Assembly: GCF_014280195.1 (NCBI RefSeq)
Contig: NZ_CP047960.1
Coordinates: forward strand, 870,001 to 902,000
Source: Synechococcus sp. A15-24
Lineage (GTDB): Bacteria > Cyanobacteriota > Cyanobacteriia > PCC-6307 > Cyanobiaceae
Direction of reading: 5' to 3'
Length of the DNA: 32,000 nucleotides
Part shown: in pieces, positions 1-32,000 of the stretch
Position numbering within the stretch: the first letter of the stretch is position 1
Layout of the letters: the number at the start of each line of letters is the position of its first letter
The notes under the pieces: model-generated
The model's input: only the letters and a program-made list of their open reading frames with translations
Told to the model about the DNA's origin: nothing
Databases searched by the model: none
Translations under genes and position numbers: made by a program

Positions 1-557
1 ACCTCGATGCACTGGTTGCGCATCTCGATGCCGATGGGGCCATCGGTGTGATCGGAGCCTCGATGGGTGGTGCGGTGGCGGTGGAGCTGGCCCGACGTCA
101 GCCGGAGAGAATTCATCAGTTGCTGTTGTTGGCGCCTGCTGGACTGACGGGCCGGCCCATGCCGGTCCCACCCCTGCTTGATCGGCTTGGTGCCTGGTTT
201 CTTGGTCGCCCTGGGGTGCGTCGCGGGCTTTGCCGCCAGGCCTTTGCTGATCCGGATGGGCAGGTGGGCCCGCCGGAGGAACAGATCGCATCGCTGCATC
301 TGCAATGTCCGGGGTGGGCTGAGGCCCTGGCAGCGTTTGCCCGCAGCGGTGGCTTCGCCGGTTGTGGCGAGCCGTTGCCACCGCAGCCCCTGTACGTGAT
401 CTGGGGAGCTGATGATCGGATCCTGCGTGCACCGCTCAAGCTGGCGGCCGAAAGCTTGCTGCAGCACCCAGCCGAAACCTTTGAGGCCTGCGGTCATCTC
501 CCCCACATCGATCAGCCGCAACAGGTTGCTGACCGCTGCCTGGAGCTGCTGGGTTGA
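1..557 (+). CDS. alpha/beta-fold hydrolase, 5' end cut by window edge
   Basis: Frame 3 is open from nt 3. Translation reads ...GVIGASMGGAVAVELA (GxSxG nucleophile elbow) and later ACGHLPHID (catalytic His region). Stop TGA at 555-557. Confidence 0.8.
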   Translation, partial: LDALVAHLDADGAIGVIGASMGGAVAVELARRQPERIHQLLLLAPAGLTGRPMPVPPLLDRLGAWFLGRPGVRRGLCRQAFADPDGQVGPPEEQIASLHLQCPGWAEALAAFARSGGFAGCGEPLPPQPLYVIWGADDRILRAPLKLAAESLLQHPAETFEACGHLPHIDQPQQVADRCLELLG

Positions 558-1180
558 TGAGCGATCCACTGCTGCAGCTGATCTCCACCGGTCTGGGGCT
601 CTGGATCCGCAGCCGCTGTGATCAGGTGGGGGATCTTGACCTCACCTTGCAGGGGTCATCTCTGGGGCTGATGCGCGGTCAGCTGCAGGGTGCGGTTCTG
701 TCGGCACGGGATGTGTGCTTTGAGGGGTTGCCACTGCACCATGCCGAGATCAGCAGCGGACCGATTCAGCTGGATCTCACCTGGTTGCGTCCAGGCCGGA
801 TGTTGGCTCTGAAGGAGCCTTTCCAGGTGAGCGGCACGGTGTCGATGCCAGGTCAGCCGCTTGGCGATGCGTTGTTGTCTGAGCGTTGGCGTGAACTCGG
901 CGATTGGATTGCTGAGCAACTGATGGGCCTGAAGCCCCTGGGTCAGCTGCGGATCGAGAACGACGAACTGGAGTTGGTGGCATCAGTCGCCGCACAACGG
1001 GATCCGATCCGGAAGCGCTTCCGCCTGCGAGCCGAGGCGGGCACGGTTGTTCTGTCGGCCTCAGATTCCCCGGAGACCCGAGCCGTGTTGCCCATGGATC
1101 CGGCGATCACCGTCACCGATGCGACGCTGGGGGCTGGATTGCTGACTTTCGAGGGGAACGCAATCGTAACGCCTGAGTGA
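557..1180 (+). CDS. conserved hypothetical protein, DUF2993 (LmeA-like) resemblance
   Basis: ATG at 557 overlaps the upstream stop (TGATG); the ORF track starts at TTG 554. High-GC third-position bias. N-terminus MSDPLLQLISTGLGLWIRS... resembles cyanobacterial DUF2993 proteins, recalled from memory only. Confidence 0.6.
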   Translation: MSDPLLQLISTGLGLWIRSRCDQVGDLDLTLQGSSLGLMRGQLQGAVLSARDVCFEGLPLHHAEISSGPIQLDLTWLRPGRMLALKEPFQVSGTVSMPGQPLGDALLSERWRELGDWIAEQLMGLKPLGQLRIENDELELVASVAAQRDPIRKRFRLRAEAGTVVLSASDSPETRAVLPMDPAITVTDATLGAGLLTFEGNAIVTPE

Positions 1181-1201
1181 CAATGTCTTAGCTAAATCGT
1201 G

Positions 1202-2113
1202 CTAGCTGACATTGATCAGTGGCTTCGCCAGGGTCAGCAGCGCGTACAGCACGGCCGGGGTGAACAGGTAGCTATCAATGCGATCAAGGATTCCTCCATG
1301 GCCTGGCAGCACGTCACCGGAGTCTTTCAGTCCGGCATCGCGTTTCATCATCGATTCAGTCAGATCTCCCACCAGGGCAATCAGGGCCACCAGTGCGCCG
1401 ACGGCCACCCCTGGCAATCCCCCAAGCGGCCATCCCATCACTCGCGCGCAGAGCAGGCCGACGGCCATGGCGCATCCGAATCCCCCGAGGGCACCTTCCA
1501 CTGTTTTGGACGGCGAGATCGGGGACAAGGGCGTCCTGCCGTAGCGCTTGCCGAATGCCCATGAACCGATATCGCTCGCCACGATCATAAGGCAGGCCGA
1601 GAGGGTGATGGCCAGACCGCTGCTGCAAAGCCAGGCTGTTCCTGGAGCCAGGGCCGGATCGGAGAGGTTGCGCAGGGCCAGCCAGTGGCTGGGCAGAAAC
1701 CCCAGATAAAACAGCCCGAAAATCGATGCGGCGATGTCGGCAATCGATCCGGTAACCGGCTGCAGCAGCAACCAGGCACAGATGGCGGCACCGGCCAGGG
1801 GCAGCACCGCCCCCGACAGCGCCTCGGGCCATCCGCTTTGAACCGCTGCCCACTGGGTGGTGAGCAGCAGTAGCTGACAGGCCACCAGCGTTGTTTTGGT
1901 GGCCGGGCGGATTCCTTTGAACTGAGCCATGCGGAAGAACTCCAGCAGACCCAGATGCACGATCACGCCGACGCCGAGGGTGAGCCACCAGCCCCCCAGC
2001 AGAACCACCACTGCGCCGAAGCCGCCGATGGCGATGCCACTGCGCAATCGTTTGCGCAGGCTGTTGGCGGCTCGCAATGACGGGTTGGAGGAAGACAAGA
2101 CCTCGCTAATCAC
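1202..2113 (-). CDS. cdsA: phosphatidate cytidylyltransferase
   Basis: Polytopic membrane protein with the CTP-transferase signature SDIGSWAFGKRYGRTPLSPISPSKTVEGALGG ... DLTESMMKRDAGLKDSGDVLPGHGGILDRIDS. Confidence 0.9.
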   Translation of the reverse strand: MISEVLSSSNPSLRAANSLRKRLRSGIAIGGFGAVVVLLGGWWLTLGVGVIVHLGLLEFFRMAQFKGIRPATKTTLVACQLLLLTTQWAAVQSGWPEALSGAVLPLAGAAICAWLLLQPVTGSIADIAASIFGLFYLGFLPSHWLALRNLSDPALAPGTAWLCSSGLAITLSACLMIVASDIGSWAFGKRYGRTPLSPISPSKTVEGALGGFGCAMAVGLLCARVMGWPLGGLPGVAVGALVALIALVGDLTESMMKRDAGLKDSGDVLPGHGGILDRIDSYLFTPAVLYALLTLAKPLINVS

Positions 2114-2153
2114 ACTGGCTGGAGGACCTGCAGGCTCAGGCTAGACAATGGCC

Positions 2154-2615
2154 TCAGGGGAGGATCTCGAGGCGCACGGGGACTTCGCCGGCCCGCATCA
2201 TCCGCAGCTCACTCGCCGCGCCATGGGCCAGGTCGATCACCCGGTGATCCCGGAACGGTCCTCGGTCATTGATCCGCACCACCACGCTGCGGTTGTTGTC
2301 GAGGTTGGTGACGCGCACCCGGGTGCCGAAGGGCAGGGTCCGGTGCGCTGCGGTGAAGGTGCCTTTGCGCAGTCGTTCACCACTGGCTGTCTGGCGGCCA
2401 TAGAAGCCGGGGCCGTACCAACTGGCAGCACCGTTCACCACCCGCAGCAGCCGAGGCGTCGCCCTTGGTTGTTGGGGGGATGGGGCCCACTCCTCGTCGT
2501 GAACGTCCTCAACAGCGAACTCCTCTGCGCTGGGGCTGCCCCAGGCCTGAGCAGGCGTCAGCAACAGGATCAGAGCCAGGGGAAGCATGCCAAGTCCGTG
2601 GCTGGACCGATTCAA
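2154..2615 (-). CDS. rlpA: RlpA-like septal ring lytic transglycosylase / double-psi beta-barrel lipoprotein
   Basis: Signal peptide (MLPLALILLLTPAQAWG) followed by ASWYGPGFYGRQTASGERL...AAHRTLPFGTRVRVTNLDNNRSVVVRINDRGPF, the classic RlpA DPBB motif. Confidence 0.85.
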   Translation of the reverse strand: MNRSSHGLGMLPLALILLLTPAQAWGSPSAEEFAVEDVHDEEWAPSPQQPRATPRLLRVVNGAASWYGPGFYGRQTASGERLRKGTFTAAHRTLPFGTRVRVTNLDNNRSVVVRINDRGPFRDHRVIDLAHGAASELRMMRAGEVPVRLEILP

Positions 2616-4018
2616 GCGATCTCGGTCAGCACGGCAAGGCGTGATGGGATCTGATCACCCCAGAGCTGCCGTTGCTCCAGCAGCCATTGCAGCCGTGCTC
2701 CATCCAGCCGTTCCCCTGGCACTAACAAGGGAATGCCGGGGGGGTAAGGACAGAGCAGATCGGCAGCAATCGTTCCCTCCGCCTGTTCCAGGGCGCAGAG
2801 GCGGCGGGGTGCCCGCCAGGCTTCAGCGAGGGGGACCTCCGGTTGCGCCACCAGCGGTAGTGGGGGTGGAAGCAGGGGCGGCTGAGGAGCGCGGCCGGGA
2901 TGGGCGTTCAGCAGTTGCTTCCAGGCACGGCGCAAGGTCCGGCGTAGGCCTCGCTGGTAGGCAAGTCCCAGGCAGAAGGTGAGTGTTGCCGGCTCCGGCA
3001 GCTCCGCCACCAACCCCCGTGGCAGAAGCCAGTCGTCGGCGTCCAGGCCGCTGATGCCGGCACGGCCCGAGTGCAGCACCAGCCGCAGCGGGTCGTCGGT
3101 GGTCAGCAGCGGCAGGCCATCGCGGCGCAGCTGGTCCCGCAGTGTTCGGGCCTGTACCAGTCGTTGGCGCAGTTGCCGGCGACCAGCGCTGCTGCGCCAG
3201 TGGTGCAGCGCGGCTTCACAGGAGGCCAGAAGTAGTGCACTGGGGCTGGTGGTCTGCAGCCAGCCCAGGCTGCGCTGCAGCGCAGCGATGTCCACGCGCT
3301 CCCCCTGCTGCCAGAGCACGGCGGTCTGAGCCAGTCCCGTCGCTGACTTCTGCAGGGAATGCACCACCAGATCAGCCCCCCCCTGCAGCGCACTTGGGGG
3401 CAGCTCTGGATCCACGTCTGCAGCGAAATGACTGCCATGGGCCTCATCCACCAGCACGGGCCAGCCCCGCTGCTGCAGGCTTCGGATCAACGGTGCAGGG
3501 TCCAGCCCATAGCCCTGATAAGTGGGATGCACCAGCACTGCCGCGCTGATCGGTGGATGCTCCGCAGGAAGGGCCGCAAGAACGCTCTCGAGCCACGGTG
3601 CATCTGCGGGAGCAGGGTGGCCGCGGTCTGGCTGGTAGGGCAGATCGAACAGCAGTGGCGTGAGCTGGCCAAGCAGGCAGGCCTGAATCAGACAGCGGTG
3701 CGCATTGCGAGGCATCAACACCGCCTCCCCGGGGCGGCTGATGCCCAGCAGGGCCGCCTGCAGCAATCCTGTGGCTCCGTTGACGCCGTACCAGCAGCGG
3801 TTGACCCCCATCGCATCCGCTGCAGCACGTTGGCTGTCGGCCACGGCTCCGTCGTTCTCCAGTGGCCCCCCCAGCGCCGGTAGTTCCGGCAGGTCCCAGA
3901 GGCCGGCGGGTCGTTGCAGCAACCGCCGCATCGCCGGAGGGAGGGCTGAGCCCCGTCCATGGGCCGGCAGAAACAGCGGGCGACCGACGTCTCGATGCAA
4001 CAGCGGCAGCAGGGCCAT
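2612..4018 (-). CDS. Orn/Lys/Arg decarboxylase-family PLP-dependent enzyme
   Basis: FLPAHGRGSALPP near the N-terminus and HSLQKSATGLAQTAVL (PLP-lysine region). I prefer the ATG at 4018 (MALLPLLHRD...) over the track start at 4117, which would overlap the divergent ABC1 gene. Confidence 0.8.
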   Translation of the reverse strand: MALLPLLHRDVGRPLFLPAHGRGSALPPAMRRLLQRPAGLWDLPELPALGGPLENDGAVADSQRAAADAMGVNRCWYGVNGATGLLQAALLGISRPGEAVLMPRNAHRCLIQACLLGQLTPLLFDLPYQPDRGHPAPADAPWLESVLAALPAEHPPISAAVLVHPTYQGYGLDPAPLIRSLQQRGWPVLVDEAHGSHFAADVDPELPPSALQGGADLVVHSLQKSATGLAQTAVLWQQGERVDIAALQRSLGWLQTTSPSALLLASCEAALHHWRSSAGRRQLRQRLVQARTLRDQLRRDGLPLLTTDDPLRLVLHSGRAGISGLDADDWLLPRGLVAELPEPATLTFCLGLAYQRGLRRTLRRAWKQLLNAHPGRAPQPPLLPPPLPLVAQPEVPLAEAWRAPRRLCALEQAEGTIAADLLCPYPPGIPLLVPGERLDGARLQWLLEQRQLWGDQIPSRLAVLTEIA

Positions 4019-4068
4019 GGGATCCAGTGGGATCTCCTTAGAGTCTGGTGCTGTTCTGGGCGCTGGCG

Positions 4069-5718
4069 ATGCGATACGACCCCGGCCGCGATCTACGCTG
4101 GCTGCTGCTGCGACCATGGATCGCCATTCCCCGCCTGATCCAGGTGTTGTGGTCCCTGGGGGGTCTCGTGCTGGTGCTGCTGCTGCAGGGGGGCAGCTCG
4201 GACTCAGCTGTGCAGCAACGGCTGGCCCGCCGCATCCTCAACACCCTCACCGGATTGGGGCCCTGTTTCATCAAGGTGGGGCAGGCCCTGTCCACTCGTC
4301 CTGACCTCGTCCGCCGGGACTGGCTTGAAGAGCTGACACGACTTCAGGACGACCTTCCCGCCTTCCCCCATGCCCTGGCACTGGAGCGCATTGAACAGGA
4401 GCTCGGTGCATCGGCCCATGAGCTGTTCGACGCGTTCCCGGATGCTCCGATCGCGGCCGCCAGCCTTGGACAGGTCTACAAAGCCCGTCTGGAAGGGAAT
4501 GCCTGGGTTGCCGTGAAGGTACAGCGCCCCAACCTCACCTTCATCCTACGCCGCGATCTGGTGCTGATCCGTCTGCTGGGTGTCATCACAGCTCCGCTGC
4601 TGCCGCTCAATCTCGGTTTCGGTCTCGGCGACATCATCGATGAGTTCGGTCGCAGCCTGTTTGAAGAGATTGACTACGTCCAGGAAGCCGACAACGCCGA
4701 ACGCTTCGCCAGCCTCTTCGCCGACAACGACGCGGTTTACGTTCCGCGGGTGGAGCGGATGCTCAGCTCCACCCGGGTGCTCACCACCACCTGGATCGAT
4801 GGCGTCAAGATGCGCGACAGCGACGAGCTGCAGGCGCTGCAACTCGACCCTGCCGCACTGATTCGCACCGGGGTGATTTGCGGCCTGCAACAACTGCTGG
4901 AATTCGGGTACTTCCATGCCGACCCGCATCCCGGCAACCTCTTCGCACTGCAGGGCCGCAGCGGCGACCTGGGCCATGTCGGCTATGTCGACTTTGGAAT
5001 GATGGATTCGATCAGCGACAGCGACCGGCTCACCCTCACCGGAGCCGTGGTGCATCTGATCAACCGCGACTTTGCCGGGTTGGCTGAGGATTTTCAGTCG
5101 CTCGGCTTCCTCAGCCCCAGCGCGGATCTCACCCCGATCGTGCCGGCCCTGGAGGAGGTGCTCGGCGGCAGCCTTGGGGACTCCGTCGGCTCGTTCAACT
5201 TCAAGGCGATCACCGATCGCTTTTCAGAGCTGATGTTCGACTATCCCTTCCGGGTCCCGGCACGCTTCGCTCTGATCATCCGGGCGGTGGTCAGTCAGGA
5301 GGGGCTGGCGCTGCGTTTGGATCCGAACTTCCGCATCATTGCTGTCGCCTATCCCTACGTGGCACGACGGCTGCTGGCGGGGGACACCCGTGAGATGCGC
5401 GACAAACTGCTGGAGGTGATCTTCGATGCGGACGGGCGTCTGTCCCTTGATCGGCTGGAAAACCTTCTTGCTGTGGTCGGTCAGGATGCACCAGCACCTG
5501 GAAAAGAACTGCTGCCCGTTGCTGGTGCAGGCCTGCGCTTGTTGCTCAGTCGCGATGGTGCCGATCTACGCAAACGACTGCTGCTCACCCTGATCCGCGA
5601 TAACCGGTTGCACACCGATGACGTGCAGGCGCTGATGGGACTGATGGCCCGCACCTTCGGTCCAGCCCGGATTGCCGGTGGCCTGTTGCAACGCCTCAAT
5701 CCTCTGGCGGCTGCCTGA
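4069..5718 (+). CDS. ABC1/UbiB (AarF) family atypical kinase
   Basis: GPCFIKVGQALSTRPDLV, AAASLGQVYKARL, VAVKVQRP and FHADPHPGNL are hallmark ABC1 motifs. Start could be GTG 4048 or ATG 4069. Confidence 0.85.
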   Translation: MRYDPGRDLRWLLLRPWIAIPRLIQVLWSLGGLVLVLLLQGGSSDSAVQQRLARRILNTLTGLGPCFIKVGQALSTRPDLVRRDWLEELTRLQDDLPAFPHALALERIEQELGASAHELFDAFPDAPIAAASLGQVYKARLEGNAWVAVKVQRPNLTFILRRDLVLIRLLGVITAPLLPLNLGFGLGDIIDEFGRSLFEEIDYVQEADNAERFASLFADNDAVYVPRVERMLSSTRVLTTTWIDGVKMRDSDELQALQLDPAALIRTGVICGLQQLLEFGYFHADPHPGNLFALQGRSGDLGHVGYVDFGMMDSISDSDRLTLTGAVVHLINRDFAGLAEDFQSLGFLSPSADLTPIVPALEEVLGGSLGDSVGSFNFKAITDRFSELMFDYPFRVPARFALIIRAVVSQEGLALRLDPNFRIIAVAYPYVARRLLAGDTREMRDKLLEVIFDADGRLSLDRLENLLAVVGQDAPAPGKELLPVAGAGLRLLLSRDGADLRKRLLLTLIRDNRLHTDDVQALMGLMARTFGPARIAGGLLQRLNPLAAA

Positions 5719-5763
5719 TCAGTTGCCGCTAGGGTCGCGACTTTCAAGCCATCTGAGGCGTCG

Positions 5764-6183
5764 ATGCCCGAGGAAATCACCGCTGAACAGCTAGAGATGC
5801 TGTTGCAGATGGCCGTGCTGCCCCAGCCTCCTTACCTGATGGCTGGTGTGGGGCTGTTGATGGGTGTGTTGTGCGGGTTGACCTTTGGCCGTCAGGTGCA
5901 GGACAAGCTCGATGGCTGGAAGCAGGATCGTCTTCCGCTTCTGCCTCTGGCCACAGCGGAGATCAGCCTCAGCTTCACCGGCATCCTGATAGGGATCACC
6001 CTGTTCATCGGCTGCTGCCTGCAGATCTTCGGCTTCGCCGCCGGTGCGGCGCTCCTGGTGGCGTTGTTGCTGTCGCTGCTGACGGGTGGTGCTCTCTTCG
6101 CTCAGCTGGAGCGATTGATGCTGCAGGTGGAAAGCGGCAACTTCAAGGCCGTTGATTTCGACAACTTCGACGAGTTCTTCTGA
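5764..6183 (+). CDS. small integral membrane protein, unknown function
   Basis: 139-aa ORF with three hydrophobic spans and an acidic C-terminus (DFDNFDEFF). Codon bias is host-like. The long antisense ORF 5791-6918 is judged spurious. Confidence 0.6.
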   Translation: MPEEITAEQLEMLLQMAVLPQPPYLMAGVGLLMGVLCGLTFGRQVQDKLDGWKQDRLPLLPLATAEISLSFTGILIGITLFIGCCLQIFGFAAGAALLVALLLSLLTGGALFAQLERLMLQVESGNFKAVDFDNFDEFF

Positions 6184-6258
6184 CCGGACGTTCTGGGTGA
6201 ATGACTCGACCAAGGCCGTCCTGAGGGCCAGACTGCAGGAGTCTCGACACCTTCCGGC

Positions 6259-6975
6259 GTGACCACAATGCCCGCTGCCGTGGCCACCAGCAGATTGCTT
6301 GTAGTTGAGGATGACGACAGCATCCGTGAAACCGTTGGTGAAGCCCTCCGCGCCGAGGGTTACGACGTTCTCACCTGTGGCGACGGGGCCGAAGCCCTCA
6401 GCTTGCTCACCAATGAACCTGCGCAGCAGGTGGATCTGCTGGTTCTCGACCTGATGCTGCCCGGCCTGGGGGGGTTGGATCTCTGCCGTGAATTGCGGCG
6501 CTTCAACAACAACACCCCGATCCTGGTGATCAGTGCGCGGGACAGTGAAACGGATCGGGTGCTCGGTCTTGAGGTGGGGGCTGATGACTATCTGGTGAAG
6601 CCGTTCGGCCTCAGAGAGTTGGTGGCCCGCTGCCGGGCCCTGCTGCGGCGCGCTCAGCATGCCCCCTCGGTGCTTCCCGAGGTTTACAGCCACGCCAATC
6701 TCTGCCTTTACATCAATGAGTGCCGGGTCACCCGTGATGGAAACGACCTCAATCTCTCCCCCAAGGAGTACAAGATCCTGGAGCTGTTCCTTCAGCACCC
6801 GAAGCGGGTCTGGAGTCGCGATCAGCTGCTCGAAAAAATCTGGGGATTGGATTTTGTCGGTGACACCAAAACCGTGGACGTTCATATCCGCTGGTTGCGG
6901 GAGAAGATCGAGGAGCAACCCTCCTCACCTGAATTGATCCGCACGGTGCGCGGCTTCGGCTATCGCTTCGGCTGA
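6259..6975 (+). CDS. two-component response regulator, OmpR/PhoB family
   Basis: Receiver domain (LLVVEDDDSIRE, DLLVLDLMLPGLGG, DDYLVKPF) plus winged-helix output (LSPKEYKILELFLQHP...TVDVHIRWLREKIE...IRTVRGFGYRF). Confidence 0.9.
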   Translation: MTTMPAAVATSRLLVVEDDDSIRETVGEALRAEGYDVLTCGDGAEALSLLTNEPAQQVDLLVLDLMLPGLGGLDLCRELRRFNNNTPILVISARDSETDRVLGLEVGADDYLVKPFGLRELVARCRALLRRAQHAPSVLPEVYSHANLCLYINECRVTRDGNDLNLSPKEYKILELFLQHPKRVWSRDQLLEKIWGLDFVGDTKTVDVHIRWLREKIEEQPSSPELIRTVRGFGYRFG

Positions 6976-6982
6976 GCAGCTG

Positions 6983-8125
6983 GTGCTTGTTTCCCTTCTG
7001 ATCGGGTTCGGCGTCGGCGCCGCGACAATGTCGGTCATCCAGCGTCGACGGCTGCGGCGGGCGCGGATTGCTGAAGACGAGGACTGTCCCGGTTTTCCCC
7101 CAGGGGTGCTCAACGCCCCTCAACTGTTGGCCTGGATTGATGCCGCGACCCAGGGCTGGTTGATCCTGTCGCCGGATCTGTCCATCGCCTACATCAACGC
7201 CCGGGCCGAGCGGTTGCTGCACATATCCAGGAATCTCCTGGTGCGTGGCATGCCGATGGATCATGTGCTGTCGATTCCTCAGCTCGAAGAGGCGATCATC
7301 AGCACCCGCTATCAGCAACGGCCTCAACGCAGCGAGTGGGAGCAGTTGGGGGAGCCCCTGGAAGGCTTCGTGCTGCCGGGATCCGATGAATGGCTTCTGG
7401 TGCTGATTCAGAGCCGTCAATCACTGGAGGCACAGCAACAGCAGCAGGAGCGCTGGGTCAGCGATGTGGCCCACGAGCTCAAGACACCGCTGACGGCCCT
7501 GATGTTGGTCAGCGATCGGCTTGAGATGGCCGTGGACGGCGCTGACACCGTGCTGGTGCAGCGCCTGCAGCGCGAGCTGCGTCGGCTGCAGCTGATGGTG
7601 GAGGACCTGCTCGAGCTGTCTCGCCTTGAAAACAGCCTGCCCCAGGAGAGCAGCAGCTACACCGCCATCACCCTGGAAGATCTGGTGGACAGTGCCTGGA
7701 CCAGCATTCGCCCTTTGGCGGAGGAACGCGAGGTGACGCTGGATCTGGATCGAACCGAAACAGGGCCGATGATGGGTGATCAGCGGCGCCTGCACCGGGC
7801 GGTGCTCAATCTGCTGGACAACGCCCTGCGGTATTCCCCTAAAGGTTCCAGCGTCGATGTCTCCATTGTTCCCAGTGGTGGCTGGTGGTTGCTCAGCATC
7901 CGCGATCACGGCCCCGGACTGAGCGACTCCGACCTTGGCGGCATGTTTCAGCGTTTCTACCGCGGTGATCCATCTCGGGCCCGATCCGCCCGCAGCGGCA
8001 GCGGCCTGGGCCTCGCGATCGTGCAACAGATTGCCGTGAATCACGGAGGCCGCGTTGAAGCGCGCAACCATCCGAATGGCGGAACCTGCATGGAATTGGT
8101 GCTGCCCAAGAGTCTGAGCGCGTGA
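6983..8125 (+). CDS. sensor histidine kinase (N-terminal TM, PAS-like domain, HisKA, HATPase_c)
   Basis: H-box SDVAHELKTPLTAL, N-box LLDNALRYSP, G-boxes DHGPGL and GSGLGLAIV. Begins 8 nt after the response regulator stop. Confidence 0.85.
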   Translation: MLVSLLIGFGVGAATMSVIQRRRLRRARIAEDEDCPGFPPGVLNAPQLLAWIDAATQGWLILSPDLSIAYINARAERLLHISRNLLVRGMPMDHVLSIPQLEEAIISTRYQQRPQRSEWEQLGEPLEGFVLPGSDEWLLVLIQSRQSLEAQQQQQERWVSDVAHELKTPLTALMLVSDRLEMAVDGADTVLVQRLQRELRRLQLMVEDLLELSRLENSLPQESSSYTAITLEDLVDSAWTSIRPLAEEREVTLDLDRTETGPMMGDQRRLHRAVLNLLDNALRYSPKGSSVDVSIVPSGGWWLLSIRDHGPGLSDSDLGGMFQRFYRGDPSRARSARSGSGLGLAIVQQIAVNHGGRVEARNHPNGGTCMELVLPKSLSA

Positions 8126-8862
8126 CCCGGCAGCGGCTGCAGAAACTGATCGCCGCAGCTGGACTGTGCTCGCGGCGGACCGCTGAAGCCTGGATCGAGG
8201 CAGGCCGGGTAAATGTGGACGGCCAGGTCGCAAGCCTTGGCGATCAGGCGGACCCTGACAGCCAGGTCATCCAGGTTGATGGCAGGCCGTTGTGTCCCCG
8301 TCGGGAGCCCACTGTGCTGCTGATCAACAAGCCACCTGGTGTGATCAGCACCTGCCGCGACCCCCGCGGGCGGTCCACGGTTCTGGATCTGCTGCCGCGG
8401 CAGCTGCGCCAGGGACTCCACCCGGTTGGGCGTCTGGATGCCGATAGCCGAGGCGCTCTCCTGTTGACGGACCAGGGTGAGCTGACGTTGCGGTTGACCC
8501 ATCCCCGCTTTGACCATGCCAAGACCTATCGGGTCTGGGTGGACGGGACGCCGCTGAACACCAGCCTGCAGCGCTGGCGGCAAGGGGTCTCGCTGGACGG
8601 CACACGCACAAGATCGGCCGAGGTTCGCGTGCTGCAGCGTCGCTCCGAACGCACACTGCTCGAGGTTGTTCTGCTGGAGGGCCGCAACCGTCAGATTCGC
8701 CGGGTTGCGGACCTGCTGGGCCATCCGGTTCTCGATTTGCAGCGGGTGGCCATCGCCGGTCTGCGCCTGGGGCCGCTGCCGGAAGGTCGCTGGCGCCATC
8801 TGAGCAGGGGAGAATGGCAGCAATTGCTTGACCAGGGCGAGCCCAACGGACCATGCGCCTGA
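8122..8862 (+). CDS. rRNA pseudouridine synthase, RsuA/RluB family with S4 domain
   Basis: S4 domain (RLQKLIAAAGLCSRRTAEAWIEAGRVNVDG) and catalytic motif HPVGRLDADSRGALLLTD. The GTG start overlaps the kinase stop (GTGA). Confidence 0.85.
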   Translation: MTRQRLQKLIAAAGLCSRRTAEAWIEAGRVNVDGQVASLGDQADPDSQVIQVDGRPLCPRREPTVLLINKPPGVISTCRDPRGRSTVLDLLPRQLRQGLHPVGRLDADSRGALLLTDQGELTLRLTHPRFDHAKTYRVWVDGTPLNTSLQRWRQGVSLDGTRTRSAEVRVLQRRSERTLLEVVLLEGRNRQIRRVADLLGHPVLDLQRVAIAGLRLGPLPEGRWRHLSRGEWQQLLDQGEPNGPCA

Positions 8863-9773
8863 CGTTCCAACGCCCCTGGCGGCGTCGCTCCCGTTCCTCC
8901 CAGGAGGTGGCTCCTGATGGGCTCACGCGCGAGGAACAGCTGCGTGAGCTGGGTCAGCTGCTGACGCAACGTCGTGAGGCTGAAGGGTTGACTTTGCGGG
9001 GGCTGGCCCAGGAGACCCGGATCACCACTCCGGTGATTGAGGCTCTCGAGCGCGGCTGGTCCGATCGCCTGCCGGAGCGTGCATACCTGGCGTCGATGCT
9101 GCCGCAGCTGGAGCGTCGGCTGGCGTTGACGCCGGGGGTGCTGCAGCCGGTTCTACCGCCTGCTGTGATCCGCCAGCGTCAGGTGAATCTGACGCAGCGC
9201 CGCTTCACGCTGGGCAGCATTGATGTATTCACCACCTGGCAGGGAGGTGTTGTTTATGCGGTGTTGATCGGCATCAGCCTGCTGATGATCAACCGGCAGC
9301 AGCAGAACCTCGCCCTGCGCAACAGCCAGAGTCTTGAGCCGGTGCGCGCTGACCTGAGCGGCCTGGATCAGGCCACATCTCTGCCCTCCAACGACCCTGA
9401 TCTCAAAGCCCTGCGGCCGCTGGATCTGGCCCGCCAACGGCAGCCACTGGACTGGTTGAACGCTGCCGGTGGACCGCCACTGCCCCGCCCAGGCGTGCTC
9501 AGCCTCAAGTTGACGCAGCCGCGTCAGCTTCAATTGGCCAGCGGCGGCGGTGACCGACTGCAGCTGCAACTCGAGGCCGGCACGGCAACCCTGCAGTTGC
9601 TGGCACCAGTGCAGGTGGTGATCAAACCGCCGCCGGAGAAGGCTGATCAGTTGCTATGGAATGGTCAGGTTCTCACAGGCGACAAGAGCCGACCTGGCAC
9701 CTACCGGGTCGAAGCCACCAGGGCGGCAGCTCCCGCTCCACTGCGGCCCCAGACAGCTCCCCGTTCTCCGTAA
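8853..9773 (+). CDS. helix-turn-helix, RodZ-like membrane protein
   Basis: HTH (LTLRGLAQETRITTPVIEALERGW), then a single TM span (GGVVYAVLIGISLLMI) and a C-terminal extracytoplasmic region, which is the RodZ architecture. The 3' end overlaps convergent malQ by 73 nt. Confidence 0.6.
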   Translation: MRLTFQRPWRRRSRSSQEVAPDGLTREEQLRELGQLLTQRREAEGLTLRGLAQETRITTPVIEALERGWSDRLPERAYLASMLPQLERRLALTPGVLQPVLPPAVIRQRQVNLTQRRFTLGSIDVFTTWQGGVVYAVLIGISLLMINRQQQNLALRNSQSLEPVRADLSGLDQATSLPSNDPDLKALRPLDLARQRQPLDWLNAAGGPPLPRPGVLSLKLTQPRQLQLASGGGDRLQLQLEAGTATLQLLAPVQVVIKPPPEKADQLLWNGQVLTGDKSRPGTYRVEATRAAAPAPLRPQTAPRSP

Positions 9774-11257
9774 CCCTTCAGGGCTCCATTCAGATCCTCG
9801 TCGAACCGCGGCAACCGCCAGCTCCAGTTGCCTTCGCTGGTCCCTGGAGTGTTGAAGCGGGCGCTGTCGTCCAGATGCAGCAGATCCTGCAGCGGAGCCA
9901 TCACCAGTTCCGCTGGGGTGGCAAAGGCCATATCGAACAGATGCCAGGCCGGAGCCTCAACAGGCCCGTTGACCCGACTGGCGATGCGCTGCTTACTCGC
10001 ATCATCGAGTTTGTTCCACCAGCCCAGAGTGGTGGGGTTATCATGGGTACCAGTGTAAACCACCCAGCTGCTGCCTTGGATGTTTTCGGGCAGATAGGGG
10101 TTGTCCTGCATGCCATCGAAGGCGAACTGCAGCACCTTCATCCCCGGCAGCCGGAAGCCATCCCTGAGGGCTTCCACATCGGGAGTGATCACCCCAAGGT
10201 CTTCAGCGATCAAGGGCAGGGCACCGCCACCATCCCGCTGCAGCTTGCTCAGCAGGGACCGACCGGGAGAAGGCTGCCAGCTGCCGTTCTGCGCTGTGGT
10301 GTCGCCGCCTGGCACGGCCCAGTAGCCGGCAAGGGCGCGGAAGTGGTCGAGCCGAAGCAGATCCGCCAATTGCCGCTGCCGGGCGATGCGATGCCTCCAC
10401 CAACCGAAGCGGGTGAGTCGGTGACGGCCCCAGCGGTACACCGGGGATCCCCACAGCTGTCCCGTCTCGGAAAAGTAATCGGGGGGAACACCGCTTTGGG
10501 TGGTGAGTTCGCCGTTCTCCTTGATGGTGAACAGGGCGCGGTGGCTCCAGACATCGGCACTGTCGGCGCTCACATAAAAGGGCAGATCGCCGAAGACCAG
10601 CACCCCGCGCTCCTTTGCCAGCGTTCGGATGGCCTGCCATTGGCGGTCCAGGTGCCACTGGACCAACTTCACCTGCAGCAACGCCTCGCCGTGGCCGTCG
10701 CACCAGCGTTGAAGCGCTCTCTCCCGATGCGTCGCCAGGGGTGCGGGCCAGCTCCACCAGGCGTCCTGGTGTTGATCATGCAGAACGCTGTAACGGGCGT
10801 GGTCCTCCAGCCAGGCCTGTACTTCGCACCAGGAGCGGAAGGCTTCCTGGCGCTCCTGGTTCTGACTGGGCCAGCGGCTCAACAGGGCCGTGGCCAGCGC
10901 CTGACTGCGTTGGTTGGCCAGCGCAAAATCCACCCTGTCAACGCCTTCAGAGGCGGCGTCGGCGCCGGGGAGCGTTTCCTGGTCCTCGCCGCTGATGAAC
11001 CCTTCCGCCGTCAGATCCGCTGCATCCAGCAGCCAGGGGTTCAGCGCAAAACAGGAAGGTGAGCTGTACGGGGAGCCGGTGGGATCCGGAGGTGCCAGCG
11101 GCAGGATCTGCCAGACCCCGATGTTGTTGTCCGCCAGTTGATGAACCCAGCGGCGGCAGGGTTCGCCGAAGCTGCCGCAGACCGGGCTGCCGGGGAGCGC
11201 GGTGGGATGGAGCAGAACCCCTGTGCTGCGAGGACGCGGTGCTGTGGGCTGATCCAT
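9701..11257 (-). CDS. malQ: 4-alpha-glucanotransferase (amylomaltase)
   Basis: GVLLHPTALPG...GVWQILPL N-terminus, LRLDHFRAL, LIAEDLGVITPDVEALR and YTGTHDNPT are GH77 signatures. Confidence 0.9.
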   Translation of the reverse strand: MDQPTAPRPRSTGVLLHPTALPGSPVCGSFGEPCRRWVHQLADNNIGVWQILPLAPPDPTGSPYSSPSCFALNPWLLDAADLTAEGFISGEDQETLPGADAASEGVDRVDFALANQRSQALATALLSRWPSQNQERQEAFRSWCEVQAWLEDHARYSVLHDQHQDAWWSWPAPLATHRERALQRWCDGHGEALLQVKLVQWHLDRQWQAIRTLAKERGVLVFGDLPFYVSADSADVWSHRALFTIKENGELTTQSGVPPDYFSETGQLWGSPVYRWGRHRLTRFGWWRHRIARQRQLADLLRLDHFRALAGYWAVPGGDTTAQNGSWQPSPGRSLLSKLQRDGGGALPLIAEDLGVITPDVEALRDGFRLPGMKVLQFAFDGMQDNPYLPENIQGSSWVVYTGTHDNPTTLGWWNKLDDASKQRIASRVNGPVEAPAWHLFDMAFATPAELVMAPLQDLLHLDDSARFNTPGTSEGNWSWRLPRFDEDLNGALKGYGERGAVWGRSGAGAAALVASTR

Positions 11258-11290
11258 CGGATCTCCGATCTCACCAAAAGGATGGCCGCT

Positions 11291-12319
11291 TCAGAACAAG
11301 GCGGCATCCCCCAGGTCCTGACACGCCATGCCATCGCGCACCACCCGTTCAAAGAACTGTTCGAGGGTGTCGTTTCCATAGGAGGGGGTGGCATCGGCGT
11401 CATAGCACTGATGCTCGGGATCCCACACCAACATGGACTCAGCGGCGTAGTACCGCCCGATGCGTCCGAATTCGGCGGTGTCCTGAAGTCCGGGGAACAG
11501 TCGGGACAGTCCCTCCAGCAGAGCGATTGGACCGTCCATCAGGGCAATGGGGACCGAGAGCATGCGCGGAGGGCGCCCCAAGGCGCGGAACAGCATTTCT
11601 CCCTGTTGTTTGGCGCTGAGGGCTGGCCCTGGCCCGCCGATGGGCAGCACCTGATTGCGTTTGTCCTCATCCCGCAGGCAATCGGCCATGAAGCGGGCCA
11701 GGTCGGCTTCGCTGATCGGTTTGCAGCTGGCCAGTTCGCCGCCTCCGAACATCACATAGGGCCCCCCTTTGCGACAGCTTTCCACCTGCCCACCCAGACT
11801 TTTGAAGAAGGCGGTGGGCCGAACAATCGAATGGGTCATCTCCCCATCGGCCTGCAGTTCCGCTTCAAAGGCCAGTTTCGCCTTCTGGAATTCCAGCAGC
11901 GGTTTCTGCACGCAGATCGCCGAGAGCAGCACGTAGTGGGCCACACCAGCCCGTCGTCCCTCCCGGTAGGTGTTGAGGGTGGCCTGGTGGTCAATCGCCC
12001 AGGAGTCTTTTCGGCCTCCGGTGCGGGACGCCAGACAGGAGACCACCACATCCGTGGGTTGGTTGAAGGCCTCGGCAGCAAGGGAGGCGGGGTCGGTGAC
12101 GTCGCCAAAGCGGACCTCAGCGCCCTTGAGGTCGTTGATCACCTGCTCCTGGCTCTGGCGCCCCCCGATGCCACTGCGTTCGCGGGCAAAGGCGACCACC
12201 TGATAGCCCCGCTCCACCAGCTCGCGCACCACAAAGCGACCGATGTAGCCGGTGGCTCCGAACACCACCACCCGCACCTGTTCAGGCGGTCGGCTGCGGA
12301 AGTCATGACGCAGAGCCAT
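11291..12319 (-). CDS. bciA: 3,8-divinyl (proto)chlorophyllide a 8-vinyl reductase, plant/BciA type
   Basis: Near-collinear similarity, from memory, to plant DVR: VFGATGYIGRFVV, VVSCLASR.GG.KDSW.ID, LLSAICVQKPLLEFQ.AKL.FEAEL, IVRPTAFFKSLGGQVE, GRYYAAESML. Start taken at ATG 12319 (MALRHDF...) rather than the track start at 12427. Confidence 0.85.
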   Translation of the reverse strand: MALRHDFRSRPPEQVRVVVFGATGYIGRFVVRELVERGYQVVAFARERSGIGGRQSQEQVINDLKGAEVRFGDVTDPASLAAEAFNQPTDVVVSCLASRTGGRKDSWAIDHQATLNTYREGRRAGVAHYVLLSAICVQKPLLEFQKAKLAFEAELQADGEMTHSIVRPTAFFKSLGGQVESCRKGGPYVMFGGGELASCKPISEADLARFMADCLRDEDKRNQVLPIGGPGPALSAKQQGEMLFRALGRPPRMLSVPIALMDGPIALLEGLSRLFPGLQDTAEFGRIGRYYAAESMLVWDPEHQCYDADATPSYGNDTLEQFFERVVRDGMACQDLGDAALF

Positions 12320-12375
12320 GGTGCTCGGGACTGGACAACTGGGCGAAACTAGGCGCCGTAGCCCGCCTGGGGACG

Positions 12376-13335
12376 ATGACGCCCACCCAACCGAAGCGGT
12401 TGATGCCCTGGTTGGGTCGTCATCCACTGCGGACCGTTCTGCGACTCGCCGCTGCTGTGGTGGGCCTTGGTGCCACCGGTTGGCTGCTCAGCACGGTTTG
12501 GCCAGAGCCAGACCAGGTGGCCCGAACGGAGTCTCTCCCCGCCGACAACCCCACCAATCTGGCGCCCTTGCCTCTGGGACCAGTGACGCTGTTGGTGGTG
12601 GGTATAGACGCGGATCAGACCAACGATCCCGTGAACAATGCGGCGCCGCGGGGACGGGCCAACGCCGATGCCGTGATGGTGGTGCAGGTCGACGCCCAAC
12701 AGCCGCTGCGGGTGCTGCAGGTTCCGATCGAACTGGCCCTCCAGCTCCCCGGCCAGACGACGCCCATCAGGCTCGGTAGCCTCTGGCAAACAGGTGGTGT
12801 TGCCCTGCTGAGCGATGCGATCCGGGAACTGGTCGGTCTGCCGGCTGATCAACCGGACCGCTACGTGGTGGTTCCTCGGCGGGTGCTGCGCTCCCTCGTG
12901 GACGGCCTCGGGGATCTCGATGTGATCCTGAATGCCTCGTTCCAACGGACGGACAAGGCACAGAACTACACCGTCAATCTTCAGGCCGGCCGCCAGAGCC
13001 TCAACGGTGCTCAGGCTGAGCAGCTGGCGCGCTACCTCAAGGACCCTCTTGATGATCCCAACCGTCGCCTGCGGCAGCAGTCGCTGATCCGAGCCGTGGT
13101 GGAGCAGTTCAAAGGACCAGGGGTGATGGGCAAAATCCCTGGGTTGGTGGATGCAGCCGCCAGTGCTGTGGAGACCAACCTCTCCAAACCAGAGATGCTC
13201 AGCCTTGCGGCGGCTGTTCTGTCCAGTCCGTTGTCGGTGAAAGTTCAACAGCTGCCGTTGGCCAAGCGGGCCGGGAAGCAGGTGCTGCGTCAGATCAAGG
13301 CCGGTGAGCCCCAGCCCCTGTGGCCGCGGCTGTGA
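12376..13335 (+). CDS. LytR-CpsA-Psr (LCP) family cell-envelope protein
   Basis: N-terminal TM anchor, then LLVVGIDAD...RANADAVMVVQVD and later QSLNGAQAEQLARY, typical of the LCP domain. Confidence 0.8.
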   Translation: MTPTQPKRLMPWLGRHPLRTVLRLAAAVVGLGATGWLLSTVWPEPDQVARTESLPADNPTNLAPLPLGPVTLLVVGIDADQTNDPVNNAAPRGRANADAVMVVQVDAQQPLRVLQVPIELALQLPGQTTPIRLGSLWQTGGVALLSDAIRELVGLPADQPDRYVVVPRRVLRSLVDGLGDLDVILNASFQRTDKAQNYTVNLQAGRQSLNGAQAEQLARYLKDPLDDPNRRLRQQSLIRAVVEQFKGPGVMGKIPGLVDAAASAVETNLSKPEMLSLAAAVLSSPLSVKVQQLPLAKRAGKQVLRQIKAGEPQPLWPRL

Positions 13336-13825
13336 TGCTGCGTCGGCTCAGCTCCTGCACCAGATGATCGAGGGCAAGTTCCCGTTCAGGAACGCCGGCT
13401 GCAGGAATCCAGCCCATCCAGGGCAGACCATCCCGTCGGCGTTGCAGTCGGTTCCACTGTGATCCGATCTGGACCAGTCCGATGAGAGGCGCACCGAGTT
13501 GATGGCAGAGAGCGGCATAGGCCGCGGCTGCGCCAGCAACGCCACCTCCGGCCTCGCCCGCCACCATCAGCAGAATCGGTTGGCGCCAGTCGGCCAGGGC
13601 GTCAAGCCAGCAGCCCCCCTCCGGTCGTTGTCGCGCCGCATCTCCGCAGAAACGGATTAAGCCTTGCTGAGCCGATGGTCTCGACAGCGTTTGCTGCGGC
13701 GATTCGCCTTCGCTGATGTGGCTCAGCTCCAGTCCCCAGCGTTCTGCCAGGGCTGTGCAGGCCTCGCGCATCAACAGCTCCGGCAGGGGGCCTGCACCCA
13801 CCAACAGCGGAACACCTGTGGACAT
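13295..13825 (-). CDS. conserved hypothetical protein
   Basis: ORF with host-like codon bias. Start preferred at ATG 13825 (MSTGVPLLVGAGP...). No motif I can name. Confidence 0.5.
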   Translation of the reverse strand: MSTGVPLLVGAGPLPELLMREACTALAERWGLELSHISEGESPQQTLSRPSAQQGLIRFCGDAARQRPEGGCWLDALADWRQPILLMVAGEAGGGVAGAAAAYAALCHQLGAPLIGLVQIGSQWNRLQRRRDGLPWMGWIPAAGVPERELALDHLVQELSRRSITAAATGAGAHRP

Positions 13826-13881
13826 GGGGGTCCTGCTCACCACTACCATCGGATTACAGCAAACTTCGTCCCGCGGGCGCC

Positions 13882-14877
13882 GTGACCAGTTTTCTGACCG
13901 CAGCCCGCGCTGAACAGGAAAAGCTCACACCGGACACACGCCGGTTGCGCTTGTTCAGCGGCACCTCCAATCCTGGGCTGGCCAGGGAGATCGCCGCGTA
14001 CCTCGGAGTTCCCGATGGCCCGCGGGTGTGCAAACGCTTCGCCGATGGCGAGCTCTATGTGCAGATCCAGGAGTCCATCCGGGGCTGCGATGTGTTTTTG
14101 ATCCAGCCCACCTGCGCTCCGGTGAACGATCACCTGATGGAGCTGCTGATCATGGTGGATGCCTGCCGTCGGGCATCAGCACGCCAGATCACGGCAGTGG
14201 TGCCGTATTACGGCTATGCCCGCGCCGACCGCAAGACGGCGGGGCGTGAATCAATCACCGCCAAGCTCACCGCCAACCTGTTGGTGAAATCCGGTGTGGA
14301 TCGGGTCCTGGCGATGGATCTGCACTCAGCTCAGATTCAGGGTTACTTCGACATCCCCTGTGATCACATCTATGGCTCACCGGTGCTGGTGGATTACCTC
14401 TCCACGCAGAACCTCGGCGACATTGTGGTGGTGTCACCGGATGTGGGCGGTGTGGCCCGGGCCAGGGCCTTTGCCAAACAGATGAACGATGCGCCGTTGG
14501 CGATCATCGACAAGCGCCGCACGGGCCACAATCTGGCCGAAAGCCTCACGGTGATCGGCGACGTCTCCGGCCGTACGGCGATCCTGATCGACGACATGAT
14601 CGACACCGGTGGCACCATCTGCGCCGGGGCCAGGCTGCTGCGGCAGCAGGGGGCAAAACGGGTGATCGCCTCTGCCACCCATGCGGTTTTTTCACCCCCG
14701 GCCAGTGAACGCCTCTCGGCCGATGGACTGTTCGAGCAGGTGGTCGTGACCAACAGCATTCCGATCCAGCAGGAGCGAACCTTCCCTCAGCTTCAAGTGC
14801 TCTCCGTTGCCAACATGCTGGGCGAGGCCATCTGGCGCATACACGAGGAGAGTTCCGTCAGTTCGATGTTCCGTTAG
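13882..14877 (+). CDS. prs: ribose-phosphate pyrophosphokinase
   Basis: LRLFSGTSNPGLAREIA, VVPYYGYARADRK, DLHSAQIQGYFD and VVVSPDVGGVARA..DDMIDTGGT are canonical PRPP synthetase motifs. Confidence 0.95.
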   Translation: MTSFLTAARAEQEKLTPDTRRLRLFSGTSNPGLAREIAAYLGVPDGPRVCKRFADGELYVQIQESIRGCDVFLIQPTCAPVNDHLMELLIMVDACRRASARQITAVVPYYGYARADRKTAGRESITAKLTANLLVKSGVDRVLAMDLHSAQIQGYFDIPCDHIYGSPVLVDYLSTQNLGDIVVVSPDVGGVARARAFAKQMNDAPLAIIDKRRTGHNLAESLTVIGDVSGRTAILIDDMIDTGGTICAGARLLRQQGAKRVIASATHAVFSPPASERLSADGLFEQVVVTNSIPIQQERTFPQLQVLSVANMLGEAIWRIHEESSVSSMFR

Positions 14878-16003
14878 AGCATCCGGCCTGGTTCTGGGGC
14901 TGCTGCTGGCGTCGCCGGCTCTGGCGGAGTCGCGGCTTGAGCGGCTGCTGCCGCGACGCACAACCATGGGGGTGTGGCTGACCAACAGCCCCAGCAAGCT
15001 TTACTACAGCCGTGAGCGGATCAGGGCTGCATTGGATCAACTGCAGCAGGCCGGGTTCAATCGCGTGGTGCCCAATGTATGGAGCCGCGGCACTACGTTT
15101 CACCAAAGCCGCTTCGCACCGGTTGAGCCATCGCTCGAGAAGGCAGGTGTGGAGGTGGATCCGATCTGCACGTTGGCGGAGGAGGGCCGCAAGCGAGGCA
15201 TCAAGGTGATGCCCTGGTTTGAGTACGGCCTGATGGAACCGGCCGACGCCGCCGTTGTCCAAGAGCATCCCGAGTGGGTGTTGGCCAAAGCCGATGGTCA
15301 GCGCTGGATGGCGATGCATGGGGACCACCGCATGGCCTGGCTCAACCCGGCGCATCCGGAGGTGCGAGAACGGTTCATTGGCCTGGTCGTGGAGACGTTG
15401 AAGCGCTGTCCGATGGATGGTCTGCAGCTGGATGACCACTTCGCCTGGCCGGTGCAGTTCGGCTACGACCGTTACACCGTTGAGCTCTACCGGCAGCAGA
15501 CCGGATCAGCACCCCCGCGTGACCACTCCAACCGGATGTGGATGAGCTGGCGTCGCCGTCAGCTCATGGCGTTGCTGCGGGACTTGCGGGAGCGATTGAA
15601 GCAGGAGGATCTTTCCACAACGATCAGCCTGTCGCCGGGACCGTTTCGGCAGGCCTACAACCTTTGGCTTCAGGACTGGGAACTGTGGGCGCTGGGGGAG
15701 TTGATCGACGAGTTGGTTGTGCAGAACTACGCCTATTCCGTGAACGGGTTTGCCCGCGATCTCGACCAACCGGCGTTGCGCAAGGCCCGCGACTGGCGGA
15801 TCCCAACCCAGATCGGAATCCTGGCGGGGTTCGGACGACGCACCACGTCCATGGGCGATCTGGAGCAGAAGGTTCGCCTGGCCCGTGAACGCGGTTACGG
15901 CGTGATCTTCTTTTACTGGGAGGGCCTCTGGGGTCGGCATGTGCCGGAGACCAACCGCCAGCAACGCTTCGATTCCTTCCGGCTGCTGGGGTGTGAGGAC
16001 TGA
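14807..16003 (+). CDS. glycoside-hydrolase-like family 10 (DUF187/YngK-like) secreted protein
   Basis: Signal-like segment LVLGLLLASPALA, then RIRAALDQLQQAGFNRVVPNVWSRGTTFHQS... and DGLQLDDHFAWP, resembling the GHL10 TIM-barrel family. Start is uncertain: the track ATG lies 71 nt inside prs, and the next in-frame ATG is 14966. Confidence 0.7.
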   Translation: MPTCWARPSGAYTRRVPSVRCSVRASGLVLGLLLASPALAESRLERLLPRRTTMGVWLTNSPSKLYYSRERIRAALDQLQQAGFNRVVPNVWSRGTTFHQSRFAPVEPSLEKAGVEVDPICTLAEEGRKRGIKVMPWFEYGLMEPADAAVVQEHPEWVLAKADGQRWMAMHGDHRMAWLNPAHPEVRERFIGLVVETLKRCPMDGLQLDDHFAWPVQFGYDRYTVELYRQQTGSAPPRDHSNRMWMSWRRRQLMALLRDLRERLKQEDLSTTISLSPGPFRQAYNLWLQDWELWALGELIDELVVQNYAYSVNGFARDLDQPALRKARDWRIPTQIGILAGFGRRTTSMGDLEQKVRLARERGYGVIFFYWEGLWGRHVPETNRQQRFDSFRLLGCED

Positions 16004-16006
16004 GCC

Positions 16007-16240
16007 TTGACGGAGATCGAGCTCAACCGACTGCGCGCCAAGTTGCGGCGCCTGGTTTTCACCGAGGAGGCGATTGATCGCACTTTGCGCCGATTTCAGA
16101 GGGATCTGGAGACCTTTGCGTCCGCCAGCCGGATCATCGAGGGCCTTGAGCGTGAGAAACCGGAACAGCAGGTGCTGCAAGCCCTGGCCTGTGGCCTGAT
16201 CGCGGCTGTGTTGGGGGGGTGGTTCGCCACTGTTAGCTAG
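16007..16240 (+). CDS. small hypothetical protein with C-terminal TM span
   Basis: 77-aa ORF with a TTG start 4 nt after the upstream stop. Host-like codon bias. C-terminal hydrophobic tail LACGLIAAVLGGWFATV. Confidence 0.45.
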   Translation: MTEIELNRLRAKLRRLVFTEEAIDRTLRRFQRDLETFASASRIIEGLEREKPEQQVLQALACGLIAAVLGGWFATVS

Positions 16241-16264
16241 CTGATGCGTTGGTGCTGATGGCGA

Positions 16265-17041
16265 TCAGGGGCGTTTGAACAGCAGCAACCCCACACAGAG
16301 CACGCCAATCAAAGGGCCAGGGGGGAGATCCGCAGCAACCGCGAGCATCATGCCGCCGCCACAGAGCAGCAGGCCTGTTCCTGCAGAGCGCAACATCAGC
16401 CCCCGCAAGCTCAGGCAGCGATCCACGTGCACCAGCACCGGAGCACAGAGCAGGGCGATCACCAGCACGATGCCCACAGCTGTGATGGCGCTGATCACCA
16501 CGAGGGCAGTGATCACGATGGCAGTAAAACGAATTCTGGACACCGGCCTTTTGGCCGCGACGGCTCCATCGGGATCGACGCCGAGGAACACCAGATCTCT
16601 GTAAGACAGGCTCAGAAGCACCAGCAGCGCGACGGTTGCCACGGCGGTGCGAATCAGGTCTGCTTCGTTGGCGGCCAGAAGGTCGCCGAACAGCAGTGTT
16701 TCCAGATCAACCCGCGCCTGCAGCAAGGGCACCATCAGCACGCCAAGGGCGGTGAATCCGGCCAGAACAGTGTTCATGGCACCTTCTTCCCGGCCTTTGA
16801 AGCGTTGGTTGAGTTGTTCCGCCAACAGCGCCCCGAGCAGTCCGCTGATCAGGCCGCCGATGGTTGGATCGAGTTCGAAGGCCAGCGCGAGGATCAGGCC
16901 GGGCAAGACCGAATGGGCCATCAGATTGGCCAGCAGGATGCGCCGCTGGGTGATCAGCAGTGAGCCGGTCGCTGGGCAAATCAGCCCGATCAGCAGGGCC
17001 AGGATCAGCGGCGTCAGCCACCAGAGGTCGAGCTCAGCCAC
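16265..17041 (-). CDS. znuB: metal (Zn/Mn-type) ABC transporter permease, ABC-3 family
   Basis: Polytopic protein (about 8 TM spans) with ABC-3 family appearance. Overlaps the upstream ATPase gene by 8 nt. Confidence 0.8.
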   Translation of the reverse strand: MAELDLWWLTPLILALLIGLICPATGSLLITQRRILLANLMAHSVLPGLILALAFELDPTIGGLISGLLGALLAEQLNQRFKGREEGAMNTVLAGFTALGVLMVPLLQARVDLETLLFGDLLAANEADLIRTAVATVALLVLLSLSYRDLVFLGVDPDGAVAAKRPVSRIRFTAIVITALVVISAITAVGIVLVIALLCAPVLVHVDRCLSLRGLMLRSAGTGLLLCGGGMMLAVAADLPPGPLIGVLCVGLLLFKRP

Positions 17042-17744
17042 AGCAATGGCTCCCCATCAGGCAGGCCATGTCGTTGAGCTGGTCGCGCACCTCAGCGGGG
17101 GATCCCGCAGCAAGCACCTTGCGATCAAGAACGACGACACGGTCGTAGCTGTCGAGGGCGCTGCCCCAGTCGTGGCTGCTCACCAGAAGGGTCTGACCGG
17201 AGTTGGCCTGTTGGCGCAACACCCCGAGAAGGTGCTCACGGCTGGGGGGATCGATGGCACTGCAGGGTTCATCAAGCAACAGGACGTCGCTCTGCTGCAT
17301 CAAGGCTCTGGCCAGCAGCACCCGTTGCTGTTGGCCGCCGGAGAGCTGATTGAGACGCCGCCCCCGCATCTCCCCCATTCCAACCCGCTCCAGCAGGGTC
17401 TCGGCCGTTGTTGTGCCCTGGCTGTTGTTTCGTCCCTGGCTGTTGGGTTGTCCAAGCCTGACCATATCCTTCACGGTGATGGGAAAGGTCCAGTCGATGG
17501 CTGCCCTCTGGGGCATCAGGCCAATGCTGCCGCCGCATTCAAAGGTTCCTCCCGAAGGTTGGAGGCGGCCATGCAACAGATGCAGAAGCGTTGATTTGCC
17601 AGCGCCATTGGGGCCCACCAGTGCCGTCAGCGTGCCGGGCTGGAGCTCCAGGTCGACACGCTCCAGTGTTGATTTTGGGCCGTGGCTATAGCTGAGATCC
17701 CTGGCTGCGAGATGCCCCTTGATGGACGAATGAGGTTCTGTCAC
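17034..17744 (-). CDS. znuC: metal ABC transporter ATP-binding protein
   Basis: Walker A GPNGAGKST, signature LSGGQQQRVLLARAL, Walker B LLLDEP. GTG start. Confidence 0.85.
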   Translation of the reverse strand: MTEPHSSIKGHLAARDLSYSHGPKSTLERVDLELQPGTLTALVGPNGAGKSTLLHLLHGRLQPSGGTFECGGSIGLMPQRAAIDWTFPITVKDMVRLGQPNSQGRNNSQGTTTAETLLERVGMGEMRGRRLNQLSGGQQQRVLLARALMQQSDVLLLDEPCSAIDPPSREHLLGVLRQQANSGQTLLVSSHDWGSALDSYDRVVVLDRKVLAAGSPAEVRDQLNDMACLMGSHCCG

Positions 17745-17811
17745 AGCTGCGGTGGGTTCACTTCATCATGCGGTCGCGATTGGGTTGCGCCAACCCGTTG
17801 AACTGTAAAAA

Positions 17812-17826
17812 TGATAATCATTCTCA
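17812..17826. promoter_or_regulatory. Zur/Fur-family operator candidate in the znuC-znuA divergent intergenic region
   Basis: TGATAATCATTCTCA is a 7-1-7 near-palindrome with one mismatch to the TGATAATNATTATCA-type Zur box, recalled from cyanobacterial literature. It ends 11 nt upstream of the preferred znuA ATG (17837). Confidence 0.6.
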
Positions 17827-17836
17827 TTCGAGTGTC

Positions 17837-18757
17837 ATGGCGCGTCCTGCGCTTTCGGTCAAGGGTCTGGCGGTCGCCCTGGGCATTGTCTCGGGTTGTT
17901 CAGTCTCGGCGCAGGCGGCCCAGCCAAGCGTTGTGGCTGTGGATGGAACCCTGTGTGACATCACCCGAACGGTGGTGGGAGCGGCGGCGAAGGTCACCTG
18001 CCTGATCCCGCCGGGTGGTGATCCCCACGGCTATCGCCTCAAGCCCAGCGACCGGAAGGCCATCGCAACGTCGGCAGCAGTGGTTCACATCGGCTTTGGT
18101 CTCACCCCTGCAGCCGATGAGATCACCAGTCCTGGGTCTGTCGTGGCCGTTGGCGAACAGGCATTGCCGAATTACACGGGAAGCGACCCCCATGTCTGGC
18201 ATGACCCGGCCAACTCGGCCGCCATGGTGTCGGCACTGAGCTCTGCTCTGATTCCTGTCCTGCCCGCATCGGAAACAGAAGGTTTTAAAGAACGCGCGAC
18301 GGTAGCCATTGCTGTGTTTAACGACCTCAGCCGTTGGGGAGCCATTCAGTTTGAAAAGCTGCCTCAACCGCAGCGGGTGATCGTCACCGATCACAAGACC
18401 TACAGCCACTTGGCCGATCGCTACGGGGTGGATGAAATTGCCATGCTTGATAGCTACACCACTGGGGGTGTGCTGCGTCCCTCCAGCCTGCGCAGGATCA
18501 GCAAGGAGATCAAAGCTTCAGGCGCAAAGGTGATTTTCACGCCGTCGATTCCTCCGAGCAAAACGCTGCGCAGGATCAGCAGATCAACCGGATTGCCAAT
18601 TGCGCCCACACCACTAGTTGGTGAGGGAACAGCTGCCGGAGAAACAGCGATCTCCACGGCGACGATCAACATCTGCACGATGGTGCAAGGGCAGGGCGGG
18701 ACCTGTGATAAGGCCTCTGCTGAGGCCCTGAATGATCGTTGGCAGGCCATTCGTTAA
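17837..18757 (+). CDS. znuA: metal ABC transporter substrate-binding lipoprotein (TroA/ZnuA cluster-9 family)
   Basis: Lipobox LGIVSGC, metal-ligand motifs GGDPHGY and SDPHVWHDP, and VTDHKTYSHL. Start taken at ATG 17837; the track start at 17768 would put the operator inside the CDS. Metal specificity (Zn vs Mn) is not proven. Confidence 0.8.
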   Translation: MARPALSVKGLAVALGIVSGCSVSAQAAQPSVVAVDGTLCDITRTVVGAAAKVTCLIPPGGDPHGYRLKPSDRKAIATSAAVVHIGFGLTPAADEITSPGSVVAVGEQALPNYTGSDPHVWHDPANSAAMVSALSSALIPVLPASETEGFKERATVAIAVFNDLSRWGAIQFEKLPQPQRVIVTDHKTYSHLADRYGVDEIAMLDSYTTGGVLRPSSLRRISKEIKASGAKVIFTPSIPPSKTLRRISRSTGLPIAPTPLVGEGTAAGETAISTATINICTMVQGQGGTCDKASAEALNDRWQAIR

Positions 18758-18769
18758 TGCCTGCTTGAC

Positions 18770-19912
18770 GTGCAGACGTCCAAGCATCCTCAATCTTTTC
18801 TCCTCTCCCTCAACATTTTCTCTCCCGTGTTCGTCTTCTCAACCAAGCCACGTCTCAGATTCCTGCTTTTAGCCCTGCTTCTGCTCCCTTGCACTGCAGC
18901 CCGGCCTGTCATGGCCCATGGATCCCATGGGGGAGGAGATGAGGAACTTGAGGCTGGTGAGTTTGATTTCACTCCTCTGATTACCATCGAAGGGCATGGT
19001 GGGTTTGAAACCAACTTGGATGATAACCCCAAGCATTACGCCATTGATGGATTGTTTGGTGGCGTGTTCCAGTGGGGCTTGGGCAACGGCGGAAGTCTCA
19101 CGATTGAAGCCGCTGTGGGACCTTCAGTGGTGTGGGGTGAGGCTGAACATTTTTACGGGAAGGTGCATGTTGATGATGATCATGGCCATAGGGATGAGGA
19201 CCATCACGACCACGACGAGCATGCTGATAATGACCACGACGAGCATGCTGAGGATGATCATCACGACCACGACGAGCATGCTGATAATGACCACGACGAG
19301 CATGCTGAGGATGATCATCATGAGCACGCAGAGCATGCCCACGATGAACACGGGCATGGTGATCCTGAGCTGAAACGAACGGACGTTCGTGGTTTCCTTA
19401 GTGTGCGCTATGCACCCAATGATCGCCTCAGCCTCACGGTGGATTGGATGCCCTATTACGTCACCGAGGATCAAGGTGACGATATCCAGGGTTTAAAGAA
19501 TGAGTTAGGTGCTAAAGTGGTTTGGGCGCTTGGTGATGGTGACGTTGACTTCGCTTTGGGTGATGGTCTTGAGAGCATTCTCGAGGGCATTTTCCTCTCC
19601 GTGATGCACCGTCAGGGTTGGGAATCCGATGGCACCTGGATGGGCAACTACACCGATCCCCGCCTGGGCGTTGGCTTCAACATTGACCAGATCAATGTCA
19701 TCATCGATGCCGGGCCTCGTTTCTACACACCTGGCAGCTATTCAGGTTTGAGTCAGCGGACTGACTTTGCCGGTGAAGTGGAAGTCTCTATCCCCGTTGG
19801 CGATGCCGTTCTGTTCGCCCATTGGAAGCCGACCTACAGCCCGGATGATGCTCCTGGCTGGGGTGAGGGATGGCAGCACCACCTCGGCACGGGGGTGACC
19901 TTCAGCTTCTGA
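18770..19912 (+). CDS. secreted His/Asp/Glu-rich protein, possible outer-membrane beta-barrel
   Basis: Signal peptide (RLRFLLLALLLLPCTAARPVMA; alternative GTG start at 18827). About 65 aa of HD/HE repeats (HGHRDEDHHDHDEHADNDHDEHAEDD...). Alternating-hydrophobic strands and a C-terminal ...GTGVTFSF ending in Phe. Confidence 0.75.
   Translation: MQTSKHPQSFLLSLNIFSPVFVFSTKPRLRFLLLALLLLPCTAARPVMAHGSHGGGDEELEAGEFDFTPLITIEGHGGFETNLDDNPKHYAIDGLFGGVFQWGLGNGGSLTIEAAVGPSVVWGEAEHFYGKVHVDDDHGHRDEDHHDHDEHADNDHDEHAEDDHHDHDEHADNDHDEHAEDDHHEHAEHAHDEHGHGDPELKRTDVRGFLSVRYAPNDRLSLTVDWMPYYVTEDQGDDIQGLKNELGAKVVWALGDGDVDFALGDGLESILEGIFLSVMHRQGWESDGTWMGNYTDPRLGVGFNIDQINVIIDAGPRFYTPGSYSGLSQRTDFAGEVEVSIPVGDAVLFAHWKPTYSPDDAPGWGEGWQHHLGTGVTFSF
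19202..19315 (+). repeat. perfect 57-bp x2 in-frame tandem duplication inside the His-rich gene
   Basis: 19202-19258 is identical to 19259-19315 (CATCACGACCACGACGAGCATGCTGATAATGACCACGACGAGCATGCTGAGGATGAT). The 20-nt core GACCACGACGAGCATGCTGA occurs 4 times (19208, 19232, 19265, 19289). Confidence 0.95.
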
Positions 19913-21235
19913 TCAGCCCGCCGGCAGCCAGCGGGCCTCCTTGATCGGTTCGTCCATCACTTCCCTCAATCGGAGAGTGTCGGCCTCAATCAGGGCGGCT
20001 CGCCCGCCCTTCAGATCGGGTTGGGTCAACGTCATCAACAGATCGTTGCCAACGGAGTTGTGCTCCACCCCTGTTCCTGGCCTCAGGGTCCAGGGGGCCA
20101 GATTTCGCCGTTGAAGGACTGTGCCTTCGCTGTTGAACTGCACCATTTCATGCTGGCTGCGTTGGCCCTGCCAGATCCCCAACACCGCCCAGATCCGATC
20201 GCCGGAGCCATTGCAGCTCACCGCCAGCACGGCCTGGTCTCCGAGGTGGAGTTGTCGCGGGGCCAGGCCAGGGATCACCAGTTCGATGGAGCGGCGGTAG
20301 TCCGGCCAATGGCGGATCAGCACCGCTCGGCCTGACGTGGCGCAGAAGGCCCCAAGCTCACGGCTGCCCGGCAGCACTTGGGGAGCCTTGCCGTTGTCCT
20401 TGAGCGGCTGGATGCTGATGCCGTCGTAGCCCGGCACCACCAGGCCGCCGCCGGCTGGCAGCAACTGCACCGGTCCGGAGGAGGGCAGCTCCAGCATCTG
20501 TCGCTCGCCATTGGCCAGCAGCAGCTCAAGGGTTTCACTGCCCGGTTTCAATCCGCCGGTCTGCACCAGCAGATCGCCATTGAGGTTGCTGCTGATGTGT
20601 CCAAACAGCAGATCGCCCTCACTCAGTGGTTCCAGAACGCCTTGGGCGGGTACTCCCAGCTGCTGTTTCGATAGGGCAATGTTGCGAGGGGTGAGCCGTT
20701 TGCGCCAGATCGTCTCCTTTCCATTGCCGTTACTGCTCACCATGGCGACACCGCTGCCGTTGCCGAGGGGAACCAGGCTCTGCAGTGAGGCCCAGACAGG
20801 GCTGAGGGGATGCCACTGGCCTTGCCGGTCCTGCAGCTGCAGCTGCTCACCGCCCTCCACATGCCGCGTCACCAGCAACCACGGGCGTGGATCCCACCAT
20901 CGCGTCTGAGGCGTCATCGGTTGCATGCGCTGGTCACGGCCCGCCATCGTCAGTGCGATGGGGGCATCGATGGGCGTTATCCCTCCGAGGATCAACCGCA
21001 GTCGGTTGCCTTGGCCTAGCCAGCGATGGGGTAGTGCAGGGTCAAGGCTGCTTTCCGCCGCCAGGTTGTTGCGGTGCATCGCGCGGCTGAAGCTCAGGTC
21101 CACCGCCGCTCGGCCAGACTGCAGCGGCTGTGGTTCGACGCCAAGCAGCCGCGGGGCCCGTCGCAGCAGCAGCTGTTGCTGGAGGACCACGGTCGCAGCA
21201 GCCAACAGCAGCAGCAGCGTCAGCCTGCGCGTCAT
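19913..21235 (-). CDS. secreted/anchored hypothetical protein (N-terminal Ig-like segment, then repeat/beta-rich region)
   Basis: N-terminal hydrophobic anchor LTLLLLLAAATVVL. 440 aa with host-like codon bias. Its start overlaps the upstream gene by 4 nt, so it is probably the last gene of the permease operon. Confidence 0.65.
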   Translation of the reverse strand: MTRRLTLLLLLAAATVVLQQQLLLRRAPRLLGVEPQPLQSGRAAVDLSFSRAMHRNNLAAESSLDPALPHRWLGQGNRLRLILGGITPIDAPIALTMAGRDQRMQPMTPQTRWWDPRPWLLVTRHVEGGEQLQLQDRQGQWHPLSPVWASLQSLVPLGNGSGVAMVSSNGNGKETIWRKRLTPRNIALSKQQLGVPAQGVLEPLSEGDLLFGHISSNLNGDLLVQTGGLKPGSETLELLLANGERQMLELPSSGPVQLLPAGGGLVVPGYDGISIQPLKDNGKAPQVLPGSRELGAFCATSGRAVLIRHWPDYRRSIELVIPGLAPRQLHLGDQAVLAVSCNGSGDRIWAVLGIWQGQRSQHEMVQFNSEGTVLQRRNLAPWTLRPGTGVEHNSVGNDLLMTLTQPDLKGGRAALIEADTLRLREVMDEPIKEARWLPAG

Positions 21236-21885
21236 GGCTCCAGCGGTCGCTCGGGGCGGGGGATGGGCTTGATCACAGTCGGCACCACCACAGCGGTGGG
21301 TTCACCATTGCGCGGGGCGACCGTCATCCGGCCCTGAATCGCCAACCACTGGTTGGCTTTTGGTTCGGCATCTGCTGGCCAGGCCACCGCCAGTCCAGCT
21401 GGGGTGGCATCGGCCAGGCAACAGCGCACGGTGAGCCTGGCGATCAACGGCGGCCCCTCGGGTTGCCGCCACACGAAGCCGCTGATGTTGACGGGATTTC
21501 CGTCCACCAGCTGCGGGTCGGGCTGGCTGCGCAGCAGTCGCACCCATTCCGTGAGGCTGCGCTGCTCCGGCGGCAACACGAAGGCGAGCTCTGCTGGCTC
21601 CGGCAGACCCTGGGGGCGGTTGCTCGCCAGATCACTGAAGGAGGGGTTCGGGGGGATCAGCAACACCAGACAACCGAGTACTGCGCTGATCAGCCATGGC
21701 CAGCGCGTGGCCTCGCGGCGGCGGCGATGTCGGATCACCAGCAGGAGTCCTGCTGCGAGCAAAACGGCTCCAGAGGCACCGACCAGGCTGTGAAACACCC
21801 CACGCAGCAACAGATCCAGGTGGCCGCTCAGCACGCTCCAGATCACCATCCATCCCCACAGGATCAGCAGCAATCCGCGACTCAT
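21232..21885 (-). CDS. TIGR03943/DUF1980-family membrane protein (partner subunit of COG0701 permeases)
   Basis: N-terminal TM helices plus a C-terminal domain with the VRCCLADA (CCxxDA) motif. Located 13 nt downstream of a COG0701 permease, the usual pairing. Confidence 0.7.
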   Translation of the reverse strand: MSRGLLLILWGWMVIWSVLSGHLDLLLRGVFHSLVGASGAVLLAAGLLLVIRHRRRREATRWPWLISAVLGCLVLLIPPNPSFSDLASNRPQGLPEPAELAFVLPPEQRSLTEWVRLLRSQPDPQLVDGNPVNISGFVWRQPEGPPLIARLTVRCCLADATPAGLAVAWPADAEPKANQWLAIQGRMTVAPRNGEPTAVVVPTVIKPIPRPERPLEP

Positions 21886-21898
21886 GCCATCCCCCGGA

Positions 21899-22855
21899 TC
21901 ACAGCTGCCACAGGTTGACCCATTGGCCGATCAACAGCACCCCCAGGCTGGCTGCGGCGGCGGTGATCGCGATGGCGCGGGGCCGCATCAGCACGGTGAA
22001 CAATCCCGCCAATTTGAGGTCAACAACTGGTCCAAGCAACAGGAAGGCCAGTAGTGCCCCCGGCGTTACCTGCGCCGCGAAACCGAGGGCAAGGAAGGCA
22101 TCCACGCTCGAGCACACCGACACCACCACCGCCAGCAGCATCAACGCCAGGATTGATCCTGTCGGTGCCCCGCCGATCGCCAGCAGCCAGCTGCGCGGCA
22201 ACCAGGTCTGCACGGTGGCGGCGATGACGCAGCCGAGCACCAACAGAGCCAGCAGATCCAGGAATTCGCGACTGCTTTGATCCAGCACATCCCGCAGTAA
22301 TGGGCGCTGCGGCCGTTGGCCCGTGCTGGCTGGCAGCGGTGCGCCGATCAACCCGCTGCCCCGTTGCAGCAGGTCGAGTTTGCGCAGCGGTTGACTGAGG
22401 CGCCGTTCGCTCAACAACGCCGTTTCCAGCAGCTGTGCTTCAGGCAGTTGTGCCAGGAGCAAGCTCAGCAGGATGGCCAGAAGGAAAGCCCCCAGGGGTC
22501 TGGCGATCAGCAGCCAGGGTTGATCGGGAAAGGCCGCCCAGGTGCTCGCCAGCACGATTGGATTCAGCACCGGTGCTGCAAACAGGAATCCAAAGCCGGT
22601 GCCTAAGGGTGCGCCACTGGCGAGCAGGCGGCGGGCGACCGGCACATTGCCGCATTCACAGGCCGGCAGGGCGAACCCCATCAGTGCGCCGGTGATCGGG
22701 GCAAGCACTGGGTGACGGGGCAAGCGGCTGATCCAGGCCCCCTGGGGCACCAGCCAACGGGCCAGGCCTGCGATCACCACCCCCAGCAGCAGAAACGGAA
22801 TCGCCTCCAGGAGCAATCCTTGAAAGATCGCCCAGGCGGTGGCCACTCGTTCCAC
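21899..22855 (-). CDS. COG0701/DUF318 (ArsP-like) permease
   Basis: FQGLLLEAIPFLLLGVVIAG N-terminus and LPACECGNVPVARRL (CxC motif), with about 8 TM spans. Confidence 0.8.
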   Translation of the reverse strand: MERVATAWAIFQGLLLEAIPFLLLGVVIAGLARWLVPQGAWISRLPRHPVLAPITGALMGFALPACECGNVPVARRLLASGAPLGTGFGFLFAAPVLNPIVLASTWAAFPDQPWLLIARPLGAFLLAILLSLLLAQLPEAQLLETALLSERRLSQPLRKLDLLQRGSGLIGAPLPASTGQRPQRPLLRDVLDQSSREFLDLLALLVLGCVIAATVQTWLPRSWLLAIGGAPTGSILALMLLAVVVSVCSSVDAFLALGFAAQVTPGALLAFLLLGPVVDLKLAGLFTVLMRPRAIAITAAAASLGVLLIGQWVNLWQL

Positions 22856-22934
22856 GTTCTGGCAGTTGCACCAAAAGGGATTCTCACAGTTTTACCAGCC
22901 ATGGCGATAGCGGAGTGTGCGACGTTGAAGGCTG

Positions 22935-23234
22935 GTGCGGGAGCACGCGGTGGCGTTAGGGAGGGTGTTGTCAGGGCTGGTGTTGCTCTCGACCCTTGGG
23001 GCGGCTGCTCATGCCCAGACCCTCGACCAACGCTTTTTCCAGGTGCAGCTGCTGCTGGATCAGATCCAGCTGGCGGCATCGACAGGAGACGCCGCTGGGG
23101 TGTGCGCATTGTCCCGCCGCGCCAACGACCGCTTGCTCGACATTCTTCCGGCGCTGCAGCGGCAGCGCCCTGGGCTTGATCACGCGGCTCTCCAGGACCG
23201 GATTCTTCTGGGGTTCAGCCGCTGTGATCGGTAG
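22935..23234 (+). CDS. small secreted hypothetical protein
   Basis: 99-aa ORF with signal peptide LSGLVLLSTLGAAAHAQ and host-like codon bias. Confidence 0.45.
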   Translation: MREHAVALGRVLSGLVLLSTLGAAAHAQTLDQRFFQVQLLLDQIQLAASTGDAAGVCALSRRANDRLLDILPALQRQRPGLDHAALQDRILLGFSRCDR

Positions 23235-23293
23235 GTCCACTCATTGCTGAGCGTTGATCCGCGATCCAGGTTGTTGTCAGTGAATGCACAGCG

Positions 23294-23485
23294 ATGGGAT
23301 TGATCCAGACCCTTCAGAGCCGTCTGCTGCGCTATGAATCCACTGCGCTACGGGATCGACAGGCCCATTTCAGCGCTGCACGCAATCTGGCGCGGGCCCA
23401 GTTTCTTCTGGGGGAGGCTGAACTCAGTCAGCGGTTGTGGCAGGACGTCGCCGATCGGGGGCTGGATGTCGAGCGGATCGAATAG
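23294..23485 (+). CDS. small hypothetical protein
   Basis: 63-aa ORF with GC-rich third positions. No recognisable motif. Confidence 0.35.
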   Translation: MGLIQTLQSRLLRYESTALRDRQAHFSAARNLARAQFLLGEAELSQRLWQDVADRGLDVERIE

Positions 23486-23488
23486 CTG

Positions 23489-23599
23489 ATGTACGGCTGC
23501 TGGTTTCAGGACGATCCAGACGCCATGGCTGAGGCCGATGCGGCGTATCTGAGCCGGACTGCACCGCCCGAATCCCCCGGCATCTTCGAGCACTGTTAA
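23489..23599 (+). CDS. possible 36-aa micro-ORF, below the ORF-track cutoff
   Basis: ATG 3 nt after the upstream stop. Translation MYGCWFQDDPDAMAEADAAYLSRTAPPESPGIFEHC. Third positions are mostly G/C, as in host genes. Confidence 0.25.
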   Translation: MYGCWFQDDPDAMAEADAAYLSRTAPPESPGIFEHC

Positions 23600-23627
23600 T
23601 GGCTTTGCCGGTGGGTTTTGAGCTGCG

Positions 23628-24341
23628 GTGAACATCCTGCTGCTGCGTCCAGGGGACAACTGGCTTGATGCGAGCACGGTGCAGATCACTGATCACAGGG
23701 CTGATCACCTCCGTCAAGTGTTGCGATCAGCCGTGGGGGAGTCGATCCGGGTCGGCGTTGTGGGGGGTCAGCGGGGTGATGCACGGATCGAAGCGATCGA
23801 TGCCACCGGCGTGACCCTGAGGGTGGCCCTCGGCGAACCGCCCCCGCCACGGCACCGATTTGACATCGTGCTGGCTCTGCCGCGCCCGAAGATGCTGCGC
23901 CGGATCCTGCGCACCGTGGCGGAATACGGGGTCTGCAACCTCCACCTGATCAACACTGCCCGGGTGGAGAAGAGCTTCTGGCAAACCCCGCTTCTGTCGA
24001 CTGACAAGGTGGAGGAGGCCCTGATGGCAGGGATGGAACGAGCCCAAGACACCGTAGCGCCGGTGGTCCATCAGCACCGGTTGTTTCGCCCGTTTGTGGA
24101 GGATCAACTGTCGACGATCTGCGCCGGTCGCCCCTGCTGGCTGGCGGAGATGGGATCAGCCCTGGCCCTTTCAGCGACCCCCGCCGTACCGGCGGTGGTG
24201 ATGATCGGTCCGGAGGGGGGCTTTGTTCCCTTCGAATTGGAGTTGGCCAAGGTGGTGATCGCGCAGCCGGTGCATCTGGGCACTCGGGTGCTCAGCGTGG
24301 ATACGGCATTGACGGCCGCATTGGCGCTGGGTTGGGGATGA
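23628..24341 (+). CDS. rsmE: 16S rRNA (uracil1498-N3)-methyltransferase
   Basis: PUA-like N-terminus (HRADHLRQVLR), LALPRPKMLRRILRTVAEYGV, and the SPOUT knot IGPEGGF...E near the C-terminus. Confidence 0.8.
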   Translation: MNILLLRPGDNWLDASTVQITDHRADHLRQVLRSAVGESIRVGVVGGQRGDARIEAIDATGVTLRVALGEPPPPRHRFDIVLALPRPKMLRRILRTVAEYGVCNLHLINTARVEKSFWQTPLLSTDKVEEALMAGMERAQDTVAPVVHQHRLFRPFVEDQLSTICAGRPCWLAEMGSALALSATPAVPAVVMIGPEGGFVPFELELAKVVIAQPVHLGTRVLSVDTALTAALALGWG

Positions 24342-24685
24342 TGGATGGCAACGTCAACACTGCATCGATGGGTGAGATGAACGACCAGGCCGGACTGGAG
24401 GCATTGGTGGCAGATCTGGGCAGCGGCAATGTGATCGATGCCGAGCTGCTGGAGGGTTGTTCGGTGGAGGCCCATGAGCTGGATGAGATGGGACCTGAGG
24501 AGGCGGCCCAGGTCGCTGCCCACTGTTTTGCCACCTTGTTTGGCCACACCGTGGAGTCCGCACAAGGCAGCGAGGCCGATGCGGATGCAGGCCGCTGGGC
24601 CGGAACGCTGGACGGCTTTGGGTTTGTGATCCGCCGGGATGACCTGGGGGATTTGGTGTTGGACTTCAGCGGGCCGGCGTCCTGA
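24332..24685 (+). CDS. acidic hypothetical protein
   Basis: 117-aa ORF overlapping the rsmE stop. Host-like codon bias and no motif I can name. Confidence 0.45.
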   Translation: MGMMDGNVNTASMGEMNDQAGLEALVADLGSGNVIDAELLEGCSVEAHELDEMGPEEAAQVAAHCFATLFGHTVESAQGSEADADAGRWAGTLDGFGFVIRRDDLGDLVLDFSGPAS

Positions 24686-24947
24686 TCAGCAGCAAGAGTC
24701 CGGAGATGGTCACCACGACGGTGAGCCCCCCGAGGATCACCGAATAGATCGGCTGCAGGTTGATCGGCCCGAAGTCTCCGGTGTGGATCTTCAGCAGCCA
24801 AAAGGCATCGATGTCCTGCTCCAGCAGCAGGCTGTAAAGGGAACCGGTTCCAGCCGTCAGCAGCAGCGGTGCTGCAGCGATCGGCACCAGCCTGCGGTGC
24901 AGGCGTCGAGCCTGGCGCTGTTGATTGCGGTTGGGCTGCCTCGTCAT
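24666..24947 (-). CDS. small two-TM membrane protein
   Basis: 93-aa ORF with a basic N-terminus and two hydrophobic spans. Overlaps the upstream gene by 4 nt. Confidence 0.5.
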   Translation of the reverse strand: MTRQPNRNQQRQARRLHRRLVPIAAAPLLLTAGTGSLYSLLLEQDIDAFWLLKIHTGDFGPINLQPIYSVILGGLTVVVTISGLLLLIRTPAR

Positions 24948-25153
24948 TGCTTGCGCATCTGCTGATGCAATTCCCTTTCATCGGAGCAGGGCATCCAACG
25001 ACCGTTGTTCTGGTGAACCGTGGAGCAACCGATCTCCACCGCGCGGCTCATGGCCTCGGCTTGGCTGTCGTACATCCCCTTGCGATGGGCCTGAGCCCAA
25101 CCGCTGTGGAGAAGGGATGTGCCAAGGAGTGCGAAGAGAGCGAAACGATGCAT
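24944..25153 (-). CDS. small secreted DUF3721-like protein
   Basis: Signal peptide MHRFALFALLGTSLLHSGWAQA, then GCSTVHQNNGRWMPC. This matches the GC..H....WMPC motif of DUF3721, common in marine picocyanobacteria and cyanophages (recalled from memory). Confidence 0.6.
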   Translation of the reverse strand: MHRFALFALLGTSLLHSGWAQAHRKGMYDSQAEAMSRAVEIGCSTVHQNNGRWMPCSDERELHQQMRKQ

Positions 25154-25169
25154 CGAACCGGACCCTGGA

Positions 25170-25427
25170 TCAACGGCCTTCGCAATGTTGAAAGGCCTTG
25201 AGCTCGTTCATTCTGCCGGGCCCCTGCTGGCTGCCGGGATTGATGGCATCACGCATCTGGATCTGCGCATCGACGCAACGGTTGAAGCGCTGATGTCTGA
25301 CCGCCTGAGGAATGAGCAGCATGGCCATGGTGAACAGGCTCAAGCTGCTGACGGCAGCCAGCACGGGGTAGGCGTGGGCTCGCACCATCTCCCGGGCGGA
25401 GAGGGTCTTGTCGTTGTGGTCGGTCAT
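25170..25427 (-). CDS. small membrane protein, unknown function
   Basis: Start preferred at ATG 25427 (MTDHNDKTLSAREMV...). One TM span (YPVLAAVSSLSLFTMAMLLI). Last host-like gene before the repeat-bounded region. Confidence 0.45.
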   Translation of the reverse strand: MTDHNDKTLSAREMVRAHAYPVLAAVSSLSLFTMAMLLIPQAVRHQRFNRCVDAQIQMRDAINPGSQQGPGRMNELKAFQHCEGR

Positions 25428-25462
25428 GACCTGGCACCTTGCTTGGTCATTCTGGAGTGATG

Positions 25463-25680
25463 TCGATGGAGCCTTGCGTGGCCGGTAGCTTGTGGAGCCG
25501 ATCCGAGCCCAGGGCCACACGCCACTTGGTGAGCCAATCCCGTTCTGCGAATCCAGCTGACCAGCGCTGGGGTTTCTGGCCGCTGCTGCCGCTCACTTTT
25601 TAGTTGTAGGAACCAGTCTGAGGTGCTTGTCCCTGAGTTGTCCCTCATTTTTTGTGCAACTGGGCTGGATTGTGGGCAAG
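25463..25680 (+). repeat. island junction repeat, copy A
   Basis: Shares a perfect 29-mer CAGCGCTGGGGTTTCTGGCCGCTGCTGCC (25562-25590 = 29814-29842) and 16-mer TTTTGTGCAACTGGGC (25650-25665 = 29902-29917) with copy C, plus weaker flanking similarity. Carries an extra insert of about 50 nt relative to C. Confidence 0.8.
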
Positions 25681-25745
25681 TGAGGGGTGTGTTTATTGGT
25701 TTGAGGGTTGGTTGCTGAAGCAGGTTTGTGTTTTGTGTTGTCAGA

Positions 25746-25928
25746 TCAGATGAGATCGGGCTGATAGTTGATGAGATCGTCGCGATTGATGTTGAGGAGC
25801 GTGGTTTTGATGTTTTGGTCTGAGTCTTTGAGCACGAGCAGGTCGGCGGCCAGGGCGGCAGCGGGCTGATGCACCCGGTAATGCTGATCACTGCTGCTAC
25901 CGAAGCTGCCGATCAAAACAATGCGCAT
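25746..25928 (-). pseudogene. truncated gene remnant (only about 60 codons, N-terminal MRIVLIGSFGSS...)
   Basis: The ORF looks like the N-terminus of a larger Rossmann or glycosyltransferase-like protein but stops after 60 aa, next to repeat copy A. Confidence 0.3.
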
Positions 25929-26109
25929 GGTGCTCAGCTACGGGTGGCGTTGATCACTGTTTGCAGTGGTGCAGGCCAGCCGGTTTCGATTGGGCTTGAG
26001 CCGTTGGACCTCTCGTTGGGCGTGTCTAATGACGGCGTCAACAGCCTCGATGTCGCAACCCAGCGCAAGGATGGTGCTGGCTTGAGTCGGGATGCGCTCA
26101 AGGGGGGGG

Positions 26110-26325
26110 CAGTGCGTGAAGGCACTTCTCGCGGCTCAAAGACACTCTGATGCCAATCAGCAGAAGCGCCTGCCCGCGATCCATTCCTCATCAGAATCAC
26201 TGCATCGACAGTGAGCGTTGTAGCTGGAGCAGGTTTGAATCCTGCCGATCAACGCTAATGATTCTCGGCGTTGCTTCTGATTAATAGTGTTCGCTAATAG
26301 ATAGCTTGAGATTCTTGTGCCTGAT
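26110..26325 (+). repeat. island junction repeat, copy B (most diverged)
   Basis: Perfect 17-mer CAGAATCACTGCATCGA (26192-26208 = 29756-29772). Alignable with copy C through GCTGGAGC.GGT.TGAATCCTGC..ATCA.CGCT and, with gaps, to about 26325. Confidence 0.7.
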
Positions 26326-26624
26326 GTGTTTCTGTTGTTCTGTGTGTCTGTTCAAATCATGATAAAGCTCGACAGGATGGCCTTCTATGAGTTTGCGACT
26401 CTCTTGAGCTGAAAAGGAAACTAAGGGTTGTACAGCAAAGTATGCTTTTCTTGGGCGCAAGTTGATATTTTGGATTCAAACAAATAATGCCTTTCAGCTT
26501 TTCCACTCTCTGTGAATCTTATAACAAATGCCAAGCACGGCTTTGCGGGCAGCCAGTGGCTTCGGCAAAAACAAGCATTACCAATACCGTTTCTTCTAGC
26601 TTTGTAAGGAGAAATGGCCAACAC

Positions 26625-27341
26625 ATGTCTTCAGGCTGGATATCGATGCCACGTGATCGGCAGCCTGAGGTCATGGACCAACCTGGTCTCGATCCTGCTG
26701 AGCATGTCCGAGCCCTTCAAGGTCTTCGACGGATTAATGCCATCAGTCGTTGTGTACCAGGCCTTTTGCGTTATTTAGAGAAGCTCGCTAGCGAAAGTCC
26801 CACGACTCAGTTGAGCGTGTTGGAGCTGGCTTGCGGAGGTGGTGATACGGCAATTGAGCTTGATGCGCTCGCTCGAAGACGTCACCTCAACATCTCGTTT
26901 CAAGCTTGTGACCTGAACCCTGAAGCTGTGCGGATCGCGCGCCGCAATGTTGCCAGATCAGAAAGTGGTGTTGGTGTGTTTGTTGAGGATGCTCTTGAAC
27001 CGTCTGGATCCAAGCAATTTGATGTGGTGTATTGCACACTTTTTGTTCACCATCTCGATCCACCCGATGTGGTGCGACTACTCAAAGGGATGGCAGCTAG
27101 GGCTCGTCGACTTGTGATTGTTGACGATCTGATTAGGAGCCGTCTTGGGTATTCCTTGGCTTGGATGGGTACGCGACTGCTGAGCCGATCTTGGGTGGTT
27201 CATCACGATGGACCTGTGTCAGTCAAGGGGGCTTACACCCCCACGGAGATTTTGGATCTCGCCTCTCGAGCCGGTTTGCGTGACTGTGTTCTGGAACGGA
27301 GCTGGCCAGAGCGCTACCGGCTCTGCTGGACACCCCACTGA
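26625..27341 (+). CDS. class I SAM-dependent methyltransferase
   Basis: Motif I VLELACGGGD, acidic loop ACDLNPEAV, and post-I/II motifs (FDVVYCTLFVHHL). Start preferred at ATG 26625 (MSSGWISMPRD...). Stop TGA 27339-27341 lies 1 nt before the next ATG. Confidence 0.85.
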   Translation: MSSGWISMPRDRQPEVMDQPGLDPAEHVRALQGLRRINAISRCVPGLLRYLEKLASESPTTQLSVLELACGGGDTAIELDALARRRHLNISFQACDLNPEAVRIARRNVARSESGVGVFVEDALEPSGSKQFDVVYCTLFVHHLDPPDVVRLLKGMAARARRLVIVDDLIRSRLGYSLAWMGTRLLSRSWVVHHDGPVSVKGAYTPTEILDLASRAGLRDCVLERSWPERYRLCWTPH

Positions 27342-27342
27342 C

Positions 27343-28488
27343 ATGCGAAGCAATTGGGATGTCATCGTGATTGGGGCAGGAGTTGCCGGAGGCTTGGCAG
27401 CCTTCGATTGTGCAAATCGCGGCCTGCGAGTTCTGGTGGTTGAGAAACGGTCCTTCCCCCGCTGGAAGGTGTGTGGTTGCTGCTTTAACGCCAATTCTCT
27501 GGCATCACTGAGTGCCACAGGCCTCCCGAACCTCATGCACGATCAAGGTGCTGTGCCTCTCGATCAACTTCGTCTTGGTTGGGGTGGTAAGTCGCTCAAG
27601 CTTGGTTTGCCAGGCGGTTTGGCTTTGTCAAGGGAGCGCTTTGATCAGGCTTTGGTCAACGCCGCTGAGGGTGCTGGCGCAACATTGCGCTTTCGAACCA
27701 GTGCCGTGCTTGAGGAGATGACTCCTGAAGGTCGAATGGTGCGGTTACGTCCTCCCAGTGGTGCTCCAGTGGAACGTATCAGTGGCCGTGTCGTACTGGT
27801 CGCAGCCGGCTTAGAGCACCAGGTGATTTCTCCATCTCATGCGGCCAGTTCCAAAAGCACCCCGGAATCGAGGCTTGGTGCGGGTTGCCTCATCGCCGAT
27901 GACGACGGAACTTACGAGTCTGGGACCATTCATATGGCCATTGGCCAGCATGGCTACGTCGGCTTGGTTCGCCGTGAAGATGGTGCTCTGAACTTGGCTG
28001 CTGCTTTCGACCGCGCTGTGGTCAAGTCTTCCGGCGGTGTGGCGCGTGCGGCACAACTTGTTCTGACTCAAGCCGGCTTCGCCTTGCCTCGATCTTTGGA
28101 GTCGTCTCGCTGGCAATTAACCCCCGCACTGACCCGTCGTGCCGGTGCGTTTGCAGGGCATCGCTTTTTGTTGCTCGGCGATGCGACAGGTTACGTGGAG
28201 CCTTTTACCGGTGAGGGAATGGCCTGGGCTCTTGCTGCGGGTGCGTCGGTTGCTCCCTTTGTTGAGGAAGCTCAGGGGGAATGGACAGTGGATCTGGAGC
28301 GGCGTTGGCGAAGAAGGCTGGTGGATCTGACGATCAGTCGTCAGCGCGTGTGCAGTGTGTTGTCGACTGTGTTGAGACAACCGCTCACCACAACCGCATT
28401 GTTCAGCCTCGGGTCTCAATGGCCTGCTGTACCGCAACGCATTATCAGCAGCCTCAATCGCGTGCATCCCCTAATGGCGAGGTCTTAA
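27343..28488 (+). CDS. FAD-dependent oxidoreductase, geranylgeranyl-reductase/flavin-monooxygenase fold
   Basis: DVIVIGAGVAGGLAAFDCANRGLRVLVVEK (GxGxxG + E), FPRWKVCG, and LLLGDATGYVEPFTGEGMAWAL (GD motif). Start at ATG 27343 rather than the track start at 27208. Confidence 0.85.
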   Translation: MRSNWDVIVIGAGVAGGLAAFDCANRGLRVLVVEKRSFPRWKVCGCCFNANSLASLSATGLPNLMHDQGAVPLDQLRLGWGGKSLKLGLPGGLALSRERFDQALVNAAEGAGATLRFRTSAVLEEMTPEGRMVRLRPPSGAPVERISGRVVLVAAGLEHQVISPSHAASSKSTPESRLGAGCLIADDDGTYESGTIHMAIGQHGYVGLVRREDGALNLAAAFDRAVVKSSGGVARAAQLVLTQAGFALPRSLESSRWQLTPALTRRAGAFAGHRFLLLGDATGYVEPFTGEGMAWALAAGASVAPFVEEAQGEWTVDLERRWRRRLVDLTISRQRVCSVLSTVLRQPLTTTALFSLGSQWPAVPQRIISSLNRVHPLMARS

Positions 28489-28491
28489 TCC

Positions 28492-29586
28492 ATGCCTCTC
28501 ATCCTTCACGGAATGGGTACGGCAGTACCAACTCAGCGATTGAGCCAGGCAGAAGCGGTGCAAGTGGCGCATCGCATCAATGCAGAAAGTCCTGAGCATT
28601 CAAGGCTGATGTCGCGCATCTATCAGAAAACCAAGGTTCTCACCCGTGGAAGTGTGCTCCTCGAGAATGATGGTCTCAATGGCACGAGCACGACCAAGGA
28701 TCGTCTCAGTTTCTACGGCTCAGAAAGCCCTGGGACGGCACGACGGATGCATGCTTATAACACTCACGCCGGTGGGTTGTCTCTTGAGGCTGCTACGAAG
28801 GCGCTATCTGATGGTGATATCTCATCAGGGGCGATCACCCACCTCATCACGGTCAGTTGTACTGGGTTTCATTCACCTGGTATTGACCTTTTCTTGATTG
28901 AAAAGCTTGATCTATCGCCGAGTGTTCAGAGGACACACATCGGATTCATGGGATGCCACGCTGCGCTGAATGGCTTGCGTGTTGCCCATGCCTTCGCGGA
29001 AATGGATCCAAAGGCGGTTGTTTTGGTTTGTGCTGTTGAGCTTTGTAGCCTCCATATGGCTTATGGCTGGCACCCAGAGAAGGTCGTTGCCAATGCTTTG
29101 TTTGCTGATGGGGCGGCTGCTGTTGTCGCCTCCTCGGATCCTTCCCTTTCTGATCAATCCTTGGTCTTGCGCCGCAGTGGCTCAACAGTGATTCCTGATA
29201 GTGCAGATCTGATGCAATGGGAGATTGGCGACCATGGTTTTGCGATGGGGTTGTCTCCCCTTGTTCCGGAAACGGTTGGTGCTGCCTTGTTGCCTTGGTT
29301 GCGAGATTGGCTCAAGGATCAGTCGATTGATCTTGAGGCGGTGACGAGCTGGGCTGTGCATCCTGGCGGACCCAGAATTCTCTCCACCTGTGCAGAGGTT
29401 TTGTCGTTGGACCCAGGCCTACTGCACGAATCCAGAGGCATACTTCAGGATCACGGCAACATGTCATCCGCAACGATCCTGTTCATTCTTGATCGATTGC
29501 GTCGGCGGTCAACTACTGGTCCTTGTCTTGCACTGGCCTTTGGCCCTGGGCTGAGTGCTGAGGTTGCACTTTTTGATTTTGAATAA
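28492..29586 (+). CDS. type III polyketide synthase (chalcone/stilbene synthase superfamily)
   Basis: Cys-His-Asn triad contexts are all present: ITVSCTGFHSPG, WAVHPGGPRIL, DHGNMSSATILFIL. Also C-terminal AFGPGL. ATG lies 3 nt after the upstream stop. Confidence 0.92.
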   Translation: MPLILHGMGTAVPTQRLSQAEAVQVAHRINAESPEHSRLMSRIYQKTKVLTRGSVLLENDGLNGTSTTKDRLSFYGSESPGTARRMHAYNTHAGGLSLEAATKALSDGDISSGAITHLITVSCTGFHSPGIDLFLIEKLDLSPSVQRTHIGFMGCHAALNGLRVAHAFAEMDPKAVVLVCAVELCSLHMAYGWHPEKVVANALFADGAAAVVASSDPSLSDQSLVLRRSGSTVIPDSADLMQWEIGDHGFAMGLSPLVPETVGAALLPWLRDWLKDQSIDLEAVTSWAVHPGGPRILSTCAEVLSLDPGLLHESRGILQDHGNMSSATILFILDRLRRRSTTGPCLALAFGPGLSAEVALFDFE

Positions 29587-29702
29587 CAGTCAATATTCGT
29601 TTTGCCTGTTTCACTGCCTGGGGAATTATCATCGCATCTGTACATATCTCTGATCGGATGATGTTGCTCGGCGATGTCACACTTGGGTGTCCCCAGAGGC
29701 GT

Positions 29703-29933
29703 CAGTGGCGTGAATCTTTTCAGTGATTTTGCTCTGCCTTGCCCCTTTCCTTCGACAGAATCACTGCATCGATGGGGAGTGTGGTGGCTGGAGCTGGTGT
29801 GAATCCTGCTCATCAGCGCTGGGGTTTCTGGCCGCTGCTGCCACTCGGTTTCATGTTGCAAGAATAGGTCGAAGCTGCTTGTCCTTGAGTCGTCTCTGGA
29901 ATTTTGTGCAACTGGGCAGGATGGGGTGCAACG
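29703..29933 (+). repeat. island junction repeat, copy C (contains both the A-like and B-like parts)
   Basis: See copies A and B. Copy C is the only one that matches both of the others along its full length. Confidence 0.8.
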
Positions 29934-30028
29934 ACAACCATCTCCTTACCTGAAAAATTCCTCCGGATTGAAAACGTGAATCTCGGGAAGCAGCAGAGTT
30001 TCTTGCATGGACTGAGAAGGAAGCCGCG

Positions 30029-30463
30029 TTAAAGCATTTCAGGACGCAATCTGCTGGGCCGATAAGAGATCAGGAAGGCCTGTTGGCCGGCAGCCTCTGA
30101 TTTCACGGCAGTGATCAGGTCTTCACCGGTGTTCCAGACCCAGACCTGGTCGTTATGGCTGTCGTGGTCGAGGCTGGTGCTTAGCGGTGGCCCATGTTGA
30201 GCGCGCAGGCCTGCAAGCACCTCTGTCATGTCATCAATGGCGAACTCGTAAGCCAGCTTCGTCAGCCCTTGTTCTGGGTCGACTTCAAACGTGGCCTGTG
30301 AAACGGGGAGTCGATCCAGAAACACATCTCTCTTGATGTAGCAACCGTCCTGCTCTTCGTTCAGGGCTTGGCCTTGACCCAGATGGATCGCCACTTGCTC
30401 GAACGGCATGCCCCATGCCAGCCCTTCGACGCAGGCGTCCACCCTGCCAGCGCTGCAGAACAA
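30029..30463 (-). CDS. hypothetical protein (orphan cargo)
   Basis: 144-aa ORF from a TTG start; an internal ATG gives MPFEQVAIHLG... No motif I can name. Sits alone between repeat copy C and the motif array. Confidence 0.45.
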   Translation of the reverse strand: MFCSAGRVDACVEGLAWGMPFEQVAIHLGQGQALNEEQDGCYIKRDVFLDRLPVSQATFEVDPEQGLTKLAYEFAIDDMTEVLAGLRAQHGPPLSTSLDHDSHNDQVWVWNTGEDLITAVKSEAAGQQAFLISYRPSRLRPEML

Positions 30464-30725
30464 AAGCAGCCCTACTTACGCCGTGATCAGAAGGTTCTGG
30501 AGTTGGTGCAGCACCTTCATGCGGCGATCAATCACTGTTCAGATTTTGTTGGTTCGTAGGGCCGTTGCCTACTGCCTTTTGAGGACAAGCCCCTTAACAA
30601 GTTCAATGTTGTGACGCCGCAGTTTGAGCAGTCTTGAAGCCCTTTAGCCCAGTTGAGGCTCGCCAGGCATCTAGGTGCACCTAAGCGAGGGTCTTCCTGG
30701 TCAGTTTCCCTATACCCCCCGCCAG

Positions 30726-30943
30726 TTGTCCCAGGGTGGGGTTTTTGAGTGCCTGACTGGGATTTACCCTGGGACAACCCATTTTTTTCAGAGGAGTTGT
30801 CCCAGGGTAGATGGGTACACCTATCTGTCTCAGAAGCGCCTGGGACATTTTCCGTCAATTCAGCCGATTGTCCCAGGGTTGTCCCAGGGTTGTCCCAGGC
30901 CTACTTCCCTTGCAACGACTGGATTTAACCCTACCTGGGACAA
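30726..30943. repeat. array of 8 copies of the 11-bp motif TTGTCCCAGGG in both orientations (iteron/operator-like)
   Basis: Forward copies at 30726, 30797, 30868, 30879 and 30890 (the last is 10/11). Reverse copies (CCCTGGGACAA) at 30767, 30838 (9/11) and 30933 (10/11). A partial copy, TTGTCCCGG, is at 31003. Three copies are head-to-tail with an 11-bp period (30868-30900). Confidence 0.9.
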
Positions 30944-31078
30944 AAATAATTCTCTGTCTCCCCGCGAGGCAGTCACGGCCCAATAAACCAAATTTCCGAG
31001 CCTTGTCCCGGTCGGTTCGGAATCGATCAAACCCTTCGCCTTAAGCCGCTGGAGCGATTTCCTGACCGCCGCGTCCAC
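30860..31078 (-). pseudogene. possible truncated winged-helix DNA-binding ORF whose 3' end runs into the motif array
   Basis: GTG-initiated 72 codons, VDAAVRKSLQRLKAKGLIDSEPTG..., resembling the recognition helix and wing of MarR/Rep-type wHTH. The frame is open for about 115 nt upstream with no start codon, suggesting a 5'-truncated remnant. The last 13 codons are encoded by the triple 11-bp repeat. Confidence 0.3.
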
Positions 31079-31377
31079 TTTCGGCCTACGGTTAGTGACT
31101 CCACCTCCTCGCGCCTCAGAGGCCCTTCTGCACGCAATAGAGCCCGCTCCTCTTGTGCGCTTCGATGTTTTGCAGATGTTGACCCGAGGGTTTAGCGCTG
31201 TTCAACATCTTTGGATCCCTGCAGGTGGCTTTCTGTTTGTTTAATAATTGATCTTGTTATGATGATTGCATCGATTTTTTGCATTGCTTGTGCTTCGAGT
31301 TGAGGTTGATGTTTAACTAATGTTGATTACCTCTTCCCTTGAAGCTTATTTGATACGGCCTTAACTGTAGAAAGCAA

Positions 31378-31749
31378 ATGACCTCACCTGTGATTGACGA
31401 TTTTTGTGTGGAAGATCTAAATGATGGGATCTATTCACTTAAGACTACCGAAATGTCTTCTGCTTGCTCAGTTGATAATGTGTCTGAGCTCGAGGAACTG
31501 GTGAGTCGAGAGTATAAGAATATTTGTTCTACATTGTGTTTAGATGACGATGGCGATCGACTCTTGCTGAAAGCTAAATGCTTAGCGCATGTTCAATTGC
31601 TTGGAGCTTTTTTTCATAATTACCAAAAATATTTATACAAGTCTTATGATCACGAGATGGCAAAGCATTTGTATGCTGATTGGTCTCGTCTAGGTATAGC
31701 ATTTAACGTAATTGCAAATGTTCAGAATTCCAGGTTGGGTGATGGTTGA
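31378..31749 (+). CDS. hypothetical protein in an AT-rich cassette
   Basis: 123-aa ORF with AT-rich codon usage unlike the host. No recognisable motif. Confidence 0.5.
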   Translation: MTSPVIDDFCVEDLNDGIYSLKTTEMSSACSVDNVSELEELVSREYKNICSTLCLDDDGDRLLLKAKCLAHVQLLGAFFHNYQKYLYKSYDHEMAKHLYADWSRLGIAFNVIANVQNSRLGDG

Positions 31750-31948
31750 GCCTACATTGTTTAGTATGTATGTATAAATGTTGGAATTACTCGATGACCG
31801 CTTTTGTTATGACATGATCAGCAGCAACGCTGGTCTGTTTCTCCCGGTACGGAGTGGCACAGGCTTAAGAATTTCTTTGCGTGGGGTTTCGTTTTTTGCC
31901 TCTTTGCGCTTTCAGTAGTTGCTAATAATATTCAGCTCTAGCAATTCA

Positions 31949-32000
31949 ATGGCATCGACGTCTAAATCATGGATGCGTACCCGTGAACTTGCTGAATATC
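31949..32000 (+). CDS. start of an ORF cut by the window end; possible excisionase/AlpA-type HTH
   Basis: ATGGCATCGACG... translates MASTSKSWMRTRELAEY. The TRELAEY segment resembles the first helix of MerR/excisionase-type HTH domains. Only 17 codons are visible. Confidence 0.2.
   Translation, partial: MASTSKSWMRTRELAEY

Follow-up and report, generated by a model that had tools for sequence, protein, structure and literature searches.

A His-rich-loop barrel encoded next to znuA in Synechococcus sp. A15-24 is a candidate outer-membrane channel for zinc capture

Introduction

The gene directly downstream of znuA in Synechococcus sp. A15-24 most likely encodes a small outer-membrane barrel or pore, with a fold that is well supported by structure prediction, and its placement in the Zur-controlled znuA transcription unit is likewise well supported. 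We propose as a candidate function, with a probability of roughly 55%, that the barrel is a Zur-controlled, TonB-independent outer-membrane channel that captures zinc upstream of ZnuABC. The original prediction had left two options, a periplasmic sponge and an outer-membrane channel, and the channel fits better. Of the refuting conditions set with that prediction, most turned out in its favour.

Free zinc is extremely low in surface ocean water. A review of how cyanobacteria handle zinc states that they have no known specific mechanism for taking the metal up through the outer membrane (PMC3323870). The family described here is a good candidate for the entry of scarce zinc across the picocyanobacterial outer membrane. 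If this proves true, the zinc uptake pathway would be complete for the most abundant photosynthetic cells on Earth, trace-metal capture would be possible without TonB energy, and oceanographers would gain a specific gene and protein marker of zinc stress. The variable loop of the protein would also offer a natural series relating capture capacity to environment.

Genomic context

The stretch of DNA that was analysed, hereafter the window, comprises 32,000 nucleotides. Its zinc locus is arranged as follows:

16265-17041, minus strand: znuB, ABC-3 permease (Pfam ABC-3, E = 1.8e-44)
17034-17744, minus strand: znuC, ABC ATPase, divergent from znuA (Pfam ABC_tran, E = 5.6e-29; best NCBIfam match AztA)
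17810-17828, no strand assigned: Zur box AATGATAATCATTCTCATT, palindrome in the znuC/znuA divergent promoter region
17837-18757, plus strand: znuA, periplasmic metal-binding protein (Pfam ZnuA, E = 2.6e-43), with its likely ATG start at 17837 directly after the Zur box
18758-18826, plus strand: spacer between znuA and the barrel gene, 69 nt
18827-19912, plus strand: barrel gene, encoding a 361-aa precursor, with a GTG start common to homologues and the stop codon at 19910-19912
19913-21235, minus strand: convergent neighbour, 440 aa, with a stop codon that abuts that of the barrel gene; probable orthologue of synw0973

The barrel gene lies within an open reading frame on the plus strand (18770-19912) that gives 380 aa when translated from 18770. 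Its most likely start is the in-frame GTG at 18827, which yields a protein beginning MFVFSTKPRL. A start at 18770 was rejected, as the 19-residue extension that it would add is absent from the aligned homologues, which begin at the GTG at 18827. A chance open reading frame is ruled out because the homologue search returned 629 homologues with 100 or more invariant columns. The stop codon of znuA ends at 18757, which leaves 69 nt to the GTG at 18827 and 12 nt to the GTG at 18770, in agreement with the gap of 13-70 nt on the same strand that had been predicted; the larger value applies because the homologues share the start at 18827. No plus-strand promoter-like site, terminator-like site or Zur box is present in the 69-nt spacer, which therefore fits co-transcription of the barrel gene with znuA.

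The upstream Zur-type box of the original prediction is real. It has three mismatches to its own reverse complement, 0.00 chance matches are expected in the window, and its core equals the RegPrecise cyanobacterial consensus AATGATNATCATT as quoted in PMC9337993. Equivalent boxes were found upstream of znuA in loci of marine Synechococcus, Cyanobium and Prochlorococcus, and in 56 of the 60 informative loci from these picocyanobacteria znuA lies directly upstream of the barrel gene, with a conserved Zur box ahead. In Prochlorococcus, the ATG of a stand-alone copy (L048) is preceded at a distance of 14 nt by a Zur-like box of its own (4960-4978; 0.03 expected by chance per locus). Where the gene order of the cluster differs (L078-L081), Zur box, znuA and barrel still form a unit, with a COG0523 gene nearby; here a loop-less paralogue, downstream of znuA, immediately follows the barrel with the His-rich loop. 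In the surroundings of a few copies (L015, L069), znuA is absent and no Zur box can be recognised.

The predicted co-regulation by zinc and Zur is in keeping with the syntenic gene synw0972 of Synechococcus WH8102, for which RNA-seq recorded higher transcript levels both when zur was mutated and when 0 Zn was added, and for which co-transcription with znuA is likely (PMC9337993). This 2022 study of the WH8102 Zur regulon leaves the gene "uncharacterized", and its supplements contain no mention of synw0972. Orthology of the window gene to synw0972 is suggested by conserved synteny rather than by sequence comparison, because WH8102 was not among the loci returned.

Two further observations concern the flanks of the locus. 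A minus-strand promoter-like site for znuC overlaps the Zur box. The 440-aa neighbour has no Pfam or NCBIfam match, its homologues are confined to picocyanobacteria, and it is syntenic in marine Synechococcus loci. Its AlphaFold2 model (pLDDT 91.5) combines an N-terminal membrane helix with an all-beta body, for which the best Foldseek matches are TolB and other beta-propellers.

The encoded protein

The precursor, numbered from the GTG at 18827, can be divided into the following parts, all on the plus strand:

18827-18916, plus strand: signal peptide MFVFSTKPRLRFLLLALLLLPCTAARPVMA, residues 1-30, recognised by eye from its n-, h- and c-regions and the cleavage motif VMA|H
18917-18961, plus strand: N-terminal tail of the mature protein, HGSHGGGDEELEAGE, residues 31-45, disordered and periplasmic by prediction
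18962-19138, plus strand: strands 1-3 of repeat 1, residues 46-104 (DSSP 46-61, 69-86 and 89-104; pLDDT ~86-95)
19139-19369, plus strand: loop L2, residues 105-181, with an EAEHFYGKVH base followed by a His/Asp/Glu/Ala tract; predicted to be extracellular
19202-19338, plus strand: tandem repeat building the His-rich tract, 57 nt, 2.4 copies, 95% match, score 246 (Tandem Repeats Finder)
19370-19531, plus strand: strands 4-6 of repeat 1, residues 182-235 (DSSP 182-196, 201-212 and 222-235)
19532-19579, plus strand: linker between the two repeats, GDGDVDFALGDGLESI, residues 236-251, periplasmic by prediction, with a short helix in the model
19580-19909, plus strand: strands 7-12, repeat 2, residues 252-361, with the assembly signal GTGVTFSF at the end

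All sequence features of the original prediction, namely the signal peptide, the HGSHGGG N-terminus, the H/D/E/A tract and the GTGVTFSF end, were found. The signal peptide, as judged by inspection, has positive charges at K7, R9 and R11, the hydrophobic core FLLLALLLLP, and a V-M-A motif preceding H31. Homologues are variable before this predicted cleavage site, and conservation sets in exactly at AHGSHGGG, where H31, G32, H34, G35 and G36 show little or no variation. Cys22 was rejected as a lipoprotein cysteine, given the proline at -1 and the absence of the cysteine from homologues. The mature protein has 331 aa. Its N-terminal tail (pLDDT below 50 in AlphaFold2) precedes strand 1 and would therefore be periplasmic under standard barrel topology.

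The barrel-like C-terminus that had been noted belongs, in the AlphaFold2 model, to a barrel of 12 long amphipathic strands of 12-18 residues each, with strand pLDDT values of ~85-95 and a moderate overall confidence (pLDDT 73, pTM 0.67). The top 50 PDB matches in Foldseek are all outer-membrane barrels (probability 1.0), and matches in a viral structure library are likewise barrels. The best scores are to 12-strand barrels, namely the COG4313 channel 4rl8 (TMt 0.56-0.57), NalP and FapF, with TM-scores to solved barrels spanning only 0.44-0.57. Each of the 12 strands alternates a hydrophobic face (mean hydropathy up to +2.7) with a polar one and has aromatic residues at both ends, and at least 90% of homologues share the terminal Phe of the G-V-T-F-S-F beta-signal. 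The polar, lumen-side face of strands 1-3 carries the invariant residues E55, H57, H70, D74 and E94, and that of strands 4-6 the invariant R184, D186 and K224. G236, D237, G238, D239, L244, G245 and D246 are invariant in the linker, and repeat 2 contains the invariant motifs HRQGWESDG, GNYTDPR, GPRFY, RTD and GWGxGWQHH. Read from strand parity in the model, the barrel is probably closed, with the His residues clustered in space.

The His-rich tract covers residues 114-183 (nt 19166-19375). Its 70 residues, for which about 65 had been predicted, comprise 22 His, 21 Asp, 11 Glu and 6 Ala, so that H/D/E/A make up 86%. A corresponding tract was found in 144 of 144 measurable homologues (16-159 aa, median 68, ~31% His, 82% H+D+E), where the H/D/E-rich composition is retained while sequence and length drift; loop length ranges from 46 to 103 aa inside a single cluster of 90% identity. 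The EAEHFYGKVH base of L2 is conserved. The loop is disordered in the model and connects strands 3 and 4. The two-residue turns at 87-88, 287-288 and 325-326 all lie on the side that must be periplasmic, and L2 would therefore lie outside. By this general rule of barrel topology, applied to the predicted model, the loop probably faces seawater; against this topology, the "turn" that joins the repeats is, at 16 residues, long for one on the periplasmic side.

Sequence relatives

As the original prediction had supposed, no characterised homologue could be named. The barrel protein has no match in NCBIfam or PHROGs and no sequence relative in the PDB by family profile search, and we found no paper characterising the family. 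Pfam returns only a sub-threshold match to PF24653 (Phage_OMP; 22 bits, E = 2e-4, residues 273-359 of the 380-aa open reading frame), below the 27-bit gathering cutoff. Two orthologues reach this cutoff (P0040 with 27.0 bits and P0066 with 28.7 bits), and P0121 and P0122 fall short. When the family profile was run against 1.84 billion proteins, it matched the loop-less protein P0175 (E = 1.6e-13), and tblastn with P0175 aligned to 19373-19909 (residues 183-361) with 32% identity (E = 6e-17). Sequence comparison thus supports homology to bona fide PF24653 members, with the window protein as a probable divergent relative rather than a scored member.

The barrel looks like two six-strand repeats, each distantly related to PF24653. 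An hhalign comparison of its N- and C-terminal halves (E = 1e-4, probability 56%) is only suggestive by itself, and an internal duplication gains weight because the loop-less relatives hold two PF24653 stretches. Genomic contexts of loop-less relatives were taken from P0396 and P0417. Neither tblastn of 50,697 phage genomes nor a scan of IMG/VR viral contigs yielded a full-length viral copy. The profile also cross-matches ZrgA zinc-uptake proteins, but these matches, which are limited to the signal peptide plus the His-rich tract, were judged to be compositional and no sign of homology of the barrel. Among Pfam models, the window protein has no match to ZrgA (PF10986), ZinT, a TonB receptor or a plug, nor, unlike cyanobacterial major porins, to SLH or OprB.

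Proposed mechanism

In the model that we propose, the His/Asp/Glu loop between strands 3 and 4 would act as a flexible antenna of low affinity and high capacity that concentrates Zn2+ at the mouth of the barrel. The invariant residues facing the lumen in its outer half (E55, H57, H70, D74, E94, E266, D277, H332 and H352) would form a putative binding site or relay, and H108 and H114 at the loop base may join this site or relay through the polar lumen. On the periplasmic side, the PNDR and GDGDxxFxLGDG turns, both invariant, may hand the metal to ZnuA together with the HGSHGGG tail. The same His/Asp/Glu composition is a zinc-capturing element in loop 3 of ZnuD and in ZnuA (PMC4557270), and it is through this stretch that the family profile cross-matches ZrgA zinc-uptake proteins. 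The role of the loop is also favoured by the ZnuA of the window, which itself lacks a His-rich loop: alignment to solved binding proteins leaves merely a short segment before the DPHVWH ligand motif.

A wider joint reading, which we advance tentatively and with the odds leaning against it, is that the family is the missing outer-membrane zinc route of Prochlorococcus and marine Synechococcus, combining a passive 12-strand channel independent of TonB, a metal-stripping loop, a His/carboxylate relay and a capacity tuned by slippage. The loop would serve as a surface "fishing-line" that takes Zn2+, perhaps also Co2+, off seawater ligands and feeds the loop-less ZnuA through the relay. Repeat slippage would set the loop length and so tune capture to the local zinc regime, and the related half-barrels of cyanophages would hint at phage tampering with an envelope function.

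Alternative explanations

Zinc is a candidate specificity, as His/Asp tracts bind Ni, Co, Cu and Cd too. The barrel might therefore take up mainly cobalt, nickel, cadmium or copper and be regulated by zinc only through the operon shared with znuA. The neighbouring ABC proteins leave room for such a reading, their best NCBIfam matches being Azt and Mn-type models below the cutoffs (the binding protein scoring best against AztC and Mn-type models), and both PMC3323870 and PMC9337993 caution against bioinformatic assignment of metal specificity. We nevertheless find it improbable, because the WH8102 zur mutant contains 3.6 times more Zn, with Mn, Fe and Co falling and Ni and Cu unchanged (PMC9337993), because the stand-alone Prochlorococcus copy has its own Zur-like box, and because the protein, with no Cys at all in its mature form, lacks the Cys or Met-rich motifs of copper proteins. 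An outer-membrane-anchored zinc store or buffer is unlikely, but deserves more attention. Here the barrel would be a mere anchor, and the loop, on either face, would hold a reservoir of Zn2+ close to the envelope of the cell or shut the pore when zinc is plentiful. Its ~22 His and 32 acidic residues would suffice for many ions, its length shifts freely through repeat slippage, as expected if capacity outweighs geometry, and the His-rich loop of ZnuA has been suggested to be regulatory (in a reference cited in PMC8786288). A passive anchor, however, needs no conservation of residues on the lumen face and outer rim, which are invariant across genera; induction at zinc scarcity suits acquisition better than storage; and WH8102 has a zinc store in the metallothionein BmtA, whose regulation runs in the opposite direction (PMC9337993).

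Two readings would remove the channel altogether. OMPLA is a 12-strand barrel that is an enzyme, and with NalP and FapF among the structural matches, some such barrels being enzymes or secretion pores, the product could be a non-transport protein such as an enzyme at the surface, an adhesin or structural component of the cell surface, or a receptor for phages, with the His-rich loop as incidental low-complexity sequence. The motifs that are invariant on the extracellular side might make up an active site, hypervariable loops are typical of surface epitopes under phage pressure, and distant relatives (PF24653, phrog_417) occur in cyanophages. We regard this as very improbable, as it leaves unexplained why Zur box, znuA and barrel are linked almost everywhere and why the H/D/E composition is retained in the face of sequence drift. 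Hardly credible is the reading that the product is no membrane barrel but a soluble beta-protein of the periplasm that chaperones zinc to ZnuA in the manner of ZinT, AztD or ZrgA. The signal peptide and the profile cross-matches to ZrgA proteins would be in keeping with it, as would the resemblance to ZinT of the His-rich mature N-terminus and its HGxH motif; but every strand has a strongly hydrophobic face, the protein ends in an aromatic assembly signal, its structural neighbours are all membrane barrels, Pfam gives no ZrgA or ZinT match, and the ZrgA cross-matches fall on the signal peptide and a low-complexity region. The zinc capture channel accommodates these observations best among the readings that we considered.

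Comparison with known systems

The closest functional parallel to the proposed zinc channel is ZnuD of Neisseria meningitidis, a TonB-dependent, Zur-regulated outer-membrane barrel upstream of ZnuABC, whose extracellular loop clusters HSHEYDDCHAD and HDDDNAHAHTH form a "fishing net" that passes zinc to a buried high-affinity site (PMC4557270). The two proteins have no sequence relationship. ZnuD has 22 strands and a plug and uses TonB energy, whereas the window protein has 12 strands, neither plug nor TonB box, and a loop several times as long. PF24653, a cyanophage outer-membrane-protein-like beta-barrel domain, is the sole family with detectable sequence similarity, together with its loop-less cellular members such as P0175, P0194 and P0396. 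The two PF24653 stretches of the loop-less relatives match the two six-strand repeats of the window protein, and phage members are single repeats of ~120 aa; unlike the window protein, the PF24653 relatives have neither the His-rich loop nor the HGSHGGG tail. The closest solved folds, the COG4313 channel Pput2725 (PDB 4rl8), NalP and FapF, are monomeric 12-strand barrels of similar size, but share only 8-10% identity with the window protein, act on other substrates, and have no metal-binding loop or link to zinc.

Two recently described components of the envelope or the extracellular space support zinc acquisition beyond ZnuABC: ZepA of Anabaena, to which the exoproteome of a zur mutant had led (PMC10957091), and MspD, an MspA-type porin of Mycobacterium smegmatis (PMC13098993). 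Both are unrelated to the window barrel in sequence and fold. ZepA is secreted, consists of two domains, including an Ig-like one, and carries a PEP-CTERM signal, and identity with it was rejected, since the window protein has a barrel fold, ends in a strand with a C-terminal Phe and has no VPEP motif. In ZnuA of Synechocystis and E. coli, the His-rich loop is a flexible His/Asp-rich segment that raises local zinc or passes zinc on to the ABC binding protein (PMC8786288). ZrgA/PA4063, ZinT and AztD are periplasmic zinc handlers with flexible His/Asp-rich segments of this kind (PMC8561739), and like the barrel gene they are accessory genes next to znuA or aztC. These proteins are soluble, periplasmic and of unrelated folds, whereas the window protein would carry its loop on a membrane barrel, probably outside the cell.

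A conserved gene downstream of znuA

The original prediction placed an open reading frame at 18770–19912 (+) behind znuA, and the window sequence contains it. The start at 18770 was dropped, as the 19 residues ahead of an in-frame GTG at 18827 (MFVFSTKPRL...) are not conserved in the alignment and 19 aligned homologues begin at this GTG; the gene is therefore taken as 18827–19912, encoding 361 aa and separated from the znuA stop (18757) by 69 nt. The sequence features listed by that prediction were all recovered: the cleavable-looking signal peptide, which is Sec-like, with homologue conservation setting in exactly at AHGSHGGG, a near-pure His/Asp/Glu/Ala tract, and the terminal ...GTGVTFSF.

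Features of the gene
Residues 1–30 (+): probable signal peptide (K7/R9/R11 followed by FLLLALLLLP and the cleavage motif V-M-A)
Residues 114–183, nt 19166–19375 (+): His-rich tract (22 His, 21 Asp, 11 Glu and 6 Ala in 70 residues)
19202–19338: 57-nt tandem repeat, 2.4 copies, 95% match, forming part of the His-rich tract

A search of 5.8 billion proteins returned 629 homologues, annotated as 'hypothetical protein' or 'putative conserved secreted protein', whose named sources are all marine or freshwater picocyanobacteria. When a profile was run against 1.84 billion cluster representatives, only 98 matches emerged: family fragments, a handful of relatives lacking the loop, and ZrgA proteins matched through composition. 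More than 100 columns are invariant in a 40-sequence alignment, with motifs including EGHGGF, KHY, WGEAEHFYGKVH, PNDR, GLKNE, GDGDxxFxLGDG, HRQGWESDG, GNYTDPR, GPRFY, RTD, and GWGxGWQHH. The gene is real, conserved, and narrowly distributed.

One znuA-barrel locus lies on a 378-kb contig labelled 'MAG: Asaia bogorensis' (CALRQW020000002.1). Its coordinates and per-gene identities to the window are identical to those of a Vulcanococcus locus, and the contig is probably cyanobacterial, either mis-binned or mislabelled.

Predicted fold and repeats

AlphaFold2 modelling from the 40-sequence alignment (mean pLDDT 73, pTM 0.67) gave twelve strands of 12–18 residues each at pLDDT ~85–95, with low confidence in the signal peptide, the N-terminal tail, and the His-rich tract. 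In Foldseek, the best 50 PDB matches are all outer-membrane barrels (probability 1.0), the highest TM-scores belonging to 12-strand barrels, namely the COG4313 channel 4rl8 (TMt 0.56–0.57), NalP, and FapF; the predicted structure thus bears out the suggestion of a barrel-like C-terminal part. Matches in a viral structure library are again barrel proteins, including weak, half-length ones to cyanophage proteins of PF24653 (Phage_OMP, an outer-membrane-protein-like β-barrel domain). Every strand has a hydrophobic and a polar face, the hydrophobic ones bearing aromatics towards either end. Closure of the barrel and clustering of residues are inferred from strand parity. No sequence relative of the family was found among solved structures.

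PF24653 is also the single Pfam match, a weak one to the C-terminal half (22 bits against a cutoff of 27); certain orthologues score 27–28.7 bits. Two loop-less proteins of 256–260 aa, P0175 and P0194, clearly belong to PF24653, each matching it in two stretches, and both are homologous to the barrel protein (for P0175, profile E = 1.6e-13 in the whole 1.84-billion library; 32% identity to window 19373–19909, E = 6e-17). The N- and C-terminal halves of the family align with each other at E = 1e-4, HFYGK[loop]KRTDVRGF pairing with RFYTPGSYSGLSQRTDFAGE. Given this match and the two stretches in the loop-less relatives, the barrel most likely consists of two six-strand repeats. The His-rich tract would then be inserted into repeat 1 where repeat 2 has a loop of 8 residues. 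Cyanophage PF24653/phrog_417 proteins of ~120 aa (such as P-SSM4 Q58LB0 and S-CAM3 A0A1D8KJB2) correspond to one six-strand repeat.

Topology and the His-rich loop

Outer-membrane barrels have both termini in the periplasm, short periplasmic turns, and longer external loops. With periplasmic termini as the premise, the 2-residue turns 87–88, 287–288, and 325–326 all fall on the periplasmic side, so the predicted topology fits the usual pattern, and the His-rich tract would form an external loop (L2, residues 105–181). The HGSHGGG tail would be periplasmic, as would the invariant turn PNDR and linker GDGDxxFxLGDG, and the remaining invariant motifs would lie mostly in the outer strand halves and short external loops, forming a conserved rim beneath the variable loop. 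Invariant residues predicted to face the lumen include E55, H57, H70, D74, E94, R184, D186, K224, R262, E266, D277, R279, R298, R311, D313, E317, H332, and H352.

The loop is present in all 144 homologues in which both flanking anchors could be located, at 16–159 aa with ~31% His and 82% H+D+E, its composition being retained while sequence and length vary. Within two single 90%-identity clusters, lengths of 46–103 and 49–76 aa differ by whole repeat units between near-identical proteins, which fits replication slippage; diversifying selection on a surface-exposed loop possibly contributes. The neighboring ZnuA (17837–18757, +) has no His-rich loop; zinc-type ZnuA proteins bear one close to the binding site (PMC8786288).

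Link to zinc

The Zur-type box that had been predicted upstream is present:

17810–17828: Zur-box palindrome AATGATAATCATTCTCATT, between divergent znuC and znuA (chance expectation in the window 0.00)

Its core is identical to the published cyanobacterial Zur-box consensus. In the 69-nt spacer ahead of the barrel gene, no terminator, plus-strand promoter, or second Zur box was predicted. We surveyed co-occurrence with znuA across picocyanobacteria in 75 loci from species-representative genomes, 60 of which had sufficient upstream DNA; in 56 of these 60, the gene immediately upstream, in the same orientation, is znuA. Marine Synechococcus, Cyanobium, and Prochlorococcus each have their own version of the box ahead of znuA.

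The Prochlorococcus single-cell genome AG-363-O15 (locus L048) carries a stand-alone, short-loop barrel gene (4992–5951, 319 aa) with no znuA within 5 kb and a Zur-like box, GATGAAAATGGTTATCGTT, from 4960, 14 nt before the ATG (chance expectation 0.03 per locus). Loci L078–L081 have the order fur-family gene, znuC, znuB, Zur box, znuA, His-loop barrel, and loop-less barrel, entirely on one strand in L078 (1005–5771), L079, and L081, where the loop-less barrel is a 256-aa PF24653 protein and two paralogous barrels thus follow znuA; MerR, DUF305, and COG0523 (cobW-like) genes are nearby. These two independent arrangements likewise point to a zinc link.

By the gene order conserved in marine Synechococcus (znuB, znuC, znuA, barrel, 440-aa ORF), the window gene corresponds in position to synw0972 of WH8102. 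In a WH8102 zur mutant, the synw0968–synw0973 cluster is up-regulated; synw0972, described as 'uncharacterised' and probably co-transcribed with znuA according to the authors, also has raised expression at 0 added Zn (PMC9337993).

Neighboring genes

19913–21235 (−): 440-aa ORF, convergent with the barrel gene, stop codons abutting
21232–21885 (−): putative permease subunit (TIGR03943/DUF1980)
21899–22855 (−): ArsP_1-family permease, weakly similar to the Cu/Zn efflux transporter SO_0444

The 440-aa ORF, a probable synw0973 orthologue, has homologues in picocyanobacteria only and no match in Pfam or NCBIfam. Its AlphaFold2 model (pLDDT 91.5) comprises an N-terminal membrane helix and an all-β body that in fold most resembles TolB and other β-propellers. 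By analogy with AztD, itself a propeller, it could serve the zinc system as a partner in the periplasm. Zur dependence of synw0968 and synw0973 was termed 'unclear' (PMC9337993). They probably correspond to the window ORFs 16007–16240 (+) and 19913–21235 (−), which are convergent with, and immediately downstream of, the two divergent units under Zur control, znuCB and znuA-barrel. Downstream of the barrel gene no terminator was predicted, and antisense read-through could mimic regulation of the two genes if reads were counted regardless of strand; the WH8102 RNA-seq libraries were strand-specific, but the paper gives no counting setting. In marine Synechococcus the permease pair keeps its synteny with the znu cluster, whereas some loci of Cyanobium (L016, L059, and L060) have it across znuB, on the other flank.

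Elsewhere in the window, three adjacent genes for a SAM-dependent methyltransferase, an FAD-dependent oxidoreductase, and a type III polyketide synthase (chalcone/stilbene synthase family) at 26487–29586 (+) form a candidate small secondary-metabolite cluster with no relation to the zinc locus.

Discussion

We consider a Zur-induced, TonB-independent zinc capture channel the best reading (probability about 0.55). The external loop would concentrate Zn2+; binding it and passing it on would fall to the conserved rim of His and carboxylate residues and to the polar lumen, and the periplasmic tail and turns would hand it to ZnuA. A zinc buffer or gate at the surface or envelope is a possible but unlikely alternative. 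The best NCBIfam matches of ZnuA, ZnuB, and ZnuC are the AztC, AztB, and AztA models, all under cutoff; together with the loop-less ZnuA, this means that sequence does not settle the metal specificity of the importer. We regard a channel for a different metal as doubtful. A surface protein with no transport role appears improbable, and a soluble periplasmic chaperone, against which both the hydrophobic strand faces and the C-terminal assembly signal speak, very improbable.

The zinc response of the gene, as synw0972, is already published, and a full-text literature search found no paper characterizing the barrel family. New here are the predicted fold and topology, the structure in repeats, the placement in a family, the Zur linkage across lineages, and the proposed mechanism. 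The protein is a divergent relative of PF24653, whose function is unassigned; ZepA and MspD are unrelated. In its proposed working the protein resembles ZnuD, whose external loop bears H/D/E-rich clusters that serve as a 'fishing net' handing zinc to a buried site (PMC4557270). However, the barrel protein falls outside the ZnuD family: whereas ZnuD has 22 strands, a plug, and a TonB box, it has 12 predicted strands and neither plug nor TonB box.

Follow-up and report, generated by a model that had tools for sequence, protein, structure and literature searches.

The window, by which we mean the whole stretch of 32,000 nucleotides analysed here, contains three repeats that are probably attachment-site junctions in an array of non-autonomous cassettes, formed by site-specific recombination at a 14-bp core in the conserved DUF4336 gene. 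A profile of the repeat unit matched the window by nhmmer at 29735-29935 (copy C, E 2e-62), 26171-26350 (copy B, E 5e-50) and 25547-25679 (copy A, E 1e-29), all on the plus strand, and the rest of the 32 kb had no match above noise. Three direct, same-strand copies had been proposed earlier from the letters of the DNA (hereafter the sequence-only reading), and the profile search confirms them. The perfect matches reported there were also recovered: copies A and C share the 29-mer CAGCGCTGGGGTTTCTGGCCGCTGCTGCC (25562-25590 and 29814-29842; shuffles predict 0 matches) and the 16-mer TTTTGTGCAACTGGGC (25650-25665 and 29902-29917), and copies B and C share the 17-mer CAGAATCACTGCATCGA (26192-26208 and 29756-29772). 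The exact core, TGGCCGCTGCTGCC, is found twice in the window, with 0.05 occurrences expected. Copy B is the most decayed, as had been claimed, and the equivalent of its core is mutated at 5 of 14 positions. The extent of the copies had to be redrawn. Copy A was described as matching copy C from end to end with an insert of about 50 nt, but it is homologous to B and C only from ~25547 onwards, and 25463-25546 is a different left arm that codes for an alternative N-terminus. The unit limits had been set too narrowly, with ~35 further bases common to B and C on the left and a right edge at ~29950. A gene for a small cysteine-rich peptide was considered for the ORFs over the units (e.g. 29723-29953) and rejected, as these ORFs vary in length and frame among copies.

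From end to end, the ~200-nt unit can be aligned to DUF4336 genes, covering their upstream region and first ~50 codons; the RCC307 gene matches Pfam PF14234 at E 1e-111. This alignment places the putative attachment site at the 5' end of the DUF4336 coding sequence. The P arm consists of the promoter region and N-terminal codons of DUF4336 plus a relic of the chrA 3' end, the core is 14 bp long and encodes W-P-L-L-P, and the P' arm is frameshifted and has conserved direct-repeat motifs. Across 62 non-redundant unit copies, taken from metagenomes and three strains (WH8102, WH7803 and NOUM97013), conservation within the unit is highest at the core and in the motif blocks of P'. The core is exact in 40 of these copies and mutated in the other 22, the latter counting against site-specific insertion. 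P' arms contain near-invariant blocks of 20 and 14 nt, and near-invariant pairs of TTGTCCCTG (at 11-nt spacing) and GTGCAACT; we propose these pairs as putative arm-type protein-binding sites. The arrangement may be a lambda-type att layout, and a serine recombinase is equally possible as the candidate enzyme.

The repeats and their surroundings in the window are made up as follows.

24678-24947, minus strand: PepSY_TM-like gene (Pfam), left of copy A
24944-25153, minus strand: DUF3721 gene (Pfam), left of copy A
25170-25427, minus strand: gene for an 85-aa membrane protein, left of copy A
25428-25576, plus strand: left arm of copy A, not a P arm, with the alternative DUF4336 N-terminus (the nhmmer match starts at unit position 64)
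25577-25590, plus strand: core of copy A, exact
25591-25700, plus strand: P' arm of copy A, a frameshifted relic of DUF4336 codons with motifs CTTGTCCCTGAGTTGTCCCT and TTTTGTGCAACTGGG
25701-26170, minus strand: gene remnants between A and B (comparison with L099 and WH8102; Pfam)
25746-25928 and 25934-26200: two small ORFs in the A-B region
26171-26350, plus strand: copy B, an apparently dead P-core-P' site (core equivalent 26265-26278, TCGGCGTTGCTTCT)
26487-29586, plus strand: hierridin-like cargo operon hidA-hidB-hidC (Pfam and gene order)
29700-29828, plus strand: P arm of copy C, with the DUF4336 upstream region (CAGAATCACTGCAT...), start codon at 29772 (ATGGGGAG) and ~19 N-terminal codons
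29829-29842, plus strand: core of copy C, exact, where collinearity with WH8102 and L139 stops
29843-29950, plus strand: P' arm of copy C, of a type different from the P' arm of L139
30029-30463, minus strand: 144-aa ORF after C, of no known family
30726-32000: decayed small module after C
30726-30943: seven copies of TTGTCCCAGG
~30950-31190, minus strand: frameshifted winged-helix gene
31378-31749: 123-aa ORF
31950: start of an HTH_17 (excisionase-type) ORF

The three minus-strand genes left of copy A may be either chromosomal flank or an older cassette minus its left att site. Their orthologues adjoin a truncated unit in WH7803, and the PepSY-like and DUF3721 pair has units on both sides in L137 and lies just upstream of intact DUF4336 in L139. 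The left-arm ORF of copy A begins with an ATG at 25467 (MEPCVAGSLW...SANPADQRWGF). The contents of the two intervals agree with the sequence-only reading. Between A and B there are the two small ORFs and what is left of an internally deleted gene: a large gene of RTX/cadherin type (intact in L099, 545 aa) has its 3' end fused through the deletion to sequence collinear with WH8102 from 25845 rightwards. Between B and C lies the PKS operon, which by Pfam runs hidA (methyltransferase), hidB (FAD oxidoreductase) and then hidC (type III PKS), the gene order that has been published (PMC8086630). The hid proteins are 84-85% identical to those of WH8102 and only 58-63% identical to those of WH7803. 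At the nucleotide level, identity to WH8102 is 86% over 4004 nt for window 25845-29846, and identity to metagenome contig L139 is 94.5% for window 26178-29916; both relatives carry the same dead copy B upstream of the PKS operon. Window, WH8102 and L139 are ~97% alike to the core end, after which each continues differently, two into P' arms of distinct types and one into the intact gene. In other copies, the relic of the chrA 3' end lies upstream of the DUF4336 region of the P arm.

The 144-aa ORF behind copy C may be either cargo or chromosomal flank; its homologues adjoin rsmE in two other genomes. In L141, the same module as that at 30726-32000 comes directly after a P' arm. L142 is 87% identical to window 30149-32000; there, an rmuC-like core gene lies ~250 nt beyond a truncated xis-like ORF, and the sequence past window position 32000 is inferred from this locus alone. 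L142 has no DUF4336 after C, which counts against the proposed array structure, and a deletion or relocation therefore has to be assumed in the lineage of the window. The cluster of TTGTCCCAGG copies is suggestive of recombinase iterons, but in L142 it lies within the C-terminal coding part of the winged-helix ORF. No relatives of the genes located after C were found on viral contigs.

Identical cassettes recur in different contexts, and the switch falls exactly at the core in all informative comparisons. A DUF1611 cassette found in six left contexts is 100% identical rightwards of the core, and the sequences leftwards are unrelated or 68-92% identical; at its right end, three contexts are 100% identical through the last core base and divergent beyond it. 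Four att forms occur: an attB form (DUF305-side arm, core and gene, in L139), an attL form (DUF305-side arm, core and P', in L097), an attR form (P, core and gene, in L118, L094 and WH8102) and an attP-like form (P, core and P'). At non-P left arms the similarity is confined to the core region, and such junctions do not separate site-specific from homology-driven crossover. The core is the sole switch point, and P and P' arms assort independently. In 116 DUF4336 protein clusters, each N-terminal type is seen with each post-core type (27, 12, 10 and 26 for the four combinations), and in non-redundant unit pairs a P identity of at least 96% goes with a P' identity below 88% in 10, the reverse in 1. 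These junctions support the earlier suggestion of tandem att-type scars left by repeated site-specific insertion at one site.

Arrays of this kind are widespread in marine Synechococcus, with 43 loci found in a metagenome scan and further examples in WH7803, WH8102, NOUM97013 and a 325-kb contig. The 60+ recovered copies all belong to arrays of uniform orientation associated with DUF4336 5' ends, with ~0.7-9.5 kb between successive units, and an intact DUF4336 gene terminates the array in five loci. The cargo includes hid PKS, chrA, GST, RND efflux, Nramp, DUF1611 and radical-SAM clusters.

We propose that each cassette has the order core, P' arm, cargo, P arm, core. The P arm would bring the DUF4336 upstream region and first ~27 codons, so that insertion would restore an expressible DUF4336 at the right end, and the old 5' end would be displaced leftwards and joined to the non-coding P' arm. 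Successive insertions would thus give a left arm-core-P' junction, cargo, P-core-P', further cargo and so on, up to P-core-DUF4336. In the window, copy A would be an attL-type junction, copy B a mutated, dead internal site, and copy C a P-core-P' junction from a further insertion behind the hid cassette. With B dead, everything between A and C, gene remnants and hid PKS operon alike, would form one composite cassette. From the junction geometry alone, we infer site-specific catalysis by a dedicated recombinase acting in trans.

As no integrase was found in the arrays examined, the cassettes look non-autonomous. Pfam searches of ~110 representative array ORFs gave no integrase among the matches listed (top-25 family lists), precomputed Pfam annotation gave none up to 10 kb to either side of four loci with intact DUF4336 (WH8102, NOUM97013, L137 and L139), and a motif search for integrase was negative. 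The unit was absent from IMG/VR in two pattern scans, which returned chance 17-mer matches only, and from GenBank phages and PLSDB plasmids by blastn. These three collections yielded no excised circle or free attP, and the viral, phage, plasmid and metagenome scans no integrase-bearing parent element. Two candidates were rejected. The only serine recombinase in the arrays, at L104 8726-10585, belongs to a family whose members are always accompanied by a 5' fragment of mutY and by a DUF3854 gene, and its target would therefore be mutY and not the DUF4336 core; in L118, IstA/IstB mark an insertion of IS21. Rare autonomous members of the cassette family may exist.

Other explanations were weighed against this evidence. 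We consider it unlikely that there is no dedicated recombinase and that the units arose by duplication of parts of the chrA-DUF4336 junction, with cassettes gained, lost and shuffled by general homologous recombination between the ~200-300-nt repeats, for example when foreign DNA has been taken up. This would agree with the homology of the entire unit, beyond the core, to the native locus and with arrays and neighbourhoods in which no integrase was found, and non-P left arms, having only the core region in common, would force crossovers there. However, the exact common stretch is just 14 bp, and RecA-type recombination normally requires well over 14 bp of identity. All switches between P and P' are located at the core, and despite the near-invariant blocks in the P' arm, its two halves are concordant in 16 near-identical pairs and discordant in only 1 of 17. 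The strong conservation of non-coding P' motifs across diverged arms also points to protein recognition. The units had alternatively been read as tRNA- or tmRNA-derived att scars of tycheposon-type elements, which now appears very improbable. A T-arm-like string in copy B (GCAGG TTTGAAT CCTGC) and the typical tRNA linkage of picocyanobacterial islands (bioRxiv 10.1101/2020.12.28.424599; PMC8995045) would fit such an origin, but ARAGORN detected no tRNA or tmRNA in the window, which indeed holds no complete tRNA as had been stated, nor in 30 related rsmE loci or six array loci. Rfam gave no tRNA or tmRNA match even at E = 10, the T-arm look-alike GGTTTGAATCCTGCC codes for G-V-N-P-A of the DUF4336 N-terminus, and no element-borne tyrosine recombinase was found (no Phage_integrase among the matches listed). 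The target appears instead to be the DUF4336 5' coding end.

There is also little probability in a small-RNA gene family or in mobile promoter/leader modules that are kept for driving expression of downstream cassettes. For a small RNA, there is no Rfam match and no conserved structure, with fold z-scores of -1.3 to 0 and an alifold consensus of -3.65 kcal/mol without compensatory pairs. The promoter/leader suggestion is partly correct, with regard to anatomy only, as the P arm is the DUF4336 upstream region with start codon and leader codons. P-core-P' copies would yield a ~35-aa peptide with possible read-through into cargo, and several cassettes (hid, chrA, GST and RND) are co-oriented with the P arm. 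As an explanation it does not hold: many first cargo genes lie on the opposite strand, a simple scan of the units gave no sigma-70-like promoter, and the core-precise mosaic is left unexplained. The chance that we are dealing with a generic dispersed repeat (MITE or REP-like) is negligible. Such a repeat would explain multiplicity and nothing more, whereas the units have no terminal inverted repeats, keep one orientation per locus at DUF4336-tied cassette boundaries, and number just three in the 32-kb window, all in the accessory region.

Site-specific insertion at the DUF4336 core bears on the long-standing question of how marine picocyanobacteria acquire flexible genes, for which tycheposons accounted for the tRNA-linked islands. 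To our knowledge, these bacteria mostly have no plasmids, prophages or known competence systems. The DUF4336 site would be a second kind of hotspot, base-precise and tRNA-free. It is found in the model strains WH8102 and WH7803 and in 39 of the 116 sampled DUF4336 protein clusters (about a third), and carries ecologically relevant cargo such as hierridin-type PKS, chromate and metal transporters and Nramp. Insertion at the core would account for the patchy distribution of the horizontally transferred hid cluster. With an exact att core and arm motifs, the system is open to direct testing.

Several known systems resemble these arrays. SXT elements likewise target the 5' end of a conserved protein-coding gene; they replace the promoter and N-terminal codons of the target, leaving a hybrid functional gene, and can form tandem arrays at the same site. 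However, SXT is 79-110 kb, self-transmissible and equipped with its own lambda-family integrase and Xis, and the Synechococcus cassettes have neither. Tandem accretion is also known at ICE and IME att sites, where CIMEs (cis-mobilizable elements) are found, as in ICESt1-related islands at fda of Streptococcus thermophilus (PMC5704250). Like CIMEs, the cassettes are attL/attR-bounded segments without integration genes whose core is common with the target gene, and decay of internal sites gives composite units. CIMEs are, however, decayed ICEs or IMEs with a known cognate integrase, whereas no parent with an integrase was found for the cassettes in the scans made; the cassettes are also small, and use the 5' end of the target gene and not the 3' end, and their host is a marine cyanobacterium in which no conjugation system is known.

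Tycheposons of Prochlorococcus and the tycheposon-like insertions known from Synechococcus share the host group, marine picocyanobacteria, adaptive cargo of 2-10 kb, and numerous degenerate copies (bioRxiv 10.1101/2020.12.28.424599; PMC8995045). In both cases successive insertions occur at one site with partial target copies between them, and the arrays described here combine small adaptive cargo with repeated insertion at a fixed, island-seeding site. The defining features of tycheposons are attachment at tRNA or tmRNA genes and the possession of tyrosine-recombinase and replication modules (bioRxiv 10.1101/2020.12.28.424599; PMC8995045), whereas the repeat here is the 5' end of protein-coding DUF4336 and the examined arrays have no recombinase.

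Integrons differ in that an intI gene, attI and a Pc promoter adjoin the array, and no integrase was found within 10 kb of the array in any of WH8102, NOUM97013, L137 and L139. The repeat has no attC-like hairpin, its folding energies being those given above without covariation, and its motifs are direct repeats. The ~200-nt site derives from the target gene, which is rebuilt on insertion, whereas integron cassettes are placed behind Pc. The likeness lies in the arrays, whose short cassettes share one orientation, mostly have one to a few genes, lack a recombinase and each terminate in a recombination site, the same cassette occurring at varied positions across arrays. We therefore put forward, tentatively, that this could be an integron-like system, in which recombinase-less cassettes with ~200-nt, target-derived att units are stacked at the DUF4336 5' end and moved by a recombinase encoded elsewhere (on the chromosome, a rare helper element or a phage) that possibly reads the P' repeats; it would represent a second, tRNA-independent island-building mechanism in picocyanobacteria.

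The three direct repeats proposed in the sequence-only reading are real and far above chance. A search profile made from copies B and C and one WH7803 copy recovered all three, and no further copy above noise was found in the window by this search:

25547-25679, + strand, copy A (left copy; unit profile, E 1e-29)
26171-26350, + strand, copy B (unit profile, E 5e-50)
29735-29935, + strand, copy C (right copy; unit profile, E 2e-62)

The common orientation holds, all copies being on the + strand, and the 29-mer common to A and C is exact (0 matches expected from shuffles), as are the reported 16-mer and 17-mer. Copy A had been described as full-length with a 50-nt insert; instead, it contains unit positions 64-196 only, and the sequence of 25463-25546 is a different one. 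A PKS operon is indeed present in the B-C interval, which encodes a methyltransferase, an FAD oxidoreductase, and a type III PKS. The left 24 kb of the window is core DNA with a G+C of 62-68%, and G+C is 43-58% from ~25.5 kb onward. Within the core-like left part, a second, smaller dip at 18001-20000 (0.54-0.58 vs 0.62-0.68 around it) could be another small acquired segment. At 24292-25153 on the minus strand, the frame of the third-codon-position G+C signal shifts three times in ~900 nt, which was resolved as separate short genes (PepSY_TM-like, DUF3721) rather than a single one with frameshifts; the mechanically listed ORF 24292-24981 is probably not a genuine gene over its full extent.

A tRNA-derived repeat, as in tRNA-targeting islands, had been considered. 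ARAGORN found no tRNA or tmRNA in the window, and no tRNA was found at the corresponding place in 30 related loci scanned (of 80 around rsmE); the lone call was a tRNA-Cys on the downstream side of rsmE in a more distant MAG (L060). Rfam gave zero matches at gathering thresholds and, with the cutoff relaxed to E = 10, none of relevance. A T-arm look-alike string in B codes for G-V-N-P-A of DUF4336 instead. In alignment, the unit is homologous end to end with about -50 to +150 of DUF4336 genes, and its weaker matches in RCC307 and other genomes are the start of this real gene (PF14234, E 1e-111). The 29-mer codes for Q-R-W-G-F-W-P-L-L-P; past the W-P-L-L-P codons, the unit lacks a net 4 nt relative to the real genes and contains stop codons. 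Many unit copies also carry the final codons of chrA (chromate transporter) upstream: the upstream part of the P arm holds the last 10-25 chrA codons (ending in WRQPAWRVVLFCAGVGGLTLA and the stop), for example in L114 (10500-10700) and in WH7803 (L046 20380-20470). These codons imply a native chrA-DUF4336 junction as the source of the att unit. In L114 and L137, chrA is intact and a cassette in its own right. The homology to the DUF4336 5′ end and the chrA codons therefore define the unit as a P arm, the 14-bp core TGGCCGCTGCTGCC, and a P′ arm. The region near rsmE in WH7803 has the same layout as the window, with an orthologue of the small minus-strand gene at 25170-25427 followed by a truncated unit, a cassette, and then a full unit whose identity to C is 80%.

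One metagenome scan with the P′ motif gave 43 loci with >60 unit copies, mostly in same-orientation arrays. Successive units are ~0.7 to 9.5 kb apart, which gives the cassette size, and the cargo includes the hierridin-like hid PKS, chrA, GST, RND efflux, Nramp, DUF1611, radical-SAM clusters, and DUF305/DUF411. The core genes of marine Synechococcus include DUF4336, and look-ups of its context revealed arrays in two strains, WH8102 and NOUM97013, and in two long contigs, all four with an intact DUF4336 at the right end, followed by the conserved DUF760, lepB, menD, and menB. In another locus (L118 3872-6149), IstA, with a Mu-transposase C domain, and IstB make up an IS21-type insertion in a cassette of 8 kb, which has a truncated unit on one side and an intact DUF4336 on the other.

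To locate the junctions, flanks were clustered and copies with one flank in common were compared. The DUF1611 cassette occurs in six different left contexts, with 100% identity from the core rightwards and immediate divergence to the left; at its right end, in three contexts, identity is 100% through the last core base and divergence follows. With WH8102, window 25845-29846 is collinear over 4004 nt at 86% identity, and this match ends at the core; metagenome contig L139 matches window 26178-29916 at 94.5% identity. As far as the core, window C, the L139 copy, and the terminal copy of WH8102 are ~97% alike; beyond it, the first runs into P′ type 1, the second into P′ type 2, and the third into the intact gene. 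All four att forms were observed: attB (DUF305-side arm, core, and gene, in L139), attL (the same DUF305-side arm, core, and P′, in L097), attR (P, core, and gene), and a hybrid (P, core, and P′). Among non-redundant pairs, 10 have P at least 96% identical with P′ below 88%, and 1 shows the reverse. In 116 DUF4336 protein clusters, each of the four possible pairings of N-terminal and post-core type is represented (27/12/10/26), and the proteins of WH8102 and A15-24 have the body in common and different N-termini. These comparisons show that the cassettes are modules bounded at one 14-bp core and that the P and P′ arms assort independently.

In the window's array, A is an attL-type junction composed of an alternative N-terminal arm, the core, and P′. 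B is a dead site, with mismatches at 5 of the 14 core positions; WH8102 and L139 have it in an equal state of decay, so its death predates the transfers. With B dead, the remnant genes and the hid operon form one composite unit bounded by the live cores of A and C. As a P-core-P′ junction, C means that something inserted behind the hid cassette. We note that environmental contigs nearly identical to the window (rsmE 96% and a small gene 94% in L125) carry an intact 545-aa RTX/cadherin-type gene directly after A (L125, L099, L001), of which the window has only a remnant; therefore, the junction at A varies between very close strains.

The B-C genes follow the hidA>hidB>hidC order, which is the arrangement of hierridin-like clusters (PMC8086630). 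The window's hid proteins are 84-85% identical to those of WH8102 and 58-63% to those of WH7803. For the window's core gene rsmE, identity to any subcluster 5.1 genome is no more than 62-70%, which indicates horizontal transfer of the hid cassette. A hid operon also lies directly downstream of rsmE in WH7803 (L046 12192-15192) and WH8017 (L064 12228-15168), where no att units were detected around it. These rsmE-side proteins are only 58-63% identical to the window's (26487-29586); one operon therefore occupies two distinct variable sites in this neighbourhood.

The best-conserved positions of the unit are the core and two blocks of the P′ arm:

P′ block 1: CTTGTCCCTGAGTTGTCCCTGG, two 9-mers 11 nt apart
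P′ block 2: TTTTGTGCAACTGG, with a second GTGCAACT ~20 nt further on

As the blocks are non-coding, their conservation suggests that they may be protein-binding sites of the arm-site kind. We infer that a site-specific recombinase acting in trans would move the cassettes. No integrase was found among representative array ORFs or within 10 kb on either side of an intact DUF4336 at four loci. Shuffling of the cassettes by general homologous recombination is a less likely rival: both the 14-bp length of the identity stretch and the lack of switches inside P′, the two P′ halves being concordant in 16 pairs and discordant in 1, speak against it.

The one large serine recombinase found, in L104, was considered as the cassette recombinase and rejected, since its family always lies beside a mutY 5′ fragment, a different target gene. 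These recombinases (598-619 aa; L104 5796-10716 and L129-L132) each have a DUF3854 partner, and the truncated mutY fragment ends in ...PYG(I/V)W(V/I)AEVM. The family looks like a separate integrative element targeting the mutY 5′ end, with metal resistance cargo (RND/CzcB, DUF305, DUF411, MerR).

The region after C contains the following:

after C: 144-aa ORF
30726-32000: decayed module, comprising clustered copies of TTGTCCCAGG, a winged-helix gene with a frameshift, an ORF of 123 aa, and the first part of an HTH_17 ORF

The module is intact in L141, directly after a P′ arm (L141 8962-10740; window counterpart 30950-32000). It encodes a winged-helix protein of 199 aa with a weak Replic_Relax match (E 0.1), a protein of 113-123 aa with no known family, and a 66-aa excisionase-type HTH_17 protein (E 8e-6). 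At window 30726-30943, TTGTCCCAGG occurs seven times, with three in 11-nt tandem and two inverted; the TTGTCCCTG pair of every P′ arm has almost this 9-mer and an identical 11-nt spacing. The corresponding cluster in L142 (581-789) falls within the C-terminal coding part of the winged-helix ORF, and a phage-like IMG/VR contig with a head-maturation protease (L133) contains the exact P′ 21-mer TTGTCCCTGAGTTGTCCCTGG inside its own repeat cluster (539-593). The module may be the remnant of a helper element; no integrase was found up to the contig ends. L142, 87% identical to the window's right end, has a truncated xis-like ORF followed by an rmuC-like core gene. The array of the window's lineage therefore terminates without DUF4336, probably through truncation or relocation.

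Cyanophage att sites known so far are in tRNA-Leu. A full-text search, with subscription journals outside its reach, returned no paper combining 'DUF4336' with 'Synechococcus' or 'integron-like' with 'picocyanobacteria'. Tycheposons are closest in ecology, but their defining tRNA site and own recombinase were not found in the loci examined; integron cassette arrays are closest in form, but neither intI nor the attC hairpin was found. The closest analogues in working are CIME and accretion arrays (PMC5704250), together with SXT/R391 at the prfC 5′ end (PMC4542580).

Follow-up and report, generated by a model that had tools for sequence, protein, structure and literature searches.

The three-gene operon in the window, as we call the whole 32,000-nt stretch of DNA analysed here, is in our estimate (roughly 85% probable) a functional-looking picocyanobacterial copy of hidABC, carried as accessory cargo in a variable island built at the head of a DUF4336 core gene. 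The presence of hidABC in marine Synechococcus is already known, and because these genes have been catalogued in dozens of picocyanobacterial genomes, the biosynthetic content of the window adds nothing new. What the context shows concretely is that the hid operon has been exchanged between lineages as a bounded module, and that a single site, the head of DUF4336, gathers several ecologically relevant gene sets. The features are listed in Table 1; loci used for comparison are given by L numbers.

Table 1. Features of the island and its left flank, in window coordinates
Feature	Position	Strand	Basis
Left core flank: rsmE (+), 117-aa ORF (+), 93-aa ORF (-), DUF3721 gene (-), 116-aa ORF (-)	23628..25520	mixed	Pfam
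Repeat copy A, attL-like: truncated native DUF4336 start (MSMEPC…NPADQRWGFWPLLPLTF*) and element-type right arm	25460..25684	+	nhmmer hmm 57-189, E 1e-34
Remnant between repeats A and B, ~490 bp	25685..26178		Absent from closest relative L115 (blastn)
Repeat copy B, diverged full copy, left end of hid module	26179..26344	+	nhmmer hmm 1-166, E 3e-18
AT-rich region upstream of hidA, presumed promoter region	26345..26624	+	Composition; conserved with module in L001, L081
hidA homologue, class I SAM-dependent methyltransferase, 238 aa	26625..27341	+	Methyltransf_25, NF004851
hidB homologue, FAD-dependent geranylgeranyl-reductase-like oxidoreductase, 381 aa	27343..28488	+	TIGR02032, conserved motifs
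hidC homologue, type III polyketide synthase, 364 aa, predicted alkylresorcinol synthase	28492..29586	+	Chal_sti_synt_N/_C, triad
Repeat copy C, full attP-like: element-type DUF4336 head (MGSVVAGAGVNPAHQRWGFWPLLPLGFMLQE*) and element-type right arm	29745..29933	+	nhmmer hmm 3-191, E 2e-58; translation; alignment A5
Further island cargo to window end, GC 49%	29934..32000		No Pfam matches
144-aa gene in right-hand cargo	30029-30463	-	Across hid in L081; adjoins DUF4336 in L148, L182

The operon and its relatives

The hidA, hidB and hidC homologues are all intact and share one strand, and their coordinates bear out the gaps of 1 and 3 nt described in the initial annotation. The SAM-binding, FAD Rossmann and type III polyketide synthase (PKS) features claimed there likewise have matching domains in profile searches (Pfam, NCBIfam). 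The reading frame of hidA opens at 26487, and its start is placed at 26625 according to homologues and the NCBIfam model. Its product carries Methyltransf_25/11/12 domains (Methyltransf_25, E 5.6e-13, Pfam), scores 292 bits against the 243-bit cut-off of the NCBIfam equivalog NF004851, and is 71-95% identical to its counterparts at the head of the trio in other Synechococcus loci. The hidC product exceeds the Pfam cut-off of 27 bits for both Chal_sti_synt_N (93.6 bits) and Chal_sti_synt_C (75.6 bits). The complete Cys-His-Asn triad read earlier from the DNA passed a check for misassignment, in that Cys155/His290/Asn323 align with Cys175/His313/Asn346 of Mycobacterium tuberculosis PKS18 (1ted), the closest solved actinobacterial PKS, which matches at only E 8e-48. 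On domain and triad grounds alike, the hidC product is assigned to the type III PKSs of the chalcone synthase superfamily.

The nearest relatives of this PKS are found in marine Synechococcus (73-99% amino acid identity), followed by Planctomycetota and others at 45-55%; a protein identical to the hidC product is not on record. The PKS of UW179A, a member of the published hid-like set, is 75% identical to the hidC product, and the active-site strings MGCHAAL/FAD/FAMGL/HPGGPR equal those of the published hid clade, including WH8102 and WH8103. Judged by these similarities, the hidC product belongs to the picocyanobacterial HidC clade, with the motif strings and the UW179A intermediate as the sole link to Cyanobium LEGE 06113. 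It is from that strain, Cyanobium sp. LEGE 06113, that Costa et al. 2019 reportedly described hidABC as the hierridin biosynthetic gene cluster. The Cyanobium genes have the identical order and families and come from the same host group as the window trio, so that the "similar trio" of the initial annotation, although correct, was an understatement: order and clade are the same as in published hidABC.

The defining order of hidABC is SAM methyltransferase, FAD oxidoreductase, type III PKS (PMC6836626, PMC8086630, PMC10896814), and it is retained in all Synechococcus loci and in ~50 of the 71 non-cyanobacterial ones. The published list of hid-like clusters covers WH8102, WH7803, CC9311, UW179A and many other picocyanobacteria, and the literature treats hidABC as accessory and notes its enrichment in Synechococcus populations of cold waters. 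This prior documentation of the operon in marine Synechococcus had been overlooked in the initial annotation.

The composition of the operon departs from that of its surroundings. Its GC content is 55.3% (hidA 54.3, hidB 57.9, hidC 53.1) compared with 63.4% in the core (1-25400), which upholds the lower GC noted earlier but not the value of "around 50%". At third codon positions, GC is 48/55/51% in hidA/hidB/hidC and 76% in the adjacent rsmE. Upstream of hidA, GC falls to 41.5% over 26276-26624; this region may contain the promoter, and a search for a consensus sigma-70 promoter gave no match on the + strand. With so little space between its genes, hidABC might be expressed from one transcript with coupled translation.

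Repeats derived from the head of a DUF4336 gene

The repeated element on either side of the operon is the duplicated head of a core gene of the DUF4336 family. DUF4336 genes match the repeat profile at their 5' ends, the translations of the copies match the DUF4336 N-terminus (…ADQRWxxWPLLPL…), and repeat A shares 11/13 identities with that N-terminus (BLASTP). All three copies recovered by nhmmer (A at 25547-25679, B and C as in Table 1) are co-oriented with the operon, and a 15-mer of the repeat, of which chance would give 0.12 copies in the window, occurs there 2 times. In alignment A5 the copies have a common core of ~35 nt (GAYCAGCGCTGGGGTTTCTGGCCGCTGCTGCCRCT), and the arms switch at one point in many independent loci; in repeat A this switch follows GCTGCTGCCRCT. 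Downstream of the core, the right arm and the DUF4336 coding sequence are ~47% identical by eye (A5), which is not convincing. The copies look like the attL, attP-like and attR junctions of tandemly inserted elements.

Repeat B travels with the operon, as the 90-93% nucleotide identity with L001 and L081 begins at 26178. The operon begins 281 nt past repeat B and ends 159 nt ahead of repeat C, so its placement "exactly between" the two copies was right as to "between" and loose as to "exactly". The origin of the repeated element in a duplicated gene head had been missed at that stage. We also considered a tRNA origin, at which a T-arm-like GGTTTGAATCC in copy B had hinted as a tRNA 3' fragment, but the repeats proved to be coding-derived; a scan of the window and of nine related loci (L001-L009) with ARAGORN gave neither a tRNA nor a tmRNA. 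A structured RNA was rejected with no Rfam match at gathering or at E<=10. A phage att site was likewise set aside: a 16-mer of the repeat had 33 matches in viral contigs, none of which extended past the seed, as in chance matches.

We posit that the island grew through insertions into the first ~30 codons of the core DUF4336 gene, that each inserted segment would end with its own copy of the DUF4336 head, and that repeats A, B and C, all ~190 nt long and in the same orientation, are what is left of displaced older heads. The left core flank has the same gene order in L115, L123 and L081. Small ORFs of the remnant between repeats A and B had no Pfam match, and DNA similar to the remnant was present in none of the related loci compared. 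Judging from relatives, the right end of the island is probably an intact DUF4336 gene past base 32000.

A possible integration hotspot

We tentatively propose, with a little less than even confidence, that the ~190-nt repeats mark an undescribed integration hotspot of marine Synechococcus in the first ~30 codons of DUF4336, where successive cargo brings replacement heads, in the manner of an integron-like cassette stack lacking a recombinase. Segments at this site carry hidABC, ptxD/phosphonate utilisation genes, PhoX, a chromate transporter, Nramp, RimK and others. If the proposal is correct, the hotspot would parallel tycheposon islands, with a protein gene as its target, and would explain the movement of the hierridin operon between lineages. 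The hidABC literature (PMC6836626, PMC8086630) does not mention the DUF4336-head setting described here.

The tycheposon islands of Prochlorococcus and Synechococcus (bioRxiv 2020.12.28.424599, PMC8995045) resemble the present island in their niche-adaptive cargo, stacked at one site by one insertion after another, and tycheposon-type insertions leave partial target copies as direct repeats, as here. However, the target in our case is a protein gene, hit at the 5' end of its coding sequence, whereas tycheposons use tRNA/tmRNA genes. The window and the ~96 ORFs sampled from related islands, with the top 25 families of the batch scan listed, yielded no tyrosine recombinase or other tycheposon hallmark gene and no integrase, resolvase or further site-specific recombinase; one Mu-transposase-C-like ORF appeared in L145. 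An integron cassette array differs from this island in its attC hairpins and intI, neither of which was found here; as attC candidates the repeats were rejected, with no inverted repeats and with fold energies no better than those of shuffles (z-scores +1.0 and +0.3).

Sampled islands without an integrase are also what would be expected if the repeats served ordinary homologous recombination only and were not att sites of a dedicated site-specific recombinase, an explanation that we regard as plausible but on the doubtful side. Cassettes would then be swapped, lost and gained via RecA-dependent exchange between the ~190-nt heads, which at 75-85% identity are long and similar enough for it, or else, once DNA has been taken up, via exchange in the flanking core genes. 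Copying may extend to larger flanks as well, to judge from L081, where the neighbouring g89-DUF3721 pair occurs twice. Against this, the arms switch at one sharp point after the common core in many independent loci, and empty sites contain the core only while occupied sites have an element-type head fused to the gene. A sharp arm switch together with head replacement is the classic footprint of site-specific integration, and the gene for a recombinase could reside elsewhere or on the vehicle of transfer. If the site is confirmed as dedicated to integration, it would help to study how genes flow among marine Synechococcus and might double as a natural landing pad for genetic engineering.

Predicted pathway and the flavoprotein

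By homology to HidA and HidC, and to planctomycete enzymes tested by others, HidC would load a long-chain fatty-acyl thioester, extend it with malonyl-CoA and close the resorcinol ring by aldol condensation, yielding a 5-alkylresorcinol. HidA would then O-methylate the phenol groups, and HidB, the flavoprotein resembling geranylgeranyl reductases (GGR), may hydroxylate the ring to give a hierridin-B-type dimethoxy-alkylphenol. Recombinant HidA methylates 5-pentadecylresorcinol according to the hidABC literature, in which HidB is assigned a proposed ring hydroxylation. The methylated, hydroxylated alkylresorcinol-type phenolic lipid suggested in the initial annotation, with the hierridin trio as analogue, is supported as a predicted product by gene order, families and relatives.

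The operon of Planctomycetota (Gimesia maris, Rhodopirellula baltica; PMC10896814) has the same three-gene order as the window trio, with identities of 45-55% for the PKS, 40-56% for the methyltransferase and 35-48% for the FAD protein. Homologous planctomycete PKSs make C15/C17 alkylresorcinols in Corynebacterium glutamicum; when the G. maris homologues were co-expressed, the one change seen was a probable C-methylation, and what the flavoprotein does was left open (PMC10896814). The planctomycete operon differs from ours in phylum, in this apparent C-methylation by the G. maris enzyme and in genomic contexts that are not conserved. In Streptomyces griseus, srsABC also joins a methyltransferase and a ring-oxidising flavoprotein to a type III PKS that synthesises alkylresorcinols, a functional analogy only; the operon was reportedly described by Funabashi et al. 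2008. Its PKS gene comes first, unlike the order in the window.

HidB has an FAD Rossmann domain, and its best-scoring family is GG-red-SF (TIGR02032; 103.3 bits, E 1.8e-29), below the cut-off of 158.8 bits. Going by these scores, HidB is a relative of the geranylgeranyl reductase family and not a member of it. It falls far short of the UbiH/UbiF/Coq6-type hydroxylases of TIGR01988 (29.9 bits, cut-off 224.65), and in a profile search of the PDB the best full-length match was GGR 3oz2 (E 8e-24). The earlier view of the flavoprotein as GGR-like rather than UbiH-type is thus supported (103 vs 30 bits). It does not follow that the tailoring chemistry differs from that of srs, as had been suggested, since the GGR superfamily also holds the aromatic hydroxylases QhpG, LodB and GoxB, whose alignments with HidB span almost the whole protein.

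The same three enzymes might nevertheless serve an end product or role other than hierridin, which we consider unlikely. Such a product could be a membrane alkyl-(hydro)quinone acting as electron carrier or envelope lipid, comparable to the srs alkylquinones and mycobacterial polyketide quinones, and alkylquinone roles are on record for S. griseus and mycobacteria. Alternatively, HidB could be a reductase or halogenase instead of a hydroxylase: its closest solved relatives are GGR 3oz2 and the variant-B flavin halogenases Bmp2 and CmlS, not PHBH-/UbiH-type hydroxylases, hierridin C is chlorinated with no halogenase known for it in the hidABC literature, and the methyltransferase of G. maris seems to be a C-methylating enzyme. 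The similarity to Bmp2 and CmlS, however, lies mainly within the FAD-binding part. Flavin-dependent halogenases are characterized by the motifs WxWxIP and FxxPxxSxG. Both are absent in HidB, where the equivalent positions read GYVGLV and EPFTGEG, and the GGR-type motifs FPRxKVCGxC, GYVGLV and GDxxGYxEPxTGEG are invariant in 22 HidB homologues. Moreover, the structure of hierridin B requires exactly one hydroxylation and two O-methylations. We favour hierridin-type chemistry with HidB as the putative hydroxylase, and the role of HidB (hydroxylase or other) is a real, testable biochemical question.

Exchange of the hid module among lineages

In our main reading, the hid segment from B to C has moved among Synechococcus lineages independently of the surrounding core genes. 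The closest core match to the window is L115, a metagenome contig from ENA, with which the core is 95.4% identical at the nucleotide level and the hid module 85.8% (blastn); the 95% core identity extends up to 25684. The opposite is seen with L081, where the core is 71.7% and the hid module 93.4% identical. Protein comparisons give the same picture: in L123 RsmE is 96% and HidABC 85-88% identical, whereas in L081 RsmE is 70% and HidABC 94-96% identical. Empty sites were found at L134 and L154, and empty, hid-occupied and differently loaded versions of the site exist in marine metagenomes, with ptxD/phosphonate genes, PhoX, the chromate transporter or Nramp as alternative cargo. The horizontal mobility suggested in the initial annotation is supported by four lines of evidence: the base composition of the operon, the discordance of module and core identities, the empty sites, and the other cargo found at this locus. 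Several divergent lineages (L115, L119-121, L122, L123, L132/133) have hidABC directly upstream of DUF4336.

It is on this adjacency, and on sampled islands without a recombinase, that one could base a non-mobile operon, an ancestral neighbour of DUF4336 inherited vertically and repeatedly lost, with the repeats as local duplications that have no role in transfer; we hold this to be very improbable, given that module and core identities are discordant in both directions, that the GC3 of the hid genes lies 21-28 points under that of the neighbouring core gene, and that unrelated cargo at the same site is flanked by the same repeats. In favour of a mobile hid module, the operon also occurs in other contexts in MIT S1220 and L116, contexts that count against our main reading as well, and the 144-aa gene is found to one side of hid in the window but to the other side in L081.

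Identity of the operon

ORF coordinates agree with the operon of the initial annotation, three genes on one strand separated by 1 nt (genes 1/2) and 3 nt (genes 2/3). The reading frame of gene 1 is open from 26487, and its homologues and the NCBIfam model start at ATG 26625. Gene 1 carries Methyltransf_25/12/11 domains (Pfam) and matches the NCBIfam equivalog NF004851 with 292 bits (cut-off 243), gene 2 carries an FAD Rossmann domain, and gene 3 combines Chal_sti_synt_N and Chal_sti_synt_C. The Cys-His-Asn triad proposed for gene 3 is complete, as Cys155/His290/Asn323 align with the catalytic Cys175/His313/Asn346 of M. tuberculosis PKS18 (1ted, E 8e-48). A terminator-like hairpin with a T-run overlaps the final hidC codons; terminator-like sites in the region are not above chance (4 seen, 5.1 expected).

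Coordinates of features in the window and in related loci
Feature	Position	Orientation	Remark
380-aa ORF	18770-19912	+	directly after znuA
His/Asp-rich coding repeat	19172-19342		within 380-aa ORF
93-aa PepSY_TM-like ORF and DUF3721 gene	24666-25153	-	adjoin island
Copy A	25547-25679	as B, C	attL-like; in gene-head copy 25460-25684
Copy B	26179-26344	as A, C
Gene 1 (hidA homologue)	26625-27341	as genes 2, 3	238 aa
Gene 2 (hidB homologue)	27343-28488	as genes 1, 3	381 aa
Gene 3 (hidC homologue)	28492-29586	as genes 1, 2	364 aa
Terminator-like hairpin	29553-29581
Copy C	29745-29933	as A, B	attP-like
144-aa gene	30029-30463	-
DUF4336-head sites	L081 13422-13523; L115 11249-11354		L134, L154 empty
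93-aa ORF/DUF3721 pairs	L081 3771-4363, 12057-12538		one per island side
Metallophos blocks	L081 4371-6687; L005 1417-3697; L119 5094-7430; L116 12685-14890
Cargo segments	L155 2598-6729; L182 104-7309; L145 2328-8371; L148 5981-9518		each bounded by same repeat

Judged by sequence and gene order, the operon is the already described hidABC cluster (Costa et al., 2019; Martins et al., 2019, PMC6836626), with the same architecture of SAM methyltransferase (HidA), FAD oxidoreductase (HidB) and type III PKS alkylresorcinol synthase (HidC). Work on Cyanobium sp. LEGE 06113 first linked the cluster to hierridins B and C; 5-pentadecylresorcinol is methylated by recombinant HidA. Planctomycete homologues yield C15/C17 alkylresorcinols when expressed (PMC10896814). 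The top PKS matches in the genome collection are marine Synechococcus (SAG AG-670-B23, 93%; MIT S1220, 85%; MIT S9503, 73%), after which identity falls to 45-55% in Planctomycetota, Acidobacteriota and others; marine metagenomes hold thousands of close relatives, up to 99% identical. Homologues of genes 1 and 2 lie upstream of the PKS, in conserved order, at all Synechococcus loci and about 50 of the 71 non-cyanobacterial ones. Larsen et al. (2021, PMC8086630) counted 47 hierridin-like clusters, the majority in Prochlorococcus and Synechococcus, and their supplementary alignment includes WH8102, WH8103, WH7803, WH7805, RS9917, CC9311, CC9902, BL107 and UW179A. The active-site strings MGCHAAL, FAD, FAMGL and HPGGP are the same in the window, WH8102 and WH8103 of that alignment, and the UW179A PKS is 75% identical to that of the window. 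hidABC is also SynCAG_018, an accessory gene cluster of cold-water Synechococcus populations (Doré et al.).

Gene order, Synechococcus relatives and active-site strings bear out the suggested hierridin-type trio, and the initial interpretation was essentially right. The finding is real, but the novelty of the operon itself is low, since its biosynthetic content is already known from the published architecture and the catalogued members. Many JGI records of these PKSs (e.g., P0001, P0054, P0100) are labelled 'prepilin-type processing-associated H-X9-DG protein', which looks like a systematic mis-annotation in the JGI source.

The flavoprotein HidB

The reported resemblance of HidB to geranylgeranyl reductases (GGR) holds. 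Among families, gene 2 scores highest with GG-red-SF TIGR02032, at 103 bits (cut-off 158.8, which it does not reach; Ubi-OHases, 29.9 bits). The best match to a profile of 22 homologues, with invariant motifs FPRxKVCGxC, GYVGLV and GDxxGYxEPxTGEG, is Thermoplasma GGR 3oz2, covered almost end to end (E 8e-24). The variant-B halogenases Bmp2 and CmlS rank second, and PHBH-, UbiH- and kynurenine-monooxygenase-type enzymes match far more weakly. Halogenase signature motifs were not found in the 22-homologue alignment. The GGR-likeness does not settle the chemistry, because the aromatic hydroxylases QhpG, LodB and GoxB share the superfamily and align over nearly the whole length. The putative hydroxylase role is assigned by biosynthetic logic only, and co-expression of the G. 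maris homologues did not resolve it (PMC10896814).

Probable exchange of the hid module

Operon GC is lower than that of the core, as annotated, but measures 55.3% (core 1-25400, 63.4%) and not about 50%; GC3 is 48/55/51% in hidA/hidB/hidC and 76% in the adjoining rsmE. With nine Synechococcus genome loci the window has only the coding block ~26624-29577 in common (70-90% nt), apart from scattered repeat copies. Metagenome contigs L115 and L081 give the decisive comparisons. The closest relative, L115, is 95.4% identical over core 18045-25684 and only 85.8% over the hid module (26178-29846), and contig L123 behaves alike (RsmE 96%, HidABC 85-88%). Contig L081, with the same left flank (rsmE) at just 71.7% nt/69.6% aa identity, has a module 93.4% identical from copy B through copy C (26178-29916). 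Module and core relatedness are discordant in both directions, which together with the low GC3 supports the proposed horizontal mobility, by exchange of the module between lineages.

Island segments are also shuffled: the 144-aa gene is downstream of hid in the window and upstream of it in L081, and in L148 and L182 it adjoins the DUF4336 gene. In MIT S1220 and L116, hidABC has other neighbourhoods. The pair of 93-aa ORF and DUF3721 gene occurs twice in L081, so that duplication can take in flanking genes as well as the gene head. A three-gene block (~234-aa ORF, Metallophos phosphoesterase, ~260-aa ORF), not found in the window, repeatedly adjoins hidABC on either side in different Synechococcus lineages and may be a co-travelling module.

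Proposed insertion at the DUF4336 gene head

The operon lies between copies B and C, for which 'exactly' was too strong a word. A repeat profile based on five full copies detects copies in the same orientation upstream of hidA at 9/13 Synechococcus loci. Unexpectedly, a DUF4336 gene (PF14234, 390 bits) also matches the profile at its 5' end; in L081 and L115 this is the first core gene on the right side of the island. The copies translate as pseudo-N-termini of the DUF4336 protein (MDLEPWDQGCAGGVDMVSRADQRWPWWPLLPLYPYG…), copy A as MSMEPCVAGSLW…NPADQRWGFWPLLPLTF* and copy C as MGSVVAGAGVNPAHQRWGFWPLLPLGFMLQE*. By this homology, the DUF4336 core gene is the source of the repeated element, which duplicates its 5' end.

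Scanning marine metagenomes with the DUF4336 protein mapped 80 loci. At the empty sites L134 (g93-, DUF3721-, g116-, DUF4336) and L154 (DUF3721-, DUF305-, DUF4336) the gene head matches the repeat core only; L122, L123 and L132/133 are occupied by hid, and L145, L146, L175, L155, L182, L148 and L125 hold other cargo between the same junctions. In alignment A5, two sequence classes diverge directly after a shared core of ~35 nt (GAYCAGCGCTGGGGTTTCTGGCCGCTGCTGCCRCT): a gene-type right arm at the empty sites and in the L115 and L123 gene heads, and an 'element' arm in window copies A and C, L115 copy A and L182. Left of the core, the empty sites and window copy A are of native, lineage-specific type, and window copy C and the functional L115 and L123 gene heads of common element type. 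These junctions show the pattern that would be expected of attB-, attL-, attR- and attP-like sites after tandem site-specific insertion into the DUF4336 5' end, each incoming segment supplying, we posit, a replacement head. The window reads left core, copy A, a 490-bp remnant (not in L115), copy B, hidABC, copy C and the 144-aa-gene segment, from which low-GC DNA extends to the window end; an intact DUF4336 gene is predicted just past base 32000.

The DUF4336 site thus described appears to behave as an insertion hotspot. Its cargo is typical niche-adaptive material, including ptxD, a phosphonate-binding protein and permease with PhyH and HD genes, PhoX, a chromate transporter, Nramp, RimK, Rieske oxygenases and an amine oxidase. 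An S15 peptidase and a Mu-transposase-C-like ORF are also among the cargo of marine Synechococcus hotspot contigs. Neither the window nor ~96 ORFs sampled from related islands showed an integrase or resolvase, among the families listed (the 25 commonest in one of the scans). Neither a tRNA (window and related loci), an Rfam family nor a significant fold was tied to the repeats, and viral contigs gave nothing beyond chance seed matches. A serious alternative to site-specific insertion is that the segments move by ordinary homologous recombination, with the ~190-nt heads as substrates. None of the papers searched links DUF4336 to Synechococcus. Of all the results, novelty may lie only in the hotspot, where exchangeable segments are stacked and a recombinase is not in evidence; it merits modest follow-up.

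Outside the island, the 380-aa ORF following znuA contains a tandem HDHDEHA-like repeat with 24- and 9-nt periodicity, matches a cyanophage outer-membrane beta-barrel domain weakly and coincides with a local GC drop to 54%. The ORF may encode a metal-binding protein belonging to the znuABC region.

Follow-up and report, generated by a model that had tools for sequence, protein, structure and literature searches.

Likely iterons of a phage replication origin within a primase–helicase gene, and their probable relic in a Synechococcus genomic island

Ori-lambda comprises four iterons, each a 19-bp inverted repeat, with an AT-rich region after them, and lambdoid phages swap repeat and initiator specificity together. 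In P4, the alpha protein combines a DnaG/toprim-type primase with an SF3 helicase, and its C-terminal winged-helix domain recognises octamers repeated in both ori and crr. The lambda origin is located within gene O (PMC7157519), replication of N15 initiates within repA (PMC2847241), and the origin of pRN1 maps just downstream of the gene for ORF904 (PMC4234260, PMC2777425). SaPI Rep has a C-terminal winged-helix domain, and 6–12 iterons lie just downstream of rep, with a sequence that differs among elements and sets specificity (PMC9371898). On the host side, remnants of degraded elements are reported to be common in picocyanobacterial islands (bioRxiv 10.1101/2020.12.28.424599).

Here we describe a repeat array in a 32-kb stretch of the chromosome of Synechococcus sp. 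A15-24 (the window, by which we mean the whole stretch analysed). We consider it likely that the array represents the iterons of a phage replication origin situated inside a primase–helicase gene, the copy in the host being most likely a relic.

Repeats within the remnant of a primase–helicase gene

The array lies in a genomic island of the host chromosome, within what is left of a replication gene:

30699–31135, minus strand: relict 3' end of a phage-type Prim-Pol/AAA_25 primase–helicase gene, delimited by blastn, tblastn and an alignment with both homology breakpoints
30860–31078, minus strand: 72-aa open reading frame from the ORF list, the remnant of a winged-helix-like domain
31087–31088, minus strand: one-base deletion (frameshift) relative to the intact gene, placed by alignment, with agreement of the three-frame translations

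Used as a query, the 113-aa remnant recovered the orthologous fragment P0001 only, the intact homologue being found by an exhaustive HMMER search; a blastn comparison of the window with the first 138 loci gave no match. The intact gene, at locus L141, encodes an 853-aa protein (P0002) with Prim-Pol (Pfam E = 7.5e-15), AAA_25 (E = 2.2e-11) and then a C-terminal winged-helix-like domain, and the repeats start around 10 codons past this last domain. Window positions 30699–31135 match L141 positions 2270–2706 with 94.1% DNA identity over 440 nt (blastn), and tblastn found only residues about 670–833 of P0002, comprising the C-terminal half of the winged-helix-like domain and the repeat-bearing tail with the whole array. 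Both the primase and the helicase domains are missing from the window, and the fragment is therefore incapable of firing as an autonomous origin.

The 72-aa ORF spans the recognition helix DAAVRKSLQRLKAKG and the wing and continues into repeats 1–4. Its product shares 84% identity with P0001 and 81% with residues 685–759 of P0002, and its helix gives weak matches to the Pfam PaaX and LexA DNA-binding families. The frameshift (ACCGT-AGGCC in the window, ACCGTAAGGCC in L141) splits the coding of helix 2 (in the frame of ...AEGPLRREEVESLT) from that of helix 3, and the window lineage has lost helix 1 of the domain. The first-pass annotation had proposed, among other candidates, an iteron-type origin of an integrated satellite or plasmid-like element. 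An iteron-type origin remains the best supported of these, with a phage-type replication gene as its source, and no intact integrated element is present, as only a frameshifted 440-bp fragment is left. The host-chromosome copy is probably a decaying, non-autonomous relic of an integrated or recombined phage-like element.

The array itself had been described as eight organised copies of an 11-bp motif, and a mismatch-tolerant motif count against shuffles reproduced this. Eight copies of TTGTCCCAGG(G) fall within 218 bp (30726–30943), at 30726(+), 30767(−), 30797(+), 30838(−, 9/11), 30868(+), 30879(+), 30890(+, 10/11) and 30933(−, 10/11). At up to two mismatches, TTGTCCCAGGG has 24 matches in the window compared with 13.3 ± 3.9 in shuffles; the matches with zero or one mismatch are all inside the array, with none elsewhere in the 32 kb, and the 16 matches outside the array have two mismatches each and are scattered at background density. 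Read in the orientation of the gene, the array and its associated boxes are as follows:

30957–30969, minus strand: CCTCGCGGGGAGA box directly upstream of the array, encoding ASRGD and conserved at the DNA level in all lineages
30933–30943, minus strand: repeat 1 (TTGTCCCAGGT in gene orientation), first arm of inverted pair 1, at a site occupied in L141, in the orthologous locus L139 and in all relatives
30868–30900, plus strand: repeats 2–4, head-to-tail with an 11-bp period, which complete pair 1 as its second arm and begin 45 nt past repeat 1
30838–30848, minus strand: repeat 5 (ATGTCCCAGGC, 9/11), first arm of inverted pair 2
30814–30821, minus strand: GGTGTACC box in the pair-2 spacer, from a motif scan of relatives
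30797–30807, plus strand: repeat 6, completing pair 2 as its second arm, 43 nt past repeat 5
30767–30777, minus strand: repeat 7, first arm of inverted pair 3, in an inverted repeat with 13-nt perfect arms
30756–30761, minus strand: CCCAGT box in the pair-3 spacer, recurring in relatives
30726–30736, plus strand: repeat 8, completing pair 3 as its second arm, 43 nt past repeat 7

The eight repeats have all survived intact, and homology with the complete gene stops at around 30699, only about 27 nt beyond repeat 8, the last of them, an extent of preservation that runs counter to an inert relic. The spacings first reported (71 nt between forward copies, 71 nt between reverse copies, a 41-nt offset and a tandem triple at 11 bp) are all exact, and the flank common to two reverse copies, GGATTTA(A)CCC, is real. 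The phasing was called conserved, which holds within the window; the 71-nt period is particular to the window lineage, and what is conserved from lineage to lineage is an inverted pair 42–46 bp apart plus tandem copies at 10–13 bp. Similarly, the A/T run at 30941–30950 is conserved and the T-run at 30782–30788 is not, its place being taken by GAGGAAAA in L141 and L139. A supposed partial copy at around 31001–31011 lies within the wing-coding part of the remnant gene and is missing from both L139 and L141; we therefore regard it as a chance match, and the array proper stops at 30943.

The sequences between the repeats had been considered unrelated, which is wrong in detail: two of the three inverted-pair spacers have a CC(C)AGT box (in pair 1 the weaker copy CCAGT, 30918–30922) and the third has a GGTGYACC box. 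The CC(C)AGT box recurs in pair spacers of L141, L142, L149, L146, L011, L160 and L163, in differing reading frames. GGTG(C/T)ACC is present at the equivalent spot in five of the six L141-clade lineages scanned (L141, L142, L148, L143 and L146, in frames 1, 1, 2, 2 and 2, respectively), and L149 has the variant GGTACACC at this site, with no exact match. Lineages of the L011 type have an extra inverted copy of the CCTCGCGGGGAGA box (TATCCCCGCGCGAGG) after the array.

Conserved layout and repeat–helix covariation in viral relatives

The number and layout of the repeats, whose loss in relatives would have spoken against an organised array, are kept in about 15 diverged relatives on viral contigs, in which the 3' end of the gene carries six to nine copies of one 7-mer (with five exact core matches in L143 and L147). 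These relatives are IMG/VR contigs of 48–74 kb with HNH, RusA, thymidylate synthase, exonuclease, DNA polymerase and dCTP deaminase genes as neighbours, and the array lies in the last ~350 bp of the primase–helicase gene in all intact homologues. A small ORF and then DNA polymerase A follow the array in all intact loci; in L141, the genes after the primase–helicase include DNA polymerase A and a dCTP-deaminase-family (DCD) gene, and the neighbours of the intact gene that were scanned function in replication and nucleotide metabolism. In the L011 protein, Prim-Pol (under the Pfam cut-off) is accompanied by PriCT_2 and AAA_25. The closest match in a deposited phage genome, Synechococcus phage S-CBS4, shares 25.6% identity over 31% of the protein, and the cultured-phage database held no close relative of the primase–helicase.

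The layout in the relatives is an inverted pair, then tandem copies, then another inverted pair. Across the set measured (window, L139, L141, L142, L146, L148, L149, L011, L160, L163, L165, L168 and L166/L169), the first inverted copy stands 43–46 nt from the tandem block, the tandem period is 10–13 nt and the last inverted pair is 42–45 nt apart. Tandem copies number two in L139, three in the window and L141, and four, at a 12–13 bp period, in L142 and L149.

The 7-mer changes as a set among lineages, and across the sequences compared its changes track substitutions in the putative recognition helix of the adjacent domain. The helix A(V/I)RKSLQRL goes with TGGGACA (L141, L142, L148, L149, L165 and L168), as does AIRKALQRL in L011; AIEKSLTRL goes with TCAGACA (L143–145 and L147), AVAKSLERL with TGCGACA (L146), AIRKSVQRLH with TAGGACA (L166 and L169) and AIKKALQRL with GGGGACA (L160). 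Even among L148, L143 and L146, which are otherwise close relatives, repeat and helix switch. There is no simple code, however, as L163 pairs AIKKSLQRL with TGGGACA whereas L160 pairs AIKKALQRL with GGGGACA.

In every lineage the repeats occur in all three frames and both orientations (encoding LGQ, PGT, WDN, LSQ or VPD), and in L166 and L169 the array straddles the stop codon, with the last pair after it. The repeats are therefore DNA sites and not a peptide repeat. That they might instead be a by-product of a low-complexity, repetitive peptide tail with no DNA-level role is barely conceivable: the array is translated within the C-terminal tail in most lineages, but one DNA word yields unrelated peptides, it continues beyond the stop codon, and the tail peptides cannot be aligned across lineages where the DNA layout can.

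For the domain next to the array, a profile of 12 members searched against the PDB hit winged-helix proteins only (ZitR/MarR, Lrp-type proteins and S19e among them), all sub-threshold at E = 0.05–1; in these alignments the conserved helix falls on the recognition helix of MarR/ZitR. In Pfam, none of its matches reaches the cut-off, whether to TrmB (found for 6 of the 12, best E = 4e-4), to GntR or to MarR_2. A low-confidence AlphaFold model from a shallow alignment (mean pLDDT 53), too poor for a fold comparison, has a helix order that fits H1–H2–H3.

A blind scan of viral contigs for tandem TTGTCCCAGG found arrays within, or immediately following, unrelated genes for replication initiators, which encode an AAA_25 protein with an AlpA neighbour (L007), a 734-aa protein judged from its sequence alone to be primase–helicase-like (L001), a VapE-like protein (L003) and an HTH initiator-like protein with an internal array (L017). 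A separate scan of a genome collection for convergent pairs was dominated, among the matches listed, by an unrelated 56-nt palindromic Collinsella element, and the one Synechococcus match among those listed (L104) is a chance pair in a coding region. Unlike SaPI origins, and as a point against the origin reading, the arrays have no clear AT-rich centre, their AT content (44–58%) being near the locus average; 30-nt patches of 63–80% AT occur at the array edges or up to ~150 nt beyond. No second repeat cluster was seen in the 14-kb loci examined.

Together, the 3'-end position, the conserved layout and the repeat–helix covariation make a multi-site protein-binding platform, as the first-pass annotation had proposed, the best supported description of the array. 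On these grounds the winged-helix-like domain would be the binding partner of the repeats, and position, architecture and the analogy with known initiators suggest that the array marks an origin. In the mechanism we propose, the winged-helix-like domains of a helicase oligomer would bind the repeats, with the inverted pairs (42–46 bp, about four helical turns) and the tandem copies about one turn apart lining up protomers along a single face of the double helix, in opposed orientations. The helicase would then be loaded and the DNA melted, and the fused primase would start synthesis, in the self-loading-helicase mode of SaPI Rep.

Possible retention in the host and other readings of the array

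Beyond the relic, the window contains two further ORFs that bear on the fate of the host copy:

31378–31749, plus strand: 123-aa ORF, adjoining truncated primase–helicase 3' ends in two diverged lineages
31949–32000, plus strand: start of a small HTH protein (MASTSKSWMRTRELAEY...), running off the end of the window, identified from its L174 homologue

Homologues of the 123-aa ORF lie beside the relic in L139 (87% amino acid identity) and in L173/L174 (51%). It has no Pfam or PHROG match, as is true of the island ORFs searched against both, and a metagenome scan found it on a single 1.5-kb contig. No exact protein match is on record for it or for the polyketide synthase, and the sole record of the 144-aa ORF is a 1.4-kb TARA scaffold. 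The full 64-aa homologue of the small HTH protein (L174, 1010–1204) matches Pfam HTH_17, the excisionase/AlpA type, with E = 1.4e-5 and 25.7 bits against a cut-off of 27 bits; DNA homology to L174 covers window positions 31461–32000. It is uncertain whether the 123-aa ORF is part of the same unit as the relic.

These neighbours recur. In two diverged lineages (window/L139 and L172–L178/L174), a 5'-truncated primase–helicase 3' end with an intact array stands alongside a homologue of the 123-aa ORF and a small HTH_17-like ORF, which also runs counter to an inert relic, as does the synonymous bias of the changes in what remains of the coding sequence (14 synonymous and 4 non-synonymous over 57 codons between the window and L139).

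The host copy may accordingly have been retained for a function, which we regard as rather unlikely. It could be an origin fired in trans by the primase–helicase of an infecting phage, leading to satellite-like hitch-hiking or island amplification, or a decoy or dominant-negative module in which origin repeats and a truncated origin-binding peptide interfere with phage replication. Besides the shared arrangement and the synonymous bias (dN/dS is 0.27 in the remnant coding part of L172 and L173), this is favoured by the 123-aa ORF, for which no homologue was found in viral contigs, so that the module looks host- or island-borne; by the frames of P0004 and P0009, which are open through to the natural C-terminus; and by the window fragment being nearer to the intact gene of L141 (94% identity) than to its own orthologue in L139 (87%), suggesting ongoing exchange with phages. 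Helper-triggered island replication also has precedents, such as SGI1 (PMC7433901).

The coding remnants, however, have been disrupted independently, by the frameshift in the window and the loss of helix 1 in its lineage, by a +1 frameshift right after the helix in L176/L177, by a frameshift in L173 and by a 12-nt deletion in helix 1 of L172. The repeats are not significantly better conserved than the spacers (4 of 79 and 17 of 161 positions substituted, respectively, between the window and L139; Fisher p = 0.22), the synonymous bias could have been acquired from functional phage alleles by recombination, a decoy present as one chromosomal copy would be weak, and the sister-lineage contigs are all 2.1 kb or shorter. 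The wider proposal that marine picocyanobacterial islands deliberately keep a phage-derived module of origin and origin-binding domain, either replicated in trans as a satellite lacking a replicase of its own or acting as a decoy or dominant-negative, appears quite unlikely; such a module would adjoin the 123-aa gene and the small excisionase-like HTH gene, and exchange with phage alleles may keep its specificity current. We favour a relic that is probably inert.

A complex operator had been another of the original candidates, and we found no support for it. In that case the C-terminal domain or another repressor would bind the array and so regulate how the DNA polymerase module downstream is transcribed, with no part in starting replication. 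Its position between the helicase domains and the next genes in all intact loci fits such a role, and winged-helix-like binding is equally compatible with repression. Yet six to nine sites over ~220 bp, in both orientations and within a coding region, are unlike known operators, and fusion of the domain to a primase–helicase is the usual arrangement of an origin-binding initiator. A promoter scan of the window copy found no promoter-like site, and the matches from a terminator scan were the repeats themselves. We consider an operator very unlikely.

It is highly improbable that the inverted pairs act as RNA or single-stranded DNA stem-loops or as cruciforms (serving, for example, as a terminator, as an RNA element or as a signal for the primase to initiate on single strands) and not as duplex protein sites. 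Opposed copies ('<' and '>') are complementary, with arms of up to 13 nt that change jointly between lineages and so mimic compensatory change. The array also folds better than shuffles (z = −3.3), but this follows from the inverted repeats themselves and does not discriminate between the readings. Against stem-loops, all stems within a lineage share one sequence and are accompanied by two to four partnerless extra tandem copies, which iterons predict and independent stems do not; the predicted loops are 28–38 nt; the order <>><<><<> in L011 cannot be nested; the whole window has no Rfam match at the gathering threshold; and the repeat changes follow amino acid changes in the adjacent helix.

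Finally, it is most improbable that the array is an att region's set of arm sites for a recombinase or RDF, or a parC/parS-type partition centromere of an integrated element, although both had been proposed at the outset. The tandem triple resembles the P' arm sites of lambda, the array sits at a fall in G+C from ~55% to 43%, and the small HTH_17-like ORF is 1 kb away. Nevertheless, tRNA and tmRNA genes are lacking in the window, intact relatives carry the array inside a replication gene, and the repeats covary with the helicase's own C-terminal domain. No integrase was found among the ORFs scanned near the array or the proteins scanned around the intact gene, nor any other recombinase gene among the ten proteins scanned around the L149 gene or the genes called on L141. 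Partition genes are likewise absent, both as NTPase or centromere-binding genes among the window ORFs at 24–32 kb and as ParA, ParB or ParM in those two sets from L149 and L141.

Comparison with known initiators

The array and its adjacent domain provide a likely replication origin and origin-recognition domain for a widespread group of uncultured marine phages. Its five 7-mers, with one or two helix substitutions each, form a natural specificity series that could be used to test how winged-helix initiators read DNA. For annotation, the locus cautions that origins can run through coding sequence in all three frames. On the host side, it provides a case of a phage replication-gene fragment fixed in a genomic island, and it flags a recurrent arrangement of truncated origin and binding domain with a possible anti-phage or satellite function.

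For the host copy, the closest parallel is with the remnants described in the tycheposon literature, which it resembles as a replication-module fragment in a low-G+C island beside a small excisionase-like HTH gene. It differs in that there is no integrase, tRNA or att repeat in the window, which covers only 1 kb past the relic, and in that its source gene is of phage type, with DNA polymerase A as a neighbour.

Among initiators, pRN1 ORF904 is similar in having an N-terminal Prim-Pol fused to a helicase, with a winged-helix DNA-binding region that may correspond to the winged-helix-like domain here, but it belongs to an archaeal plasmid, its helicase is of the SF3 type, and its origin is a stem-loop with no multi-copy iteron field. 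As in N15/PY54 RepA and P4 alpha, primase, helicase and, probably, origin binding are combined in one polypeptide; the primase and helicase families differ, and P4 uses two separated sites, ori and crr, where the 14-kb loci here have a single cluster. Like lambda O and ori-lambda, the locus has repeats in the initiator coding sequence, beside the part encoding the DNA-binding domain (putative here) and in a poorly conserved linker or tail. Lambda O, by contrast, has neither helicase nor primase, recruiting host DnaB through P, and its DNA-binding domain is N-terminal.

Like the present protein, SaPI Rep and Pri-Rep are helicase initiators (fused to a primase in SaPI5) with a C-terminal winged-helix domain, which is putative here. 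Their 6–12 short iterons immediately at the 3' end of rep, with oppositely oriented sites on the two sides, recall the present array. The SaPI helicase is of the superfamily-3/MCM-like type, in contrast to AAA_25 (RecA/DnaB-like, RepA-type) with a Prim-Pol primase here. SaPI repeats are 5–6 nt long compared with 7–11 nt, the array here is mostly inside the coding region and has no obvious central AT-rich block, and it is carried not by satellites but by phage-like genomes of 48–74 kb that encode a DNA polymerase of their own. By analogy, the array is best read as belonging with the iteron-type origins embedded in an initiator gene, like those of SaPI Rep, lambda O and N15 RepA.

The repeat array and its source gene

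A motif scan of the 32-kb window found TTGTCCCAGG(G) in eight copies at 30726–30943, bearing out the eight-copy array described in the first-pass annotation; the 71-nt spacing, 41-nt offset and 11-bp tandem triple that it listed are all exact. Every match with zero or one mismatch in the whole window lies inside the array; the 16 others all have two mismatches and are dispersed as densely as matches in shuffled sequence (13.3 ± 3.9 expected per shuffled window). A 'partial copy' previously placed at about 31003 is conserved in neither of two aligned relatives, the orthologous locus L139 and the contig L141; this site is within protein-wing coding sequence and therefore outside the array.

Features in and around the array (window coordinates)
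30726, 30797, 30868, 30879 and 30890, plus strand: five repeat copies (motif scan)
30767, 30838 and 30933, minus strand: three repeat copies (motif scan)
30699–31135, minus strand: remnant gene fragment
30860–31078, minus strand: 72-aa ORF that reads DAAVRKSLQRLKAKGLID... and continues into the first four repeats
31378–31749, plus strand: 123-aa ORF
31949–32000, plus strand: start of a 64-aa HTH_17-like (excisionase/AlpA-type) ORF

A word-indexed protein search with the remnant gave a sole match, a 77-aa fragment (P0001) on L139, a 1.2-kb marine metagenome contig that is 87.5% identical to window 30680–31910. An exhaustive HMMER search with P0001 led to P0002, an 853-aa protein with Prim-Pol and AAA_25 domains whose residues 685–759 are 81% identical to P0001. 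On L141, the P0002 gene is followed by genes for DNA polymerase A and a dCTP-deaminase-family protein, and L141 2270–2706 aligns with window 30699–31135 at 94.1% DNA identity, with homology ending abruptly at both edges. None of the remaining parts of P0002 was found in the whole window. Compared with the intact gene, the window lacks one base at 31087/31088, which leaves the winged-helix-like domain split across two frames; helix 1 of this domain is absent. The array thus forms the end of a phage-type primase–helicase gene that has been truncated and frameshifted. The remnant is also 41% identical, across 54 residues, to the helix region of a second primase–helicase-type protein (L011).

The window is bacterial chromosome, with genes including ribose-phosphate pyrophosphokinase, a UbiB-like kinase and metal transporters, and had no match to Rfam families. 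Its G+C content falls from about 63% in the first 25 kb or so to 50–58% at 25–31 kb and 43% beyond 31 kb. A cluster at 26487–29586 (methyltransferase, FAD-dependent oxidoreductase and a DpgA-like type III polyketide synthase scoring below the NCBIfam cut-off) occupies the 50–58% G+C stretch adjoining the core genome of about 63%; it is likely to be island cargo whose product is of alkylresorcinol type or similar. A TARA Oceans scaffold (L140) is 98.4% identical to window 29756–30757 and diverges completely thereafter, and 134 nt of this scaffold align with window 25546–25679 at 78% identity. The island is therefore a mosaic that differs between strains and includes a short dispersed repeat.

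Relic or retained element

The window copy is most likely a relic. It has neither primase nor helicase, and its residual DNA-binding domain is disrupted. Comparison with L139 shows substitutions at 4 of 79 repeat positions and 17 of 161 spacer positions, a rarity in the repeats that is not significant (p = 0.22), and an unequal tandem copy number. Remnants of degraded elements have been reported as common in picocyanobacterial islands (bioRxiv 10.1101/2020.12.28.424599).

That the copy instead retains a function, as a satellite-type origin or decoy, appears unlikely, although several observations favour it. The remnant coding parts of the window and L139 differ by 14 synonymous and 4 non-synonymous changes, and a synonymous bias is also present between the remnant coding parts of L172 and L173 (dN/dS 0.27), two loci of the family described next. 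The window fragment is nearer to the intact L141 gene than to its orthologue L139. A second, diverged family from marine metagenomes also comprises 5'-truncated primase–helicase 3' ends with an array (proteins P0004–P0009; L172 204–1007, L173 810–1331, L174 1–390 and L175–L178). Most members share a junction at which a leader, MINxLNLIDFHEFIYFYV..., is fused at ...AEIPEDKREHLPNY, and L175 has upstream sequence unlike the others. The family keeps the winged-helix-like domain and the array, with tandem repeats of TGGACA in L172, L175 and L176 and of TGGGACA in L173 and L177. Its array adjoins homologues of the 123-aa ORF (L174 424–777; 51% amino-acid identity between lineages) and of the HTH_17-like ORF (L174 1010–1204). 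Two lineages thus keep both ORFs next to the truncated gene; these may mark a mobile element extending past the window end. The 123-aa ORF had no match in IMG/VR. Against retention, frameshifts or deletions have arisen independently in several members, frameshifts being present in the second family despite its dN/dS value, and the synonymous bias could stem from recombination with functional phage alleles.

Array layout and helix–repeat co-variation

Searches with P0002, then with an alignment, retrieved about 20 relatives on viral contigs of up to 48–74 kb, at 29–57% protein identity; the nearest cultured phage matches P0002 at just 25.6% identity, over a third of the protein. The neighbourhood of one relative (L149) is a phage replication module, containing an HNH endonuclease, RusA-like resolvase, thymidylate synthase, exonuclease, DNA polymerase and dCTP deaminase. 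Nearly all relatives examined show strong enrichment of one 7-mer at the gene's 3' end, mostly in 6–9 copies; L164 has degenerate copies only.

Array layouts in gene orientation (<, TGTCCCA-type copy; >, TGGGACA-type copy)
Window and L141: <>>><><>
L139: <>><><>
L142 and L149: <>>>>><>
L148 and L146: <>><><>
L011: <>><<><<>
L160 and L165: <>><><<>
L163: <>><<<>
L168: <>><><>

In all tabulated loci the first < lies 43–46 nt from the tandem block, the tandem period is 10–13 nt and the last < lies 42–45 nt from the last >. The universal units of the array are an inverted pair of about 44 bp and a tandem block; the 71-nt period, exact in the window, is restricted to the window/L141 lineage.

The array region folds better than shuffled sequence, but a pure stem-loop element is contradicted by the single sequence common to all stems within a lineage, by unpaired tandem copies and by layouts some of which cannot be nested. 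Within each lineage the repeats use all three reading frames and both orientations (those of P0002 translate as LGQ, PGT, WDN, LSQ and VPD), and this frame analysis excludes a pure peptide repeat. The final inverted pair of L166 and L169 is located 3' of the stop codon.

Two additional short boxes recur in differing frames: CCCAGT (window 30756–30761), in the pair spacers of about seven lineages, and GGTG(C/T)ACC (window 30814–30821), which precedes the distal pair in most L141-type lineages. Every array is preceded by a CCTCGCG(C)GGGGA box (window 30957–30969). Unlike the repeats, none of the three boxes switches along with the winged-helix variant; they may serve as sites for priming or for some other factor. 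A GGTGCACC palindrome lies at about 30676–30683, immediately beyond the L141-homologous region.

The repeat core switches as a set among lineages, tracking the putative recognition helix.

Helix, repeat core and loci
A(V/I)RKSLQRL, TGGGACA: L141, L142, L148, L149, L165, L168
AIRKALQRL, TGGGACA: L011
AIEKSLTRL, TCAGACA: L143–145, L147
AVAKSLERL, TGCGACA: L146
AIRKSVQRLH, TAGGACA: L166, L169
AIKKALQRL, GGGGACA: L160

In the trio L148, L143 and L146, whose wing and flanks are nearly identical, two residues and two bases switch jointly. L163 is an exception to a simple helix–repeat code, having AIKKSLQRL yet TGGGACA. By profile the domain matches winged-helix families only, all with sub-threshold scores, and its conserved helix aligns on the MarR/ZitR recognition helix; the structure predicted for it is of too low quality to be used (mean pLDDT 53).

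The origin reading and known initiators

The genes called on L141 and the ten proteins scanned around the intact gene on L149 do not include the neighbours required for a partition centromere or for recombinase arm sites, two candidates of the first-pass annotation, and the window contains no tRNA. The interpretation in that annotation is partly supported: its multi-site protein-binding platform and its origin candidate hold for the array, but the window copy is a piece of a phage gene that is not autonomous.

A viral-contig scan for two tandem motif copies gave 18 loci, several with dense arrays of a TTGTCCCA core, each just 3' of, or within, a replication-initiator gene.

Initiator genes at loci with dense arrays
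L011 and L009: 803-aa protein with Prim-Pol (sub-threshold), PriCT_2 and AAA_25, C-terminus ...AIRKALQRLENKKVIV
L007, array region 4150–4620: 504-aa AAA_25 protein, preceded by an AlpA-type gene
L001, array region 3025–3190: 734-aa protein, primase–helicase-like by sequence appearance
L003, array region 1580–1860: VapE-like 840-aa protein
L017, array region 5620–5890: 305-aa HTH initiator-like protein, array inside the gene

The initiator genes of L007, L001, L003 and L017 are unrelated genes with arrays of the same TTGTCCCAG core; because their DNA-binding helices differ from the P0002-type helix, the shared core may be convergent or a locus-finding effect. Collinsella genomes (L019–L138, for example L021 7265–7320) contain many copies of a ~56-nt palindromic element with edges TTGTCCCAGG and CCTGGGACAA; it resembles dispersed repeats of the REP or MITE kind and is unrelated to the window array.

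The main value of these results is the location of a probable origin for an uncultured marine phage group, together with a natural series of helix–repeat specificities. P0002-type genes have in common with self-loading initiators such as SaPI Rep a four-part arrangement (PMC9371898): a primase-fused helicase, a C-terminal winged-helix-like domain, 6–9 short bidirectional repeats ending the gene, and a repeat specificity that varies from element to element. It is on this match that we read the array as probably the iteron field of a phage origin; no central AT-rich block was found in the arrays. The P0002-type array resembles lambda O (PMC7157519) and N15 RepA (PMC2847241), in which the origin is embedded in the initiator gene. 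The replication protein of pRN1 is a Prim-Pol example, with an origin that immediately follows its gene (PMC4234260 and PMC2777425).
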